Virus record (IMG/VR): IMGVR_UViG_3300012147_000006
Location: 78,156 to 142,155 of that record
DNA: 64,000 nt
Strand: one strand, 5' to 3'
DNA from: a virus
Shown: positions 1 to 64,000 of the stretch, piece by piece
Position numbering within the stretch: position 1 is the first letter of the stretch
Layout: every line of letters begins with the position of its first letter
Position numbers and translations under genes: made by a program
The notes under the pieces: generated by a model
The model's database searches: none
Told to the model about the DNA's origin: nothing
The model's input: the letters and a program-made list of their open reading frames with translations, nothing else

Positions 1-100
1 CTTTTTCTACTTTTTTTATTACTTCTTGATTTGACATATTTTTTGTTTTATTGGTTATATCTATATAACGATGACATTTTAAAAAGTTACAGAAATGCGA

Positions 101-131
101 AAAGGCAGGGTAACAACTCCCTGCCTTCTCT
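101..131 (-). terminator. intrinsic terminator
   Basis: AAGGCAGGG/CCCTGCCTT stem downstream of ORF 170-439. Confidence 0.65.
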
Positions 132-169
132 ATTTGTAACATTGTAACATATAACAAACAATAATATTT

Positions 170-439
170 TTAGTTCTGGTTCACCTTCTGGACTAACATC
201 TCTAAGGTATCCCTGACCAGCTCCGAGCTGGTAATTTTTTCTTTTGTCTTCAGGACGGTCTTCTGGTCTTGCTTCAGGTCATCCTTAAAACTTACCTGAA
301 CATCCGACTCCTGTATCCTGTATTCACCAGCAATCATGGTTTTGTATCCGTCAATCACATCCTGTCCAGTACATCCCCTGTACTCTATCTGGTACACCTG
401 CTGGTCATCAATGGTGAATACTATCCAAGCCCTGTTCAT
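170..439 (-). CDS. hypothetical protein
   Basis: ORF coupled (ATGA overlap) to 436-753. Confidence 0.7.
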   Translation of the reverse strand: MNRAWIVFTIDDQQVYQIEYRGCTGQDVIDGYKTMIAGEYRIQESDVQVSFKDDLKQDQKTVLKTKEKITSSELVRDTLEMLVQKVNQN

Positions 440-753
440 AATTTCACGCCTGTAATTCTAACTACTTTGTTGCTGGAGAAATCACCTTCAAAAAGTTCTT
501 CAAATAACGCCTCCTGCTCATTAATAGCGTAAACCTCATCCCAGTTGACATATAACACAGGCGTTTCACCGTCCATCTCAATATACACCCTTCCCTGTCT
601 GCCTCTACCTTCGTTCTTGTCGTCATCAGCATCAAAGAATCCGTCATACTGCTGGTTTCTTAGAATGAATCTCATTGCAGCCTCAAGCTCCTGAACCTTT
701 GCGGCTATGGTTGCTTTTGCCCACTCTTGTAAATCTTTCTTTGCTGTTTTCAT
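436..753 (-). CDS. hypothetical protein (probably leaderless)
   Basis: ATG 5 nt after E1 promoter. Confidence 0.75.
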   Translation of the reverse strand: MKTAKKDLQEWAKATIAAKVQELEAAMRFILRNQQYDGFFDADDDKNEGRGRQGRVYIEMDGETPVLYVNWDEVYAINEQEALFEELFEGDFSSNKVVRITGVKL

Positions 754-781
754 ATCTGTATAACGATTCAGGTTTAAAAAG

Positions 782-1111
782 TTACAAAGGGAGAGTTATA
801 AAATTGTCATCTCCCATAATAAAATCATTCTTTGTAGCGCACACATCCACTTTGTATCCCAAGCCCATAAGTTCTTCCAGAGCTTTTGCTGAATTATACA
901 CCTGCTCCTTCTGGTTAAGTCTGTGAGAAATCTCTGGCATCAGGTAAATTACTTGGTCTGGCTTCTCACCTTTCATTGAGGCTGGTAACCCATCTCTTTC
1001 CCACGCTCTAACATTGCTCATGCTGAATTTGCATACAACAATATAATTAGTCCTATCATTGAACTCTAACCCTATCAAAAGTTCTTTTAATATGTTTAAA
1101 ATATCTTCCAT
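782..1111 (-). CDS. hypothetical protein
   Basis: ORF; stop codon lies inside TGTAAC of next promoter. Confidence 0.7.
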   Translation of the reverse strand: MEDILNILKELLIGLEFNDRTNYIVVCKFSMSNVRAWERDGLPASMKGEKPDQVIYLMPEISHRLNQKEQVYNSAKALEELMGLGYKVDVCATKNDFIMGDDNFITLPL

Positions 1112-1455
1112 TAGTCCAGTATAATTTTTTTAGTTAATGGCATATTTAAAGCCTCTTCCAGTTCATTTATTTCTACCAGTAATTCCTCTTTCAAAACCTC
1201 AACCCTATCCATCTTCGTTGGAAATCTTGAAGCGTCTTTCTCAATCATTTGAGTTTTATCTGTATTCTGAATTCTGCCAGTATGGTATCCGCCTGCTTCA
1301 TTAAGGTAAATTACTTTATTGTTTGTCAACGCCTCCAAATAAACATCCATTGCTCTGTTGGTCATGTTCATATGCTTCAGGGCAAATTCCAGTTCCTCTG
1401 CGGTTCTAATAATCAGCCAGTAACATCCGTTGCTAAATCCAAATAAAAATTTCAT
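1111..1455 (-). CDS. hypothetical protein
   Basis: ORF downstream of E1 promoter. Confidence 0.7.
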   Translation of the reverse strand: MKFLFGFSNGCYWLIIRTAEELEFALKHMNMTNRAMDVYLEALTNNKVIYLNEAGGYHTGRIQNTDKTQMIEKDASRFPTKMDRVEVLKEELLVEINELEEALNMPLTKKIILD

Positions 1456-1501
1456 AATTGTCTTGTTGGTTATGTATGTATAACGACACAGTTTTAAAAA
1501 G

Positions 1502-1714
1502 TTACAAAGACTTTAATACATCATTGACTTTGAAAAACCAATGTTGTGTGAACTTATGTTCACTGTCATTTACAAGAGAGAGTATTCCATCCTTTATGAC
1601 CACCTCACGCTCACTGTATCCCCACTTAGGGCAGGTTAAGTAATTTCCATCAGGCAAAGCATTATCCATTGCCTTAGCGTTTAATTCTGCGTTGGGTGTC
1701 TGCGTTAGTTTCAT
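1502..1714 (-). CDS. hypothetical protein (probably leaderless)
   Basis: ATG 5 nt after E1 promoter; stop inside next promoter. Confidence 0.7.
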   Translation of the reverse strand: MKLTQTPNAELNAKAMDNALPDGNYLTCPKWGYSEREVVIKDGILSLVNDSEHKFTQHWFFKVNDVLKSL

Positions 1715-1759
1715 ATCTGTATAACGATGAGGTTTTAAAAAGTTACAAGGGAGAGTTTT

Positions 1760-1835
1760 AAAAAAAGAGGGCGTGTTGGAGTCTACTCTTCCGCCATTTT
1801 TGAAATGTCATGCCCGTATCAGTTTCCTACCTACA
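1760..1835 (-). ncRNA. candidate small structured RNA (or 17-aa peptide) under its own E1 promoter
   Basis: Promoter 1840-1867, GC-rich stems, ends in U7 tract, no ORF longer than 17 aa. Confidence 0.35.
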
Positions 1836-1895
1836 TTCATATAACGATGGTTATTTAAAAAGTTACAACGCTTCGCTCGTTCGGGGCAAACAAAG

Positions 1896-1923
1896 AAAAG
1901 GGAGACTTTTCAGCCTCCCCTTA
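1896..1923 (-). terminator. intrinsic terminator
   Basis: GGGAG/CTCCC stem plus U tract after SprT-like gene. Confidence 0.55.
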
Positions 1924-1951
1924 TTGTCGTAACCACACAAACAATAATCTC

Positions 1952-2530
1952 TTAATAGTTCTGTATCTGTGTTAGTGCATACTTTTCGGTGTATCTTCCG
2001 TTGTTGTGTTCGTTACAACATTTTCCACAAGCACTAATTCTTTTCTTCTTTTTGTGACTCGCACTTTTTTTCCCGCATCCATTTTCACAAACTAATGTGT
2101 ATTTACTTTGAGTGTCGCTAATGTCCTCCGACTTGTAGCATCTTTCTGCGGTGCAAAGTACTTTTCTTGCTATTGCTTTCCACACGTTGTTGTGGTGGTT
2201 TCTTCCTCCCATTGCTCCATCAAGTGCGTGCGCTAATTCGTGACGCAATGTGTTTTCAAATTCTAATCCTTTGCTTAAGTTTTGAGTTACCAAATACTTT
2301 GAAAGGTAAATCGTTTTGTTTCTGTAATTACAAAGACCTGCTGCTCTTTTTCTTGAATTATACTCAAACTTCCACCCCAATTCTTTTAAGTTAATAACAC
2401 TTGCTTCTTTGAAACTGTAAATATCAATTGTCCAAATCGTTGCAAGTAATCTGTTTGCTAATCTTTCAAGTTCTCCAAGGGTTGTCTTACAGTTTTCCTC
2501 GAAGTGCATTTCTTTTGTTAAGTCTTTCAT
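1952..2530 (-). CDS. SprT-like zinc metalloprotease
   Basis: RAAGLC, HELAH, H..W motifs and C-terminal Cys zinc ribbon. Confidence 0.85.
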   Translation of the reverse strand: MKDLTKEMHFEENCKTTLGELERLANRLLATIWTIDIYSFKEASVINLKELGWKFEYNSRKRAAGLCNYRNKTIYLSKYLVTQNLSKGLEFENTLRHELAHALDGAMGGRNHHNNVWKAIARKVLCTAERCYKSEDISDTQSKYTLVCENGCGKKSASHKKKKRISACGKCCNEHNNGRYTEKYALTQIQNY

Positions 2531-2711
2531 TGTCGTTGTTTTTATGTTACATACATATAACGATACGATTTCAAAAAGTTACAATTTCTTTCTCTGCGCT
2601 TTTCTCTTCTCTCTGCGCTTTTCTTTTCCACACTTTGGAATGTCAAAGTTTTTGGTGGTTCTACCCTCATCACTATAAGGGTTTGTTATGTAATAAATTT
2701 TATCAACCATC

Positions 2712-3104
2712 TTATCCAAAAATTACTTCTCCATATAAACAGTGCTGAAGCAATTCAGTAGCCGTTATCGCATCATCCCCCTCTTCTTTGTAGGTCAACA
2801 CTATTTCAGACGCATCTTCATTGCTAAGGGCTTCTATCGCACCCTCAAGCGTGAATTCTAACGCTTCATCCCCCTCATAGTCAAAAAACTGTAAAGGCTT
2901 TCCGCTTTTAAGAATTTGAGCGTAAATGTCCTCACGACACGGGCTATTGTCATTCTCTGCGTTCCAAGTGTTTTTCGCTTCCTCATAGTCCTCTTGAACT
3001 ATGTTTAATCGAACCGAACACATTGCGAGTTCGCTTAACCCTCCGTTGCAAAGTGCGTTATGCACCATCTCTAAAACTTCTACTTTATCTAAAATAATTT
3101 TCAT
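2712..3104 (-). CDS. hypothetical protein
   Basis: E1 promoter; C-terminal DA..LLQ..LYGEVIFG motif typical of a phage family. Confidence 0.75.
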   Translation of the reverse strand: MKIILDKVEVLEMVHNALCNGGLSELAMCSVRLNIVQEDYEEAKNTWNAENDNSPCREDIYAQILKSGKPLQFFDYEGDEALEFTLEGAIEALSNEDASEIVLTYKEEGDDAITATELLQHCLYGEVIFG

Positions 3105-3161
3105 GTCTTTTGTTTTTGGTTACAAGTGTATAACGATACGATTTCAAAAAGTTACAATTAT

Positions 3162-3425
3162 CTAAGCTTCAAAATCTCCAATATATAATTTTCCATTTTG
3201 AAAACTTGGCTCATATTCTCCATGCTCTGCTTCCATGTCATCAGTTTCAAAAAACGTGCTATCTGCCGCTTTCTCTAATTTGTGGCATACACATATAACA
3301 ACTGACATATCTCCTTGCATTGGGTGCTCAAAGAACTCTATCTCTTGACCCTTTGAGTTTGTCATTGCTCCGTAGCTTGTCGGGTTATGCTCCATTAATT
3401 TTTCGTACTTATAATGCTTTGCCAT
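3162..3425 (-). CDS. hypothetical protein
   Basis: E1 promoter upstream. Confidence 0.75.
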   Translation of the reverse strand: MAKHYKYEKLMEHNPTSYGAMTNSKGQEIEFFEHPMQGDMSVVICVCHKLEKAADSTFFETDDMEAEHGEYEPSFQNGKLYIGDFEA

Positions 3426-3475
3426 TTTGTTTGTCTTTATTGGTTACAAGTGTATAACGAAATGAATTTAAAAAG

Positions 3476-3718
3476 TTACAAAACGTTTGCAAGGTTTGTG
3501 AAATATGCAAAATCAATTAACATCATTTCTTTTTGTGCCACGGGGAGAGTTGCAAAATTTGGTGAGCAAATCATATCGCCCAAGGCTTGCATTTTTTGTA
3601 TTGTCTGAGCTTGTAAGTGACCCGTAGGCATTTCGCCCATTTGTTGAGGTTGGGGAGAGTTTTGTCCTTCTAACTCTTCTGCTTGTCTTTTTGACGGTGT
3701 GTTGAATCCTATTGCCAT
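3476..3718 (-). CDS. hypothetical protein
   Basis: E1 promoter; stop inside next promoter. Confidence 0.7.
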   Translation of the reverse strand: MAIGFNTPSKRQAEELEGQNSPQPQQMGEMPTGHLQAQTIQKMQALGDMICSPNFATLPVAQKEMMLIDFAYFTNLANVL

Positions 3719-3775
3719 TTTGTTTATCTTTATTGGTTACATAGATATAACGATAGCAATTCAAAAAGTTACAAT

Positions 3776-3994
3776 CTAATTAGGGAGAGTTTCAATGCGT
3801 TCTAAGGTGTTTTTATCTACTGAGTAAGGCTGGCTATGCCCGTTACCTTTTAAGACCAATACAATAGGTATTGGGGAGAGTTCTAATAGTATTCCATGCA
3901 CAGTAACGCCATCGCCAATGCCACACGTACCAACTGCCTTAACAAGTCCGCCAATCATCTTTTTTGCATCTTCTAATAATACTATCTTTGCCAT
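3776..3994 (-). CDS. hypothetical protein
   Basis: ORF. Confidence 0.6.
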   Translation of the reverse strand: MAKIVLLEDAKKMIGGLVKAVGTCGIGDGVTVHGILLELSPIPIVLVLKGNGHSQPYSVDKNTLERIETLPN

Positions 3995-4062
3995 TAGGGA
4001 GAGTTTCTAAGTTTATAAAAAAAAAGGGGAGCAATTCGCCCCCCTCGTTGTTGTTTCGTTTC

Positions 4063-4632
4063 TTATCCCTCAATTAGGTACATATTACCATTCATATTGA
4101 AAGAAATTAAGTTGTTAAAGTCAAGCGTTCTGAAAAAGAAGTTATTTTCTTCGTTAATCGTTCCACGTCCTGCAACTGCATTTGGTTTCAATCCCGCAGG
4201 TGTAATGTAAGTATCATTCCAAACATCTTTACGGTCAACTAACTTTCCATCTAAAATCAATTGTGTTTGTGGCTTTGAATGTCCTTCAACAATGAATACT
4301 AAGTATCTTTTTTCTTGTGTCTTTGTGTCCATACACACTGGGTTTCCTTCTGAAACATAATCTTTACCTCTCATTGGTTGCGCTTCAAAAACAATTTCCT
4401 TTCCCTCTCTGTCAAGAATTTTGTTAACTTTCTTTGCATAATCACTCCCTATTGTTGCGTTCGTTTCAACCATTTTCTGTAAAACTTTCTTACCTTTTAC
4501 AGTTTTAGACTTTGACTCGTCTACTAAGTATGCAATGTTTGAAAATGCTACACCCGAAGCCGAAACTTCTTTTTTGTAGTTAGTGAACATTGTTACTGCT
4601 TGGTCTCTTGTAATTCTTACTAAATTTTTCAT
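4063..4632 (-). CDS. hypothetical protein
   Basis: 189-aa ORF, E1 promoter, hairpin 4020-4047 downstream. Confidence 0.8.
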   Translation of the reverse strand: MKNLVRITRDQAVTMFTNYKKEVSASGVAFSNIAYLVDESKSKTVKGKKVLQKMVETNATIGSDYAKKVNKILDREGKEIVFEAQPMRGKDYVSEGNPVCMDTKTQEKRYLVFIVEGHSKPQTQLILDGKLVDRKDVWNDTYITPAGLKPNAVAGRGTINEENNFFFRTLDFNNLISFNMNGNMYLIEG

Positions 4633-4816
4633 AATGTTTGTTTTATTATTGGTTACATACTTATAACGATATGTTTTTAAAAAGTTACAAAATCAAATTT
4701 CTACCTTAGAAAGTTCGCTTACTTTCTTATACGCAAATAAAAATTAATGTTCTATATCTTTGTAACTTTTTGAATTTTGGTCGTTATATATATGTAACCA
4801 ATAAAAACATTAAAAG

Positions 4817-5077
4817 ATGATTGATTTAACGCAAGAGCAAAAGAACAAAATTCAGGAGAATACTGTAAGAGATTCAGGAGTCATTTGCTTTGAAGAGTAC
4901 CATTCAGCTGACGGTGAAGTAACAGTAACCAATATTAATATTAACAAGCAGCCTGGATTCTATGCCGACAGGGTATATACCTTAAAAAACAAAAACAAAA
5001 ACATTCTTGTCTCTAAAAGCGCTGGTGATATTCTTGATGAATATACAAAGATAATGCTTGTAAAATTAAAATTGTAA
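4817..5077 (+). CDS. hypothetical protein
   Basis: Divergent E1 promoter 4761-4788. Confidence 0.7.
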   Translation: MIDLTQEQKNKIQENTVRDSGVICFEEYHSADGEVTVTNININKQPGFYADRVYTLKNKNKNILVSKSAGDILDEYTKIMLVKLKL

Positions 5078-5126
5078 CTTTTTAAATTCCTGTCGTTATA
5101 TTAATGTAACCAAACAAGTAGAAATT

Positions 5127-5267
5127 ATGAGCAAAGATATTAAAGCACCAAAGTTTGAAGTCATTCAATTGACGCAAGGTGAGATACAAGATGCAATGAA
5201 GCATAGCGTACACAAGTCTAAGAAGACGTACACACGAAAGGCAAAGCACAAAGGTAAGAGGTACTAA
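5127..5267 (+). CDS. 46-aa basic protein with HKSKKTYTRKAKHK tail (ArfA-like tail motif)
   Basis: Not in ORF track; own E1 promoter 5073-5100. Confidence 0.65.
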   Translation: MSKDIKAPKFEVIQLTQGEIQDAMKHSVHKSKKTYTRKAKHKGKRY

Positions 5268-5269
5268 CC

Positions 5270-6050
5270 CCCTACCCTGTTTAAGCCCCTTACAGATAGG
5301 CTCTTATTTAAGGGGTCTATTTAAGGCTCGGAAGGAAAATAAGCCCCTAAAAAAGCCGCCCCTCCATAGGGGGTCCAAGACCTCTCACGAATTTTTCCCC
5401 ATTTTTTTTACAATATTCTCAACCAACGTATATTCCCTATCATACGCATTGTTGCTCCAGGTTTATTATTATTTTTCTCAACCAATCCCGTCAAGGACAA
5501 AATGTCCTATAGAATGTCTTTGAGAATTGTGAATATAAGCTATATTGCTTATAAAGGACAATATAAGCTCCTGGGCTTATAATACGTTCGGAATGACCAT
5601 CGGAATTTTCTTAATACTTATTTGCCGCATCCTTTACTGCGATTAGGATAGCTAACTGCCGTAACGTTCGGAATAAATAGTTCTTTCATCATGACGAGGA
5701 AAAGTTTTCTCTTTGTTAATAAGTCAATCCTTAAAAATTTTTTCCCAAATTTTTTAAGCTAATTTCTGGACCAATTACGCTCGGAATGACCATCGGAATC
5801 TCTCTGAGAAAAAACCTCTACACAACACTGATAGCAAAGCTTTAACGAGCGGAATGACCATCGGAATTATTTGCCGCATAAAGCGCTGCGATTAGGTGTT
5901 CTATTTGCCGCACTCAAAGATATTGTTCATTCGTCATGACGAACAAGAAACTTTCTCTGGGGGGTAGGGGGTCCGTATAAGGGGGTGCCCCTTTTTCCTA
6001 TGGACTTACAAAAAGTGAATCCTTAAAAATTTTTTCCCAAATTTTTTATT
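5270..6050. repeat. non-coding repeat-rich island (candidate origin, terminus or packaging/injection signal)
   Basis: CGGAATGACCATCGGAAT x3 (5589, 5782, 5850); TATTTGCCGCA x3; CTGCGATTAGG x2; ~31-bp AATCCTTAAAAATTTTTTCCCAAATTTTTTA x2; G/C runs. Confidence 0.75.
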
Positions 6051-6068
6051 GTAAATTTTGGGAACAAG

Positions 6069-6237
6069 TTAACAGTGGTCTTTGAATAGTTTCTTCATTC
6101 TATGTATGTGAGAAATGACAAGACACTTATATGCAAGGTGCAGCAACGAAGTTTCTGATAGGCCCATCTTTTTTCTCTTCAAATGTTCGAGTATATTCTT
6201 CGTACTTAAATTCCCAGAGTTCTATATCTTCATTCAT
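6069..6237 (-). pseudogene. C-terminal [HY]C family member, +1 frameshift in A6 run
   Basis: MNEDIELWE...EEK/KMGLSETSLLHLAYKCLVISHIHRMKKLFKDHC; aligns with 6237-6425. Confidence 0.7.
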
Positions 6238-6425
6238 TAGCAGTAATCTTGTATTATTTTTTCACGCCTACACCTGACAGCCAAATCCAGGAAACGATAA
6301 GCTCTAACGAGTTCATGAGTACCTGTGCTGAGGCCCCAGAAATGGACTTCAGTTTCATAATCTCCTATTGATTGGTTGCACCTGGTTTCCCACTTAATTA
6401 TTTCTTCTCTTGTAATCTTACTCAC
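6237..6425 (-). CDS. C-terminal [HY]C family protein
   Basis: ends REKIIQDYC. Confidence 0.75.
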   Translation of the reverse strand: MSKITREEIIKWETRCNQSIGDYETEVHFWGLSTGTHELVRAYRFLDLAVRCRREKIIQDYC

Positions 6426-6603
6426 AGTGTTTTCTATATATTTTATGGTAATGCAATTTAATAATCCAATAGTGAGACTCCTCTTGTTTGTCTTCTCCCA
6501 TGATTCTTAAATTACTTTCCATTAGATTCAACAATTGCTCCAGCGTCAAACCTTGTTGCTTGAGAACTCCATTGACTTCTTCTTTTGTTAGGTTATTTAT
6601 CAC
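6418..6603 (-). CDS. C-terminal [HY]C family protein
   Basis: ends HKIYRKHCE. Confidence 0.75.
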   Translation of the reverse strand: MINNLTKEEVNGVLKQQGLTLEQLLNLMESNLRIMGEDKQEESHYWIIKLHYHKIYRKHCE

Positions 6604-6832
6604 AATGCTTCAATTTAATTAACATCATCCTATATTCAATTGAATTTGTTACACAGAAGAGTGCGGTTTCTTCCCACCCTCTCTTGGAGCCAAGTCTATT
6701 CTGAACTGAACCGTCACTTCTAATGTGACTTACATATCCGCAATCCATAGCCTTGCAGTACTTAACATAATCAAGGTCATAAATTTTGGTCCTATATTCC
6801 AATTCGTTTATATCATTTCTAAAATCATCCAC
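6593..6832 (-). CDS. C-terminal [HY]C family protein
   Basis: ends IKLKHCDK. Confidence 0.75.
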   Translation of the reverse strand: MDDFRNDINELEYRTKIYDLDYVKYCKAMDCGYVSHIRSDGSVQNRLGSKRGWEETALFCVTNSIEYRMMLIKLKHCDK

Positions 6833-7031
6833 AGTGGTCTTGTTTTATTTTTATCATTCTAAGTTGTATTACCTTAAATATTGAAAACACTGACATTTCA
6901 GCACATTCTTCATATGACATTTCAATGGTATTATCGTAGAGATTGTCTAAATATTCTTGATGGACGGTTTCCCAGTTAATAATTTGGTTCTCGGTGACCT
7001 TGCCTCCCCTCCTTCTTCTAATATTCGCCAT
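6825..7031 (-). CDS. C-terminal [HY]C family protein
   Basis: ends IKIKQDHCG. Confidence 0.75.
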   Translation of the reverse strand: MANIRRRRGGKVTENQIINWETVHQEYLDNLYDNTIEMSYEECAEMSVFSIFKVIQLRMIKIKQDHCG

Positions 7032-7275
7032 GGTCTCTAAGTATCTTTTTCATCCTGTAGTAAATTGATTTCATAAGTGCGTCACATGCTCTCCCAAGAG
7101 ATAACATGGAGTCTTTGTTGCATTCATAATTAATGTCGTAGTGACGAATGTTGTCCTCCAGGGAAAAAGTCTGTTCTATGATTTTTTCAGTAGAAGTAAC
7201 TTGGAAGTTTAAATATATAAGTTCTCCTTTTGGAGTTATAATCCCTGGCGGTATAAATTCTTTTCCTTTATGCAC
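7018..7275 (-). CDS. C-terminal [HY]C family protein (Cys to Gly variant)
   Basis: ends KKILRDHGEY. Confidence 0.7.
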   Translation of the reverse strand: MHKGKEFIPPGIITPKGELIYLNFQVTSTEKIIEQTFSLEDNIRHYDINYECNKDSMLSLGRACDALMKSIYYRMKKILRDHGEY

Positions 7276-7558
7276 AGTGTTTTTTTAAAATTAATAAATT
7301 CATGTAATACAAATATTTCTCCAGGTGATACATGGTAAACTCATCTTTATACTCTCCTTGTTTAAAGTAAGCATCTGAATATCTCTTATGAGATTCAACA
7401 TTATTCTCAATGCTATCCTTGGTATCAATAAAAATGTCCCTCATATGAATGGGTGGCATTCTAAGCGATTTCCTCAAACTTGCAAGAAACCGTTCCATAT
7501 CCTCATCGCTAACTGTATTTGGATACACGACAAACGTTCTTTTATTATCCTTACTCAC
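7268..7558 (-). CDS. C-terminal [HY]C family protein
   Basis: ends LILKKHCA. Confidence 0.75.
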   Translation of the reverse strand: MSKDNKRTFVVYPNTVSDEDMERFLASLRKSLRMPPIHMRDIFIDTKDSIENNVESHKRYSDAYFKQGEYKDEFTMYHLEKYLYYMNLLILKKHCA

Positions 7559-7646
7559 AATGCTTCTCTTTTATGTTATAGTGCATTAGGTGGATGCATT
7601 TCTTGGGCTTGAACTCGTTGGGGTCATATATATTCTGTTCACTCAC
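7551..7646 (-). CDS. 31-aa C-terminal [HY]C family protein
   Basis: Not in track: MSEQNIYDPNEFKPKKCIHLMHYNIKEKHCE; coupled on both sides. Confidence 0.65.
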   Translation of the reverse strand: MSEQNIYDPNEFKPKKCIHLMHYNIKEKHCE

Positions 7647-7977
7647 AGTAGTCCTTTCTTATTTTCTTCTCCATCACAGTCAAGAGGTTTGCCAGAATAT
7701 CTTTCCTAAGAAAGTCTGGAATATCTGTATCAAGCATTGACTTCATCTTCTCTACTCTTCCCTCCAGAGAAAGAGTGCTAAGTTCAATTGTTTTTGTTTT
7801 AGCTATTTCCTTATCAATTTCTTTTTTAAGAATGCTTGTGAGAGCTGCTTCTATGTCAATGCCATACAGTTCCAACAGCTCTCTTGTTTCTTGTGAAACA
7901 GGCTTAATTGAGAACTCGGTGCCATGGAATTCATAGGTGTATTCTTCTGTTGGCAATTTTATCTCTTCTTTTGTCAT
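7639..7977 (-). CDS. C-terminal [HY]C family protein
   Basis: ends KKIRKDYCE. Confidence 0.75.
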   Translation of the reverse strand: MTKEEIKLPTEEYTYEFHGTEFSIKPVSQETRELLELYGIDIEAALTSILKKEIDKEIAKTKTIELSTLSLEGRVEKMKSMLDTDIPDFLRKDILANLLTVMEKKIRKDYCE

Positions 7978-8240
7978 TAGCAGTGGTCTATTTTTATTTT
8001 CTTCATCATAACTCCTATTATTGTATCGAGCGTCAATAATTTTTCTGTAATTGTTCGCTCATGCGTAATTCTCTCCTTAAGATTTGTTAGCTGCGTGCTT
8101 ATGCTAATTGTTGAAAGTCCTGCTATTTGCATCATCTCATTGAATGCTTCGGCTCCCATATTTTCTCCGTCAACCACAAATCCCACAATATTGGTACCAG
8201 TCTGGTTCCAGACAATCTCTGTTTTATTCGATTCGTTCAT
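7977..8240 (-). CDS. C-terminal [HY]C family protein, first gene of array
   Basis: ends KKIKIDHC. Confidence 0.75.
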   Translation of the reverse strand: MNESNKTEIVWNQTGTNIVGFVVDGENMGAEAFNEMMQIAGLSTISISTQLTNLKERITHERTITEKLLTLDTIIGVMMKKIKIDHC

Positions 8241-8245
8241 GTGCT

Positions 8246-8276
8246 CAAAGTTATGAAAAAATGGTCAATTTTCAAA
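8246..8276 (-). promoter_or_regulatory. Bacteroidota primary-sigma promoter TTTG-N19-TAACTTTG
   Basis: Matches -33/-7 consensus; similar sites at 11748-11779, 20800-20807, 47384-47391, 53897-53927. Confidence 0.7.
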
Positions 8277-8327
8277 AAGAATGTATATTTATTAAATATA
8301 ACAAAACAACACAAAAACAAAACAATT

Positions 8328-8549
8328 ATGGCATTACCAGGAGTATCATTTAAGGAATTCGTAAAGAATCCGATAGTGGCATTACTCTTCATGTCCCTAA
8401 TGGCGGTGGGTTACCTTTATTACGATAATAAGAGTACCTTAACGTCACAAGTGGAGACATTGCAAGAGGACATTAAAACCCTCAAAGAGGATTACAAAGA
8501 ATTAAACGAGAAGTTCATTGAGTCACTCAAAGAGCTTCACAATCACTAA
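8328..8549 (+). CDS. single-TM coiled-coil protein (holin-like)
   Basis: Likely start MALPG at 8328; TM segment then coiled coil. Confidence 0.55.
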   Translation: MALPGVSFKEFVKNPIVALLFMSLMAVGYLYYDNKSTLTSQVETLQEDIKTLKEDYKELNEKFIESLKELHNH

Positions 8550-8554
8550 AAAAT

Positions 8555-9115
8555 ATGAAAAAAGAATATAAGAAAGCTATATTAATAGCGGTATCAGGAT
8601 TGGCGCTGATGTTCATGGTTAAAATGTGCAAGTCAGAAGATTTCACAAAGATTTACCAGAAGGATAAGGAGGATATAAAAAAGTTAGGAGAGTTGCAGCA
8701 CGAGAGCGACAGCTTGCTAACAGAGATGCTTCATGACCTTGATACCAGGAGAAATATGTACAGCAGTGAGATTGACAGCTTGAACAACATCGTCCTAAAC
8801 GATAACCTTACAGTAGAAGAGGTTGAGAAACTTAAAAAGAAAGTGAAAGATGCGCAGAAGCTATTGAAGGATGCTCAAGATGCCAAGGGTGTTATTATAA
8901 TTGACGCTGGCATGACGATTAGCGAAATAGTTCTTGACTCAATTATTTACAACTATATTTACAAAGATTCTGTACAGTGGAATATTGTTGAGAAAGACTC
9001 TATTGTATACAACATAGTCCACAAAGACACTGTGATTGACAGGAAAGTTTATAAAATAGACACTGTTTACTATGACGGTGATGACGTTAAGAAGCTGAAG
9101 CTTAAAAACGATTAA
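8555..9115 (+). CDS. membrane-anchored coiled-coil protein (spanin-like)
   Basis: N-terminal TM, coiled coil, (K)DS/DT-I-V-Y repeats. Confidence 0.5.
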   Translation: MKKEYKKAILIAVSGLALMFMVKMCKSEDFTKIYQKDKEDIKKLGELQHESDSLLTEMLHDLDTRRNMYSSEIDSLNNIVLNDNLTVEEVEKLKKKVKDAQKLLKDAQDAKGVIIIDAGMTISEIVLDSIIYNYIYKDSVQWNIVEKDSIVYNIVHKDTVIDRKVYKIDTVYYDGDDVKKLKLKND

Positions 9116-9141
9116 GAGGTCAAAAAATTTTTACGTAAAAA

Positions 9142-9172
9142 CGGTCATTCTAAATTTAGAGTGACTTTTTTT
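9142..9172. terminator. bidirectional terminator
   Basis: GTCATTCTAAA/TTTAGAGTGAC stem between convergent genes. Confidence 0.55.
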
Positions 9173-9175
9173 ATT

Positions 9176-9618
9176 TTAGACCTTTGACATTACCCAGCTG
9201 CTATTTTCCCATTTGCCAGCGCCATAATATTTAACATTACCACCACACTTAGGGCAAGGATTGTGAGCCCACATATCACTTTGCATTCCTATCGCTTCGC
9301 AGTTACCGCATCTGTTGACTTTTGTAAATGTTCCTCTATAGTATGTGATGCCAGGTTTAACATGCTCAACTTTCTTCTTTGGTGGAGTTGGCATTGTGCC
9401 TTCTTTAATTATCCTTGATGGTGGCGGAGGTGGTGGAGCAACTCTACCTTTGATTACCTTTTTGATTGCACCTCCTTCATCACGAATAAATTCATTAATG
9501 TTAAACTTGGGTTCTTCCTTAATTTTTTCTCTGGCTTTAATCTTGGCAATAGCCTTAGACTTAATTCCGATTATGTATCCAATTGCAAATGCAATCACTG
9601 CTATAAAAAATATCCCAT
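9176..9618 (-). CDS. membrane protein with polyproline and CxxC/CPxC zinc finger (apparent frameshift near start)
   Basis: Track ORF 9176-9598; coupled ATG at 9618 is out of frame across a T6 run. Confidence 0.6.
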
Positions 9619-9854
9619 TATTTAAAGTCTATGTGAAATGTAACATCTGTTGTATCGTTGTTATGCATTTCGTAAATATAAGTTGTATCTCCTTCTGCGG
9701 AAATCTCAAGTGTTGGCTCCATTGGACTGTCGAGTCTTGTTGATAGCTTGGTTACGTGTATTGCGTTAATTACGATTACCAGAAGTATCATCCCAAGGAT
9801 TCCTGGGAGTATCTTTAGAAAGTAATCTAAAAAGCTATTGTGTGGTTCTTTCAT
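9618..9854 (-). CDS. small membrane protein
   Basis: TM segment. Confidence 0.65.
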   Translation of the reverse strand: MKEPHNSFLDYFLKILPGILGMILLVIVINAIHVTKLSTRLDSPMEPTLEISAEGDTTYIYEMHNNDTTDVTFHIDFK

Positions 9855-10378
9855 ATATTAATTGGCGCTTTGGTGCTGTTTACAATCTCCTGGAGCCACG
9901 TTCTCTTCTCTTCGGCAATATCTCTTAGATTTTTCATAACGATGTCTGTAAGGACTTCTTTTTTGATTCTCTCGTAGAAGTTTTTCCCCTCTACATTATC
10001 CCAAGCTTTCTTTTCATCATCACGAAGTTTAGCGGCTCTATCGTATTCTTGGGCTACTATCATTTCGCCTTTCTCCTCTTTGATTCTGATGAGTTCAGCA
10101 ATACCGCAATCTTTAGATATTTCTTGATACTTTTCATTAGCAACGCTCTTCACTTCTTCAGATAAACCTCCTGCTCCGAATCTTTTAGTCAATTTTTCAC
10201 CAGACACAAGTTGAATTGTGAATTGTACGTGAACGGTTTTCTTTTTTGGATTGATGATGTCTTTTGTTATATCTAAAAAAGATTTTGTCTCCAATTCTGG
10301 AATATACTCCTCCAATTCTGAAATCGTCTCAATGTATTCAGCTGTAAATATTTTATCATCTAATCTTAGTGTTGTCAT
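9851..10378 (-). CDS. protein with UvrB/C (UVR) motif
   Basis: QEYDRAAKLRD. Confidence 0.65.
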   Translation of the reverse strand: MTTLRLDDKIFTAEYIETISELEEYIPELETKSFLDITKDIINPKKKTVHVQFTIQLVSGEKLTKRFGAGGLSEEVKSVANEKYQEISKDCGIAELIRIKEEKGEMIVAQEYDRAAKLRDDEKKAWDNVEGKNFYERIKKEVLTDIVMKNLRDIAEEKRTWLQEIVNSTKAPINI

Positions 10379-10707
10379 TATATTTTATTTAAAGTATCTG
10401 TAACAATGTCAAGCGCTGCAGGGCGAGTGCTTCCTTTTCTGTCAAGGTCTCCTTCTGTGATTCCTTTTCCCTTGTATTTTTCGAACAAAGCAGAGATGTC
10501 AGCCATGAAATCTCTGAAGTGAATGTTTACCTCTGTAATACTTTCTGACTCAACATAGAATCTAAGTTCGTAATTGCTTTCAGTGATGCCGTAGCCGTTT
10601 TTAATTCTAAGAATGGCAGCGTCAACCTGTTCAGCATCTTGGTATTCCAGGAGCCTTTTATATTCACGATGTTCTCTGGTTTTCTCCAAAAATTCTTCTT
10701 CGTTCAT
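10378..10707 (-). CDS. hypothetical protein
   Basis: coupled ORF. Confidence 0.65.
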   Translation of the reverse strand: MNEEEFLEKTREHREYKRLLEYQDAEQVDAAILRIKNGYGITESNYELRFYVESESITEVNIHFRDFMADISALFEKYKGKGITEGDLDRKGSTRPAALDIVTDTLNKI

Positions 10708-10708
10708 C

Positions 10709-10961
10709 TTAGTATTTTTTAATCATTGGATGCTCAATTACTTTGACAAATTCTTTCTTTGTCAAGTATATGGATTCGATTATTTTTGTCGAGGAGGGCA
10801 GATTTATCTGTATCAGTGTATTCATATAAGACAGAGCCTCCGCCACAACCGCCAACTTCGTATCTATAACTACGCCATCCAAAGAAAGTTTTCCTCTGGA
10901 TGGTGTAATCATGTTTTTCTCCATGTTGGACGAATCTTATATTTAAGACAAGTCTTCCCAC
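10709..10961 (-). pseudogene. single gene frameshifted at A5 run (10783-10787)
   Basis: MGRLVL...SALLDK joins IIESIYL...MIKKY; the track shows it as two overlapping ORFs. Confidence 0.55.
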
Positions 10962-11717
10962 TTAGAAGTGTATTTTACCAGTTCTTGTGTGGAAGTTGTA
11001 TAGCTTAACAAGCTCATTGACCATGTCTCCAACTTTAGATTGTTCACGAACGATACCTGAGTTAAGTTTAAGCTTGGTAGTCATTTTCTCATGAACATAG
11101 TTAGGGTGCATATAAAGTTTAAGCATTGCCTTAACAAACTTTTCTTTCTTAGCGAAATCATAGTAATTTTCGAAGATAGCCATGTGAGTAAAGAAATCGT
11201 CAATGTCGATGTCTTCTCTAAATTCGAAAGAACCTTGTTTAATGTTGTGTGAGTGAGAACGTGCGTTCTTTGAGATTTTACCGAATGCACCAACTACAGA
11301 AATTCTCTGGTCGTATTTAGCACAAAGGTCTAAAAGCATGATGTAAGAGTCTTTCCCTCTCTTAGCATAGTGACGAGCATAATCCATAGCGTTCCAGTTC
11401 TTAGCAGCTCTGTTGATGTCTGCAGCAGCATAGATATGAATATCTTCTGATACGATGAAATGAATTGGAAGGCCAAGCTCTTTACATGCAAGGTATCTGT
11501 TTTGTCCATCGACAATCTCCATTTGCTTGTTAACAAGGATTGGTTGATATTGAGTATAATCGTTTGCTTCGATTGACTCTTTAACTTTTTTGTAGTGAGA
11601 CGGGTCTCTGTTGAATTCGCTTAGTACGAACTTTTCATACTGTGTAGAAATCCAGATTTTAATGTCGGACATCTTTGCGAATGCTGCATCTTGTGCAGTA
11701 TCATTTTTCGTTTCCAT
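10962..11717 (-). CDS. ParB/Sulfiredoxin-like N-terminal domain protein
   Basis: QPILVN..IVDGQNRY.A motif. Confidence 0.75.
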   Translation of the reverse strand: METKNDTAQDAAFAKMSDIKIWISTQYEKFVLSEFNRDPSHYKKVKESIEANDYTQYQPILVNKQMEIVDGQNRYLACKELGLPIHFIVSEDIHIYAAADINRAAKNWNAMDYARHYAKRGKDSYIMLLDLCAKYDQRISVVGAFGKISKNARSHSHNIKQGSFEFREDIDIDDFFTHMAIFENYYDFAKKEKFVKAMLKLYMHPNYVHEKMTTKLKLNSGIVREQSKVGDMVNELVKLYNFHTRTGKIHF

Positions 11718-11781
11718 AAATTTTTGTTTTGTAATTAAATTAGACTACAAATCTATAGAAACTTTTTAACCCTTGCAAATT

Positions 11782-11991
11782 TTAAATGCAATATTTGCTC
11801 ATTATTAGCTGAATTTGTCTATCTATAAGGTATTTTTGAGCCTTTATTCTTATTAGATTGAGCGATTGATATTCGTCAGTCTCATAAAAGTCAACAATAT
11901 TTTCGAGGTACCTCTCAATATCTCGTTCGGCTGCTCCAACTATGTAGTATATTTCTCCGTTGTGGATAAAACACGCATCTTCCTTGCTCAT
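11782..11991 (-). CDS. C-terminal [HY]C family protein (dispersed)
   Basis: ends LIMSKYCI. Confidence 0.6.
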   Translation of the reverse strand: MSKEDACFIHNGEIYYIVGAAERDIERYLENIVDFYETDEYQSLNLIRIKAQKYLIDRQIQLIMSKYCI

Positions 11992-12142
11992 CTATTTGCT
12001 TATTATAAGTCTTAATAATAAATATACAATAAATAAGAAGAAATTTAATTAGAATATTTTTAAATTTAATTAATGGTGAAAAAATTTTGTCGGAATCCGC
12101 CTGTCGGCAATGACTGTGCGATGAAAAAATTGTATTATTTTT

Positions 12143-12472
12143 TTATAGAAATTTCTTTAAAAAACAAATTCTTTCCTGCTCTAACTTAATGCCTCTTTCT
12201 TTAGAGTCAATATATTTTTGAATATCTTCTTTGCTTATTTCTTGAAAACACGGGTAGTTTTGATTTTTCACCAGTTTCATTTCACGTTCTAATTCTCCTA
12301 AGTTGTGTTTAGAACTATTTGTGAAGTTAGTTAACTTGCATAGATAAACGCCAGAAAACTTTCCTGGATAGGATTCTATCAATTCACCAGTGTCCTTAAT
12401 GAATTCTACAATGAAGTCGCCCATTTGGTAAAACTTACTTGGTTCAAGTTCTTTTCCGCTAAAGTGCTTCAT
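12143..12472 (-). CDS. hypothetical protein
   Basis: ORF. Confidence 0.65.
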   Translation of the reverse strand: MKHFSGKELEPSKFYQMGDFIVEFIKDTGELIESYPGKFSGVYLCKLTNFTNSSKHNLGELEREMKLVKNQNYPCFQEISKEDIQKYIDSKERGIKLEQERICFLKKFL

Positions 12473-12474
12473 AA

Positions 12475-12924
12475 TTAATCCATTCCATCTACATCATCTT
12501 GAGTAATCTCAAGACAATCAAATTTATCCATGCAATCCTCAAGAATTACATGCAAGAAAGAGCTGTTGTTTCTTGGAGACAAACCTCTTAACATGGTGTG
12601 TCCATTCTTGTTTTTGTACTTCCACACTGGGATGTTCCACTTCTTATAACCTGCATCATCATTTTTTGCCCAGCTATCATCATAAGTTTCGAACATATCA
12701 ATTCTAAGATTTTTGTCTCCGCCAAATCCTGCTCCAAGTCTATTGAATCCTTTCGGCATTCCAAGAAAAAACTTACCTATGCCAACTGCTGCAGTTCCAG
12801 CTCTGTGATTTCCACAAGCTGAACTTAATCCTTCGTCATCTTTCTTGAAGCATGTAATGTCGCTTCCAGCCATGCATCCTGGGCACTGGTATTCTTCGAT
12901 TGCGTCTTTAACGTTATCTTTCAT
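12475..12924 (-). CDS. Cys-containing hypothetical protein
   Basis: Start reassigned to MKDNVK to avoid overlap; YQCPGC motif. Confidence 0.7.
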   Translation of the reverse strand: MKDNVKDAIEEYQCPGCMAGSDITCFKKDDEGLSSACGNHRAGTAAVGIGKFFLGMPKGFNRLGAGFGGDKNLRIDMFETYDDSWAKNDDAGYKKWNIPVWKYKNKNGHTMLRGLSPRNNSSFLHVILEDCMDKFDCLEITQDDVDGMD

Positions 12925-12926
12925 GT

Positions 12927-13229
12927 TTAGTGTTCTAAAAATTCGTAAACTTCTGTGACTGTATCCCAAACGTCTTGGCCAATAACTTCACAGTATTGTT
13001 CGTGAGTAAACCCAAGTTGCTTAAGGATTTCGTTTTGAATGTCAGTGCTTACTTCAGACTCAGCTTCTCCACGACCAGTTTCTCGATAAGCATCTTGCTC
13101 GTCTTCATACTCGTCTTCCCAATCTTCATCAAGATAATTATAGATTGCCTCTTCAACTAAATGCTGAAGGACACTTTCTTCATATTCTTTTCTCAAAAAT
13201 TCGATTACTGATTCTTTAGTAGCTTCCAT
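12927..13229 (-). CDS. acidic hypothetical protein
   Basis: E2 promoter upstream. Confidence 0.7.
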   Translation of the reverse strand: MEATKESVIEFLRKEYEESVLQHLVEEAIYNYLDEDWEDEYEDEQDAYRETGRGEAESEVSTDIQNEILKQLGFTHEQYCEVIGQDVWDTVTEVYEFLEH

Positions 13230-13275
13230 ACTTAGGTTATACGATAAATAAAAGAAAGTGTTCTATTTATCTCGA

Positions 13276-13743
13276 CTAAGCTGTTTGTTTCCACTTGGTT
13301 GGAAACTTATAATCTTTTAAAAGCTCAAAAGCTTTCTCTGGAGTTATATAGCCATCAATTTTAACAAAGAACTCTCTCCAGTTCTCATCAGACTTTGCTC
13401 TCTTAGCGTTTTTAGCCTTCTCTTTCTTCTTCTTTTCTTCATCAAGAGAGACTACTGAAAATCCATCACCCATTTCTTCATCACAGACAGATTGGTCTTT
13501 TCTGTAAGAACTCCCATCAACTTCAAATCTAAAACCATCTATTGTAGTGTGGTATGTGCATGTGATATAGCACGAGCCTGTAGTCTCGTCATAGTCATCA
13601 TAACTTTCTCTTAGGCATTCTACTACCTCCTCGATAGTCATTTCTTCGCCCTCACCTTCTTCCTCTTGAAAGTATTCTGCAAACACTTTCTTAAGAACTA
13701 CCATTACATCACTTGGGATGTCTTCTATTTTATCAATATACAT
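13276..13743 (-). CDS. hypothetical protein
   Basis: ORF. Confidence 0.7.
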   Translation of the reverse strand: MYIDKIEDIPSDVMVVLKKVFAEYFQEEEGEGEEMTIEEVVECLRESYDDYDETTGSCYITCTYHTTIDGFRFEVDGSSYRKDQSVCDEEMGDGFSVVSLDEEKKKKEKAKNAKRAKSDENWREFFVKIDGYITPEKAFELLKDYKFPTKWKQTA

Positions 13744-13757
13744 AATTATTTATTTTT

Positions 13758-14009
13758 TTATGAGTCCATTACGTGGTCTGAACATAAGTTATAGTCAACG
13801 CAATCTTGGTTAGTTGTATCAACGGGTTGTCCGCAATAACATTTCTTTGGAACTTCTGAAGCTGGAACTGCGTCCAGGTGCTCCATTAGTTTTTCTTTAA
13901 ATTTTCTATATCCGTCAGCATTCTCAAACCCTTCTTCGTCCAAGCAGATACCTATTCCATAAAGGAAATCGTCTATGATTGTTTTCACGCTATATTTCTT
14001 GTGACCCAT
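13758..14009 (-). CDS. hypothetical zinc-finger protein
   Basis: CYCG...LCSDH. Confidence 0.55.
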   Translation of the reverse strand: MGHKKYSVKTIIDDFLYGIGICLDEEGFENADGYRKFKEKLMEHLDAVPASEVPKKCYCGQPVDTTNQDCVDYNLCSDHVMDS

Positions 14010-14052
14010 CTGGCCATCATAAGTGTTAACGTATTTCTTAAATTTTTATAAG

Positions 14053-14259
14053 TCAAAATTCTCCATCATCAAGTATATCTTTGTTGCTAACTTTTTCTTT
14101 TTCCCACCCCATTAATAATCGACCTATAATTGACACAACAAAACCTGCAGGTACAAGTGTGTATTTTAAGTCTGGCCTTCCAGTCATCATTGGAATAAAC
14201 ATTACAACGATTCCGATTACATAAAAAAAATATTGAGGCAATTTTATAAACCATATCAA
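14053..14259 (-). CDS. small two-TM protein
   Basis: hydrophobic segments. Confidence 0.55.
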   Translation of the reverse strand: MIWFIKLPQYFFYVIGIVVMFIPMMTGRPDLKYTLVPAGFVVSIIGRLLMGWEKEKVSNKDILDDGEF

Positions 14260-14585
14260 GCTTCTTTTCTTAGTTTTTCAGCAAATTCCTGGAGTTCGTT
14301 CCACTCTTTTTCATATACCTCTGGGTCTTCGTTATATTTTTCTTTTCTATTCTTAAGTCTCCAAGGAGTTATTGAATGCATGGACGTATTGTGGTAATCT
14401 AATTCAATTTCTTCAACCGTCTTTAGTATTTCCTCCTTTGTCTTCGCAAGCCTAAGAGTGAAGTGAATTTGATTCATAGCTGTCTTGGCGGCTTCGTTTT
14501 GTTCCTCTATGATTTTTTCAATCTCAACATCAAGTTCTTCAATGCTTGAGGAGTTGAGCTACTCTAAGTGTTCTTCCCAGTTCAT
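14256..14585 (-). pseudogene. ORF with in-frame TAG at codon 9 (14559-14561)
   Basis: MNWEEHLE*LNSSS... reads in frame into track ORF 14256-14477. Confidence 0.5.
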
Positions 14586-14586
14586 A

Positions 14587-14883
14587 TTATTGAATTGTAA
14601 AATCTACAACTTGTATTTCATCAACAGTGTTGTGCCATCTATTTTCTCTCTTGTCACATTTTCTCCACTTAAACTCTTCATAGTGCCTTAACATAACTTC
14701 ATGGTCTTCATCTTCTACTTCAAGTTTTCTATATTCTTCTTGGCGAGCTATCTCCATTTCAAAAATCCTTGTCGCTTCAGCAACTGCAGCTTCTTTATCT
14801 TTGAAGAGGTTTTTGTTGACTCCTCCACCTTCGTAGATGCAGCCTTGATGTATTCCGTATACAACGTCTTTATCTTCGCTCAT
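14587..14883 (-). CDS. hypothetical protein
   Basis: ORF. Confidence 0.65.
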   Translation of the reverse strand: MSEDKDVVYGIHQGCIYEGGGVNKNLFKDKEAAVAEATRIFEMEIARQEEYRKLEVEDEDHEVMLRHYEEFKWRKCDKRENRWHNTVDEIQVVDFTIQ

Positions 14884-15131
14884 ATTTACTCGCCATTTTG
14901 TTCGTTAATAAACTCTTCTCTAATTGCTACCAAAAGCTCCATTAACAATTTATTGGCCTCATCTGCTTTGTCAACCATTCCGAAGCTCATCATTATTTTG
15001 ATTCTTTCTTCCATTGTGGCAACCTGGAGCACAACTTTTTGCATACTTCTCCGACAAGGGCTTGGTGTGCTCGTATGACAATATTTGCATTAATTGTGTT
15101 GCTTTTTTCACTGCTCAAATTTAGTTAAAAT

Positions 15132-15368
15132 TTATTTATTTACCAAATGTATTTTAATGAACCTGGAAATTAACCCTGGAGTTACAGTTGGCATTCCAGT
15201 CGGAGGATTAACCCACTCAGGTTCTGAAATATATCTTTTTTCATACTTAAGTTTTTTATCCTTCCATATTTTAATAGTTGAAACTCCTTGATAGCCTCTT
15301 ATTACTGACCACGCCCATAAGTCGCCCCCATCTATCGTTATATTTCTGTGCTTCTTTTTCATATGCAA
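15132..15368 (-). CDS. hypothetical protein
   Basis: coupled ORF. Confidence 0.65.
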   Translation of the reverse strand: MHMKKKHRNITIDGGDLWAWSVIRGYQGVSTIKIWKDKKLKYEKRYISEPEWVNPPTGMPTVTPGLISRFIKIHLVNK

Positions 15369-15559
15369 TGTTTTATAAAAATTTCTCTAAACATTTCGTG
15401 GTAATTTCTTTCATACCCTTTAATCAAATAATTTACTTGATAATCTGAAAGCCCGTTGTTTACTATTATGCGCAAGTCTTTAGATGACAAGTGAACAAAT
15501 TTCTTGTTTCTGAGATGTTCTGGAAGTCTTCTTATTTTGTCTTCTTCTAACATTAGCAA
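15359..15559 (-). CDS. C-terminal [HY]C family protein (dispersed)
   Basis: ends IFIKHCI. Confidence 0.6.
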   Translation of the reverse strand: MLMLEEDKIRRLPEHLRNKKFVHLSSKDLRIIVNNGLSDYQVNYLIKGYERNYHEMFREIFIKHCI

Positions 15560-15780
15560 TATTTTTTTAAGATGTATTTATTTTTCTCCTCAATAGAAAA
15601 GATAAGACTTTGCCTTGTCATCCACAAACCTCTTTTTACAAAAGCTGTATTAGCAAACTTAGGGTCCTTAAGTCTTTCTGTTAAAATTTTATGCAATTGC
15701 TCCCCCGCTTTATCCCACTTCATTTTTCTTGCTCTTGTTTTCATTGCAGCGAAGGTACGAATAAATGAAAAAATTTCCAA
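15553..15780 (-). CDS. C-terminal [HY]C family protein (dispersed)
   Basis: ends YILKKYC; real start likely MKTRAR. Confidence 0.6.
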   Translation of the reverse strand: MEIFSFIRTFAAMKTRARKMKWDKAGEQLHKILTERLKDPKFANTAFVKRGLWMTRQSLIFSIEEKNKYILKKYC

Positions 15781-15863
15781 AAATAAAAACTATTTATTAA
15801 GACAACACAAAAATAGATGGAGCCTGAAGAAGACTACGATGACTATAACTGGTTTAACGAACA

Positions 15864-16649
15864 ATGAATATAAAAAAAATAATACAAGAAGAACTTAAAA
15901 AGGTTTTTGAAGCTGTTGTCTATAGTGACTACAAAGACTTTCCAGACTTTTTTGACCCACAGTTCAACCCACAGATGAGGAGCTATCCTACGACTGGGCA
16001 GCACAAATTTGGAACCATGGTGAAAGAAGATTCTTTGGAAGAGGGTTATCCTGAAATGTTTAAGATAGAGGAGTTTAAGACTCTTACAACGTTTGCAGAG
16101 AGAATTAGATATTGTGAAGCATTTCTTCAAAGGATTTCTTCTGGTTCGTCAAGAATTGTATATAAAATTGATGATGAGAAAGTTTTAAAGCTTGCTAAGA
16201 ACAAAAAAGGTATTGCTCAAAACCAGGTTGAGATTGACTTTGCAAAAGAAGGCTTAGATGATGTTTTGGCTACAATTTATGACTATGACCCAAATAGCTT
16301 GTGGACCGAAATGGAATTGGCCCAAAAGCTTAAAGTGGCTGATTTTAAAAAAATTACTGGATTTGATTTTAGAGATTTTGCTGTAGCTATTCACAATTAT
16401 GGAGAAGATGCGAATGGGATTGGTGACAGAAGTTCGTATAAGCAAGATATTGATAAAGCTGTTGTAGAAGAGATGTGGGAAGACGAGTTTGTGTATGGAA
16501 TATTTCAGTACATAGGAAATTTTGGAATACCTGCAGGGGATTTAACAAGACTTAGCTCCTACGGTGTCGTTAAAGAGGGTGGAATAGAAAGGGTTGTGAT
16601 TATTGATTATGGTTTAAATTCTGAAGTTTACGGCTCTTATTATTCTTAA
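15864..16649 (+). CDS. protein-kinase-like fold protein with N-terminal IIQEE helix
   Basis: SGSSRIVY, VLKLA, N..E, GDL..YG, IIDYG motifs. Confidence 0.65.
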   Translation: MNIKKIIQEELKKVFEAVVYSDYKDFPDFFDPQFNPQMRSYPTTGQHKFGTMVKEDSLEEGYPEMFKIEEFKTLTTFAERIRYCEAFLQRISSGSSRIVYKIDDEKVLKLAKNKKGIAQNQVEIDFAKEGLDDVLATIYDYDPNSLWTEMELAQKLKVADFKKITGFDFRDFAVAIHNYGEDANGIGDRSSYKQDIDKAVVEEMWEDEFVYGIFQYIGNFGIPAGDLTRLSSYGVVKEGGIERVVIIDYGLNSEVYGSYYS

Positions 16650-16654
16650 AATCG

Positions 16655-16683
16655 AAAAAGCCCCCATTGCTGGAGGCTTTTTC
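16655..16683. terminator. bidirectional terminator
   Basis: AAAAGCC..CA/TG..GGCTTTT. Confidence 0.55.
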
Positions 16684-16757
16684 TTTGAACCAATAAATAA
16701 AGATGTCAATTGCGAGACGCATAGATGACCATCCTTAGATACAGACGTTATATATCT

Positions 16758-17096
16758 TTAGTCCCAAATACCCTTGCTGCTGCTTGAGTTTGGAGACTTT
16801 TCAATTTCTTCTTCATTTGCAAACTTAAACGCTTCATTTGTTCTATCGTAAACTTCTGTTCCAGCCTTAACGACTTTATCATAAGCTTTTGCAACGAATG
16901 AATTCATTTGCTCGTTCATCTTTGTCATCTTCTCTCCAAGCAGCGCTCCAGTTCCTCTTTCGATTTCCTCGTGACACCATTGAGTAAAGACAGCTTTATT
17001 ATCAACTTCAAGAGTTGAGAACATTGCTTTTAATATTTCAATTTTTTCTTCTTGGCTTAGCGTTTCTGAGCCAGTTCCTGTGTTTGCTGTTTCCAT
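16758..17096 (-). CDS. hypothetical protein
   Basis: E2 promoter upstream. Confidence 0.7.
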   Translation of the reverse strand: METANTGTGSETLSQEEKIEILKAMFSTLEVDNKAVFTQWCHEEIERGTGALLGEKMTKMNEQMNSFVAKAYDKVVKAGTEVYDRTNEAFKFANEEEIEKSPNSSSSKGIWD

Positions 17097-17131
17097 ATTC
17101 TTTATACGATTATTATTATAAAATGTTCTAT

Positions 17132-17656
17132 TTAATTTGTTCTAATATATTCGACATCATCTAAATCGCTATTTTTTAGATGTTTATTGTTTAAATAAAC
17201 TTTGTTCATAACGATGCTTTGCTTGTCTTTGAAGTCTGGGTGTTGCATTAAATCGCTTGCAATAGCCCATCTTCTATCTGCCTCCTCTCTTGAGAGGTCA
17301 AGAATAGATGTCATGAGCCATACAATGTGACCTTTTTCTTTAGGCTCATACTGATAAGCGTCTTTAAACGCTTCGCATCTTGTGCTCCAGGATTTGCTTT
17401 TTCTTTTTTCGTCTTCATTCTCTATAGTTTCGAAAATAGAATGTACTGTTTTTTCTAATATAGCCTTCTTTTCTCCTATAGATAGATTGAATCCAGATTC
17501 ATAGAAGTTTATTCTGGCGAAAAGCTTTTCTGAGGCTTCGTTGAATATGAAACCTTGTTCTCCATCGTCAGATACGCTGCAGCTTATTTTAACTCCTTTT
17601 TCTATTTCTTCATTTGTCATCTGGAATGTTTTTGTAATTATTAAATGCGTAAACAT
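17132..17656 (-). CDS. hypothetical protein
   Basis: ORF; start probably MTNEE. Confidence 0.65.
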   Translation of the reverse strand: MFTHLIITKTFQMTNEEIEKGVKISCSVSDDGEQGFIFNEASEKLFARINFYESGFNLSIGEKKAILEKTVHSIFETIENEDEKRKSKSWSTRCEAFKDAYQYEPKEKGHIVWLMTSILDLSREEADRRWAIASDLMQHPDFKDKQSIVMNKVYLNNKHLKNSDLDDVEYIRTN

Positions 17657-17861
17657 ATATCAATGATATAAGTGTTGACAAAGATATGATTAAAATCTCA
17701 AGTGAAAAAAATAATCTTAAATTAAATTCTAAAGAAATTGGTTTTCCTTCTGAAACATAATTTACAAGATTCATTACTACTTGAATTGCTATTAGAGTTA
17801 GTGTAAAAAGCACTACTCCAAATGTAAACATTTCTATAAAATCTCTTAACTTATTCTTCAT
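17610..17861 (-). CDS. two-TM membrane protein
   Basis: hydrophobic segments. Confidence 0.6.
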   Translation of the reverse strand: MKNKLRDFIEMFTFGVVLFTLTLIAIQVVMNLVNYVSEGKPISLEFNLRLFFSLEILIISLSTLISLIYVYAFNNYKNIPDDK

Positions 17862-17887
17862 GTAAAAATATTAGTTAAACAATAAGC

Positions 17888-18088
17888 TTACTTGTCGCAG
17901 CTACAATTTGTGCATTTACAGTCTGGGTTATTTTTTATAGCCTCCACTGCAATATTCATCTTAGAGAACATGTCCTTTAAAATAGTCGAAACACTATCAA
18001 CAGCGTCATAATCATTAATTGACTCAGTTGTTTTTGTTACGATTCCTTCGGCAATATCTCGAATCTCTTTGTTAGTTACTTCCTTCAT
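17888..18088 (-). CDS. small protein with Cys-rich tail
   Basis: ends CKCTNCSCDK. Confidence 0.6.
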   Translation of the reverse strand: MKEVTNKEIRDIAEGIVTKTTESINDYDAVDSVSTILKDMFSKMNIAVEAIKNNPDCKCTNCSCDK

Positions 18089-18285
18089 TTTGTTTTTTTT
18101 TTTTTTCTTGATTTGATGTCATAGACTTTGACATAGACAATATATTGTTTATAAAAAACTTGTTCAGTTTTAGAAAACTTGTCTTTATGGAAAACTCATA
18201 CATCATCTGGATAACCTGTTTTTAGTAACAGCTCTTATTACAACAGTGCTCTCATGAAATTTAATTTCTAAATTATTATCGTTTA

Positions 18286-18681
18286 TCATTTGCTATTATT
18301 TTTCCAGAAATCAATATAGTGATTTATTTGCTCATCAAGCTTTAGCTCTTTTTTATTTAGATGACGATGGTATGATGTAATTATCAATCCAGATATGTCA
18401 TCAGCATGGCTTAATCCAAGCTTTTTAAAATACTGAAGCAAAGTGCTGTCTTCTATTCCAAATATCCAATTGTTTCTTATCCATTGGCCAAGGCCGTGAT
18501 GAGATTCTGCAACAGCCTTATCTTCTGAAGAGGACACAAACCAATCGCTATCCTCCGACTCTTTAAATATGTCGTCAAGATGTCTGAAACACTCTAACAA
18601 GCTGGTTGGTTGTTTTACTTCTTCTTTCATTTTATTATCTCTTTCTAATACAAACTTAGATATTTTATTTCGTTTTGACAA
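18286..18681 (-). CDS. DUF6794-like protein
   Basis: HHGLGQWIRNNW...HADDIS motif. Confidence 0.65.
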   Translation of the reverse strand: MSKRNKISKFVLERDNKMKEEVKQPTSLLECFRHLDDIFKESEDSDWFVSSSEDKAVAESHHGLGQWIRNNWIFGIEDSTLLQYFKKLGLSHADDISGLIITSYHRHLNKKELKLDEQINHYIDFWKNNSK

Positions 18682-18722
18682 AAAAATAACTACATTTGCT
18701 TAGTTTAATATAAGAAAAAAAT

Positions 18723-19292
18723 ATGAAAAACATAATCATTTTTGGACCTCCTGGAACTGGGAAAGGAACAATGTCAGAGAAAGTTGCAAAAGAGTTTGGA
18801 TTTAAACATATTTCTACTGGCGACATAATTAGAAAGAACCAGGAAGAGAAGACAAAGATTGGAATTCTTGCTGACAAAGTTGTAAATCAAGGAAATTTGC
18901 TTCCAGATAATATTGTCAATGAAATGATTAAGCAAGAGATTATTGACAACAGCAATGCTTCTGGGCTCATATTTGACGGTTACCCAAGAACAACAGACCA
19001 AGCAAAAACTCTGGACCAATTTTTAAACAAAAGAAAGGCTCCAGTTTCAAAAGTTATTCTGCTTGATGCTGACAAGTATGTTATTAAAAACAGAATTTTA
19101 GAAAGAGGAAGAGAAAGCGGAAGAAAAGATGATAACGCTGAAGTTTTCGAAACAAGATGGAGCGCCTATCAAAAGGAGACAATTCCAGCTTTAAATTATT
19201 TTGAAGGTCGTGGAATGGTTGTGAAAGTTGATAGCGAAAAATCTATTGAATCGGTTTATGATGAGGTTAAAAGTATAATTAACGCATTATGA
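18723..19292 (+). CDS. adk: adenylate kinase (short LID)
   Basis: GPPGTGKGT, HISTGD, FDGYPR, GRKDD. Confidence 0.95.
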   Translation: MKNIIIFGPPGTGKGTMSEKVAKEFGFKHISTGDIIRKNQEEKTKIGILADKVVNQGNLLPDNIVNEMIKQEIIDNSNASGLIFDGYPRTTDQAKTLDQFLNKRKAPVSKVILLDADKYVIKNRILERGRESGRKDDNAEVFETRWSAYQKETIPALNYFEGRGMVVKVDSEKSIESVYDEVKSIINAL

Positions 19293-19855
19293 CAATTAAT
19301 CTAATAGTAGCAACGACTGAGAATGGAGTAATAGGCAAAGATGGAGACATGCTATGGAGAATGCCTGCAGACCTAAAGCATTTTAAGCATATTACAACGC
19401 TCGGAGAGAGCAATGTGATAATCATGGGCAGAAAGACCTATGATTCAATCGGAAAACCGCTGCCTGGTAGAACTAACTATGTTGTAACCAGAAACAGAAA
19501 CAAGGAAGAGACAGATTACATTAACACTGAGGTATTCAACACAATTGAGGATGCGTTACATCAAGCACAAGGTCTTGAGTATTTTCTAAAGTTAGAATTA
19601 GATGTTCACATCATAGGTGGGGCCAGCATATATGAGCAAGTCATGAAAATGGATAAAGTAGAAAGAATTCATCACACACTTATTCATACTGAATTAGATG
19701 GAGATACTTTTTTTAATATTCCAGAAGGTTGGGTTGTAAAAAGCGAAAAGCCTTATTTAGCAGATGAAGACAATGCTTACAATTACACATTTAGAGTTCT
19801 TAGGAAGGAAAAGGATTTATCTTCTCACCAAGGGTTGAATTCACTCTTTCAATAA
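19289..19855 (+). CDS. folA: dihydrofolate reductase
   Basis: NGVIG, W..PADLKHFK, MGRKTYDS, PLPGR, IGG, GDTFF. Confidence 0.95.
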   Translation: MTINLIVATTENGVIGKDGDMLWRMPADLKHFKHITTLGESNVIIMGRKTYDSIGKPLPGRTNYVVTRNRNKEETDYINTEVFNTIEDALHQAQGLEYFLKLELDVHIIGGASIYEQVMKMDKVERIHHTLIHTELDGDTFFNIPEGWVVKSEKPYLADEDNAYNYTFRVLRKEKDLSSHQGLNSLFQ

Positions 19856-20240
19856 ATGTGTGGTATTCCTCTACGTATCCAGTCTCTGCAATTATCTGAG
19901 GCTCATTCGAGCCACGCTCTAATTCAGCAATCCTAAGATTACAGAAGCTATTGTATTCTGGCCCAATTGTGTGTGTGATTTCTATAATTTGACTTCCTCC
20001 ATAGCTGGATTCAATCTCAAACATCCAACCCTCTTCAAATTCTGAACGTGGGAAGTAGTCGTTCATATAATACTCGGAAAGCCCGTTGATGTCTCTGGAT
20101 AGTTTATTTTTACCAAACATTCTCCCAGCATCAAAATCGTAAAGAATTTGTTCTTCACCAGAAGTTTGAAGCGCTGACCCGTTTATCTCAAGTAATGCCT
20201 TCAAAAGTTCTTTCTGTATTATTTCTCTAACTCTTTTCAT
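19800..20240 (-). CDS. putative virion protein
   Basis: TATTTAT upstream; MKRVREIIQKEL N-terminus. Confidence 0.55.
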   Translation of the reverse strand: MKRVREIIQKELLKALLEINGSALQTSGEEQILYDFDAGRMFGKNKLSRDINGLSEYYMNDYFPRSEFEEGWMFEIESSYGGSQIIEITHTIGPEYNSFCNLRIAELERGSNEPQIIAETGYVEEYHTFIERVNSTLGEKINPFPS

Positions 20241-20264
20241 GTACTAATAAATAGTACTTTAAAA

Positions 20265-20795
20265 TCAGGAAACCACTTTATTAAATGTGTTGACTACATC
20301 AGCCATATTGTCTATAGCTTCTATTGTGAGAGGTCTGTCGCTCATTAGCTTGTTAACCATTGGTTCTCTAAGCTCTGCTTTTGGCGTATTTCTTATCTTA
20401 TTTTCCAAAGTAAAATACTTAGCTACAACAGAAAGGTTTTCGCTTATTTTTGATATAGGGTCATAACCAAGAGCTACTGCAAAATAAGATTTAACATTAT
20501 CCTTAAAGTCTGGAGACATTTGAAAATCTGAATCCTCATCGAGAGCTTTATTAATCAGCAATTTTTTATACTCTTCATAAACAAGTTTTACGTCATTTAC
20601 GTTGCTTGCTGAATCTATTGAGTTGGCAATGTTAGATTTATCATCTTGAGTTAGATGAAATTCTGACATTATTCTTGTCGAATATCCAAGTTTAGCGTTA
20701 GCAAGCGTAAGTGATTGATTTGATAGCTCCAGATTAAAAACTTTAACTTCTAAATCCTTTATCATTTGTTGTTCTGGTGTAATGTTCTCTTCCAT
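20265..20795 (-). CDS. protein resembling the C-terminal domain of large-phage prohead scaffold proteins
   Basis: NAKLGY..LT..DK..I..ID.A....VKL.YE pattern, recalled rather than searched. Confidence 0.4.
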   Translation of the reverse strand: MEENITPEQQMIKDLEVKVFNLELSNQSLTLANAKLGYSTRIMSEFHLTQDDKSNIANSIDSASNVNDVKLVYEEYKKLLINKALDEDSDFQMSPDFKDNVKSYFAVALGYDPISKISENLSVVAKYFTLENKIRNTPKAELREPMVNKLMSDRPLTIEAIDNMADVVNTFNKVVS

Positions 20796-20857
20796 ACAAC
20801 AAATATAATTTATTTTTATGACTTTTCCTCTTCTTTAAGGATTTTTTTTAATGTTAG

Positions 20858-21844
20858 CTACACTTTTTCTGACTTTGTTCTCATGTCAATGAAGTTGTCT
20901 GTTTCGTCAACAATTTCATAACCAAATATTTCTTCATGTATATCTTCAAGAGTAATGATTCCAAGTATATTGTCATGTTCATCAACAACAATTAACAAGT
21001 GCTGTCTTGCGGTTCTAAAAATCTCCAATATGTCATCCAACTTCGTATCATCCTTTACAGTAATTGGCTCATTTGCTTTGTTCATTATTTTAGTACCCTT
21101 TCTCATTCCGAGAAGATTCTTGGCAAGGACGACTCCAACAACTTGGTCCCTCTTTGTTTTGAAGACGGGCACTCTTGTGTGACCCTTCTGAATTATGCTA
21201 TCAATTAATTCTGTGGTAAGCTTTTGGTCTTCATAGAATCTATACACATTTTTCTTTGGTGTCATTACCTCTCTTGCTGTCTTATCAGAGAACGTTAGAG
21301 CTCCCATAACAGTTTTTGCTTCCCTTTCATCAATATCAGTAGTAATGTCCAGCTGGTGGTCTCTAATCATCTCGCCAATTTCAAACTTTGTATGTCGAAC
21401 TGGAGGCTCAGGCCCAAGAAAATAATCCATAATTTTAGAAAGCGGCCAACATATAACCCAAAGAGCAATCATAAACACTCTAAATACAGGAGCTGCTTTT
21501 GAACCTATTTCAAGAGGATACCTTGAGCATATTGCTTGTGGTAATATTTCACCAAACACAACAACTAATGCTGTTGCAACAATCACAGCCATTGCACCAG
21601 TAAACATCTCACTCATGTATATTGCAAGTATGTTGTTAACTAATACGTTACCTATAAGAATCGTACAAAGAAGAAGGTTTCCATTCTTTCTAAGTCTATA
21701 AACAACATCAGCTCTCTTGTCGCCCATGCTTATTTTTCTTTGCAACTCTTCTTTCCCAAGGGACATAAACCCAAGGTTAAGTCCAGAAAATAATCCAGAC
21801 ATAAATAATAATCCTAAAATAATCCCTATACTAATTAGCTCCAT
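20858..21844 (-). CDS. CNNM/CorB-type DUF21 plus CBS-pair membrane protein
   Basis: SGLFSGL, LLCTILIGN, FGEILPQA, MTP, HTRVPV, GIITLED..EEI. Confidence 0.9.
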   Translation of the reverse strand: MELISIGIILGLLFMSGLFSGLNLGFMSLGKEELQRKISMGDKRADVVYRLRKNGNLLLCTILIGNVLVNNILAIYMSEMFTGAMAVIVATALVVVFGEILPQAICSRYPLEIGSKAAPVFRVFMIALWVICWPLSKIMDYFLGPEPPVRHTKFEIGEMIRDHQLDITTDIDEREAKTVMGALTFSDKTAREVMTPKKNVYRFYEDQKLTTELIDSIIQKGHTRVPVFKTKRDQVVGVVLAKNLLGMRKGTKIMNKANEPITVKDDTKLDDILEIFRTARQHLLIVVDEHDNILGIITLEDIHEEIFGYEIVDETDNFIDMRTKSEKV

Positions 21845-22988
21845 CTTCTTTTACGTGGTATTGAACTTTATAACATTCGTTGAGGTCTGGGACATCCAGG
21901 GCACCAATCATACTATTAACTGCGTCCTCTGGGACCTTGTAGTATCTGTTATGATTTTGATTTAATAAAACTTTATATGGAACCTCTATGTAGATAACTT
22001 CTACCTTGGCTCCGTAATCTTCAAATTCTTTAATAGCCTTTCCACGCATATCTTTTGTGATATTTGTTGCGTTGAATACAAAATCTTGCTTAACTCTCAT
22101 GTGAACTTTACACATTTCCTTGATGTCTTGATAGATGTGGCCTTCTGCTTTGGTGTCTCCACGCTTAACTTTTCTTTCTCTTCTCAGCGCATCAATTGAT
22201 ACCATTGGAAGGTCGGGTATGTTGTTTTTAATAAAAGTGTCTTTACCAGAACCTGAAACAGCGCACATAATGTAGGCTATTAAATCTTTTTCATCAAAAG
22301 GCTCATAGTCAGGGTGTGCTTCTTCTTTTTGGAAGTAGTATCTTCTACCGAGGTCGGATGCGAACTCTCTTGCGTTTCCAAAGCATTTATTATCCTTGCA
22401 AAGCTCTTCAAACAATTCTACACGCATTAGCATTTCTTCTGAATCTTTTGCAATCCTACCAAGTATATCAGCTTTTGCAAATAGTCCAAGCATTTTCGTA
22501 TTAAGAAACAAACTTGCGCCAATAACCTCTTTATCTGGATTCTCTTTTTCTATAGCCCAAATTGGCAATCCGTGGTGACGAACAAGCTTACAAATATGTT
22601 CTCTAATTATAAATGGAGTTGATATGTCTTTGTATAAAATTACCCTGGCAGTCTTCTCTCCTCTCTTGGCATGACTTCTTGAGGTGATTGCCATTCTCTT
22701 GACTCCATTCTCTTCAATTTCCTCTTCTTCTGTTGTGGAACGTTTTTCTATGTCATGAAACATTGCGGTTGCAAACAATATATGTTGCCCCTGTTCGTCA
22801 AAACACTTAAAATCTGGATGTGCAACAAGTGCCTCCGCCACCATTTTGGTGTGAACGAATACATCGCCTTCAGCGTGCCAGATTTTATCTTGAGGTACTC
22901 CCTTCATATCTCGGAACCAATCGAATTCTTTTTCGAGTTTGTCCCAAGGTATAGGAAGCCCTACTTCATAGTAAGGGAATTTCCACAT
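21831..22988 (-). CDS. HD-domain phosphohydrolase fused to AAA_33/polynucleotide-kinase-like P-loop
   Basis: WHAEGDV..HT, HDIEK, ADILGR; CAVSGSGKDT, NATN. Confidence 0.85.
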   Translation of the reverse strand: MWKFPYYEVGLPIPWDKLEKEFDWFRDMKGVPQDKIWHAEGDVFVHTKMVAEALVAHPDFKCFDEQGQHILFATAMFHDIEKRSTTEEEEIEENGVKRMAITSRSHAKRGEKTARVILYKDISTPFIIREHICKLVRHHGLPIWAIEKENPDKEVIGASLFLNTKMLGLFAKADILGRIAKDSEEMLMRVELFEELCKDNKCFGNAREFASDLGRRYYFQKEEAHPDYEPFDEKDLIAYIMCAVSGSGKDTFIKNNIPDLPMVSIDALRRERKVKRGDTKAEGHIYQDIKEMCKVHMRVKQDFVFNATNITKDMRGKAIKEFEDYGAKVEVIYIEVPYKVLLNQNHNRYYKVPEDAVNSMIGALDVPDLNECYKVQYHVKEDGAN

Positions 22989-23020
22989 AATTGTTTATAC
23001 GTAAATTTAATTGAAATGTT

Positions 23021-23221
23021 CTACTTATTTTTGCTATCTTTCTTGTAGGGGCAATGCTTGCAATTATTGTTGCAGCAAAAGTTTCTATCTCTAAGGTATG
23101 ATTCGGTAAATACTTTATAAGTAATGTCACCAGATTTTTCCCAATAGAAATCTACACCCTCTTCTAATATAAGCTTCTTACTCATTTGCAATAAATATGT
23201 AGATATAGTTACCCTCTTCAA
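23021..23221 (-). CDS. DUF5522-like Cys-rich protein
   Basis: YL..R..CC...CKHCPY; start probably MSKK. Confidence 0.7.
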   Translation of the reverse strand: MKRVTISTYLLQMSKKLILEEGVDFYWEKSGDITYKVFTESYLRDRNFCCNNNCKHCPYKKDSKNK

Positions 23222-23358
23222 GGGTGGATGTGCTTACCCAGGCTGGCGAATCTTGCTCAACTGCGTATGTTGTGTGTTTTGTCTTCATTATTAGTAAAAA
23301 TATATACTTTATATTTCAATATCAATAGTTTTTGTCTATTTATAATAAAGTGATTTTT

Positions 23359-23610
23359 ATGAAAAAGGAAATAATGGATATTATAAAGGAGGAGTTTGAG
23401 AGTGTTTTCTCAAAAACATTTTCTGGTGAAGAGATTTCTAATGCAATTAATAACAAGTACTTTATACACACCAAGGGTGGGAACGTCTTTTCTCCCGTAA
23501 AGCTAAACAAAGACTTTGTTGTTGGAGTAAACAATGACTGTCAACATGTTAACGTACCATTGGGTGAAATCACATTAATAGAAACCGCAGAAGAAAGATT
23601 TAGAAAATGA
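23359..23610 (+). CDS. putative virion protein
   Basis: TATTTAT then MKKEIMDIIKEEF. Confidence 0.6.
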   Translation: MKKEIMDIIKEEFESVFSKTFSGEEISNAINNKYFIHTKGGNVFSPVKLNKDFVVGVNNDCQHVNVPLGEITLIETAEERFRK

Positions 23611-23726
23611 TGGAAGTTGAAAACTTTTTAGTCTTTTGGTCGAATTTTTGCGTCTTAACAGTAGGGTTTAGTTTTTAGTGAGTCTATTTATATTAGACCA
23701 GCAAAAACGGCTAATATAAAATAGAA

Positions 23727-24011
23727 ATGTCACAAGTAGATAAGAAAATAGAATTCATTAAAATTTGGTATACATCAGAGTGTGCTAAGCTTAGCTTTGG
23801 AGATAGTCTTAAGCTTGCCAGAATATGGATTGAAGTTTGTCTTAAAGATGAGGAGTATGAGATGGCAGCTGCAATAACAGAGGAAAGACAGAAAATAATA
23901 AAGAAACACATCAAAAATAAGAGAAGCAAAAGACGTTTGTCTCAAAAGATTGTGATTTGGATATATCTTTGCAAAAGGAAGATGTCTGCCAAGCTTAAAA
24001 ATAGACGATAA
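23727..24011 (+). CDS. UVR-motif-like small protein
   Basis: EEYEMAAAI. Confidence 0.55.
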   Translation: MSQVDKKIEFIKIWYTSECAKLSFGDSLKLARIWIEVCLKDEEYEMAAAITEERQKIIKKHIKNKRSKRRLSQKIVIWIYLCKRKMSAKLKNRR

Positions 24012-24329
24012 AAGTATTTTTTTTAACCCGTTAGCTTTACCAATAGAATCCCGTGTACCCTTTGACTTCGAATACCAAAAAGCTACTACTAATTCTGAAT
24101 TTTCTATTATTGTTGTATTTCTTAGGAATCCAGCTTTTTTACCAAACAGGTCCCACTGGGCAAGGTAAATTTCGGTTGGCAAACCTTTTTCTTTGGCATA
24201 TCTCTCAGATAATTTGTCGGCACCCCTTGTTCCTCCAGATACTATTTTAGTGATATAAAATTGTTCTAAAGTTTTCTTAAGAAGCTCATAATCATTAAAC
24301 TCCCTACCTCCTATTACTGCTACTTTCAT
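23995..24329 (-). CDS. SLOG/YspA (DUF2493)-like protein; C-terminus frameshifted at an 8-nt homopolymer
   Basis: VIGGREF.DY, VSGG..GAD, AGFLRN, VAFW..SKGT; alternative frame ends NTFIVYF*. Confidence 0.8.
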
Positions 24330-24332
24330 ATT

Positions 24333-24542
24333 TTAATATTTAAAAATCTCTGGAAGAAGGTTTTTTACCATATCTCTAAAACCATCATTACTACCAATTT
24401 CTTTTATAAGTAAAAATTTAAACTCTTCCCTATATTTTTCATTTTTAATGATATTTTCTTTGGTTACATTTTTAAAACCATTTGCCATTAAATTACGAAC
24501 ACCGTTATCTATCAAATGTTCTCTAATTTGTTTATTTTCCAT
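24333..24542 (-). CDS. hypothetical protein
   Basis: ORF. Confidence 0.6.
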   Translation of the reverse strand: MENKQIREHLIDNGVRNLMANGFKNVTKENIIKNEKYREEFKFLLIKEIGSNDGFRDMVKNLLPEIFKY

Positions 24543-24634
24543 TATTTTCTAAATTTAGAAGTGTTAAAAAATATGCCAACTTGGTATTCGTCAATAAAAA
24601 ACATTTTTAACACTATTTATATAAAAATAAAGTT

Positions 24635-25555
24635 ATGGCTAATAAGTTTAATACACAAATATTTATAAATAAATCAACAAAAATTCATGGTGAATATTAT
24701 GACTACTCCTTGGTTGAGTATAAAAATTGTGATTCTAAAGTTAAAATAATATGCCCAAAGCATGGTAAGTTTGAGCAAATTCCTTACTTACATTATAAAA
24801 AAGGTAGTGGATGTATTAAATGTGCTGAAGAAAAAGTTGGAATGTCGTTTAGAAAGAGTGGTAAAGATTTTATCTCAGAAGCCAATAAAATACATAATTA
24901 TTTTTATGATTATTCTTTTGTAAAATATGATGGTGCTCGAAAAAACATAACAATAACCTGCTTAAAACATGGAGAATTTGACCAGACTCCAACTAATCAC
25001 TTAAAAGGAAAAGGTTGTAGGAAATGTTATAATGAAAAAATAAGAGACAGACTATTGATGACAACAGAAGAATTTACGTCAAGAGCTAAAATAATTCATG
25101 ATTATAAATTTGACTACTCATTGGTTAGCTATAACGGTGGTAGAAATAAAGTAAAAATAATATGCCCTATACACGGAGAGTTTGAACAGACTCCAGAAAA
25201 TCACCTTAGTAATCGTGGGTGCAGGAAATGTAGAAGTTCTAAAGGGGAAAAAGAAATAAGAAAAATTCTAAAAGAAAATGAGATTAATTTCAAAGAACAA
25301 CACACATTTGAATTGTGTAGGCATATAAACAAACTTCCTTTTGATTTCTATTTACCTGAACGTAATTTATGTATTGAATTTGATGGTAGACAGCATTTTG
25401 AGGTAATTGAATTTTATGGAGGACAAAAAGGCTTTGATTCTACAAAAATAAATGACCAAATCAAAAATGATTATTGCAAAAATAATGGAGTCACACTAAT
25501 TAGAATTAAGTATGACTCCATTATAAAAAAAGAGTTAAATAAAATTATTTCCTAA
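24635..25555 (+). mobile_element. free-standing homing endonuclease: 3x C.(K/I)HG.F zinc repeats (DUF723-like) plus Vsr/DUF559-like nuclease
   Basis: CPKHG/CLKHG/CPIHG repeats; SKGE, FDFYLP, IEFDG.QH. Confidence 0.8.
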
Positions 25556-26399
25556 AAACATCTGTATTAAATGTTGGAATAGGTATCATCTTGTGAAGAT
25601 TAGCTCTATGTCTTTTTAGATATATTTTCATTACTTCTTTTTCTCTTTCACTACAATCTTCATATATATGAACACCAAGATTTATGTCATTTGATGCTGT
25701 ACCTGTATAATAATTCATAGCCCACTCTAATTCTGAGTATGTACATCCCAATTGTTCTTCGTCTGTACGAGCGTCATCATGAAGTCCATCTGTAGGAGCA
25801 GCAACCAGGATGTCGTTGTTAATTCCAAGCTCAGAACCTAACTTATAAACTTCTGACTTCATAAGGTCAGCGATAGGAGATAAATCAACCCCACCATCAC
25901 CATACTTAGTATAGAATCCGATTCCGAAATCCTCAACTTTGTTTCCAGTTCCAGCGACAAGCATTTTGTTCATTCCTGCATATTGATAAAGAGTTGTCAT
26001 CCTAAGTCTTGAACGTGTGTTCGCCATTGAGAAATCAAAGTCTTCAGCAGAAATCATTCCTACAACTCCTTTTGATTTATTAGCATATGTGTTATAAAGA
26101 ACGCCATAAGCCTCTGTAAGGTCAATCTCTTTTGAAGTTACATTGTCGAAGTTATCCTTAAGCCATTGAATGTGGTTCTTGGCTCTATCAACTTCTGCAG
26201 TCCCCTGGTGAATTGGCATTTCAAGAACCAAAAGGTTCATTCCAGTTCTTGCGCATAATGTAGACACTACTGCAGAATCAATTCCTCCAGATACTCCCAT
26301 TACAAATCCGTTTGTTCCAGATTTTCTAACGTAGTCAGTTAACCAGTCAGAAATCCCTTCTGCGATGGCGCTATAGTTAAGTGTTGTAGTTGTTTCCAT
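25545..26399 (-). CDS. nadE: NH3-dependent NAD+ synthetase
   Basis: SGGIDSAV, N..SRLRM, GTGNKVE, FYTKYGDG, PTDGL, TDEEQLG. Confidence 0.95.
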   Translation of the reverse strand: METTTTLNYSAIAEGISDWLTDYVRKSGTNGFVMGVSGGIDSAVVSTLCARTGMNLLVLEMPIHQGTAEVDRAKNHIQWLKDNFDNVTSKEIDLTEAYGVLYNTYANKSKGVVGMISAEDFDFSMANTRSRLRMTTLYQYAGMNKMLVAGTGNKVEDFGIGFYTKYGDGGVDLSPIADLMKSEVYKLGSELGINNDILVAAPTDGLHDDARTDEEQLGCTYSELEWAMNYYTGTASNDINLGVHIYEDCSEREKEVMKIYLKRHRANLHKMIPIPTFNTDVFRK

Positions 26400-26404
26400 T
26401 TTAT

Positions 26405-27031
26405 TTATTTTTGAAATAATTTGTGTTCTTCAATGTGTTCAATTACCGCATCTGGAACGAAGTATCTATTTGAAATATTTAATTGGATGTTCTTTCTAAT
26501 TAAAGTGGCAGAAATGTCAATCTGAGGAACATCTTTAAGGTATGTTGATACTGAGTGAGCTTTGTCTGTCAACTTCCACTTAGAATCCTTCTCAGACACT
26601 TCTCGTGGATATACAATCATATCATGCATGTCAAGAATTTCTTCACGTTTTCTCCAGTAGTTACCCATTTTTCTCTGAGTATCTGTTCCAACCACGATTG
26701 TAAAATGAGTCTCTGGGTGTGCGTTTCGAAGTGCGCTTAGCGTTTCTGCAGTGTAAGATGGAACTGGCATGCTAAATTCAATATCACATGTAGAAAACTT
26801 AGGCTCATCAGCAATTGCCTTAGAAACCATCTCTAATCTATGGTTGGCATCTTCGAGTTCTCCGCTTTTTACCTTAGCAGGGTTTTGGGGGGACACAACA
26901 AACCATAATTCATCAAGGTCTGTGTGCTCAAGAGCTGCCTTAGCAACAATGAGGTGGCCAATATGAATAGGGTTGAATGAACCGAAGTATAATCCAACTT
27001 TTTTATTTAGAAGTTTAGTCTTCATTTTCAT
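26405..27031 (-). CDS. nadD: nicotinate-nucleotide adenylyltransferase
   Basis: FGSFNPIHIGH, SPQNP, PSYT, ISATLIR. Confidence 0.95.
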   Translation of the reverse strand: MKMKTKLLNKKVGLYFGSFNPIHIGHLIVAKAALEHTDLDELWFVVSPQNPAKVKSGELEDANHRLEMVSKAIADEPKFSTCDIEFSMPVPSYTAETLSALRNAHPETHFTIVVGTDTQRKMGNYWRKREEILDMHDMIVYPREVSEKDSKWKLTDKAHSVSTYLKDVPQIDISATLIRKNIQLNISNRYFVPDAVIEHIEEHKLFQK

Positions 27032-27692
27032 CTTCGTTTATAACTTGTTCAGCAATTTTCTTTGCACGCTCCATTCTTTGATTCTCAATAAACTGTCTTC
27101 CTGCAGCAACTACTTCAGAATTTCTAAAATGCCAAAGCGCTTGTGCTCCAATTAGTGTTTTTCCATCACAAATAGTTCCATCAGCAACCATATCAAAGAA
27201 CTTGCTAACACCATGTGATTCTATCTCAATATTTTCATGCTCCCCTTCTACTCCTCCGCCATTTGAAGCTTTGTCTTCATTGGTAACAAAAGCTAAGTAC
27301 AAGTAAATTTTTTCTGAAGAGTACCCTGGAGAAGCAAAGAAAGAGTTTAGCAAGCCCATCTTTCCTTCTTGTACTTCGTACCCAATTTCTTCTTTTATCT
27401 CTCTTAAGGCAGCGTCTGATGGAGATTCTCCTTCATCAACTTTTCCAGCTGGAATTTCAAGGATATTACCATCAACTTTGTCATCAATTGGATAACGGTG
27501 TTGCTTAACAAGAATTACAGTATCATCACTGTTGTTGTAGACAACAATAGCTACAGCGTCTGGTCTTGTAAGTTTGAATCTGTCGTAAGTTTGAACTTCT
27601 CCGTCTTCAGCAGTCTCTTCAACAATGCCTTTATCAATTTTAAAGTACTTATCATACTCTCTTTGTTCTGTTATTACTTTAATTTTTGGCAT
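27015..27692 (-). CDS. nudF: ADP-ribose pyrophosphatase (Nudix)
   Basis: QHRYP, EIPAG, Nudix box ALREIKEEIG, SPG.S.E, E.E.I, DGKT. Confidence 0.85.
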   Translation of the reverse strand: MPKIKVITEQREYDKYFKIDKGIVEETAEDGEVQTYDRFKLTRPDAVAIVVYNNSDDTVILVKQHRYPIDDKVDGNILEIPAGKVDEGESPSDAALREIKEEIGYEVQEGKMGLLNSFFASPGYSSEKIYLYLAFVTNEDKASNGGGVEGEHENIEIESHGVSKFFDMVADGTICDGKTLIGAQALWHFRNSEVVAAGRQFIENQRMERAKKIAEQVINEDENED

Positions 27693-28107
27693 CGTTTATT
27701 TTTTTAATTAGGTTTTCAATTTTAGCTTTTGCTCCAACCCCAAGAGGTCTCTTGTCTCCGTCTTGCTTGTCAATCCTTACAAAAACTGCTCGTGTTTTGC
27801 AAACCAACTTTTCCATTCCAGTGTGAACATTATATTTTCTCGCTTCAAGCGCAATTACTATTGATGTGGTTCCAACACTTATTGGTTCTCCATAAATATT
27901 AACTTGCGTATTTTCTCTCACTTTTTTGAGGAATTTTACTCCCTCCATTTCTCCAGTTACCATACTGCTTGATTCACACAAGCTTGTGGCCCAAATTGCC
28001 CCAGCCTTGTCTAAAAAACTCATCATTTTCCCACCAAAAAGATTACCATGAATTCCAAGGTCACCTTTCAATACTAATTCTCTTGTAATAAGCTCCATAT
28101 TAATCAA
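27679..28107 (-). CDS. hotdog-fold acyl-CoA thioesterase (YciA-like)
   Basis: HGNLFGG..M..LD, VGTTS, FV.ID. Confidence 0.85.
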   Translation of the reverse strand: MINMELITRELVLKGDLGIHGNLFGGKMMSFLDKAGAIWATSLCESSSMVTGEMEGVKFLKKVRENTQVNIYGEPISVGTTSIVIALEARKYNVHTGMEKLVCKTRAVFVRIDKQDGDKRPLGVGAKAKIENLIKKINDAKN

Positions 28108-28397
28108 ACTCTTATTTTAACTCCAGTGCAAATTCTATTTTCATCCAAAACTACTCCTATAGTTTTTATTGGTCTGTTATTTGAAAACTTTAACAAATCT
28201 ATTTCTATACTTTTTGTCATCATTCACCTTAAGTTCATTAAGCAAATAATTAATAGTGTCATCAACGCCTTTTAAATACGCTTGATTTACGTTTGACCAC
28301 AATGTTTCATCAGACATGTTGTCTGGAGAATTTGGTTTTATGTTATCAGAATAGTCAACTGATTTTTCTTTAAATTTTCTCTAATATTTTTCATATT

Positions 28398-29108
28398 TTA
28401 TATAAATTTCCAAACATAACCGCATGCTGTTTTTCTTTTTCCTTTACAAACTTCTCTTATGTGGTCGTTTTCGTATTTTTTTATAGCAATACTTAAGTTT
28501 TCAAACTCTTCTTGCAATTCGTTTTTATCAAACCTTCCAACCCTTAGTGTTTGATATGCGTTTTTAACTTTTATTTTCTTTTCAAAGTTACAACTTTCTT
28601 TCCAAATAAAAAAATAACCACGAGAAAATTTAGGTTTATTTTTTGGCACAGCACCCAATCGTCCTTTGATACTTTCTTCTGCTTTTTTTTTAGATTCGAA
28701 CTCTTTTAAAAAATCACCTTTTAAATCATATTGAAGGATTGGTTTATATAGTTTTTTTACAACTTCTTTTGGCCTCTTTCTGCCAGTTAAAGATTTTCTT
28801 ATCTTATCTTTAGTTTCCTCGCTTGTTGTATGTCCAAAAACTGCGCCACCAACTCCTCCATCTTGTAGGTTATAAAAATCTTCTGATTTAACAGCATCAA
28901 AAAAATCTATCCACCACACCTCTCTATTTTCAAGATGGCATCTATCTGTGCATTCTTCTAAAGTTATTTTTTTAAAATTTTCTTTGCCATATTTTTTTAT
29001 AGCTTTAGTCAGCACTGTTCCAGAACCCAAGTAGCTTTTTTTGTTTTTTACATCTTTACCTATATAACGCTTTTTGTTAATAAGGTTAATTGTCATATAA
29101 ACTACCAT
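28398..29108 (-). mobile_element. GIY-YIG homing endonuclease (NUMOD3/NUMOD1)
   Basis: VY..N..YIG, YLGSG, KYGKENF, YNL..GG. Confidence 0.9.
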
Positions 29109-29178
29109 AGTATTGTTTTACTATAAATAGTTTATAAAAACACTTTTACACCAAATCCATTAAATCATAATTCCTCCA

Positions 29179-30444
29179 TCAATTTTCCGATACTTCTGCA
29201 ACCTTTTCTACTTCTTTAATTCTTAAAGTGTCCTTACACAGTTGGATTTCTTCTTTGGTGCCAGTGTGTTTAATTGGATTATCACTAAGCTTAACTGTGT
29301 CAAACCATATGTCTCCAACTTTTACTTGAACAATCTTGATGACCATGTTGAGAGCTTTAACTCCAACGTCATTTGTAAAATGGGTCCCAATTCCAAAAGA
29401 ACTTTTGATTGCCGCAACAGGAGAACCATAAGCTATCGCTGTCTTTATACCAAGGTCTTTACAAAACTTGTATAAGTCAACAGCAATGTCTGTATTAAGA
29501 CCGTCAGAGAATACAATAGTTTTAGAAGATGAGTCAATCTCAAGTTTTCTATAATGAGCTACAACTTTAGTTGCAAACTCAAAAGGGTCGCCAGAGTCAT
29601 GACGAACTCCATCAAATAATTTAGCGAATTTTTTATCGAATGTTTTGAAAAATACATCTGTAGTAAATGTATCAGAAAGTGCAATACCAAGGTCTCCTTC
29701 ATAAACTTTAACCCAGTTCTCAAGAGCTCTGTAGTTTGCCATTGTGTATCCGTAATGTACAGCATGGAACATGAACCATTCATGAGCGTGAGTGCCTATC
29801 GGTTGAATGCCTGTCTTCATTGCAATATGCACATTAGATGTACCTACAAGGAATGGGTTTCCATTATCGAAACAAGAAAGCAAGTCCTCAACTACTTCCA
29901 ATTGGTTGTCATAAGAATATCTTCTACGAGTTCCAAAGTCAGCAACCTTCATTCCGTGAGTGTAGAATTTCTTACCCTTTTCAATATTGTTTGTGTGCCT
30001 CTCGCTTCTGCTCTTAATTTTTTCTCCAGTCATCTGGAAGTAAAGTTCAGATATAAGCGCCATAAGAGGAACTTCCCAAAGGATAGTTCTGTACCAGTAA
30101 CCAGTAATGTTGATTGTAAGGTCGCCACCGTCTTGCGTGATTCCTATTTCAGAAGAGTCATATCTATATGATTTCAAAAAATCAATATATGTAGGCTTTA
30201 AAAAGCTACCGCATTTTTGTGTAAGAAAATCAGCTTCAGAGTCTTTTAAAGATAGTTGTTCCATCTTTTTAAGTTCTTGTCTAAGCCTAAGGTCAAATCC
30301 ATCTGGGAACTTTGTTCCGCCTCTGTTGATGAAATTGTACTTAACCCATTCTCTTTGAAAAAGCTCCACAACAGCTTGTTGTTGGGTAAACTTATATAAA
30401 TCATTATCTATTATAGACTTAATTATACTTGACTTTTCGTTCAT
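29179..30444 (-). CDS. pncB: nicotinate phosphoribosyltransferase
   Basis: D.DLYKFT, DFGTRRR, GTSNV, GTHAHEW, DTF, RHDSGDP, KLSD. Confidence 0.95.
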   Translation of the reverse strand: MNEKSSIIKSIIDNDLYKFTQQQAVVELFQREWVKYNFINRGGTKFPDGFDLRLRQELKKMEQLSLKDSEADFLTQKCGSFLKPTYIDFLKSYRYDSSEIGITQDGGDLTINITGYWYRTILWEVPLMALISELYFQMTGEKIKSRSERHTNNIEKGKKFYTHGMKVADFGTRRRYSYDNQLEVVEDLLSCFDNGNPFLVGTSNVHIAMKTGIQPIGTHAHEWFMFHAVHYGYTMANYRALENWVKVYEGDLGIALSDTFTTDVFFKTFDKKFAKLFDGVRHDSGDPFEFATKVVAHYRKLEIDSSSKTIVFSDGLNTDIAVDLYKFCKDLGIKTAIAYGSPVAAIKSSFGIGTHFTNDVGVKALNMVIKIVQVKVGDIWFDTVKLSDNPIKHTGTKEEIQLCKDTLRIKEVEKVAEVSEN

Positions 30445-30496
30445 AACATTATAGTTTTATATAATATTATACGAACAAATTTACAAAATGTTTCAA

Positions 30497-31186
30497 TTAA
30501 TCCAATCTTTTTGCAGTCCACCCTTTGTGATGTTTTCTCTCCCCTTTAATTATCTTTAGTATATTAGCTCCGCTTAGATTATTTTTTTCGCAAAACAAAG
30601 TCAAACCATTTTCTGTAATGTAAATGTTTCCATCTGGGTCAGTCATCTCAAATTTCTTGATGTTTATTTTTCCTTTTGATGTTTTACTGCGCTTGTCTTT
30701 TGTTGCCTGAGTTGTTTTTCTTTTTTTTCTGGCAATACTTAAGTTTTCCTTATGCTCATCAGTAAACTTCATACCAATTCTGGCTTCACTCATTTTCTTT
30801 TTAGTTTCTTCACTGCGCTTACTTCCGAGGTGTGCTTTTCTTATTTTTTCAGATACCCCAGGAATAGACATTATCCCACCGTCTCCACCATCTGTTAGGT
30901 TTTTTAGATTATACCCTTCTTCTCTGAGTTTTTTAATGTAATAGATTTCTTTATCATCAACTTGGTCACACGATAAACCACTCTCAACAACCACAACAAG
31001 GTTATTGAAATTACTTCCTTCTCTGATAAGTTTTCTTAGTTTGTTGTATTTTGGGAGAGTATTCCCTTCTTTGACTTCAAATAGATGTTCTCTATTTCTT
31101 CTTTTGATGTCACAGGTCTTACCTATGTAAAAATATTGACCCTGGTCATCTATAAATGCGTAGATAGTGTGTTTTATTTCCTCCAT
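30497..31186 (-). mobile_element. GIY-YIG homing endonuclease
   Basis: IY..YIGKT..R..EH, NLTDGGDG, NUMOD3 repeats. Confidence 0.85.
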
Positions 31187-31431
31187 GATTTATGAGTTTT
31201 CTCATAAATAGGAATAAATTTATAAAAGTCGTTGTCATAATTTATTTAAGTTGTTATCCAACTAATTATTATCCTTGTTTTCTAATCTAAAAGGTCACGC
31301 CAATGTAGGCCTTTGTCAAAGTTTGCTCTAGTTACACTCTTTCTATTTCCAATAGAAATAGCAACTATGTATATGATAACTAATAAAGGCAAAATAAAAA
31401 CTGGTAATATAGTATAAAAAAAGCTCATAAT

Positions 31432-31665
31432 TTAATAATCTTTTGACATTCTCTCCAAAGTCTTTGCGCTCTCTTCGTGGTGCAAGTCTTTAAAGTGCGT
31501 TCCAACTTGTTCTTTATGTTCGTTTATAATAGGAACTGGCACATGCACATCCATATTATAAAGAAGTTGATGAAATCTAAGGCTTGGATATTTTTCTATT
31601 GCCTTAGATAATTCTTCAATTATTTTTCTATTAGCCTCTTGTCTTGCGTTATTTTGTTTGTTCAT
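31432..31665 (-). CDS. hypothetical protein
   Basis: YPSLRFHQLL; E2 promoter. Confidence 0.65.
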   Translation of the reverse strand: MNKQNNARQEANRKIIEELSKAIEKYPSLRFHQLLYNMDVHVPVPIINEHKEQVGTHFKDLHHEESAKTLERMSKDY

Positions 31666-31736
31666 AATATTTTTATTTAAAACATTTTTACCTATTCTAC
31701 GTATAATAAAGAAAAATGTTTCAACTATTTAATTAA

Positions 31737-33149
31737 ATGAGCAAAGAAATTAGAAATAAAATAGCAAATATACTTAACGAGGAATTTGGAGAATCTCAAA
31801 AAGACAAGCTCGTTGGGATGTTAAACGCACTTGAATTTAAGAATGACGTTCTTGCAGCAGGAGGAGAAATTTACGCTGTAGGAGGAATTGTGCGTGATGC
31901 AATTATGGGAACGCCAAGTGATGACCTTGACATTGTTGTTCGTGGTGTAGCTTACGACCAGTTATTTGCGATACTTTCTAAATATGGAAAACCGACTGAC
32001 ACGTCTCACGTAGATGAGAATGGTAAGAAGGATTTTGGTTCTACAAAGTTCGTTTCATCAAATAAAGCCTTTAATCAATTTCTTGCAGACAATGGTGCTG
32101 CCAGAGATATTGATGTGATGCTTCCTCGTAAGGACGCAAAGGACGTTGGAGTAAAGGGTCACAAAGGAATTAAATCTGAAGTAAACCCAATGTTTACAAT
32201 TCAAGATGACCTTGAGAGACGTGACATAACAATAAACGCAATCGCCATGGATATGGCTGGCAATCTAATTGTAAATGGAACTGGGGTTGAGGACATTCAA
32301 AATGGTGTCATAAAAGCGGTTAATGCAGATGCGTTTATTGAAGACCCGCTTAGAATGCTTAGAGCTGTAAGGTTTGCTGCAAGATACAATTACAATTGGG
32401 ACCCAGAAACTGTTAGACTAATTAAAGAAAACGCCTCACTTCTTGCTGACAAAGAAGAGTTGCACAGCAGTAGATTCTTAAAAGAGTTTCAGAAGATGAT
32501 TGGTAAAGCTGATTTATCAAGAGCTGTTCGATTGATTGTTGAACTGGGTATGTACAAGCATATTTTTGGCGTAGAGTCAAAGATTCAAGATTACACTAAA
32601 TTTCAATACGCAAATAGCGTTGGGGAGATGGCATACATGATGTTTGACAACGAAGCTTCAGGAACAATTTTAGGACTGGTTAACAACAATATAACAGATG
32701 ACAAATACACCGCTGCCGTTGTAGAGTCTCTAATTAACTACGTTGGCAATGTGAAAAACAAAAACCTTGACTTCATCAAGAGAGTTAATGAGCTTGCTTC
32801 TATCTTTCTTAAAAAAATGGATACAGTTGCGAGAACAGGTCCAGGCGTAGACGTTTTAACAAACTCTTACTACATAGAACCTCATGATAGAGAGATTGCA
32901 AGAAAGTTTTCTACTGGAGAACTTCCAGCTGGAGAAAATGACGTTGCCTTTAAGGGTCAAGAGTTTGCTGAATTTGTAAGAGACATTATAGTAAGCAACC
33001 AGGGTGAGTTTAGTAAATCAAAAGATGGCAGAAAGTTTGGTAACGCAAAAAGACTTGCGCTAACAGCTCTTTACAATGAAGAGATTGAAAACGATGTTGA
33101 TAGTATTAAAAGATTCTTGATTGATTCCGCAAATCAATGGATGCTATAA
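31737..33149 (+). CDS. cca: CCA-adding/poly(A)-polymerase-family nucleotidyltransferase
   Basis: VGGIVRD, DLDI, DL.RRDITINA, EDPLRMLRAVRF. Confidence 0.85.
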   Translation: MSKEIRNKIANILNEEFGESQKDKLVGMLNALEFKNDVLAAGGEIYAVGGIVRDAIMGTPSDDLDIVVRGVAYDQLFAILSKYGKPTDTSHVDENGKKDFGSTKFVSSNKAFNQFLADNGAARDIDVMLPRKDAKDVGVKGHKGIKSEVNPMFTIQDDLERRDITINAIAMDMAGNLIVNGTGVEDIQNGVIKAVNADAFIEDPLRMLRAVRFAARYNYNWDPETVRLIKENASLLADKEELHSSRFLKEFQKMIGKADLSRAVRLIVELGMYKHIFGVESKIQDYTKFQYANSVGEMAYMMFDNEASGTILGLVNNNITDDKYTAAVVESLINYVGNVKNKNLDFIKRVNELASIFLKKMDTVARTGPGVDVLTNSYYIEPHDREIARKFSTGELPAGENDVAFKGQEFAEFVRDIIVSNQGEFSKSKDGRKFGNAKRLALTALYNEEIENDVDSIKRFLIDSANQWML

Positions 33150-33269
33150 ATTTGGTGTCTATTTATTTGCATGAGAGGAAATAGAGGAATAAAAATAGAT
33201 ATATCCTTTAAGATTTTAATTGTTATACTGGCGCTGCTAACAGCTTCTGCCTTGAAGTGTTGTTAAAAA

Positions 33270-33722
33270 TTAACAAACTTCCATAACAGCAAATGCTGGA
33301 ACTCCTTCCATGTAGGCACCTATGATGTTGTATTCATAATTTTCCATTGCCATTGTGTAAAAGCTATAATCTTCATCCTCTTCTAATTATGGGTGAGATT
33401 CATATTCGGTAATCATTTGCTCAATCATCTTTTCTCTATCGTGAAGATAAACTACATAGCCGTCAATATTTAAGTATCCTATAAGGGTATCCTCAAACCC
33501 ATCAGCCTTTAAAGCTCTTGAATTATATTGGCTAACGTGTTCAACTAATTTGTCCATATCGTTTATGATAAATGCATTTATTCCCTCATACATAGGCAAA
33601 ATGGCTCCCCCAAAACGTTCAGCATAACCAATTAGTTTATCTTCATTTTCTTCATCAAACTTAATGCATGGGTCCATTTCCATTAGGTATTGCTTTAGCT
33701 CTTCTCTGTCTTCTTGTTTCAT
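33270..33722 (-). pseudogene. conserved phage protein with in-frame TAA at 33387-33389
   Basis: ADGF...IG upstream; after the stop reads LEEDED...YEYNIIGAYM..VP.F, the usual C-terminus of this family. Confidence 0.65.
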
Positions 33723-33830
33723 AAACGGGTAAATTTTGATTACGAATATACAAAAGTTTTTTTAGCCTTGCAAGAAAGCAGCTAAAATTCCATTTTTTTA
33801 ACTATTTATGATAAAGTATCTCTAACGACT

Positions 33831-34214
33831 ATGGATAAGAAAATAATAAACGAGGAACAATTTAGAAAATTGGTAATCAAGGAAGCAAAAAAAATCTTCT
33901 CTGAGGATGTGAAATCGACTCCAGCAATGGAGAGTGGCAAGGTAGAATCAAAGAGATTGTCTATTGATGAGGTTGAAAGCTTAATCAAAGAGATGGAAGA
34001 GATGAATACTTCAATAACTTCTTTAAGCCTTAGCCTGTTAGGTGAGTCTGAAGCCGCATCTGAAGAAGCAATCGAAGAATCTAAGGGCCCAAATAGAGAC
34101 CTTGATGTTAATGAGCACAATAAGAATAAGAATTATAAGCACATTAATGAAAATGAAAAAGATAGAATCAAAAGAATGTTGAATTACAATGTTCCTAAAG
34201 ATGAGGATAGATAA
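33831..34214 (+). CDS. putative head/virion protein
   Basis: TATTTAT; KLVIKEA and NE.EKDRIKRML motifs. Confidence 0.6.
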   Translation: MDKKIINEEQFRKLVIKEAKKIFSEDVKSTPAMESGKVESKRLSIDEVESLIKEMEEMNTSITSLSLSLLGESEAASEEAIEESKGPNRDLDVNEHNKNKNYKHINENEKDRIKRMLNYNVPKDEDR

Positions 34215-34288
34215 TCTTCATCAATAATATTTTAAAAAGCTCTGGTATCAGGGCTTTTTTTTGTGCTCAAAATTTCTTATAATTACTC

Positions 34289-34762
34289 ATGAATAAATTA
34301 AAAGGAGAATATGTTTTTGCCAAGGATTTAATTAAAGGCGAAGCTGGAGAAGATAAGATTGTAGAGTTTATGGTTGGTCTTGGATTTGAGTTTATTAGCA
34401 GAAACAACGACAATAGATATGATGCTGTAATGAAGTTTGATGAAACTGAATATAAGTATGAATACAAGACAGATATGTATTGCAACCCAACAAATGACAC
34501 AGGAAATCTCGTTGTAGAAATAAGAAGTCGTGGAAAAGATTCAGGCATAACTGTTACTCAAGCAGATTATTTCGTAACATATTATCCTCACCTGGGGGAG
34601 ATATGGAATATAAAAACTTCTGACCTTAAAAAATTAATAGAAGATAATAATATTAGACTAAAAGAAGGAGCAGGAGACCCTGGGAGCAATACTGCTTTTT
34701 ATTTAGTAAACAGAGCTACGTACAGAAAACATTTCAAAGTACACACCATAGCTAAAGTTTAA
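34289..34762 (+). CDS. PD-(D/E)XK nuclease
   Basis: GE..E, YD, EYKTD, TGN.VVE, SGI..T.AD. Confidence 0.7.
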   Translation: MNKLKGEYVFAKDLIKGEAGEDKIVEFMVGLGFEFISRNNDNRYDAVMKFDETEYKYEYKTDMYCNPTNDTGNLVVEIRSRGKDSGITVTQADYFVTYYPHLGEIWNIKTSDLKKLIEDNNIRLKEGAGDPGSNTAFYLVNRATYRKHFKVHTIAKV

Positions 34763-34796
34763 GTTTTGCTGACTATTTATAGAGAAAGCAAATAAT

Positions 34797-34967
34797 ATGA
34801 AATTTATAAATAACTGGAAGAGCCCGAACAAACAATGGGACAAATGGGAATTCAGACTAAGACTTGGCGCTATAGATGTACTTAGACTTAAATACGACCA
34901 CTCAGACAAATATTTTGAATTTAGAGTTATTAACTTAGGTGGAAAATTAGGTGGACGTAGAAAATAA
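34797..34967 (+). CDS. 56-aa hypothetical protein
   Basis: Not in track: MKFINNWKSPNKQWDKW...; TATTTAT upstream. Confidence 0.6.
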   Translation: MKFINNWKSPNKQWDKWEFRLRLGAIDVLRLKYDHSDKYFEFRVINLGGKLGGRRK

Positions 34968-36276
34968 CATACCAGAAGAAGGGAGAAACTTATCTCACAC
35001 AGCAAAAAGAAGCGCTAAGTACAGGAACAAAAAAGGTCCTGCTAAGTATTTCAAGCCGTATAAGAATCTTAAGTACATCGTAATGGACGAAGAAGTTGAG
35101 CCAGATGATGTATCAGTTCCTGTTGCGCCATTAAGAGATGAGTTAAATGCTAAAGTTTGGACTGCAGATAATCAATTAAGACCAGAGGTAAGACAGGCGT
35201 TGATTGATATTGCTAATTCTTATTTTGAAGCGCTTGAGCTTGAGCTGGAAATCAAAGACATTTTGTTTACTGGAAGCCTTGCTAATTATGGATGGACTGA
35301 AGGTAGTGATATTGACTTGCATATTATTGTAGAGTATGGAGAACTTGGAGAAGTTGCATTTCTCGAAGACTATCTTTATCTTAAAAAGAAAAACTGGCTT
35401 GATGCTCACAATATTTCTATTTATGGATTCGAAGTTGAACCGTTTGCAAAAGATGTTGAGAACGAATTTGCCTACAAAGCAATTTATAGCGTTCTAAATA
35501 ACGAATGGGTGGTTCCGCCAAGAAAAGATAAGCCTGTAATTGATTTTGAGACAGTTAAAGAAAAGTCTGCAAGTCTTATGAATGATATTGATAAAATCTT
35601 ATCAATAAAAGATAATGTACAACAATTTGAAGCTGCTGAGAAACTTAAAAACAAGCTTGGCGGATTAAGAAACATTGGCCTACATAAAAGTGGCGAATAC
35701 TCTAATGAGAACCTAATTTATAAAACACTTAGAAGAACTGGGTACCTTGATAAGTTAGGTGATGCTAAAAATGATTCGTTTGATGCTGGGCTGTCACTTA
35801 ACGAAGGAGTTAAAAGCAAAGTTATAAGTGAGAATAAAACTGTAACTCAAAACCTTGGCGCTACTCCAATGGTTCATACACTAAAAGTGCAGAGTGGAAT
35901 TGATGGGATGATTCCAGAAAAAATTAGAATAATAAAAGACTTTATAAGTTTCGTGTGTGGAAAGCTTGGAATGGAAGAACCTGTAAGCGTATGCCTTAGA
36001 AGAGGTAGAGACGCTTATATTGAAACTACAGCTTCGTATGTGCCAGGAGACAATGAAAATCACATTAGATGCAATGGTAGAGCTCTTGTAGACATACTTA
36101 GAAGTATAGCGCACGAACTTACTCACAATAGACAGAGAGAAGTTGGTATGTTCGGAAATGGAGACCAGGTTCAAAATATTGGAGGCCACATTGAGGACCA
36201 AGCTAATTCAGTTGCTGGAATCTTTATAAAAGACTTTACTCACAATTACGGGTACGACAATATTTACGACATTTAA
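34951..36276 (+). CDS. Pol-beta-type nucleotidyltransferase fused to HExxH metallopeptidase
   Basis: TGSLANY..SDIDLH; RSIAHELTH..Q, EDQAN. Confidence 0.75.
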   Translation: MDVENNIPEEGRNLSHTAKRSAKYRNKKGPAKYFKPYKNLKYIVMDEEVEPDDVSVPVAPLRDELNAKVWTADNQLRPEVRQALIDIANSYFEALELELEIKDILFTGSLANYGWTEGSDIDLHIIVEYGELGEVAFLEDYLYLKKKNWLDAHNISIYGFEVEPFAKDVENEFAYKAIYSVLNNEWVVPPRKDKPVIDFETVKEKSASLMNDIDKILSIKDNVQQFEAAEKLKNKLGGLRNIGLHKSGEYSNENLIYKTLRRTGYLDKLGDAKNDSFDAGLSLNEGVKSKVISENKTVTQNLGATPMVHTLKVQSGIDGMIPEKIRIIKDFISFVCGKLGMEEPVSVCLRRGRDAYIETTASYVPGDNENHIRCNGRALVDILRSIAHELTHNRQREVGMFGNGDQVQNIGGHIEDQANSVAGIFIKDFTHNYGYDNIYDI

Positions 36277-36485
36277 AGGTCTGTAAAACTCTTAAGTTTC
36301 ACAGCTTCTTTAGCAATATCTTCATCATGAGGAGAAAGCAAAGTAAATTCACCAAGCAATGATTCTTGAAGTGCTTTTGTAAGCTCTGCAACTCCCTCAG
36401 AGTTTGTTTCATTCATTATTTCTTCCCACATTTCATCACCCTTAAGGTCTTCTTCTGTAAGTGTTATTTCGAATACGTATTTTTT

Positions 36486-37367
36486 TCATAAGTCAAGTAT
36501 GCTTATTTGTTTTCCTGGAAAGTTTAATTTCTTATCTGGCTTAGATATGCCAAATTTCTTTGCAACTTCTTTGATTTGAAAGTTTGCTGAATTATTTCTG
36601 TAAGGACCATAATCTGGAAGTCTTGGGTCAATATAGAACGTGTGGTCGAAGAGCCAGTTTTCTTCAGCGACTCTGATGCACTCGTGAGTAAGAACGTCTT
36701 TGTCTTTAAGTTCGAATTGGCTAACATGAAAAAGGAGCGCAGAATAAGATTTAAGTTTTGATGGCTTCATGGTAACTCCAGCGGAAGCGAAACCAAGCTC
36801 AGACCTTCTATTAAAGGCGTTTGAGTTCATGAATATATCAAGCTCTTTAGTTCTTCTAACATCAGACAAGATGATGTTGTTGTGACCAGCGGCATCAATT
36901 TCCATTGCTTTATTTATCCAATAGTATCCTCCATTGATTTCACGAAGCTTTTCTCCATACCAAATGATAAATGGCCTAAGTCTTTTTTTAACTGGAATGT
37001 CTTCAGTTTGAAAGTCCATCATATCCATTGTAAGAGTTCTCATATCTTCAAGCAAGAGAGCGTCAGAAACATCTGGATGTATGTCTTCAGAGAAGTGCGT
37101 GTTGGGTATTTCTGCAAGGTACTCATAAACAGCTTTCTTAAGATATTTATTCATCTCAATTTTAATGTTGTCAGCAAAAGCTACTCTATGATAACCATAG
37201 TCATCAATAAACTTCTTAGCTATTGTATCTTTTCCGCTTTTTGCATATCCAACTAAACCTAAAATTATTTTGTTATTTAATAATTCATAATTTATCTTTT
37301 CATGCTTTTCTTTAGAAATTAAACAATCTGGAATTTTTATATCAAAATCATACTGATGGTCAAACAT
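36486..37367 (-). CDS. deoxynucleoside monophosphate kinase (T4 gp1-like)
   Basis: GYAKSGKDT, AFAD.IK, SDVR..E. Confidence 0.8.
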   Translation of the reverse strand: MFDHQYDFDIKIPDCLISKEKHEKINYELLNNKIILGLVGYAKSGKDTIAKKFIDDYGYHRVAFADNIKIEMNKYLKKAVYEYLAEIPNTHFSEDIHPDVSDALLLEDMRTLTMDMMDFQTEDIPVKKRLRPFIIWYGEKLREINGGYYWINKAMEIDAAGHNNIILSDVRRTKELDIFMNSNAFNRRSELGFASAGVTMKPSKLKSYSALLFHVSQFELKDKDVLTHECIRVAEENWLFDHTFYIDPRLPDYGPYRNNSANFQIKEVAKKFGISKPDKKLNFPGKQISILDL

Positions 37368-37397
37368 ATTTTTATTTTTTTGTAAAGTTATAATATC

Positions 37398-38198
37398 TTA
37401 CTCATATTTCCAAATAAATCCTTTAGCTGTTTTCGATTTTCCAACACAAGCTCTTCTAATGTTTTCTTCAATACATTTCATTTTATTAGATGCATCTCTA
37501 CAGCTATCAAAAGTTCTTATAAATTCTCCACTTAAATCAAATTGACCAACACGCCTTGCTGTTTTTTTGCCAGATAATTTATATCCAGATTTACCAGTAT
37601 TCCACGGATTTGATTTAGTTTTAAAACTTCCATCGTTAGATTTTCTTTTTCTGTTAATATAGCAATTTATAAAATCATTAAATTGCTTTTCTGTCATAGT
37701 TTCGTATGTAATTTTCCTTAGCCATAAAAACCCTCCAGTAGAAAGTCTTTCTTTATCTATAGATTTAAACATATCTTTTCCAAAAACCCTCCTTGCTATG
37801 ATATAAGATTCAAATTCTTTAACTACCACTCCAGAATCGCTAATTTGAAGTATAGGGATAGAGTTTTCTCCTTTTTTAAAAGATGTTTTGTTTGCAAATG
37901 TACAGCCATCTCCACCGCTAGTATGGTTAACTAAATCAAAGCCCCATGTTTTAATTTGAGAAATCCAATAAGTTTCCCAAAACCTCCAATCATCTAAAGG
38001 AACAATATCTATAACTTCTATTATTGGTTTTAATTTTTTCTTTTTCAAAGACTCAATCCAATTTTTTTTATGAGTTTGATGCTTTCTAGCTTTATTTAAG
38101 TGTGCTCTATATCTTTGTGTTACATTATTAGCTTTACCAATGTATCTAATTTTATTTGTCTCTGGGTCTCTTAGTGTGTAAATATTTGTAAAATTCAT
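37398..38198 (-). mobile_element. GIY-YIG homing endonuclease (NUMOD1)
   Basis: IYTL.DP..IRYIGK, N.T.GGDG, GFIWKY. Confidence 0.85.
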
Positions 38199-38273
38199 AA
38201 TAATGATTTATTATAAATATGAACAAAAAATATAAAAACGAGAGCCCATTAATGCTATATCCGCAAAGACCTA

Positions 38274-38963
38274 TTAAACTGAAACTTTTGCTTTAATTGC
38301 AGGAAGTGGTTTGTAATCTAAAATCTTAATATCATCATATTGAAAGTCGAATATGTTCTTAACGTCTGGATTTAGCCAAATACTTGGTAATTCAGGACCA
38401 TATACATCTGGCATATAATGAATGTTTTTGTTTTCCCAGAAATTAATACCACCAGAACCATTAGAATATGTTCTGTCTAAAAGCTCATTTACTTGGTCTT
38501 TATGATTTGAATACAGGTGAGCATCCCCAAATGTATGAACAAACTTACCAGGCTTCATTCCAGTTACGTGACACATCATGTGCAACAGTAGTGAGTATGA
38601 CGCAATGTTAAAAGGAACTCCAAGAAATGTATCTGCAGAACGTTGGTACAGTTGTAGAGAAAGTTCGTATTTTGGCACTCCCCAACCATCGCAAACTCCA
38701 TGTAAATAACCTTTTTCAACATCCCAATTAGCATCTACACCATTAGTGTTTCCATAATTTACTGAAATGTTCATCCTTTCTCTGGATGTTAATTCTCTTG
38801 CTTGAAACTGGAAGAATGCATGGCAGGGTCTGAGTGCCATCTTTCCTGGTTGGACATGTTTTTTACCAAACTCTTTATTAAATCCTTTATCTGCTTTTAA
38901 CTTTTCTAAAAACTCTTCTTTTGTAAGCGGAGCTCCATCTTCATGTGTATACTTTTTATTCAT
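38274..38963 (-). CDS. thyA: thymidylate synthase, C-terminal half (catalytic Cys)
   Basis: [39 protein letters not shown]. Confidence 0.92.
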
Positions 38964-38964
38964 A

Positions 38965-39219
38965 TTAATTTATTTTTTGGTTTCCCCATTTGGTGTTATC
39001 ATAAGTAACTGTTTCCATTTTATCAACATTTACAAACACTCCCCAGCCAAACTCTGTTTGATAAAACGCTTCATTATCTTTTAATTGGTATATATCCTCA
39101 TCATTTGGACCTACCTTTAACTTTCGTTTATGAGATAAATTAAATTCCATTGTTTCGTCATAACCATTTAATTTTATGGTTTTTGGTAAATCTATTGTTT
39201 TTGTTATTTTATAATCCAT
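38965..39219 (-). CDS. hypothetical protein inside the thyA interruption
   Basis: 84-aa ORF overlapping the endonuclease stop. Confidence 0.55.
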
Positions 39220-40058
39220 TCTTTAAAATTTTTATTTTTAACTCTACCCCTTACTGTATTTTCAGATAAATCAAGTTGTCTTGCAGCTTCAGCAACGCTT
39301 CTATAAACAACTTCATTTATAGAACATTGTTTATTTTGAGCTGAATTCAAACTTATATTTTTCTTGTGTTCATCAGTTTTTGGCTTTGAGTTAATTTCGC
39401 TCAACATTTTCTTTACTTCATCTGTATGTGTTTTCCCTTTAAAAGGATTATTTTCTTTCATCCACTGGGAGTGACCATCATTTGTTTTACCATTCCAATA
39501 ACCCTCTTTTCCTTTGTTAGCCTCACTTATTTTTTTACTAATAATTTTTCGCTCTTCATCGGGCAAATTTTGGTGCCATTCTTTTCTTTTGTCTGATATT
39601 ATTTTTTTTGTCTCTTCAGTGTGAGTATTTCCATACATTGGATTATTTTCTCCTAATGATTTGTCACCAAAAGATTTTCTCCATTTTTCAATTTCTTCAG
39701 AAGTTCTTTTTCGCCCCCTTGTAGGGTTATTTTCTTTCATCCATTCAGAGTGGTTTTTAGATATTAAATCTTTATCTTGATGGTTCGATATTGTGTCTCC
39801 ACCCTCCCCTCCTGTTGCAATATTATATCCGTTAGGATAAAAAGAACCAAGTTCATTAATCCAAAAGATTTCTCGCTCTGACATTTGCTCGTATGTTTCG
39901 CAATGTTCTAAAATTTCTTTTTTAAAATTATCTTTTCCATAATGCTTTATGGCATTTTTTAAAATCTTTCCACTCCCCAAATAATCAGGGTTATTAAACT
40001 TATCTTTACCAATGTAAAATCTTCCGTTTGCTAAATTTGTTGTTTTGTATATAATCAT
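39204..40058 (-). mobile_element. GIY-YIG homing endonuclease splitting thyA
   Basis: IYKTTN..YIGK, YLGSG, GYNIATGG, NUMOD3 repeats. Confidence 0.9.
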
Positions 40059-40091
40059 AATGGTATTACCTCATTTTATTATAAATACAAA

Positions 40092-40670
40092 TCATTTTAT
40101 TTTTTTCAGATATTCTTGATAAAGTTCGTCATAACTTCTATTATCTGGCTCTGACAAATCCGCTACATTCCAAGCAGATACAATAAGGCCTCTATCCATT
40201 GGATTGAAATTGTCGTGACCTTCTGTAAGTTTGTCAACTATGTTTTGAATTTGATTTATGTGCTTATACATAATCTTAGGGTCTCTTGATTTTGATAACA
40301 AACCATCAGAAATGCTAATATAATGAGCTACCTCCCAATCTACCCACTGCTTCCCGTATACTGGACCAAGGCTACCATCTTCATCGGCCCATTCATCCCA
40401 GATGTGAACTTTATTATCTACAAGGTATTTTATATTTGTCATTTCAAGACCTTCGTATTCTTTAAGGTTGGTATGATTACCAAGGAGCCAAAGTAGTTCA
40501 TGAGTAACTCCTGGCATCCAAGTTTTCTTTAAAGTAAGAAGTGGGAATCCGTCATCCATATTATAAGTAGATTGGTGTCCGAATATTTTTACAGTACCAG
40601 TGCCAGTTCTATCGTCAGACTTGTGTCCTTCGTTTATAATTCTATGAATTAAATCTGTATATTGTTTCAT
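40092..40670 (-). CDS. thyA: thymidylate synthase, N-terminal half
   Basis: DRTGTGT, GFPLLT.K, ELLW, IWDEWAD, LGPVYGKQW, SAWNV. Confidence 0.92.
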   Translation of the reverse strand: MKQYTDLIHRIINEGHKSDDRTGTGTVKIFGHQSTYNMDDGFPLLTLKKTWMPGVTHELLWLLGNHTNLKEYEGLEMTNIKYLVDNKVHIWDEWADEDGSLGPVYGKQWVDWEVAHYISISDGLLSKSRDPKIMYKHINQIQNIVDKLTEGHDNFNPMDRGLIVSAWNVADLSEPDNRSYDELYQEYLKKIK

Positions 40671-41578
40671 ATTTGTATTTTTAAGTATTCATCATCTTCA
40701 TCGTAGAGAATGTCCATTGAGTCAAGGTACTCTTTTATTGATAGCTTTTGACTATTTGATATTCCGCTTTCTATTGAACCGAGACAATCGAATTCAAGCC
40801 TTCCAACCATGCTAATATACTTGAGACCTATGTAAATGTGTTTAGACTCTGTATCATACCCTGAGGTGGCTGCAATATCATACATAGATAGCAATACATA
40901 TTTTCCAAAATACATTTCATCAATACCTTTGCTTAAATCTTTTATTTCTGAATACTTTTCGAGTTCCAATTTATTATCAACAACAGATACAATAAATTGT
41001 CCATTGTATTTTTCTGATGACTCAAGATATTTAAACGCCTCAAGAAACTCTTCTGGCTGCCACTTAAATTCCTTGGAAAAAACATTACTTTTTGGATTAG
41101 CTCTTAACGAATTAATTATTTTCTCTTTTTCAAAATAACTAACCTTTTCTCTTTTCCAGTCTGTTTTTGGTGGTGGCGTTCCTTTTGAGATGGGTTGCTT
41201 CAATTGGTCTGCAACTTCTTTAGCTGTCCTGGAAGGCTCTTCCATTGTAATACCAGCTGCAGCAACAGATGCTTTTCGAATTTCTTCCTGTCTTTCACGA
41301 GAAAGAACTTCATCTATAATAGCTTTTTTGCCGATGTCACCAAAATGGACACCTTTGAATTTTTCTTTATTTTGAGACTCTTTAACCTTTTGAATTGTGT
41401 CATTATTAAGTTCATCTCTAATATCAAGAAACATAAATTCAGCAAGCTCACAAAGCTTATTGTTAATGTCTAAGATGTACTTTTCAACTCTATCTTTTCG
41501 GTTTTTGTTTATTTCTGCAATGTTGTTTTCCTTTCCGCTGATTGGGTAGTGGTCAGGATGGTATCTGTTTATGCTCAT
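40667..41578 (-). CDS. hypothetical protein
   Basis: 303-aa ORF. Confidence 0.75.
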   Translation of the reverse strand: MSINRYHPDHYPISGKENNIAEINKNRKDRVEKYILDINNKLCELAEFMFLDIRDELNNDTIQKVKESQNKEKFKGVHFGDIGKKAIIDEVLSRERQEEIRKASVAAAGITMEEPSRTAKEVADQLKQPISKGTPPPKTDWKREKVSYFEKEKIINSLRANPKSNVFSKEFKWQPEEFLEAFKYLESSEKYNGQFIVSVVDNKLELEKYSEIKDLSKGIDEMYFGKYVLLSMYDIAATSGYDTESKHIYIGLKYISMVGRLEFDCLGSIESGISNSQKLSIKEYLDSMDILYDEDDEYLKIQI

Positions 41579-41631
41579 GACTATGCTTTCTAATTTTTAT
41601 AAAAATAAGAAAATATAGTCATAAAAACAAA

Positions 41632-42771
41632 TTAGGAAATGGAAAATAGCTTGAAATATTCTTCTGTAGTAATTTCAGGCTTGTCAAGACTCTTTATAAA
41701 CTCTATTTTTGTTTTGATGAACTCGACATCTTTCTTTACCATCATAGCCTCTTCGAACTCTTCGTTATTAGATAGTGAGTCCATTTTTTTAGAAAGAAAC
41801 TTGCTCAACTCTTCGGCTTCGTATTCTATATCTCCAGTTGCAATAAATTTATTACCTTCATAGACTGATTCTGTCTTAATTTTTTCAGACAACTTAATCA
41901 ACCTATCATATCCCATTCTATTTGTCTCAAAAACAATTGATTGGTCTGGTTTAAGGTGTTTTTTTACTTCAGCAAGTTTATATGGAAACTTTGTTTCCTT
42001 AAGAATCATAGAGTCACCCTTTTCAAGTCTTTTTTGATACTTAAAGAATCCACTATAAAGTATTCCAACTTCTTTTAGCAAGTCACCTTGGTTCTTGCAG
42101 CTTGTGAACACAATTGAGTTTGGACTATTTGGGTCTTTTACTCTTTCGAATTCTGACTCAACTATTTTTATATAATTTCTATCATCATAATCCTCAGAAT
42201 CTTTAAAGTCTCCTCCGAACTGGATTATAGGGCTTCCCGTTTGGTTAAACCCAAACTCCAAGAATAGATAAAAATACAAAGTAACTTTTTCTCTTAATTC
42301 AGGCTCTTTGTATTTAAACTTAAACAATTCGCTTTTTGATGCTATAAGTTCATTTTTTGTACTTTCTCCTATTGGAGCATCACTTATTTCTTTGTCAAAA
42401 TCCCCTTCTCCATAAATAAACTCCAGGTTGTTGTGCGCTATTTTGTCTGTCTCTGCCTTTAGATTGTTCAAATCCTTTACAACACTAACCTCCAACTCTC
42501 TACTATAGTTGAGCCCAAGGTTTTCGAGATTATCTCTCATTTCCATTATAGTTGAGACAGTTGAATTGTTGGAAGATTCAAATTGAAGACTGCTTGTTTC
42601 AGTATATCCAAATTTTTCGAGTATCTCCTTTATGTCTTTATAACTTTTGTTTTTTACAACGCTTCTATTAAGAGTGTTGCTTCCATTTTTTGTAATAAAT
42701 ATCATATTCCTTCCACCGCTTGCAAAAGGATTTGGTATGATACAGAAATCTAAATCTACGTCTTTATTCAT
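41632..42771 (-). CDS. hypothetical protein with C-terminal UVR-like motif
   Basis: EEFEEAMMVK. Confidence 0.7.
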   Translation of the reverse strand: MNKDVDLDFCIIPNPFASGGRNMIFITKNGSNTLNRSVVKNKSYKDIKEILEKFGYTETSSLQFESSNNSTVSTIMEMRDNLENLGLNYSRELEVSVVKDLNNLKAETDKIAHNNLEFIYGEGDFDKEISDAPIGESTKNELIASKSELFKFKYKEPELREKVTLYFYLFLEFGFNQTGSPIIQFGGDFKDSEDYDDRNYIKIVESEFERVKDPNSPNSIVFTSCKNQGDLLKEVGILYSGFFKYQKRLEKGDSMILKETKFPYKLAEVKKHLKPDQSIVFETNRMGYDRLIKLSEKIKTESVYEGNKFIATGDIEYEAEELSKFLSKKMDSLSNNEEFEEAMMVKKDVEFIKTKIEFIKSLDKPEITTEEYFKLFSIS

Positions 42772-42830
42772 ATAGGCTTTTATTATAAATAGTTTATAAA
42801 TAATTTGACATTTTTGTCACATATTTATGA

Positions 42831-42870
<40 letters not shown>

Positions 42871-42871
42871 T

Positions 42872-43432
42872 ATGCCGAAATTTAAAGTCAAAAAAGATAA
42901 GAAATTCTTTAAAGGTCCTAAGTGGAACTTAATAGGAATAAACAAGAAAGAGTTTAATGTAAAAGCGTACTTTCATCAAGACTGCGGATATAGGTTGACT
43001 GAAAACTACGACCAAATAAACAAACTTACTGGTGTGTCCTATAACTTCTTTCCATTTTATGACAAAGAAAGCAAGTCTTGGAAACCTGGTCATCACAAGA
43101 ATAGCGTTAGAGTTGGATGGAGATGTGTTGATGGTGAGGAAATAGAACTATTGGCTTACGTGTATATTGATGGGGTGAGAAAAAGCAAAAAGCTAATCAA
43201 CATAGACCTGGAGGAGTGGGTTCACATTAACTTTAAAGAGACGGACGATTACTATACTTTCAAAATAATTAAAGAAAATGGAGAAAGTTCAATAGCTCAA
43301 TTTAAAAAGAATAGCACAAAAAAGGGTTTTCTTGGACTATTTATATACAGATTGTATCCTTACTTTGGTGGTAAAATAGCTGCCCCATATAGTATGAACA
43401 TAGAATTGAGATATTTTAAAAAATTTATATAA
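42872..43432 (+). CDS. hypothetical protein
   Basis: DQINKL.G, NSVR.GWR, YPYFGG; start likely MPKF. Confidence 0.7.
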   Translation: MPKFKVKKDKKFFKGPKWNLIGINKKEFNVKAYFHQDCGYRLTENYDQINKLTGVSYNFFPFYDKESKSWKPGHHKNSVRVGWRCVDGEEIELLAYVYIDGVRKSKKLINIDLEEWVHINFKETDDYYTFKIIKENGESSIAQFKKNSTKKGFLGLFIYRLYPYFGGKIAAPYSMNIELRYFKKFI

Positions 43433-43683
43433 TGAATTTATCAGAAGAAGACGAAATAAGAGCAATGGTTAGAGAAATGCTTGCTGGAGGAATCAAAGAA
43501 TATGACGCATTGTATTCCAAAGAAAAAGAATGGAAGCAGGAGTCTAAAGAGCTTAGAGTCTTACTTGTTGACTTGCTTAAAAATATTGAGAATGATGATT
43601 ACAAAGAGGGTGTCAGCAAAATAGACACCGTTGTTCACAAGCTAAATACTTGGAAAAGGAAAATCGAAAAATTTATTGACTAA
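43432..43683 (+). CDS. putative virion protein
   Basis: IRAMVREML N-terminal helix. Confidence 0.6.
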   Translation: MNLSEEDEIRAMVREMLAGGIKEYDALYSKEKEWKQESKELRVLLVDLLKNIENDDYKEGVSKIDTVVHKLNTWKRKIEKFID

Positions 43684-43701
43684 TACCTAAAAAATAACAA
43701 A

Positions 43702-43815
43702 ATGAAAGACGTGAAAGAAACCTGTACTTGCAAATGCAAGGAATGCGAAAAAGATAGCTGTAAAAATTGCTCTTGCAAATCATGCAAGTGTGACGGATGT
43801 GCTTGTGACAAATAA
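43702..43815 (+). CDS. 37-aa metallothionein-like peptide (11 Cys)
   Basis: Not in track: MKDVKETCTCKCKECEKDSCKNCSCKSCKCDGCACDK. Confidence 0.65.
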   Translation: MKDVKETCTCKCKECEKDSCKNCSCKSCKCDGCACDK

Positions 43816-43818
43816 AAG

Positions 43819-44712
43819 TTAATTAACTTTATAAACATGTAGTTCAGGCTGGCTCATCAAAATGTTGCTCCAGTTGTTATCATCTAACTTATCGAATTTA
43901 CAATGAGCCAGGAATTTTCCTGGCTTTTCTATTAACAGCTTCTCCCAGCCAAATGGAGATATTTTATTAATATCCCTATCAAGAACAAGATAAGACAAAT
44001 CAGGTTCTTCAAACATACAACAAAGCCTTATTGAATAGAATATGTCGCCAGAAAGGAACTTTTTAAAATTGCAGTAACTAAGCATCTCTGGCCTAATAGA
44101 TAAAAGATTAATCCAATCTATGCTTGTTAAAGCGTTTATGTCTAAAAGGTCTAAGCTTTCTTTGCCTGTGTGAGCCAATATTTCAGAAATCTGGTATCCT
44201 TTTAATAATTTATAACTTACCTGTTTAATAATGTTTCTGTCGTAATTATATCCTTTAATGATATTCATCGACTCTTTGAAGTTAAACTTGTAATTAGAAA
44301 GTTTTATATTGTCAAGAAAATATTTCTCCCCCAAAGAAAGAACTACTGCAGCTTCAGATGTGGTTATTTTATTGAGGTCAATTTTAAATTTCTCAACATA
44401 TTCAGGCTTTCTCTTGAGAAGGTGGATTAAGTGCTTGATTTTGTAGTCATATTTCTCAATACTTACCTTTTTCATTATGTCAGCATCATTGTCGAGGCAT
44501 CTAATTAGAATTCTAATCATCTTCATTTTATCAATCTTATCCCATCTAACAACTTTTCTAACCTCTTCATTTTCAGATATGACTCTATCTGGCACCTGGT
44601 TGTAATTAACATTATTCGCCAAATGTTTCAATATTGAACTTGGAATCTCGTCCCAGTGCCAACTGAATATATCAGTTATCAAAGCGTCTGCTGTAATTGA
44701 AATTACATTCAT
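43819..44712 (-). CDS. helical repeat protein
   Basis: W..LL..P repeats. Confidence 0.7.
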   Translation of the reverse strand: MNVISITADALITDIFSWHWDEIPSSILKHLANNVNYNQVPDRVISENEEVRKVVRWDKIDKMKMIRILIRCLDNDADIMKKVSIEKYDYKIKHLIHLLKRKPEYVEKFKIDLNKITTSEAAVVLSLGEKYFLDNIKLSNYKFNFKESMNIIKGYNYDRNIIKQVSYKLLKGYQISEILAHTGKESLDLLDINALTSIDWINLLSIRPEMLSYCNFKKFLSGDIFYSIRLCCMFEEPDLSYLVLDRDINKISPFGWEKLLIEKPGKFLAHCKFDKLDDNNWSNILMSQPELHVYKVN

Positions 44713-44748
44713 AATTGATTTTAAGTATTTATTTTCTTATTTTTCCAC

Positions 44749-45273
44749 ATGGACAATAACATACCCATAAAAATATACAACAAAGATGGAAAAATAAAGC
44801 TATCCGTTAAGTATTCTAAAGTCACCAAGACTATTAGTACATATAAATACAATGGAGAAAGTGTTGACACACATCATCTTACAGTTGATGTTCGTGAGGC
44901 TATGGATAAATTGTTACTTGAGTACTCGGAATCAAATTATAATCCAGCAAGGCTTAGTAGAAAAAGCCCACTTAGCCCTTATCACGCATACTATGAAATG
45001 ACGAGTGAGGTTGGTGGAGTCTTAAAAAAAAGAGTGTCTGTTTCAAAAAAATCAATTGAGAAAATTGAGATTGCTGGAGACATGGAAGAGGTGAGAACGA
45101 CAATTAATCTCGATAGTAAAAATGAGTATGAAAAAAGGATTAAGTACTTTGAGGGCGAGAGGTATGAGTCAGAATTTAAAAACGGAGAACTATATGATAT
45201 TGCCTTCAGATTAAAAGAAAATAAAATTAATGAATATTTAAAAACACTACAAGATGGAAAAGAAAAAAATTGA
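44749..45273 (+). CDS. hypothetical protein
   Basis: ORF. Confidence 0.65.
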   Translation: MDNNIPIKIYNKDGKIKLSVKYSKVTKTISTYKYNGESVDTHHLTVDVREAMDKLLLEYSESNYNPARLSRKSPLSPYHAYYEMTSEVGGVLKKRVSVSKKSIEKIEIAGDMEEVRTTINLDSKNEYEKRIKYFEGERYESEFKNGELYDIAFRLKENKINEYLKTLQDGKEKN

Positions 45274-45568
45274 CATAGAGATGGCGAACATGGTCGGCAA
45301 GACTTATTTTGCAATTGCAACTTGGCATAACCAAGATTTTGATAACGAGAAAGAAAAACAAGAAGCTTTGAAGCATGTGTCTGCTGAGATTATACAGCAA
45401 ATACTTGAAGATACATTCCTTCAGATGGATGGTGTTGTAGACACAGAAGCTAAAGACGTTAGTCACAGCGTTCCTGCAAAAACAATTAACCAAACATCAG
45501 GAGGTACAGGAAAGATGTTTGCTCCTACTGAGGACCCAATAATAAGAGCTCTAAGAGAAAATAGATAA
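45254..45568 (+). CDS. hypothetical protein
   Basis: ORF. Confidence 0.65.
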   Translation: MEKKKIDIEMANMVGKTYFAIATWHNQDFDNEKEKQEALKHVSAEIIQQILEDTFLQMDGVVDTEAKDVSHSVPAKTINQTSGGTGKMFAPTEDPIIRALRENR

Positions 45569-45572
45569 TATC

Positions 45573-46457
45573 ATGATAACTATATTCAAAAATATAATAA
45601 AGTTCATTACAGACCCTAAAAACACTCGAATGATAATGTTGGGCGTTATTGTTGTAGTATTATTGTTGTTCTTGCAACAGTGCAATAGAACGCAACACTT
45701 TAAAGACCAGGTTGAGCTTGAGAAACAGGAAACAAAAAGAGTTACAAATAACTACGAAGCTGCAATGGACACAATTGTTCAAGGCAAAGCAGATGAGAAT
45801 ACGTGGAGAGCTGAAAAAGCGGGATATGAATTAACTCTTGATGAACTTGAAGGCAAATATTCTGACCTTCTTGGCGACTTCAAGGTTGAGAAAAATAAGC
45901 CACCAAAAGTTATCATAAAAACAGAGTACGTAATAAACGAAGTTATAAACAATGTTCCAGTATATGTTGAGATTGATAGTTTTGGAAATACGGTTATGGC
46001 ATTTAATGACAGCACATACCACGACTCTACAATGACTAATTATAGATTTTTAAGCGGAAGGATTCCATATAAGATTGTGTTCGACCCATCTGACTCTCTT
46101 TATAAAGCAGTTCCAGATTTTGGCACATTTGACCTTACACTGGGAATGAACCTTAACTTAGGGTTATTCCAAGATAAGAAAACAAGAAAGATTAGCATAA
46201 TGGCTGACACAGATTATCCTGGAGTTACGTTTACAAACATTGAGGGAGCCAGCATAATGGATGACCCTGCAAACAAAAAAGTTCTTAGACAAATGCGTAA
46301 ACCATGGGGGTTAGGACTTAATGTTGGATATGGTGCTATCGTAGACATAAAGAGTGGAAACATTTCTACTGGCCCTTATTTCGGAGTAGGCTTAAGTTAT
46401 ACGCCTAAATTTTTACAATGGGGAAATAAAATATCTTTTTTAACTCTATTTATATAA
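45573..46457 (+). CDS. membrane-anchored coiled-coil protein with C-terminal beta-hairpin (spanin-like)
   Basis: TM plus QQC; WGLGLNVGYG...GVGLSY. Confidence 0.55.
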   Translation: MITIFKNIIKFITDPKNTRMIMLGVIVVVLLLFLQQCNRTQHFKDQVELEKQETKRVTNNYEAAMDTIVQGKADENTWRAEKAGYELTLDELEGKYSDLLGDFKVEKNKPPKVIIKTEYVINEVINNVPVYVEIDSFGNTVMAFNDSTYHDSTMTNYRFLSGRIPYKIVFDPSDSLYKAVPDFGTFDLTLGMNLNLGLFQDKKTRKISIMADTDYPGVTFTNIEGASIMDDPANKKVLRQMRKPWGLGLNVGYGAIVDIKSGNISTGPYFGVGLSYTPKFLQWGNKISFLTLFI

Positions 46458-46467
46458 AACAAAACAA

Positions 46468-47007
46468 ATGTATACAGAAAGACTTATTGCAAATATGGCA
46501 AAGAAGACTGGGATTGACATTAGCAAGTTCGACATAGAAGAGTTGGTAATGGGAATGGATGTTGAGTTAGAACACGGAAGTGAAAATCCAGAGACAGACG
46601 TAACAGGAGATGACCCAGAAGCTACTTTTAAAATTGTAATATCTCACATGCGTGAACTTTCAGATTATTACACAAGATTAAAAAAAATGGAAAAGAAAGA
46701 AAACATTAGCGAATACGCAAAAAGAATGAGAGAACTTGCTGGTCTTTCTGAAGGAAATCAGAACAAAACTCTTAAAACTATTCAAGAAGGGGAATCTTCT
46801 TTTGAAGAAGGTCAGACTTTCTACGCAAAAGACATGATGACTTCTAATGATGTTGTTAAAGAATCTGAAGAAAAGGATGAAGATTTTGAAACTCACAAGT
46901 TTGAGCAAAAGACAATCGAAGAAGGCGCAGATGATGCTGAGCTTTACAACTTAAATGAAAACACTGTTATTGTACTTGACTTCTTAGAAGACGAGGATAA
47001 TAAATAA
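46468..47007 (+). CDS. DUF5661-like protein
   Basis: GMDVELEH...H..E..DYYTRL; RMRELAGL. Confidence 0.7.
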   Translation: MYTERLIANMAKKTGIDISKFDIEELVMGMDVELEHGSENPETDVTGDDPEATFKIVISHMRELSDYYTRLKKMEKKENISEYAKRMRELAGLSEGNQNKTLKTIQEGESSFEEGQTFYAKDMMTSNDVVKESEEKDEDFETHKFEQKTIEEGADDAELYNLNENTVIVLDFLEDEDNK

Positions 47008-47060
47008 AAGATACCTTGGGGCGATAACGGACCCCTATCCTTTAGGACCGTTATAGTTAC

Positions 47061-47092
47061 AAAAAAAGAGACTTATCGCTAAGTCTCTTTTT
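47061..47092. terminator. bidirectional terminator
   Basis: AAAAAGAGACTTA/TAAGTCTCTTTTT. Confidence 0.7.
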
Positions 47093-47116
47093 CTTTGTCT
47101 AATATTTTCTAATTTC

Positions 47117-47353
47117 TTAGTATCCCTGTGGAGCTTCATCGTTTGATGCTCTTGGTGCTTCTGTTACAGACGGTGCTGATACAACCTCTTCAGTTGGAGC
47201 TGGAGCTGGAGCTTCTTGGTTTTGAAGTGAGTTAAGGTAAGATATGGCTACATAAATGTAGTGAGATTCTTCTAATGAGTATACTCCACCTTTGCTATGT
47301 GCAACGTTTACTGCTGAAATTAATGTGTTTAATGCTTCTGCTACTGAATTCAT
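47117..47353 (-). CDS. hypothetical protein
   Basis: A...G.YSLEES motif. Confidence 0.65.
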   Translation of the reverse strand: MNSVAEALNTLISAVNVAHSKGGVYSLEESHYIYVAISYLNSLQNQEAPAPAPTEEVVSAPSVTEAPRASNDEAPQGY

Positions 47354-47427
47354 AATTCTAAATTTATAAAGTTTTTATTTAACCAAATATATAAACCTGG
47401 TTTTGTAAAATAAATAGTTTTTGTTTT

Positions 47428-47820
47428 TTATTTAACTAAGTCGTTAATCCAAGAAAACCTATGATTAATGTTCTCAATTATATATTCTGGCAATTTTAGG
47501 TTGTGTTGTTTAAATTTAACAGAACCTTCTTTGATTGTGTGTGGGAACTTATAGTTATACATTCCGTCAAACTCAAATGTAGACTGTCTAAGGTCCTCAA
47601 AGTTGTTTTTGCCATAATCATACTCTTCTTCTCCTAAGAACTCGTGAACACGCTTTAAAGTCTCTACTGGATGCTTTGTAAGATGTTCATACTTAACAAT
47701 AAGTATTCTATCTCCGTATCCAGTTTCAAATGCGTCATTTAAAAGCCATACTGGTCTTGCTACAAGTCCTCCATCGTTTATAAATGTATCAACCCTTTTA
47801 GATAGAGTGGAGAAAATTAC
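47428..47820 (-). pseudogene. C-terminal half of a sulfotransferase, no start codon
   Basis: ILIVKYEHLTKHPVETLKRVHEFLGE; open frame begins inside the end of 47798-48118. Confidence 0.7.
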
Positions 47821-48118
47821 CTAAAGCTCCAGAAATAAAGTTATTATACCCACCTGCAATTGCAGCATACGGTGTGTTTGTTATTGTATTTCCTCTTCCA
47901 GCGACAAAAGATTCCTGACCACCCGCAATATTTCCAGTTCCATTATTTGCTATAATAGAATTAGTACCAGTTGATGCAGACCACAAGTCTCCACTCGTAC
48001 TTGTAGTAGCAGTAGTTACTATATTGGTGCCATCAAAAACTAATGCTTGTCCTGCGATAAGCCCTGTGAAATCATGGTCTGTTGCTCCTGTAAAGCTATG
48101 TAGTCTTAAATGGCTCAT
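47798..48118 (-). pseudogene. truncated tail-fibre/adhesin-like gene
   Basis: GQALVFDG, SFVAGRGN, AIAGGYNN repeats ending abruptly. Confidence 0.55.
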
Positions 48119-48146
48119 TTGGTTGTTTTATTATAAATATTATTCA

Positions 48147-48605
48147 TTAAGTTAATTCTACACTTTTTGTTGTTCCAGTCACTTGATAATTCAAGAAAGT
48201 TGTACCACCAGAAGTAGTAAACCACATTGAACCGTCTGCTGGAGCTGCTGCGTTAACTGGCTCCATTATAAGTTGAGCTACAGATGTAGAAGTTAAACTC
48301 ATCGTATTTGCGCTTACGTTTGTTGTAAATACAGTATCTCCTGTTACAGTTCCACCGCTAAGTGCAAGGAAGTTTCCAGAACCTCCTCCTGTTACAGTTC
48401 CCACCGCTAATCCAGAACCTCCTCCTGTTACAGTTCCACCGCTAAGTGTAAGGAGGTTTCCAGAACCTCCTCCTGTCATAAATACAGTCCAAACGGATTC
48501 AATTGCACACTCTAAATTTTTAAAGTTTTGATTCCAAAGATTCCTACCTTCATCAGGGTTGTGATAAGGTTGTACTTCAGTTATACCAGTTAAACAATAA
48601 GCCAT
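48147..48605 (-). CDS. Gly/Thr-rich tail-associated protein
   Basis: LSGGTVTG repeats; TATTTAT upstream. Confidence 0.6.
   Translation of the reverse strand: MAYCLTGITEVQPYHNPDEGRNLWNQNFKNLECAIESVWTVFMTGGGSGNLLTLSGGTVTGGGSGLAVGTVTGGGSGNFLALSGGTVTGDTVFTTNVSANTMSLTSTSVAQLIMEPVNAAAPADGSMWFTTSGGTTFLNYQVTGTTKSVELT
48340..48477. repeat. tandem repeat 48+36+48 bp
   Basis: CCTGTTACAGTTCC...CCAGAACCTCCT units. Confidence 0.85.
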
Positions 48606-48658
48606 TTCTTTTGATTATTTATAGTTTCTCTTATAAATATTCAAAGAAAACTTTAAGT

Positions 48659-49405
48659 TTATGTTTTTGTAATAAAATTAATGTTTAAAAACTTCAACAC
48701 TTCTTTGTTTCTAAGATTCTTGTAGTCACTCGCAAATAGGGTATATTCAAAAAGCATTTCATTATACTTTGCAACTGGCGATTTATTTCCCTTTCCAAAT
48801 TTTTGAATTAGCTTTCTCGAATTTACATCAAACTCGATTGTAACGTGAGGCATGTTATGTTTATCTCTAATAGAGACGATGAGAGATTGTTTGTTTTTAA
48901 CCTTGCTTTTATAACCTTTTCCACCAACGCAATGGCCCATTATATTCCCTTCAAGTTTTAGGTCATTTGCTGTCAATAAATACAAGAAATGTTCTTGGTC
49001 TGAAAATCTAAATATAACCCTATCTTCTACGATTGTAGGGATGTCCATTTTTTCGATTCTATACTTCCTTCTCATCTCATCATGCCACTCTGCTTGCATT
49101 TGATATGCCTTATTAAAGTCGCATTGAAATATGTCAGCTTTCGTTTCTGATGCCCAGTCTACTATTAGTCTAATATCTGTAAGTCTGTCGATTATTTCAT
49201 GAGATTTTTTCACTTCTTTAGAAATCCAAACATCATATTTGTGTTTTCTTTTTTCAGCTAATTCATTGTCTTGATTTACGTTGTCTCCAATGAATCCAAT
49301 AGAGTTTCCAACCTCTGAAATCTTCTTAACTAACTTTTCAGCCTCTTCTTCTGGAAGTTCGCTAAAAAACGTTTTCTTTATGTATTCCTCTCTTTTAGTT
49401 AGCAT
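48659..49405 (-). CDS. PcfJ-like domain protein
   Basis: EWH, L..EG..MGHCVG, SIRD, PHVTIE, Q..GKGN. Confidence 0.75.
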   Translation of the reverse strand: MLTKREEYIKKTFFSELPEEEAEKLVKKISEVGNSIGFIGDNVNQDNELAEKRKHKYDVWISKEVKKSHEIIDRLTDIRLIVDWASETKADIFQCDFNKAYQMQAEWHDEMRRKYRIEKMDIPTIVEDRVIFRFSDQEHFLYLLTANDLKLEGNIMGHCVGGKGYKSKVKNKQSLIVSIRDKHNMPHVTIEFDVNSRKLIQKFGKGNKSPVAKYNEMLFEYTLFASDYKNLRNKEVLKFLNINFITKT

Positions 49406-49676
49406 CTTTGTCTTTTTTTTCTCCTACAATTAATCTTAGATTAACAATATCATCAAGTTCTTCTATTTCAAATCTACCAGAATGCTCTTTGGGGTCATCC
49501 ATTTTGAGGCCGTTAATTTTATGTGTTTTTTTAAAGGTGAAGGTTTGTGTGTCGTCATCAAGTTCAAAACCAACAATTGTGTAGCATTTCATAATAACTC
49601 TCAACTTATGCTGCAGAGTTGACAACTTTCTTTTTTTAAAAGTCCTTGCGTTTATTTTGAAATCCTTGATTACCAT
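49395..49676 (-). CDS. hypothetical protein
   Basis: ORF. Confidence 0.6.
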   Translation of the reverse strand: MVIKDFKINARTFKKRKLSTLQHKLRVIMKCYTIVGFELDDDTQTFTFKKTHKINGLKMDDPKEHSGRFEIEELDDIVNLRLIVGEKKDKDAN

Positions 49677-49882
49677 ATTATTATTCTTCTGGCAATAAGT
49701 GGTCCCAATTACTTTTTAACACACTAATATCTTGACTACTTACGACTTCATAAATTCCTGTCCAACCACCATTAACCATATAGTCTAATTCATCTTCATC
49801 ATCAGTAATTGATGTGAATCCAGAATAACCCATTTCTGCAACTTGTTTTGCAACAGCTACTATAAATTCTTCATCAGTCATA

Positions 49883-50443
49883 TTATTTCTTTTTCTTTTT
49901 TTTCTTAAGACCCATGCTGTTAATCTTTTTTTGAACTGAGCTCTCATTTCTGTTTAAGCTATTAGAACAATACTTTCTGCCTTTTGTTGGATAGTTTTTC
50001 TTGAGGAAAGAAATGTCCTCTTCGGACCAAGCGCCTTTTATGTAACCGTCTTCAACATACTGCTCAACTTCATCTTTAACTTCTTGAAGTGTTTTTTGGA
50101 TATTTGTTGAGCTTACGATTAATTGCTCTCCGCCTGGGGCTTCTGAAGCTAATGGAGCAGCTACAATAGTCTCCATACTTTCAGTTGTGTGAAGCTTATC
50201 TAATACTTCGTCATTATTAGGGTTTACAACCTCTTCCATAGTAGACATAACCTTTTCTGCGTCAGCTACCAAAGGCGTGACCGTAATCAAACCTTTCTTC
50301 TTGTAGATTTGCATTATTATTGTTTCAAAGTTATCAGCAACAACCTCTTTTCCTGACCCAATTTCAATTCTCCCATCTGCTCCATTTATTCTGGCAAATA
50401 TGTTAACTGATTGGGGGGACATATTTTTAATAGTACATTTCAT
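49883..50443 (-). CDS. protein with C-terminal Myb/HTH-like domain
   Basis: WSEEDISFLKKNY...LNR...SV..K...GL. Confidence 0.65.
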   Translation of the reverse strand: MKCTIKNMSPQSVNIFARINGADGRIEIGSGKEVVADNFETIIMQIYKKKGLITVTPLVADAEKVMSTMEEVVNPNNDEVLDKLHTTESMETIVAAPLASEAPGGEQLIVSSTNIQKTLQEVKDEVEQYVEDGYIKGAWSEEDISFLKKNYPTKGRKYCSNSLNRNESSVQKKINSMGLKKKKKKK

Positions 50444-50551
50444 GTGTATAGTTTTCCATTTTTAGAAATATAGAAAGATGAGGGGTAAAAATCAAATAAA
50501 AGGACAAAAAAAATCCACCATTAAGGTGGATTCTAAATTTATAATTTTAAA

Positions 50552-52405
50552 TTAAGCTTTGTAATTAGGGTTTCTAATTAGCTTGCCTAACTCTTGATTG
50601 TAGTAGTAAGCTGTGTTTGGAACTACTGACGCTTCTCTAACAATGTTCTCAATAATGATTTCTTTGCTTTCAGAAACTTCTACAGTCTCAATAAGAGCTT
50701 TTTTGTAGTTAGGGTTGTTCACAAGATTTCCAGAGTTCATATCCAAGATAAAAGCTTTGCCTTCATTTAGATATTCATCTTCAAATACTTTAAATTCAGC
50801 ACCAGAAAGAGAACCAGGCTTGTCAACTACAACAACTGCTTTACCTTCTATTTCATCTCCATGGTCAACACCACTATTTCTTTGCATGAATTCTTTCATG
50901 TTTTGTTCTTCACCTTGCTCTCTTGATACTATTTTTGCAGAAGTACCATCTTCTATTTCTCCACCGCAAGACTCTGCAAGCTTAATGGTTGAGTTTTTAT
51001 CAAAACCAGAAAGTGCCTTCCATCTGTTAGACTCTTCTTCTTTGGTTTTTTGGTGAGTAATAATATATCTTTTGTTAACCCCTTTGTCTTCATTCTCTGT
51101 AAGAGAAGTAAATTTCTTTTTAGAAGGGTCAAAGCTTTCGCCTAACGCTGCTTTACCTTTCATTCCAGCTCTTCCTTTAGGAGAACCTTTTGAAAGCTTG
51201 TCTTCTTCTGCTGAGTTCACCTCAACTCCGTGAAGTCCAAGTGCGTGGTTTTTATCCATTCCCTTAGGAGCGTATCCATCATCATCTAATTCAACAGTTG
51301 TCCATCCGTCAACATTTTCTCTCTTAAGAGCTCTTTTCTTGTTTCTCTTAGAATAAGGAGTTTCTTCAAATCTTTCTTGTAACTTAGAATGAATGTCATC
51401 TTCTTTCAATTTGATTTTCTTTTTTTCTGAATGACCAGGAGTTACATTATCTTTAGCTTTTAATTTTACTCCTCCTTTGTGTTGCTTTACTTTGCTGCCA
51501 GTTTCTGGTAAATCATCAAGCCCTTCTGACATCTCATCATCAAAGTCTCCTCCTTTACCAAAAGCTCCAGGAGTAAGGTATCCACCAGCTCCAGCGCCAC
51601 CACCACTTGCAGTAACTTCGTCAACTGTATCCTCTTCTTCTTCGTCAAACAACAAGTTGTCTTTAGAGTTCGCACTCTTAACTTCTTTACTGTTTGGTTC
51701 AACTTCTTTTTTAGCTGATTCCATTATCTTACCAAGAGTTTCATTGAAGTCTCCTTTAAGAATGTCTGTTAAACTTAGTTTTTTCATATTGCTTTCTACC
51801 ATTGAGTTAATACTTTTTTCAGTTCTATCCTCAATACCTAATTTTGTACTAAAGAAATAAGCAGCTTCTTTATCTGCAAATTTATCAAGAACCTTTTTAA
51901 GGTCTTTCTTGAAGTCTGAAATATTATCTACTTTGAATGTTTGTTTGTTGTTTATCATGTAGGCACCATTCTTTTCGTCTTGGTGACCTCTAAACGCTGC
52001 TTGCTCTGTTGTTTGGTATGTGAAGTCCATTGTTTCAGATTCGCAATCAATATCAACGTGAATTTCTGCAACCATTTTCTTACCACCATAACTAAGATTC
52101 TTCTCAAAGAATCCGTTTGTAGCCTTTGGTCCTTTAACTCTGTTAATTGTAACAGTGTCTTGACCTTTCTTAACTCCAGTACCATAAGTAGTGCCGTCTC
52201 CGTACACGCCTCTGTTCCAACCTTGTTCGCCTTTAGCGTCTTTTGGTTCACGAGTTTTTATACCTTCAGATTTGAAGGCTGCTTCAGTAGATTTAATCAA
52301 CTGTTCTTCAATTGCATCATACACATCAGACTTAAGCTTTTGGTTTTTTGCAAATTCAGAACCTTGTTCATCATTCTTCTCTGGGTTATTTTCTATATTG
52401 GCCAT
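50552..52405 (-). CDS. large hydrophilic putative head/internal protein
   Basis: TATTTAT; many (I/L/V)xE motifs; low complexity. Confidence 0.55.
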   Translation of the reverse strand: MANIENNPEKNDEQGSEFAKNQKLKSDVYDAIEEQLIKSTEAAFKSEGIKTREPKDAKGEQGWNRGVYGDGTTYGTGVKKGQDTVTINRVKGPKATNGFFEKNLSYGGKKMVAEIHVDIDCESETMDFTYQTTEQAAFRGHQDEKNGAYMINNKQTFKVDNISDFKKDLKKVLDKFADKEAAYFFSTKLGIEDRTEKSINSMVESNMKKLSLTDILKGDFNETLGKIMESAKKEVEPNSKEVKSANSKDNLLFDEEEEDTVDEVTASGGGAGAGGYLTPGAFGKGGDFDDEMSEGLDDLPETGSKVKQHKGGVKLKAKDNVTPGHSEKKKIKLKEDDIHSKLQERFEETPYSKRNKKRALKRENVDGWTTVELDDDGYAPKGMDKNHALGLHGVEVNSAEEDKLSKGSPKGRAGMKGKAALGESFDPSKKKFTSLTENEDKGVNKRYIITHQKTKEEESNRWKALSGFDKNSTIKLAESCGGEIEDGTSAKIVSREQGEEQNMKEFMQRNSGVDHGDEIEGKAVVVVDKPGSLSGAEFKVFEDEYLNEGKAFILDMNSGNLVNNPNYKKALIETVEVSESKEIIIENIVREASVVPNTAYYYNQELGKLIRNPNYKA

Positions 52406-52567
52406 TTAAAAGATGTTTTCTAATAAATAGACCAAAAAAACTGATTTACAACAAAAAGACCTACCAAAAAATGATAGGTCTATAGCATAGTAATAAAGAG
52501 GCTTGCGCTGCCCGTAGCAAGATATGTGTTAGTACGGCTTAACAATGCCAGTTGCGCATGTTTAATC

Positions 52568-52885
52568 TCACCCTCCAATGTTTTGTTTTATTAACCCTTT
52601 AGATTTCCATGCGTTCCAGGTTTCTTCGTCAACAGTGTGTCTAAACCCAGGGTTATCAAGATACATCATACCTTTATACATGTATCCAATAAACCTTCTT
52701 CTGGTTTTTGTAACCACTTTATTTTTCATCCTCCCAGTGTAAGCGTCAACGTCATCAAGATTATACTCCTCCTCAGTAGCGTTAAAGGTATGTATTTTAT
52801 ACTTCTTTTCAGCAAACAGCCAGAATCTATAGTTCCAAGATGCATTAAGTATGTAGAATCTTAGCTTTGATTGTTTCCATTTCAT
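52568..52885 (-). CDS. hypothetical protein
   Basis: ORF. Confidence 0.6.
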   Translation of the reverse strand: MKWKQSKLRFYILNASWNYRFWLFAEKKYKIHTFNATEEEYNLDDVDAYTGRMKNKVVTKTRRRFIGYMYKGMMYLDNPGFRHTVDEETWNAWKSKGLIKQNIGG

Positions 52886-53112
52886 CCGAGAGTCATTTTA
52901 ACAAACACAAAATATATAAGAAAAACTATCAATGAAGCGATACCGAGAATCATGAAGAAAAATGTAGAGTTAAACCTAAACCTTCTCCATATAGATAATT
53001 CATCATATCCATCCTGACCTCTTGTAGCTTTGTAGTCGCCAAAAACATTCCATCCAACAAATCCTGCTGCAACTGCCATTAAGGCTAATATAACTTTAAG
53101 TACTATTATCAT
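52882..53112 (-). CDS. two-TM membrane protein
   Basis: hydrophobic segments. Confidence 0.65.
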   Translation of the reverse strand: MIIVLKVILALMAVAAGFVGWNVFGDYKATRGQDGYDELSIWRRFRFNSTFFFMILGIASLIVFLIYFVFVKMTLG

Positions 53113-53411
53113 TTTTCTGAAGGGTTTTGTGATTCAGAGCCCCCATCAGAACCTATACCAAGGTCTTCAGAAGATTCTTTTGTATTTTTTGTCTGCACCA
53201 TTGATTGGGCTATTTGAATCATGAAGTGCTCATTTTCTTGCATCACACCGTTTATCCTGTGCAGTTCAGACATTTCGCTCTTAAGCTTAGAAACAAGGTT
53301 AACTTCCTTGTCTCTATTGCTTAAAAGAGCCATAATGTTATCCATAACAACAGTTCTATCCTCTGATAGAGAAGTCATTACTTTGGATAATATGTCTAAT
53401 TGGGTTGCCAT
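53109..53411 (-). CDS. hypothetical protein
   Basis: coupled ORF. Confidence 0.65.
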   Translation of the reverse strand: MATQLDILSKVMTSLSEDRTVVMDNIMALLSNRDKEVNLVSKLKSEMSELHRINGVMQENEHFMIQIAQSMVQTKNTKESSEDLGIGSDGGSESQNPSEK

Positions 53412-53872
53412 TAGTTTGATTCTGCAGATACTCTTGAAATCTCTACGTCAAGGTCTTGGTGATATACATCAACAATTGTAGAAAGCGCAACTCCAGTAGT
53501 TTCGAAATCAAACATTGCATCTTCAAGGTTGTTCTCAAGATTTGTAGTAGCGTCTTGTACAGACGTAGCCTCAATCATGTAGTTCTGCTTTGTCTTGCTT
53601 ATTTTTCCGTTGTCATCTTCATCAGAAATAGTGATTTTTCCTAAATACCAATGTCCTCCTTCGTTATTTCTGATAATTTCAGTAATCTCAGTAACTGACA
53701 TAGCATGCACAAGGAATTCTCCAGATGCAGTTTGGCCTATTTCTTTATTTATTCTTGCTTCAGCATCAGTGAAAGATACTGCTGGAAGTAAAAAGGCTTC
53801 ATTTAATTTCTTAACCTCTTCGTCTTCTCCGATTTTGTTGTACTTTACCTTTACGGTATACCATCTGTTCAT
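53411..53872 (-). CDS. DUF4494 family protein
   Basis: W..KVKY.K, A.SFTDAEARI, WY..KI, IVDVY. Confidence 0.8.
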   Translation of the reverse strand: MNRWYTVKVKYNKIGEDEEVKKLNEAFLLPAVSFTDAEARINKEIGQTASGEFLVHAMSVTEITEIIRNNEGGHWYLGKITISDEDDNGKISKTKQNYMIEATSVQDATTNLENNLEDAMFDFETTGVALSTIVDVYHQDLDVEISRVSAESN

Positions 53873-53930
53873 AATGTATTGTTTTAATTATTTGTACAAA
53901 TGTAAAGATTTCTACAATAAAAAACAACAC

Positions 53931-54578
53931 TTATCTATGAATTCTGTGATTGTTGGTGCTCATTGATTTGGTATCGAATATTCCCATACCTTTATTATTA
54001 CCTGCTCCACCAGCTTGTCTAAGGTTCTTTTTAGTATTTAGATTACTTTGATTTAGATTGTCAAGCTGCTGGTTAACCCACTCTTTTCCAGAATCTCCAC
54101 CATGAAGCTCCCAGGCTTGAATTGGTCCAGAGTTTTGAATTGTCTTACCCGCAGCTTTGTCGGCATTGTAAGCTTCTTGACCTGTTTCAAAAAAAGATTT
54201 CATCTTCTTCATCATGTCGTAACCCTGAGTTTGCTTAGAAGCAAGCTCTTTGGCTTTATTAAGACCTGAACCGTGACCAGTTCCAGATTGTGTTTGATTG
54301 TTTCCTGAAACAGCATTAAGCGCTTCTTGAGCTCTTTGTGCTACATTTGGCGGAGGAGTAAATGATTTATTATTATCAAACGTAACCGCTTCAAACAAAA
54401 CTTTTCTAATTATTTTTCTAACTTCATTCATCGCCATGGTTCTTTCCCATATCTCTTGATTGAATTCTGGCTCTTCTGGTCTTTGTTGTCCAAATTGAAG
54501 GACGTGAAGTTGGTCCATAGTATATCCTACAGCCAAATAATCATCCACTTCGTCTTCGTATACGTATACGTAAGTCAT
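53931..54578 (-). CDS. putative head protein
   Basis: VRKIIRKVLFE; PP.V..A, MKSFF, AW.LHGGD.G..W motif. Confidence 0.6.
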   Translation of the reverse strand: MTYVYVYEDEVDDYLAVGYTMDQLHVLQFGQQRPEEPEFNQEIWERTMAMNEVRKIIRKVLFEAVTFDNNKSFTPPPNVAQRAQEALNAVSGNNQTQSGTGHGSGLNKAKELASKQTQGYDMMKKMKSFFETGQEAYNADKAAGKTIQNSGPIQAWELHGGDSGKEWVNQQLDNLNQSNLNTKKNLRQAGGAGNNKGMGIFDTKSMSTNNHRIHR

Positions 54579-55060
54579 TATGACATCATTTTAAGAATAG
54601 CAGACTTAATGTCTTGAGGAAGCTTAGATGAAAACCCAAGGTTAGCGAGATTCCAGTTTACTTCATCATAAAAAGCTATATTATTAACAGGAGCACCTGA
54701 TTCAAGAGTTCTTCTAATGCTAATCATAAGACCTTCTCCTTCTCTAAGTGCAATATTGTTTCCTTGAGCACCTTGATATTGAGTAGGGTTTTCATACATG
54801 CTATCAACAATAGTGCTAACACTCTTTCCTTGATTTACTGCATGCTGACCTCCTGCACTATCGTTTCCGCCCATGAAATTACCTCTCTGACCTTCTCTTA
54901 GTCCAGCGTTCTTTTCTCCAGAAGAAAGCTCTGAAAGCCTTTTGTAATCTTCCTGAAGTTTTTCTGCATTAGTCTCTTCTCTTTCTTCCTTAAAGATTTC
55001 TCCTTGAGTTTCGAATGACTGTGTAAGCTTGCGCATTCTATCTTTTTCGTTTTCTTTCAT
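54578..55060 (-). CDS. putative head protein
   Basis: EKDRMRKL, LQE, LRE motifs. Confidence 0.55.
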   Translation of the reverse strand: MKENEKDRMRKLTQSFETQGEIFKEEREETNAEKLQEDYKRLSELSSGEKNAGLREGQRGNFMGGNDSAGGQHAVNQGKSVSTIVDSMYENPTQYQGAQGNNIALREGEGLMISIRRTLESGAPVNNIAFYDEVNWNLANLGFSSKLPQDIKSAILKMMS

Positions 55061-55072
55061 TGTAATATATTT

Positions 55073-55531
55073 TTACCAAGTAACTGCTCCTATTCCCATA
55101 TCTCCAGAATAAAATCTGATAGATTTAGGAACCATTGATTTGTAAATTTTTTCGAGGTCAAACTTAGGACTTGCAACCATTGAGTTAGTAGAGTTATTTG
55201 GCATATCTCCATCAAGGTCAATGTCTCCATTGTCATCTACTATTTCATTCAAACTTTCATCTCCTTCTGTTGATTGAGAAAGAAAGTCTACTATAAAATA
55301 TTTGAATATGTCTTGGAATTGGTCTTTGTTCTTTTCGACCCAACCTTTAAAGTCTGAAGTTTTAACAACAAGATTAGCTTTTTTTCCATAGGTAGTAATG
55401 AAATCAATCTTAATGTCTTCGCCATCAAAATTAACATCAATAACTTTATCTATCTCACCTGGAGATAAACTTACTACTTCTTCGCCTTCTTTTAGAAGAA
55501 CGCTTAAACATATGTCTTTTAGTTTTTTCAT
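55073..55531 (-). CDS. putative head protein
   Basis: TATTTAT; LNEIVD..G motif. Confidence 0.55.
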   Translation of the reverse strand: MKKLKDICLSVLLKEGEEVVSLSPGEIDKVIDVNFDGEDIKIDFITTYGKKANLVVKTSDFKGWVEKNKDQFQDIFKYFIVDFLSQSTEGDESLNEIVDDNGDIDLDGDMPNNSTNSMVASPKFDLEKIYKSMVPKSIRFYSGDMGIGAVTW

Positions 55532-55569
55532 CGAGCGCTTTTCTAATAAATAGAAGGAAATTAAAGAAA

Positions 55570-55980
55570 CTACACCTTATTTAGCCACTCGTCTATTAAA
55601 TTTGATTTTACAGAAAAACACTGCACTTCTGACTGATTTAATTCAGCACCAGTATAAACATCTACTCTACTTGAAGTTGCTGGAGATGCAAATGATGTAA
55701 ACGACATTCCACTCTGAATTGTTCTCATAGAAGTTTCGCCTTGAATACTCAAGGGATAAAGCATGATGTTGTCTTCATATTGAACTACGCTGCTTACAAT
55801 TTCAGATGGCTCATTGACATACTGATTTGTATACTTTCTGTTTAACACATTACCATCAACACTGTAGAAGCATTTTAACTCCCTCTCTTCGTCTTTAAAT
55901 TCTGCATAACTAACAAGATTGTTGCACTTGTCATATATTCCTATGCTGCTATAACTTTTCTCCATCTTCCAGTTCTTCAC
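55570..55980 (-). CDS. hypothetical protein
   Basis: ORF. Confidence 0.6.
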   Translation of the reverse strand: MKNWKMEKSYSSIGIYDKCNNLVSYAEFKDEERELKCFYSVDGNVLNRKYTNQYVNEPSEIVSSVVQYEDNIMLYPLSIQGETSMRTIQSGMSFTSFASPATSSRVDVYTGAELNQSEVQCFSVKSNLIDEWLNKV

Positions 55981-57952
55981 TAAGTTTTAAATCTTTAATT
56001 GGTCTGAAAGAAACATCTTTATCTGTTAGATAGTTCATCATGAGGTTTTTAAACCTGTTGCTCCCCTGTTCGTTAGCAAAACCTTTTACTTGGTCAAACT
56101 CAAGACCATCTCTTGAATAGTATTTGAATCCGACAGTGAACCTTTCAAGTTCTTTAGCTGGTCTATTAGGGTCTCTATCATAAACTGTAGCCATAAGATA
56201 ATTACCTTGAGCTACATTGGGAGCGTATTGAGAAGCGCTGTGTCTCATATCAATACCCTCTTTGATGATTAACCCTGGAGAATCAAGAAGATGCATCTCA
56301 AGAGGCCCTTCATAATCCCCTTCACCTTTAGACTCAAGGAATCTAAATTTAGAAACGAATTCTTTGATTGCTCCAGTTTTCTCTTCCTCACTTTTAACTT
56401 TATAGAAAGTCACAAGATTATCGTGATAATCAACCAAGTCAGAGTAAGTCTTGATTTTGTTGAAGTGCTTCTTTGGGTCGAACTTCATGATTTCCATCAT
56501 CATTCTTGCATCATCATACTCTACAAAAGAAAACTCTCTTACATTTTTGTAATCCTTGTGGAAGAATCTATTCTCAACGAAATCATCAATAATGCAAAGA
56601 ACCTTGTCAAGCTCCTTTGGGTCCATTTTATCTCTAAAGTAGAAAACATCAATTGCATGCGTCAATAAATCGAGGTCATGCCTTTGAAGAAGTGAAATAA
56701 CTCCTTTTTTGTCATAAAACTTGAAGTATTTAATTATCTGTTTGTATTGAGAGAAGTTTGTAATATGATTGTAAATAAATTTAGAAATAGTACCATCTTC
56801 AACAGCATCCATTACTTGATACTTGCCATCAACCTTAACAACTTTACCGCTTTTGTAATTTTTATTAAGATTAATTTTATAATTAGCAGACTCATCAGTT
56901 TCTTCTATCTTGTAATTAAGCTTATCTTCTTCTTTGTTTATTGTGTTTTCGTAATCAATTCTTTGTTTTGATTTAAAGGCAAAGTCATGAACTTCTTTGT
57001 TGTCTCCATTTACCTCTTCATTAAGTTTGTTGATGTACTTTGTAACCAAAAAGTTAAATATGTTTACTGGAGATGTTGCGCCAGACTCTATCATTTCTTC
57101 AGAAGAAGGTATGTCACACTCAAGCATAAGGTCATATAAGAACTGAGAACCCTTGGTGAGTGCTACAGTTGAAAGGTTTGAATACTTGATTATTCCAAAA
57201 AATATAGAAAGAAGCTTCTTCATGTAAGGTATTCCAATCTCCATAGGAGCGCTTCTGATTGATTCTAAGAACTCTGATACTATTTCGCTATTCTTGGTAT
57301 CAGAAACGAAATTAGCAAGCCTGTTAACGTACATATGAAGCTTCATAAAGTCAACAACCTTATCTGTTTCTTTTATGAAGAACTTGTCTACATACTTTAT
57401 CGCTTCATCAAGACCAAACTCAACTTCTTGAGTATTTCCAAAATCTTGATATGTTAGCTTTTTACTTTCCTTTTCAAATCTTATGTACTTAATTGATTCA
57501 TCAAATACTACTTTAAATTCTTTTTCACCATCAATTTCTCTTGAGGCGATTTCTGGACAAGCTTTTGCGTAATAAAATATTAAATCTGTATCAGTTTCCT
57601 TGAAGTCGTATCCAGAGATAAAATAAGTACCAATGGGAATAAGTTTTCTTCTAATGTCTGGGTTGCTAAAGTTTTTTTCACAATGAGGACATTGAACCTT
57701 TTTGTCTAATGCAAGCTTTATGTCTTTATACATTTCTCCATAAATATCATCACCCTCTTCTTCCTCTTTTTCTCCGAAAAGATTTAAAGGTTTTTTGGCA
57801 CTAAGTGCAGTGTCAAGTTCCAACACCTCTTCTTCGTTGCTGCTTATAAAACTTTCCCCGCAGCTGCAAAAGTATTTATCCTCTTCTTTGCCTTCTATGA
57901 CAAAGGAATATTCTGAACTAATATTGTCTAAATTTAGAATTTGATTTTCCAT
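55949..57952 (-). CDS. zinc-ribbon plus PcfJ-like domain protein
   Basis: CSCG/CPHC; HD.L, EG..M.H, Q.KGFAN. Confidence 0.65.
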   Translation of the reverse strand: MENQILNLDNISSEYSFVIEGKEEDKYFCSCGESFISSNEEEVLELDTALSAKKPLNLFGEKEEEEGDDIYGEMYKDIKLALDKKVQCPHCEKNFSNPDIRRKLIPIGTYFISGYDFKETDTDLIFYYAKACPEIASREIDGEKEFKVVFDESIKYIRFEKESKKLTYQDFGNTQEVEFGLDEAIKYVDKFFIKETDKVVDFMKLHMYVNRLANFVSDTKNSEIVSEFLESIRSAPMEIGIPYMKKLLSIFFGIIKYSNLSTVALTKGSQFLYDLMLECDIPSSEEMIESGATSPVNIFNFLVTKYINKLNEEVNGDNKEVHDFAFKSKQRIDYENTINKEEDKLNYKIEETDESANYKINLNKNYKSGKVVKVDGKYQVMDAVEDGTISKFIYNHITNFSQYKQIIKYFKFYDKKGVISLLQRHDLDLLTHAIDVFYFRDKMDPKELDKVLCIIDDFVENRFFHKDYKNVREFSFVEYDDARMMMEIMKFDPKKHFNKIKTYSDLVDYHDNLVTFYKVKSEEEKTGAIKEFVSKFRFLESKGEGDYEGPLEMHLLDSPGLIIKEGIDMRHSASQYAPNVAQGNYLMATVYDRDPNRPAKELERFTVGFKYYSRDGLEFDQVKGFANEQGSNRFKNLMMNYLTDKDVSFRPIKDLKLSEELEDGEKL

Positions 57953-58047
57953 ATTATAATTTCTTTTGTAGAAATATATTCATTTAATACAAAAAAACCA
58001 AGACTTTTGGCCTTGGTTTAGTTTTAAATGATATTTTTATGTATTAC

Positions 58048-58746
58048 TTATAGTAATTTAGATACTTTTTTAGCAGCTTCATTAATAAAGCTCATAAGTT
58101 CTTTTTTGTTTTTGAACCCTTCTGGAAGTTCGATTCCTTTGGCAATTCTTCCGTATGAATCTTCTTTTTCAGGAGCCTTTTCTTTAGAGACAGCTTTCTT
58201 TTGACCTGTTGTGTGTTTTTCTCCACCTGTAACATCACCACCTGCTTCAACGTAAGTCTTAGCTCCAACATCATCAATATTTTTGTCTTGAGAGTTCATC
58301 TCAACTTTATCCTTTCTGTCCTCATAAGGAGTAGAAGCTTTAGTTGATTGGTTACCTTTTTTGCTTTCAAAGTTACCATTCTTCATCCCTTCGATGTGTG
58401 GGTTATCAGAAGTTCCTTTTTTAGTAGAGTTTGCAGCGTCAACTTTTACAGCTGCAGCAATTTTTTCATCATGACCTTGGTCGTTGTCATTTTTGTTCAT
58501 CTTAACATCAGTAGGCAATTCTTCATTGCTCATGTTAGCTTTTTTCTTTTCAAATTGACCAGCTCCAGTAGATTTAGTGTATGCAGAACCGTCAGAGTTA
58601 TCCACTCTATCCATTTGGTTCATATCCACGTCCATAGTGTCTCCAGCGTCAACAATCTTGTCAGCTTCTTCTTTTAAGATTTTAGAAGCCTCTTCTTTAA
58701 TAAGTGTTTTAAGGTCTTCAGCGGAAATAGTTATCTTCTTGTTCAT
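58048..58746 (-). CDS. putative head scaffold/internal protein
   Basis: LKTLIKEEA, FINEAA; TATTTAT upstream. Confidence 0.55.
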   Translation of the reverse strand: MNKKITISAEDLKTLIKEEASKILKEEADKIVDAGDTMDVDMNQMDRVDNSDGSAYTKSTGAGQFEKKKANMSNEELPTDVKMNKNDNDQGHDEKIAAAVKVDAANSTKKGTSDNPHIEGMKNGNFESKKGNQSTKASTPYEDRKDKVEMNSQDKNIDDVGAKTYVEAGGDVTGGEKHTTGQKKAVSKEKAPEKEDSYGRIAKGIELPEGFKNKKELMSFINEAAKKVSKLL

Positions 58747-58868
58747 GTGATGTAATTTATCTATAAATATTGCAGAAAATAGAAAAATCAGTATATTCTT
58801 TAAACTTTTTTCCTATATTTGCGTATAAGTAAATAGTTATAGAAAACAGTTATACTAAAAATTAAAAA

Positions 58869-59414
58869 TTGAGTAGGAACAATAACAGAGGCAAACGAGA
58901 GGTGCCAGGCTCTAAATATATCATTAACGATAAAGTAAGAGCAAGAGAGGTGAGAGTTGTAGAAGGCTTAGAAAGTCGTGTATACTCCACAGAAGATGCG
59001 CTTAGAGAAGCTGCAGCACTGGGTTTAGACCTTGTGGTTACAAACATGAACACGAGTCCGCTAATATGCAAAGTAGTTGATTTCAAAAAATTCTTATACG
59101 AAGAAAAGAAAAGGAAAAAAGAATTAGAATCTAATCAGGTAAAAGTGATTATGAAAGAAGTTCAATTTTCTCCAAATATTGGTGAACATGATTATGAAAC
59201 CAAAAAAAGAAATGTTGTTAAATTCCTTGAGAGAGGAAATAAAGTAAAGTGTACTGTATTCTTTAAGGGTAGAACTATTATGTTTAAAGACAAAGGAGAA
59301 TTAGTTCTTGCCAAATTAGCTACAGAAATAGAAGATACTGGAACCCCAGAGGCAATGCCTAAGTTGATTGGGAAAAGAATGTCTTTTATTATAAAACCTA
59401 TAAAAAAGAAATAA
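58869..59414 (+). CDS. infC: translation initiation factor IF-3 (TTG start)
   Basis: IN..R..EVRV, LDLV, DFKKFLYE, KEV.F.P.I.EHD, FL..G.KVK, F.GR. Confidence 0.93.
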   Translation: MSRNNNRGKREVPGSKYIINDKVRAREVRVVEGLESRVYSTEDALREAAALGLDLVVTNMNTSPLICKVVDFKKFLYEEKKRKKELESNQVKVIMKEVQFSPNIGEHDYETKKRNVVKFLERGNKVKCTVFFKGRTIMFKDKGELVLAKLATEIEDTGTPEAMPKLIGKRMSFIIKPIKKK

Positions 59415-59923
59415 TGGAGGAAGAGGAAGAGAAGTTTATATTACAACCTGTAATATCTCCATCCGAGAAAGCGTTTAGAGAAAAAGTTGGAGCCGAAACA
59501 TGGGAGACTATACAAAACAAAACACTGAGAGATGGTAACTACAAATGTAAAGGATGTGGTTTTGAACCGTATGATGTAGACCCAAATAGTGTAATGTCTG
59601 CTCACCTTGTAGAAGAGGATGAAAAAGATGCGATAAAATCAAAAACCACTATAGCATGTCAGCTTTGTCACATAATTCAACACGCAGACGTTGCAATTGA
59701 AAAGGGTTATGTAGAACTTGTCAATAGCCATTACACCCAAGGAGAGCTTGTAAATATTTGCAGAAATGGCGATGCTCCTTTTCATATAGAAAAAGGGGAA
59801 ATTAGACACATAAAAAAAGCTCTTCCAATTTTCTTAGAAGAGCTTAATTCAGGGAGGTCAAAAGAGGGTAAGGTTAAATTCCTACTAACCACTTCTTACC
59901 TTAGTTCTATTGGTATATTTTAG
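59414..59923 (+). CDS. HNH-fold zinc protein, IcmJ/DotN-like
   Basis: RD..CKGCGF, ACQLCH..QH, TQGEL..IC. Confidence 0.55.
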   Translation: MEEEEEKFILQPVISPSEKAFREKVGAETWETIQNKTLRDGNYKCKGCGFEPYDVDPNSVMSAHLVEEDEKDAIKSKTTIACQLCHIIQHADVAIEKGYVELVNSHYTQGELVNICRNGDAPFHIEKGEIRHIKKALPIFLEELNSGRSKEGKVKFLLTTSYLSSIGIF

Positions 59924-60732
59924 CTTTTTGACAAAGTAACTGGAGTCAATTTGTAATATTTACCATCTGATGTTTTAATTACTTTAGCGCCACCTTTTAT
60001 ATTAACATTTTCATAAGTAAGCTTGTTCTTGCTTTTTTCAGTGTATTCACTCAATACTTCAGAAATGGTTTGTTTCGCAATTTCCTGCATCATTTGTTGC
60101 ATGTTCTCAAAATTAAATTGAGATTGCTGTGGAGTTTGGTTTTGAGCTGTACTATTGACAGCGTATTGTAAATATTCTGAAGATTGTTGCTGCGGCTGAG
60201 CTTGTTCTTGCATTCTTTTTTGCTGCATCATAGCTACTGGGTCAAACACTGGCCCAGCTGCTTGAGTAGGCATTGACAATTCTGGTTGAGTAGTTGCCAT
60301 GTTAGCGTTTGTTTGTTGAGCTAACGCTGGTTGTTGGGGTGCTCCATATGAGCCTACATCATTACCTCCACCATACATAGCTTCCATAGCTGTAAACTCA
60401 TTTGAATTTACCGCTCCTCCTCCAAAGTTTTGTTGAACTGCCACCGCTTTACTTGGGTCGCTAAGTTTATTTCCAGGGTGATTTGGGTTTTTTTTCATCT
60501 TTGGTTCTGGAATTCCCTGAAACCCACCTTGGCCTTGTACGCTTGATGACTTGACAAGGTTTTGAACCACTTGTCTGTTAGCTCCACTTTTAAGAGCAGC
60601 AAGTCTTGCGTGCTTGTCTTGATTTGATGCAGTTACTGGCACTGCTGTAGAAACCCCTTCATTCATTTGAGTGATAGGCATTGGTATTCCCATTTTTTTG
60701 GCTCTTGCCATTTTTTGTTCTAATGCTGTCAT
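59920..60732 (-). CDS. Gln-rich low-complexity protein
   Basis: ORF composition. Confidence 0.7.
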   Translation of the reverse strand: MTALEQKMARAKKMGIPMPITQMNEGVSTAVPVTASNQDKHARLAALKSGANRQVVQNLVKSSSVQGQGGFQGIPEPKMKKNPNHPGNKLSDPSKAVAVQQNFGGGAVNSNEFTAMEAMYGGGNDVGSYGAPQQPALAQQTNANMATTQPELSMPTQAAGPVFDPVAMMQQKRMQEQAQPQQQSSEYLQYAVNSTAQNQTPQQSQFNFENMQQMMQEIAKQTISEVLSEYTEKSKNKLTYENVNIKGGAKVIKTSDGKYYKLTPVTLSKS

Positions 60733-60736
60733 AATA

Positions 60737-61204
60737 TTAATCGCTTATTTCATCTTCGTTTTCGTCTTCATCCTCTTCGTCTTCTGCACTAATCTTTTTA
60801 AACTTGATACTCTCCGCTCTCGTTAAGTCTCTGATATTAGATATTTCGAAGTCGTGAAGAAAATTGAATCTTAAAAATTTAGTAATTTCTTCTGGATTTC
60901 TGTCCAAGTCATTAGTGGCCTCTACATCAACCTCTTCTTTGTTAAATATTCTTAAAAATAATTCATATTCATCCTTGGTCATTTCTGCCTTGATTGTTAG
61001 CACACGCTTATCTCTTCCAAATTTTCTAAACTTAACGCCTCTACCTATCATTTCAAAGACCATATCTTTAAAGTCTATGTAGCTAACTTGTTCTATTTCT
61101 GAATATTTAATCCAATCTCCATAAAACTCTTCAAACCTATTCGTAGAATACATATAATGCAAGTCTATCAATATTGGGGTTGTGTTTTTTCTATTTTTTA
61201 CCAT
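60737..61204 (-). CDS. hypothetical protein
   Basis: ORF. Confidence 0.65.
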   Translation of the reverse strand: MVKNRKNTTPILIDLHYMYSTNRFEEFYGDWIKYSEIEQVSYIDFKDMVFEMIGRGVKFRKFGRDKRVLTIKAEMTKDEYELFLRIFNKEEVDVEATNDLDRNPEEITKFLRFNFLHDFEISNIRDLTRAESIKFKKISAEDEEDEDENEDEISD

Positions 61205-61481
61205 AATTTAAAATAACTACTTCGTTTTCGTTTACATCCCACCAAGCATAAAGCTCTTCGTTTCTTTTGGGGTGTATAAAAAACAGTTTATCAATTTCTT
61301 TTTTATACGAGGTCTTTTTGAATCTATTCTTCAATTTATCTACTTGAGATTGAATGTATTCGTCATCACTTTTAATATTAAGCAACTCTTTTTTGGATTC
61401 TCTTAAATCTTTTGTAAACCACTGAAGCATTAGCTTCCTGTGGCGACTTTGATTATCCATTATTTGCTTGATAGTGTGCAT
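61191..61481 (-). CDS. hypothetical protein
   Basis: ORF. Confidence 0.6.
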   Translation of the reverse strand: MHTIKQIMDNQSRHRKLMLQWFTKDLRESKKELLNIKSDDEYIQSQVDKLKNRFKKTSYKKEIDKLFFIHPKRNEELYAWWDVNENEVVILNYGKK

Positions 61482-61525
61482 AAGCCTTATTGAAATATAA
61501 TATATAGCTAATCTAAATTAAATAG

Positions 61526-62191
61526 TTACGCTGCAGGAATTTCTTCTGCTCCTCCCATTTCTGGTTCAGCAGGCATCTCTGCTGATGGTTCAGCTTGCAT
61601 TTCTGGCTCTGCCGTTTCTTGGCCTGGTTGGATTGTCAACTTCTCTCTCCAATCTTTTTGCCAAGCATCATAATGGTTATAAAGTTTTTCTAACAAACGC
61701 TTATTGCCTTGCTCAACAACTAAGTCTTCTGTAGAAATGGTTAACCCATTTTTAAGAGAATAAGCAAATTTAACATTTCCTTTGTTTCCCATTTCAATTG
61801 CGCCTGATGCCCCAGCTTCAATACCTTCTGGTCCAATCCACATTTTAAGAGAATAACCATTTGATTGTGCGTCAAACACAACAGAGGCACCATCAATTTC
61901 TTGAAGCATTTCTTCGAACGAGTCCTCGAACTCAGTTATTTCTATAGAATTTATTTGAGGAATACCGCTTTCATAGTTTTCTCTAATTGTGATTGGCTGT
62001 GGAATACCGTTTTTGTCTGGCTTATTTCCACCATAAAACATGTTGTATTCTATTTCATCCTCAGAAAGACCTTTTGGTTTAAAGATTCTGTTTTTTTGGT
62101 CCTCTTTTTCCTTAGAGCTACTTCTAAGTGTTTCGAAAGCAAGAGCGCTAACTTCTTGCCTTATCATTTCTAATAATTCTTCTTTGTTCAT
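61526..62191 (-). CDS. putative virion protein
   Basis: LLEMIRQEV N-terminus; AEP repeats. Confidence 0.6.
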   Translation of the reverse strand: MNKEELLEMIRQEVSALAFETLRSSSKEKEDQKNRIFKPKGLSEDEIEYNMFYGGNKPDKNGIPQPITIRENYESGIPQINSIEITEFEDSFEEMLQEIDGASVVFDAQSNGYSLKMWIGPEGIEAGASGAIEMGNKGNVKFAYSLKNGLTISTEDLVVEQGNKRLLEKLYNHYDAWQKDWREKLTIQPGQETAEPEMQAEPSAEMPAEPEMGGAEEIPAA

Positions 62192-62195
62192 ATCT

Positions 62196-62408
62196 TTAAA
62201 TTTGACTCATCCACATACCTTTTTTCTCCCACATCCACTTGTGGTAAGAAAGCATGGTTTTTTTAATAATTTCTTTTACTTCCTTTTCGGTCATAAAGTT
62301 TTTAACCTCTTCCTTGGCTATTTTCTTAACCTCAGCTTTATCTGGAACGCTGGTCATGTGACTCTTTAAAACGCTCTTTACAATATCTCTTACTTCCTTT
62401 TCAGTCAT
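62196..62408 (-). CDS. small protein with repeated MTEKEVxxI helix
   Basis: internal repeat. Confidence 0.6.
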   Translation of the reverse strand: MTEKEVRDIVKSVLKSHMTSVPDKAEVKKIAKEEVKNFMTEKEVKEIIKKTMLSYHKWMWEKKGMWMSQI

Positions 62409-62410
62409 TG

Positions 62411-63319
62411 TTATCCGTTTACTTTTTCTTTAACTCTATTGAGAACTTCAAACACTCTGTGGTCTGGATACATATCTCGCTTGTCTTTACGAACATTTGT
62501 ATGTGTCCATATTCCAGGAGTTTTATCTTTTACAAGAACCTCATTATACTCTGCCCAATCTCTATCAAAATTTATATTCTGAACTGGTATTTTATATTCA
62601 CCAATAATCCAGACAAGCAACCTCTCAAGAGATTCCATTTGTTTATCAGAAGCCATGTGGTAGTATTTCTTACCTCTCCATTCTTCATCAAGAGTGTAAA
62701 CTTCTTCAACAGGAACCTCGGTTCCATAATAGTTATAGAATTTATCTCCTTTTTTATCAAGCCCTCCCCATGCGCAAATCTCAATACCTATTGAGTGCTT
62801 CTCTATTTTTCCCTTAGTTCCTTTTACTCCAAGGTGATAGCTCCAGTAGTCTGGATTATGAGCTTCAAATATCTTTCCATCTTCAAGACCTCTACCATTC
62901 ATTACATATGCGGTAGCGACTCTTGGAGAATTCCCGTCCCAATATTTAATCACCTTTCTTGCATCAGGACCACCAACTGTATAGTGTATAAATATTTTAT
63001 CCTTATCAAAAACTTGCTTCATATATTGTTCAGAGCCCATGTGGTGTTCTGAGTCAACAATGAGTTCTCCATAATTTTTTGCCACAATAAAACTGCTTCT
63101 CTCTTCTTTTGCTGTTCTTTTCTGAGCAGCCTTCAATGCTGAAAAAGTTTGTTCTCCAGCAATCCCGTCAACTAAGAGTCTATACTTTTTTTGAAAGGCT
63201 TTCAATGACCTTACGGTCTTATTCCCGAAGTCTCCATCAATAACCAAATCATACCCAAGCATTGAGAGATATTTTTGCAGCTGCGACACTTCTTTTCCTT
63301 TATCTCCTAATGTTATCAT
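62411..63319 (-). CDS. endolysin: PG-binding domain plus N-acetylmuramoyl-L-alanine amidase
   Basis: V..LQ..L..DGDFG..T..FQ..DGIAG; HYT, SIGIEI, H..VR.DK.D..P; start MITLG. Confidence 0.88.
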   Translation of the reverse strand: MITLGDKGKEVSQLQKYLSMLGYDLVIDGDFGNKTVRSLKAFQKKYRLLVDGIAGEQTFSALKAAQKRTAKEERSSFIVAKNYGELIVDSEHHMGSEQYMKQVFDKDKIFIHYTVGGPDARKVIKYWDGNSPRVATAYVMNGRGLEDGKIFEAHNPDYWSYHLGVKGTKGKIEKHSIGIEICAWGGLDKKGDKFYNYYGTEVPVEEVYTLDEEWRGKKYYHMASDKQMESLERLLVWIIGEYKIPVQNINFDRDWAEYNEVLVKDKTPGIWTHTNVRKDKRDMYPDHRVFEVLNRVKEKVNG

Positions 63320-63449
63320 AATAATTTTCTTATAAATAGGCAATAAAATTCGTTTCTAAACTTAGAAAAATAGGCTATTTATAATAAAAATAGAACATTT
63401 TTTAATTAATATCGTATAAGAAGATAGAACCAATAAAAAAATAGAAATT

Positions 63450-63803
63450 ATGAAAAGTATTGAAAACGATATTCTTGACCAAGTTGAATTAGAAGGATTA
63501 ACTGCAGAGCAAGTAGACTCAATGTCAAATTTTGAAATTAAAGAATTTCAAAGAAGCGAGAGTAATGATAAAATTAATTCACAAAAAAAGAAAGTTGAAT
63601 TTGCATTAGTTAGCGCTTTGTTTTTTTTACTATGTGCATCATTCCTTTATGCTAATCCGATTTTAAGTGCTTATATCTCAATCGCCCCTTTAGTTGTATC
63701 AATTGCATTCTCTATTAAGGCTGGAGTTTCTCATGAAAACCTTAAATTAGAAAGAGCGAGCAGAAGCATGCTTGAATCTTTTTACGAAGATAACGAATTA
63801 TAA
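63450..63803 (+). CDS. two-TM membrane protein
   Basis: E2 promoter 63391-63419. Confidence 0.65.
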   Translation: MKSIENDILDQVELEGLTAEQVDSMSNFEIKEFQRSESNDKINSQKKKVEFALVSALFFLLCASFLYANPILSAYISIAPLVVSIAFSIKAGVSHENLKLERASRSMLESFYEDNEL

Positions 63804-63820
63804 TATTTATCCTAAAAACA

Positions 63821-63855
63821 AAAAAAGGGTCTCAAATTATTGAGACCCTTTTTTT
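63821..63855. terminator. bidirectional terminator
   Basis: AAAAAAGGGTCTCAA/TTGAGACCCTTTTTT. Confidence 0.8.
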
Positions 63856-63873
63856 ATAAGTTATTTTTTCTGA

Positions 63874-64000
63874 TTACTCTCCAGCTCCAGTTCCACCGAA
63901 TGAACCACCTTTGTTAAGCCCAAGGCCTGCCCAGTTTATATCTCCAGAAGCTCTGTAGTTCATAAGTTGAGTCTCTTTGTCTAAACCTGGCTTACCTTCG
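63874..64000 (-). CDS. 3-prime end of a gene cut by the window edge
   Basis: ...WAGLGLNKGGSFGGTGAGE*. Confidence 0.5.
   Translation of the reverse strand, partial: EGKPGLDKETQLMNYRASGDINWAGLGLNKGGSFGGTGAGE

Follow-up and report, generated by a model that had tools for sequence, protein, structure and literature searches.

The Array and Its Dispersed Members

Ten overlapping minus-strand genes at positions 6069-8240, together with three further genes at 11782-15744, encode small proteins that share one C-terminal motif. They lie in the window, i.e., the whole 64,000-nucleotide stretch of DNA analyzed here, which is the final 64 kb of a 142,155-bp IMG/VR virus record with a completeness of 65% (CheckV). 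All ten open reading frames (ORFs) of the array are present with the endings given in the original prediction, and the three dispersed ORFs to which it had assigned similar tails are likewise real. The features are listed below in the direction of transcription, beginning with the array.

8246..8276, minus strand: TTTG-N19-TAACTTTG, a promoter motif of the Bacteroidota type, whose end is 5 nt from the member 1 ATG
7977..8240, minus strand: member 1, 87 aa, ending KKIKIDHC; its stop overlaps the following start (TAATG)
7639..7977, minus strand: member 2, 112 aa, ending KKIRKDYCE; a chimera
7551..7646, minus strand: member 3, 31 aa, ending NIKEKHCE; a deletion chimera
7268..7558, minus strand: member 4, 96 aa, ending LILKKHCA; its GTG start lies within the member 3 Cys codon
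7018..7275, minus strand: member 5, 85 aa, ending KKILRDHGEY; Gly replaces Cys, and CAT-G supplies the ATG of member 6
6825..7031, minus strand: member 6, 68 aa, ending IKIKQDHCG; modeled as a helical hairpin
6593..6832, minus strand: member 7, 79 aa, ending LIKLKHCDK
6418..6603, minus strand: member 8, 61 aa, ending KIYRKHCE
6237..6425, minus strand: member 9, 62 aa, ending EKIIQDYC; head paralogous with the member 6 head
6069..6237 (6127-6237 plus 6069-6182), minus strand: member 10, broken near 6180; the tail frame ends KKLFKDHC
15778..15811, minus strand: second promoter motif of the Bacteroidota type, preceding the dispersed pair
15553..15744, minus strand: dispersed member, 63 aa (ATG at 15744), ending YILKKYC; TAATG junction with the next member
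15359..15553, minus strand: dispersed member, 64 aa, ending EIFIKHCI
11782..11991, minus strand: dispersed member, 69 aa, ending LIMSKYCI

The gene at 11782 is uncoupled, since the next gene starts 62 nt downstream. Orthologues of member 5 end in DHCG and DHCE. The frameshift reported in member 10 was confirmed; two nucleotides are missing from a run of A (A6 in the window, A8 in relatives, where the gene is intact and encodes 56 aa), and because the identical break is found in three independent assemblies, member 10 is probably a real pseudogene. It sits at the end of the operon with no dependent gene downstream; its equivalent in the relative L006 lies at 3492-3662.

When the whole 142-kb record was searched with a regular expression and a 34-position tail HMM, the tail proved to be confined to window positions 6069-15789, always on the minus strand. 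A chance origin of the shared endings is excluded by the background rate, as [HY]C followed by 0-2 residues ends only ~0.6% of other stop-to-stop ORFs. A 210-aa ORF outside the window (record positions 13881-14513) ends in ERKYCL; this likeness is probably due to chance, given that the tail HMM misses the ORF.

Expression and Neighboring DNA

The host-type promoter motif proposed upstream of the array is present and is also kept in the relative L014. Its position, 5 nt from the ATG, implies a leaderless or very short-leader mRNA. The enrichment of the motif in the window is modest (13 matches vs. 7.1 expected). We infer early timing for the array, with a putative start site just upstream of member 1. 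With -8.6 kcal/mol and z 0.08, the hairpin that follows the last array gene, member 10, is too weak for us to call it a terminator.

Several features of the surrounding DNA are worth recording. Between the array and the cassette region, ~800 bp (window 5268-6068) hold G and C homopolymer runs and no convincing ORFs, and the equivalent in L006 and L014 is called as a 131-aa reverse-strand gene. A few kb downstream of the array, a gene for a SprT-like metalloprotease occupies the same position in three lineages (window 1952-2530; L006 6014-6592; L008 5464-6048; L014 7955-8533). On the other side, the products of two divergent genes upstream of the array (window 8337-9115, plus strand) have a hydrophobic segment at the N-terminus and, after it, a region resembling a coiled coil; no family match was obtained for them. 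Finally, a strong match to an HNH/homing endonuclease (window 24635-25555; phrog_559, E 8e-79) falls in the block of lowest GC content (30%) and is probably a mobile insertion.

Source Phage, Relatives, and Database Searches

A 257-kb ENA contig (ERZ27315593 k141_91308) and a Logan contig are identical to the window DNA (100% over 18 kb), and a 364-kb contig also records the array proteins of the window phage. The size of these two larger contigs, with their matching DNA and proteins, identifies the source as a large, uncultured phage. The contigs of its relatives are of marine metagenome origin. Two of these, L014 and L006, each carry ~20 array genes, 17 with the tail; a more distant lineage (L008-L013) has four. 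The host of the array-bearing phages is probably a member of the Bacteroidota. The “moraphages” are large aquatic phages of Bacteroidota (PMC12619734), and that paper may cover the array-bearing lineage, although no link to it was found.

The family has so far been found nowhere else. Among 1.84 billion representative proteins, a profile search returned seven matches, every one from the same phage group, and word-indexed protein searches added a few further members from that group only, the last such search yielding one extra variant of the same lineage. No match to the array region was found among cultured phages by blastn, and none was found in IMG/VR when scanned with members 2 and 4. Use of the neighboring 251-aa gene as an IMG/VR query recovered one distant contig, L001, in which no tail genes are present. 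The ESM Atlas gave no usable match for the family. For all 13 window members plus 10 proteins of relatives, no significant match was obtained in Pfam-A (best E 0.008) or PHROGs (best E 0.014), and in these scans no single family was matched by more than one member. A sequence-profile search of the PDB reached E 0.72 at best, and a literature search turned up no description of a Cys-tailed early phage family. No relatives beyond the phage group itself were thus found in Pfam, PHROGs, the PDB, or the 1.84-billion-protein search, in agreement with the initial impression that no described family could be recognized. Judged from their sequences, the Cys-tailed small proteins form a genuine family that is under selection and has no earlier description, with all members known to date coming from a single group of marine phages.

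The C-Terminal Module and Its Predicted Fold

An alignment of 25 distinct tails from the window and its relatives, anchored on the Cys, yields the motif A-x3-L-x3-I-x2-[RM]-x3-I-x2-[KD]-[HY]-C, followed by 0-2 residues. The conserved tag of ~8 residues that was first described must, therefore, be corrected to a module of ~21 residues. Its informative sites carry A at position -20 in 13 tails, L at -16 in 18, I at -12 in 19, and R or M at -9; an aliphatic residue (I/L/V) at -5, K/D/R at -2, and H/Y at -1 are present in all 25. The terminal Cys at position 0 is found in 22 of the 25 and is the sole Cys in 14 of 33 proteins. The hydrophobicity of the tail has a periodicity of 90-95 degrees per residue, placing the conserved stripe on one face of an alpha-helix. 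Over the last 13 residues, net charge is +1 to +4 in 32 of 33 tails and 0 in the remaining one; roughly two-thirds of the heads are net acidic.

An AlphaFold2 model of member 6, built with a family alignment of 28 sequences, is a helical hairpin with helices at residues 14-33 and 40-66 (mean pLDDT 79, pTM 0.59), in which the tail is predicted to be the end of helix 2. The proposal of a constant C-terminal helix thus stands with regard to its constancy, but not as a free appendage, since the tail ends helix 2 in this model. A single-sequence AlphaFold run on member 4 was uninformative (pLDDT 45), though it, too, predicted a terminal helix. With the hairpin model as query, Foldseek found nothing in the PDB at E <= 0.001, and its PDB and BFVD matches were only generic hairpins; the VIA-align matches (Z <= 6.9) were likewise all generic helical hairpins.

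The model bears directly on two alternative readings of the tail. First, the proteins may be plain divergent paralogues of one alpha-hairpin protein, whose C-terminal helix is simply the slowest-evolving core or homodimer interface, with neither a tag function nor a shared external partner. The stripe does fall on helix 2, some heads are demonstrably paralogous, and the generic structural matches (designed oligomers and ESAT-6/CFP-10) dimerize, as solitary helical hairpins usually do. However, conservation peaks over the final three residues, which lie outside the usual core, and the heads, discussed below, fit this reading poorly. A plain fold core or dimer interface is the main rival to a shared interaction helix; we regard it as possible, if on balance doubtful. 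Second, the tail could be an amphipathic membrane-targeting helix of the MinD or FtsA kind, through which the heads would reach the inner membrane. It is amphipathic and basic and lies at the extreme C-terminus, with the net charge given above. However, a helix of this kind would be short and terminal, with a bulky hydrophobic face and a flexible linker, whereas in the model the tail is continuous with a 27-residue helix that packs in the hairpin without such a linker. Moreover, the last eight residues are mostly charged and offer a single hydrophobic position, making membrane targeting quite improbable.

Selection on Protein Rather than DNA

In an operon of overlapping genes, the end of one gene is also the beginning of the next, and the tail might therefore be conserved as DNA. 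Such a reading would make the tail-coding sequence an A-rich initiation region plus the next start codon, or a recombination joint between cassettes. The original prediction had favored protein-level selection on the grounds of how the Cys codon is used at the gene junctions, and its description of these junctions holds: six junctions in the window use TGT+G as a GTG start, and TGC is found with TAATG or with no coupling. Across the tails, 10 of the 13 TGT Cys codons precede a G and thereby form the GTG start of the following gene. The remaining three TGT and all eight TGC codons (about 11 tails) have no start role, among them those of operon-final or uncoupled genes such as member 10, the gene at 11782, and the gene at L008 580-819.

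The preference for protein-level selection was supported by codon use, synonymous divergence, the uncoupled Cys residues, and a control with other coupled genes. Codons at conserved sites match genome usage and their third positions vary like those of the rest of the genome, e.g., TGT 13 and TGC 8 for Cys (genome 0.62/0.38), CAC 9 and CAT 8 for His, and ATA 12, ATT 7, and ATC 2 for Ile at -5. Over the last 20 codons, the member 5 alleles of three phage lineages differ by 0.75-0.93 at synonymous sites and by 0.13-0.19 at non-synonymous sites; in the tails of these old alleles, synonymous sites are thus saturated, and the residues persist. For the tail of member 2 orthologues, pN/pS is 0.10-0.25, compared with ~0.45 for the body; six synonymous changes fall within the tail.

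Against a DNA-level explanation, the motif is absent from 42 other coupled genes of the same genome, no conserved RNA structure is common to the junctions, the stripe reaches 60 nt upstream of the stop, and, as noted, the motif is kept where no gene follows. In its favor are the start-codon overlaps themselves, including those of both DHG variants, which create an ATG. One recombination event did occur inside tail-coding DNA, and coupled gene ends are somewhat A-rich (47% A vs. 40% for uncoupled ends in the genome), such that the abundance of Lys may in part reflect the A-rich sequence at which the next gene is initiated. Homogenization by gene conversion is also contradicted, given that orthologous tails are nearly identical between genomes and paralogous tails differ. 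Taken as a whole, the conserved stripe and the protein-level tests essentially exclude conservation at the nucleotide level, which we consider the least probable of the readings discussed.

With regard to the Cys itself, the idea of a fixed residue requires qualification: it is strongly preferred, but its loss from three of 25 tails means that it is not essential. Two of these three tails end in DHG-E, with an ATG built on CAT-G, and one in KKYT, with ACATGA; each loss is accompanied by a different start overlap. The Cys appears to be the primary constraint, to which the start codon adapts.

Heads and Array Turnover

The N-termini had been described as mostly unrelated, and their heterogeneity is borne out, although some heads are paralogous (members 6 and 9; L006 1532 and 2039) and others are chimeric. 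With the tails removed, phmmer connects only orthologues and two groups of paralogues, and head-only profile-profile comparison between subfamilies with hhalign gave no significant match (probability below 12%). By these measures, the heads of different subfamilies have no detectable relatedness, and some derive from genes outside the family. Both observations argue against the plain-paralogue reading, in which all heads would descend from one hairpin protein; most subfamilies lack head homology once the tail is removed, and tails occur on N-terminal parts taken from non-family genes.

How such combinations arise can be followed in the relatives. Aligned with L014 and L006, the window array is evidently a reduced version of theirs, produced through in-frame deletions. 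For example, member 3 is the product of a deletion of ~2.1 kb that removed six to seven genes and fused the first 48 nt (16 codons) of a 99-aa gene with the terminal 48 nt (16 codons) of one encoding 110 aa. Member 2 takes its first 36 codons from a non-family 133-aa gene and the rest from the member 2 lineage, with the crossover at ELLE, and the member 2 genes of L005 and L014 have another N-terminus from outside the family. In L006, where member 6 is absent, member 5 carries the member 6 tail, the product of a crossover within tail-coding DNA. Finally, member 1 of L014 (1088-1350) has an in-frame TAA after codon 39, with the remaining gene and tail intact, and looks recently inactivated.

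Since members have been lost, truncated, or frameshifted between close relatives, each must be individually dispensable. The in-frame chimeras may have been kept only to preserve coupling, allowing ribosomes to reach the downstream genes. In one tail-bearing L006 protein (P0015, encoded at 1013-1336), the first 42 residues show a weak resemblance to the N-terminus of phage head maturation proteases (phrog_207, E 0.001), and this head may be a captured gene fragment.

Functional Interpretation

The explanation that we favor is that the shared, selected C-terminal helix is the common interaction surface of a fast-evolving family of early phage proteins, whose heads carry the individual activities; for this explanation as a whole, we estimate a probability of about 0.5. 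Specifically, a lineage-specific family of small alpha-helical proteins is encoded in one translationally coupled operon behind a host-type promoter. An amphipathic, basic helix of ~21 residues, bearing the stripe A-20, L-16, I-12, R/M-9, and I-5 and the cap [KD]-[HY]-Cys, is kept at the protein level and, in minimal members, is predicted to form helix 2 of a hairpin. This helix may serve for mutual pairing or for docking to one shared partner, and the heterogeneous N-terminal parts may provide individual early-infection activities in host takeover or counter-defense. The array changes as genes are duplicated, as tail-coding DNA recombines internally, and as in-frame deletions arise, and the start overlap shapes the last codons only, through TGT-G giving GTG and through surrender of the Cys at sites where CAT-G or ACATGA furnishes an ATG. 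The sequences establish the family, its selection, its predicted hairpin, its turnover, and its restriction to the phage group; early timing, an interaction role, and the biological purpose are inferred. The tail is thus probably a shared docking or oligomerization helix on early host-takeover proteins.

A constant, exposed C-terminal ending on otherwise unrelated early proteins could also be a degradation or processing tag, read by a host or phage protease so that early proteins are cleared as later gene classes take over. The SprT-like metalloprotease gene (window 1952-2530), whose position a few kb from the array is conserved, is consistent with such a role. However, no Clp-type ATPase or protease genes were found in the 142-kb record, up to two residues are tolerated beyond the Cys, which is unusual for C-terminal degrons, and a structured helix of 21 residues exceeds what a degron needs. 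We consider this reading improbable and, like the membrane anchor, weaker than the plain fold core.

A stronger version of the favored interaction helix sees in the [KD]-[HY]-Cys cap and its helix a movable address label, which would bring a shifting set of early proteins to a single common partner, with the His/Tyr-Cys pair used chemically. We think this rather unlikely. If true, the partner would be a host complex or a phage enzyme, and the His/Tyr-Cys could be, for example, half of an intermolecular metal site that holds a tail to a second tail or to its target, or else a thiol group at which modification takes place. Alongside other Cys-tailed phage families, the array would then exemplify a general “tagged effector” strategy of large phages.

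Much of the genome of large phages consists of small early genes of unknown function, and here a constant, selected helix marks 13 to ~20 of them as one set. The tail, therefore, offers a single experimental handle for finding the binding partners of an early gene set. The array likewise illustrates clearly how dual coding occurs in nature, as the terminal Cys has pushed downstream genes onto GTG starts and yields only where an ATG start is made instead, and the relatives show base by base how in-frame deletions make new chimeric small proteins.

Comparison with Known Systems

Several known systems share one or more features with the array. With regard to other Cys-tailed proteins, a regular expression applied to all ORFs of the 142-kb record found no W-x-S-S-x-x-C ending, as seen in the Cys-tailed family of PHROG 899/4882. 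There is also no nucleotidyltransferase-like gene, nor any conserved enzyme gene, beside the array, the sole nucleotidyltransferase being a tRNA CCA-type enzyme 23 kb away. Likewise, no Pfam domains of RiPP modification enzymes (e.g., radical SAM, YcaO, or lanthipeptide synthetase) were found within 10 kb of the array in the window or its relatives.

The WXG100 proteins, including the ESAT-6/CFP-10 pair, are similarly helix-turn-helix hairpins of ~60-100 aa, encoded by side-by-side genes and bearing a functional C-terminal signal. Unlike WXG100 proteins, the members of the array have no Pfam match, and no W-x-G column is conserved in the family alignment; the structural likeness to ESAT-6/CFP-10 is generic only (VIA-align Z 5.8). 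No type VII secretion context is evident around the array, and Bacteroidota are not known to have a type VII secretion system.

A further parallel is with the hyperplastic early regions of T4-type phages, which likewise contain runs of small, individually dispensable early genes that are gained, lost, and fused by recombination at repeated boundaries. The T4-type cassettes are bounded by repeated promoter-stem-loop elements (PeSLs), whereas the repeated boundary in the present array is itself coding and selected as protein. In further contrast to the T4-type regions, the genes described here belong to one family with a common C-terminal helix, and they are linked to one another by overlapping stop and start codons.

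Follow-up and report, generated by a model that had tools for sequence, protein, structure and literature searches.

We propose, as a rather probable explanation, that the genes described here form a phage operon which would raise the NAD+ supply through the deamidated (Preiss-Handler) route. Bacteria commonly defend themselves by depleting NAD+, and three phage pathways are proven to restore it. The operon lies in a window of 64,000 nucleotides (the whole stretch that was analysed, to which all coordinates refer), taken from a 142-kb IMG/VR record that is classed as a virus and is about 65% complete. A sequence-only reading of the window had described co-oriented genes for pncB, a thioesterase, a Nudix hydrolase, nadD and nadE, and all five were recovered there on the minus strand, with pncB, Nudix, nadD and nadE scoring above curated HMM cut-offs. 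The gene pncB (29179-30444), encoding a nicotinate phosphoribosyltransferase of 421 aa, scores 441 bits with NF003704 (cut-off 379) and 392 with TIGR01514 (cut-off 270). It is followed by a hotdog-fold thioesterase gene of the 4HBT, YciA-like type (27679-28107; PF03061, E 6e-13), a Nudix hydrolase gene of the ADP-sugar (YffH/AdpP) family (27015-27692; TIGR00052, 104 bits, cut-off 80), nadD for a nicotinate-mononucleotide adenylyltransferase (26405-27031; 208 aa; TIGR00482, 160 bits, cut-off 112) and nadE for a single-domain NAD+ synthetase (25545-26399; 284 aa; TIGR00552, 167 bits, cut-off 64). Neighbouring reading frames overlap by 14-17 nt from the hotdog gene through Nudix to nadD, and a gap of 5 nt separates nadD from nadE, an arrangement of overlapping or near-abutting reading frames that suggests co-translation. 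The SLOG (YAcAr/YspA-like) gene reported downstream of the operon is likewise present (23775-24329, minus strand; PF10686, E 2e-12); conservation of its 184-aa ORF is confined to residues 1-96, which are 66% identical to the 111-aa orthologue of the related locus L030, the remainder being an unconserved tail.

Relatives whose PncB is 50-79% identical share the order pncB-(4HBT)-Nudix-nadD-nadE-(small ORF)-SLOG, with endonuclease genes varying around it. The thioesterase is kept in L006, L014 and L030 and is missing in L032. Two homing-endonuclease-type genes, which relatives lack, interrupt the operon. The GIY-YIG/NUMOD gene between pncB and the thioesterase (28398-29108, minus strand; TIGR01453, E 6e-14, slightly below its cut-off, with weak GIY-YIG and NUMOD1 Pfam matches) is a mobile insertion, found in L006 and missing from the corresponding position in L014 and L030. 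Between nadE and SLOG, a 306-aa ORF on the plus strand (24635-25555) with DUF723/zinc-ribbon/DUF2726-like Pfam matches is probably a free-standing endonuclease insertion, and is missing at this position in L006 and L030. The variable slot beside it holds a small ORF of 69 aa (24333-24542, minus strand), which matched no family and does not resemble the 71-aa ORF that occupies this slot in L030. A second GIY-YIG homing-endonuclease-type gene (30497-31186, minus strand; PF01541, E 4e-8), found in L014 and L020 and missing in L006 and L030, lies directly upstream of a bipartite motif, TGAAAC-N16-CGTATAA (30467-30495, minus strand), which in turn precedes the pncB start by 22 nt. The sequence-only reading had called this an E2 promoter. 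The motif is real and conserved: in three relatives (L006, L014 and L020) it occupies the equivalent position before pncB, and the 142-kb genome holds four copies where 0.07 would be expected, all of them immediately upstream of gene starts. Its function as a phage promoter is putative. Scanning positions 23000-32000 for generic sigma-70 promoters and terminators gave no enrichment relative to shuffled sequence, and the window holds a single copy of the exact 21-mer that precedes pncB, the bipartite form alone being informative.

The earlier claim that PncB, NadD and NadE together cover all three Preiss-Handler steps between nicotinate and NAD+ is borne out by their families and intact catalytic motifs, and the three are predicted to be functional. 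PncB, for which 2im5 is the top PDB match (E 6e-94), retains the phosphorylatable-histidine motif GTHAHEW and is the sole PF04095 (NAPRTase-family) protein encoded in the 142-kb genome. The adenylyltransferase is of the NadD type: it carries both the GxFxPxHxGH and ISATLIR motifs, in the PDB it is closest to bacterial NaMN adenylyltransferases, and the NadM and NadR models score far under their cut-offs. NadE has an intact SGGIDS motif and matches NH3-dependent NAD synthetases in the PDB, and its nearest homologues among isolated phages belong to T4-like cyanophages and a pelagiphage (47-50% identity). Its best solved relative is chain 3fiu, which we take to be the Francisella enzyme that acts as an NMN synthetase, so that the sequence does not fix whether amidation or adenylylation comes first; an NMN-synthetase role is nevertheless predicted to be less likely, because the partner enzyme is of the NadD and not the NadM type. 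Since single-domain NadE proteins are of the ammonia type (PMC3376133), the same would apply here. The Nudix protein, with a complete Nudix box, has ADP-ribose pyrophosphatases and NudK as its best solved relatives and is a probable ADP-ribose pyrophosphatase by prediction, in a family that also holds GDP-mannose (NudK) and NAD-cleaving enzymes. The thioesterase matches acyl-CoA thioesterases in the PDB; with such solved relatives, and with the PncA-less loci L032, L150 and L151 also lacking a thioesterase, it was rejected as a stand-in for the nicotinamidase PncA.

For the substrates, the timing of expression and the benefit to the phage, we infer the following scheme. The genes would be read from the phage-specific promoter-like motif; PncB would form NaMN from nicotinate and PRPP, NadD would adenylylate NaMN, supplied by PncB or by the host de novo route, to NaAD, and the ammonia-type NadE would amidate NaAD to NAD+. 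The co-translated Nudix enzyme would most likely split free ADP-ribose into AMP and ribose-5-phosphate, and the binding or processing of ADP-ribose-derived molecules may fall to the downstream SLOG protein. The net effect would be a higher capacity for NAD+ synthesis in the infected cell, probably a member of the Bacteroidota, with a benefit whenever NAD+ is low, be it from host NADase defences or from phage demand. Nicotinate would have to come from the medium or through host PncA, or de novo NaMN would be used instead. The supply of NAD+ to a phage NAD-dependent ligase was considered and rejected: such a ligase adjoins pncB in L015, L134, L137 and L161, but the 142 kb yielded neither a NAD-dependent ligase nor a Macro gene.

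The carrier of the locus is a large uncultured phage, probably with a host in the phylum Bacteroidota. The concern that the contig might be cellular DNA has been largely dispelled by the virus record itself, by the PHROG matches and by the many homing endonucleases along the 142 kb. Genes near the operon encode a CCA-adding enzyme and a Pnkp-type HD-kinase, and its region also holds RNA-repair and nucleotide-metabolism genes. In a nucleotide search of isolated phages, the sole match was 90 nt of nadE, in cyanophages. The closest cellular PncBs are those of Bacteroidota (50-58% identity) and one PncB, 67% identical, stands in a clearly bacterial context, as might be expected if a host gene had recently been captured with no role in the phage, or if cellular DNA had been misfiled. 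Such an origin is already largely refuted and we regard it as extremely improbable: the intact operon is conserved across phages down to 50% PncB identity, the surroundings are phage-like, two independent samples yielded the identical locus, and the viral PncBs form groups of their own, separate from 72 PncBs of Bacteroidota genomes (4 label changes against 53.6 when shuffled). This separate grouping also argues for a long residence of PncB in phages.

The survey of gene co-occurrence that the sequence-only reading had suggested revealed PncB relatives encoded on 137 IMG/VR contigs, and the clusters recur. Within 10 kb of pncB, the distance used for all neighbourhood counts across 81 other viral loci, NadE is encoded in 54 loci and an isochorismatase-family (PncA-like) ORF in 50, and most of the PncA-carrying loci also have NadE within this distance. 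The number of loci with a PncA-like ORF suggests that nicotinamide is the usual entry point. Viral pncB loci show two layouts. In the first the phage encodes a nicotinamidase itself, and in the second it has none but carries NadD and Nudix; a differing dependence on host PncA or external nicotinate is predicted from this.

The present operon belongs to the second layout. PncA is needed to bring nicotinamide, the NADase product, into the Preiss-Handler route. The absence of pncA and prs from the window, noted earlier, was confirmed, but a supply from elsewhere in the phage genome, suggested there as the alternative to one by the host, was not: neither PncA (PF00857) nor a Prs/Adps-like gene (PF13793) has a match in the 142-kb record (about 65% of the genome), PncA (PF00857) was not found in three fragmentary close relatives (G001-G003), and neither PncA nor Prs was found in a 91%-complete syntenic relative (PF00857 search: G071). 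With no nicotinamidase, the operon does not form a closed nicotinamide-recycling loop by itself. This weighs against the possibility, which we consider rather unlikely, of a dedicated counter-defence loop, in which Thoeris, DSR or SIR2-type systems would cleave NAD+ to nicotinamide plus ADP-ribose, a nicotinamidase of the host or of an unseen part of the phage genome would yield nicotinate, PncB, NadD and NadE would rebuild NAD+, and the Nudix enzyme would return ribose-5-phosphate for PRPP together with AMP, to be recharged by Adk. Such a loop is consistent with the number of loci bearing a PncA-like ORF, with the PncA-type nicotinamidases that other phages encode next to PncB and NadE (NF008623, 157-178 bits; cut-off 174), with the Nudix genes near pncB in loci of several separate PncB clades, and with the SLOG and RNA-repair neighbours, which fit an early anti-immunity region (Iyer et al. 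2022). However, besides the missing PncA and Prs, a PncA-like gene was present in only 17 of the 61 sampled genomes of Bacteroidota, the likely host phylum, and the loop would cost PRPP and several ATP and require free ammonia. The adenylate kinase gene to which the sequence-only reading assigned the recycling of AMP does exist at 18.7 kb (adk, 18723-19292, plus strand; PF00406, E 9e-45), and its distance from the cluster is 3-8 kb in L014, L030, L032 and L151; yet here it stands outside the operon in a loosely syntenic context, 10.8 kb away, on the other strand and paired with folA, which follows it, in a set of nucleotide-metabolism genes. Its link to NAD recycling is conjecture.

Viral Nudix and SLOG domains have been predicted to counter ADP-ribose-derived signals and toxins (Iyer et al. 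2022). It could accordingly be hypothesised that the main function is the removal of ADP-ribose-derived molecules, with Nudix, perhaps together with SLOG and the thioesterase, destroying immune signals of the ADP-ribose or cyclic ADP-ribose type and the NAD+ genes being accessory. SLOG has the same position in L006 and L030 and is also found downstream in L151, and a DrHyd-like domain protein is encoded elsewhere in the genome. We nonetheless consider this quite improbable, as the three NAD+ enzymes make up most of the operon and are its best conserved part, 62 of the 81 viral pncB loci have no Nudix and 77 no SLOG within 10 kb, and the operon Nudix resembles plain ADP-ribose pyrophosphatases. 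A broader proposal is that the PncA-less pncB-4HBT-Nudix-nadD-nadE-SLOG unit would constitute an anti-NADase system in its own right in Bacteroidota phages and a fourth NAD+ reconstitution pathway, in which the operon and ordinary host enzymes would suffice to clear ADP-ribose or its signalling derivatives and to rebuild NAD+ by the deamidated route. Nicotinate would then come from the host or from an unrecognised nicotinamide-deamidating activity, for which the thioesterase and the small ORFs would be candidates. We judge this proposal unlikely. The preferred reading, a phage operon that would raise NAD+ supply, introduces no new principle by itself. The deamidated route is nevertheless widespread in uncultured phages, where it is known from sequence (the 137 IMG/VR contigs of the present survey and 174 published 'NAD-jumbo' phages), and the locus offers a compact five-gene unit for its experimental study.

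Phage pncB-nadD-nadE clusters have been reported in silico in Bacteroidota jumbo phages (Li et al. 2024, Microbiome, PMC11662467), and a role of such genes against NAD+ depletion has been suggested in silico in other work. The operon is an ordinary further case of this kind of cluster, in a layout that is, as predicted from its genes, PncA-less and coupled to Nudix and SLOG. It falls within the NAD-jumbo definition (pncB, nadD and nadE clustered in a phage genome of >200 kb), the record reaching 142 kb at about 65% completeness and the identical PncB also being encoded on a 257 kb contig. Compared by description, it resembles the Kuafu_71 and Kuafu_19 clusters (PMC11662467) in the clustering of the same three enzymes, the large phage genome and the predicted Bacteroidota hosts; the purpose proposed for those, phage-driven NAD+ synthesis and possibly counter-defence, was derived from sequence alone, as it is here. 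It differs from them in that Nudix, hotdog thioesterase and SLOG genes belong to the conserved unit, homing endonucleases interrupt it and no PncA was found. The earlier suggestion of a third NAD reconstitution pathway has thus been overtaken, both by these clusters, described in 2024, and by NARP3, a name now held by PnuC + NadR (Sci Adv 2026, PMC13464706). The distinction from NARP1 and NARP2 holds, as the 142 kb contain no Prs/Adps-like and no NAMPT/Namat-like gene. NARP1 (Adps + Namat) and NARP3 share with the operon the goal of restoring NAD+, but their chemistry is entirely different: the operon has no Prs-like Adps and no second NAPRTase-family gene for the former, and no PnuC (PF04973, no match in 142 kb) for the latter. 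NARP2, which consists of Nampt and a bifunctional Nmnat/Nudix of the KVP40 NadV/NatV type (Osterman et al. 2024), is closer, being a phage salvage route to NAD+ in which a phosphoribosyltransferase of the same superfamily is followed by an adenylyltransferase, with an ADP-ribose-type Nudix associated. NARP2 uses nicotinamide directly and passes through amidated intermediates, and therefore does not need NadE, whereas here the transferase scores as PncB and not NAMPT, the adenylyltransferase is of the NadD type, NadE is required and the Nudix is a separate gene. Homologous PncB and NadE, on the same strand and in a viral context, are also found in the PncA-PncB-NadE clusters of other uncultured phages (L008, in a complete 405-kb genome, L017 and L024); those clusters carry their own nicotinamidase, usually without NadD and Nudix, whereas the lineage of the present operon has no nicotinamidase and carries both NadD and Nudix.

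The genes of the operon span positions 30444 to 23775 of the window on the minus strand, as determined by gene calls and profile searches. The series of co-oriented genes described by the sequence-only reading (pncB, thioesterase, Nudix, nadD and nadE, with a SLOG gene downstream) was recovered, with profile scores above the cut-offs and intact catalytic signatures. The first gene, pncB (421 aa; NF003704, 441 bits, cut-off 379; TIGR01514, 392 bits, cut-off 270), is separated by a GIY-YIG/NUMOD endonuclease gene from that of a hotdog 4HBT thioesterase, after which come a Nudix hydrolase (TIGR00052, YffH/AdpP, 104 bits, cut-off 80), nadD (TIGR00482, 160 bits, cut-off 112), nadE (TIGR00552, 167 bits, cut-off 64), a 69-aa ORF and, last of the series, a 184-aa ORF of SLOG (YAcAr) type, all on the minus strand. 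Between nadE and the 69-aa ORF, the opposite (plus) strand carries a 306-aa ORF of DUF723/zinc-ribbon type. The reading frames of the thioesterase, Nudix and nadD genes overlap by 14-17 nt and nadE starts 5 nt beyond nadD, which suggests that the four form one translationally coupled unit. With the scores given above, the enzyme assignments for pncB, Nudix, nadD and nadE are strong. The GTHAHEW motif of PncB is intact and the protein aligns to the solved nicotinate phosphoribosyltransferase 2im5 (E 6e-94); the Nudix box is complete, with ADP-ribose pyrophosphatases and NudK as best solved relatives; NadD keeps GxFxPxHxGH and ISATLIR; and NadE presents SGGIDS in the single-domain form, which is the ammonia-using one (PMC3376133).

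Several lines indicate that this DNA is viral. The record is filed in IMG/VR, and its genes include members of PHROG families, an endolysin gene, that of a phage-type polymerase and numerous endonuclease genes of HNH and GIY-YIG type. Two independent samples each yielded the identical locus on assembly. The cluster recurs on other viral contigs in a syntenic order of thyA, a dNMP-kinase-like gene, a CCA-adding enzyme, pncB to nadE, SLOG, an HD-plus-kinase Pnkp-like gene and adk. On a 199.7-kb contig (L030) whose PncB is 76% identical to that of the window, the genes run pncB-4HBT-Nudix-nadD-nadE-ORF71-SLOG (111 aa), uninterrupted by any endonuclease gene; locus L006 has the first GIY-YIG gene and lacks the plus-strand ORF, and locus L014 has neither inside the operon. 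Since their presence varies among these relatives, the three endonuclease-type genes can be considered mobile insertions around a conserved core. The 69-aa ORF occupies a variable slot, and conservation of the SLOG ORF of the window is limited to residues 1-96. Its tail (23775-24041, minus strand) consists of about 80 hydrophobic, unconserved residues past the end of the 111-aa orthologue, and may result from a lost stop codon or be a real membrane tail; at the same site in L029, another gene caller chose a 94-aa opposite-strand ORF.

The NAD operon is flanked by a gene of the CCA-adding-enzyme/poly(A)-polymerase family (31737-33149, plus strand) and by a gene combining a weak HDIG domain with a P-loop kinase of Pnkp type (21831-22988, minus strand), and this synteny is kept in relatives. 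In locus L032, the CCA enzyme has an extra cREC domain, and a nucleotidyltransferase/2',5'-RNA-ligase (2H) gene lies nearby; together, these genes look like an RNA-repair set adjoining the NAD genes. The phage also encodes a CNNM transmembrane protein with CBS domains (20858-21844, minus strand), a divalent-cation transporter of CorC/HlyC type, which is found in the identical loci L028 and L029 and is absent from L030. Outside the window, at positions 60-1064 of the record, a 334-aa protein combines a calcineurin-like phosphoesterase with a nucleoside 2-deoxyribosyltransferase-like domain of the DrHyd class, a class linked to the processing of NAD+ and ADP-ribose derivatives.

The 'E2 promoter' proposed upstream of pncB was not found as a repeated exact sequence, and a generic sigma-70 scan near the operon gave no enrichment, but a real conserved bipartite motif, TGAAAC-N16-CGTATAA, emerged from alignment with the upstream regions of three relatives. 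Over the 142 kb of the genome, four copies of it were counted where 0.07 would be expected, each lying 10-50 nt ahead of a start codon and in the orientation of the gene. This over-representation and constant position indicate a real signal, and we infer that it is a promoter, presumably an early one.

PncB, NadD and NadE would provide the phage with a complete path from nicotinate to NAD+, and it is very likely that they constitute a functional module. NadD and NadE are also the common trunk of the host de novo route, so that, whichever input is used, the operon could accelerate NAD+ formation. [quoted passage not shown] In this scheme, the thioesterase has no obvious part. We consider a general role in NAD+ supply to be the best reading, and a fairly probable one. 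The sequence-only reading had proposed a dedicated loop against NADase defences, and the deamidated-route enzymes on which it relied are indeed present. However, to close that loop (nicotinamide to NAD+, ADP-ribose to PRPP, AMP to ADP by Adk), PncA and Prs must come from elsewhere, and a search extended to the whole record (linear, 142,155 bp, about 65% complete by CheckV), of which the window is the final 64 kb, found no PncA/isochorismatase, Prs, NAD-dependent ligase, second NAPRTase-family gene, PnuC or Macro. Neither were PncA and Prs found in three fragmentary close relatives, nor an isochorismatase-family gene in the 290,886-bp genome of locus L151 (91% complete, same local synteny); as far as seen, the phage does not provide the entry of nicotinamide into this route. 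The nearest cellular PncBs are those of Bacteroidota (50-58% identity), in line with a host of that phylum, and only 17 of 61 sampled Bacteroidota genomes have a PncA-like match at E<=1e-20 (13 of them above the cut-off); most potential hosts would not supply the nicotinamide-to-nicotinate step either. The link to adk is also weak, as this gene lies at a distance of 10.8 kb, on the opposite strand and beside folA, where nucleotide metabolism is a better explanation. A dedicated anti-NADase loop appears unlikely to us; an anti-defence role is a reasonable hypothesis.

PncB relatives are present on 137 IMG/VR contigs and in 13 of 50,697 GenBank phage records. When the ORFs lying up to 10 kb on either side of pncB were searched iteratively in the best 81 IMG/VR loci (the window being an additional, 82nd row in the printed tally), NadE was found in 54, a PncA-like protein in 50, Nudix in 18, NadD in 15 and NAD-dependent ligase in four, figures that refer to contigs and not lineages since some loci are near-duplicates. 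The commonest set is PncA+PncB+NadE (27/81), and that of the window, Nudix+NadD+NadE without PncA, is found in four loci besides the window itself. By their NF008623 scores (157-178 bits, cut-off 174), the viral PncA-like proteins are true relatives of nicotinamidase, and one of them is encoded in a 405-kb genome that is complete and has terminal repeats. Other arrangements were seen: pncB-GroEL-nadE-Nudix-pncA-IMPDH/GMP-reductase on one strand, with peptide deformylase just upstream (L017:5934-11839, with L018, L019, L021, L022 and L025); a fusion of a MazG-like pyrophosphohydrolase domain with an adenylyltransferase of NadD type, encoded 2 kb downstream from pncB (L007:12390-13289); and an NAD-dependent DNA ligase directly between pncB and nadE (L015:1121-6636), a placement that ties the making of NAD+ to a phage enzyme that consumes it. 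In a FastTree phylogeny with 80 PncBs from viruses and 80 from genomes, 72 from Bacteroidota genomes form one supported group with the viral proteins outside, and the viral/genome label changes four times, against 53.6 after shuffling; the tree was built quickly and has some long branches, so that it is evidence of clustering but not of the direction of transfer. The exceptions are a Myxococcota group and short MAG contigs resembling mis-binned phage. Three contigs of GTDB MAGs, one MAG assigned to Deltaproteobacteria and two labelled 'uncultured bacterium' (L033, with a PncB 74% identical to that of the window, L039 and L084), have PncBs that group with its phage clade; these contigs probably belong to phages and were binned wrongly. 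Among isolated phages, the NadE of the window has its closest relatives in T4-like cyanophages and a pelagiphage, whose proteins (47-50% identity) are annotated as NAD synthetases.

The proven phage pathways are NARP1, NARP2 and NARP3 (PnuC+NadR, PMC13464706), and the locus lacks the defining features of all three, so that its proposed distinction from NARP1 and NARP2 holds. Its presentation as a new, third pathway does not, because NARP3 already designates PnuC+NadR and this kind of cluster has been described in silico. Complete salvage or Preiss-Handler pathways were reported, from sequence, in 174 jumbo phages, including a pncB-nadD-nadE cluster in Kuafu_71, of a clade that infects Bacteroidota (Li et al, 2024, PMC11662467), and a 2026 phage paper suggests that pncB, nadD and nadE may counter NAD+ depletion; the coverage of Iyer et al (2022) is limited to NadV, NadM and NadR. 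Our literature search returned neither a NARP4 nor an experimentally tested Preiss-Handler counter-defence. The points of interest of the present locus are its PncA-less layout coupled to Nudix and SLOG, its endonuclease polymorphism and its conserved promoter-like motif; with a clustered pncB-nadD-nadE like that of Kuafu_71, it adds another case to a kind previously described in silico.
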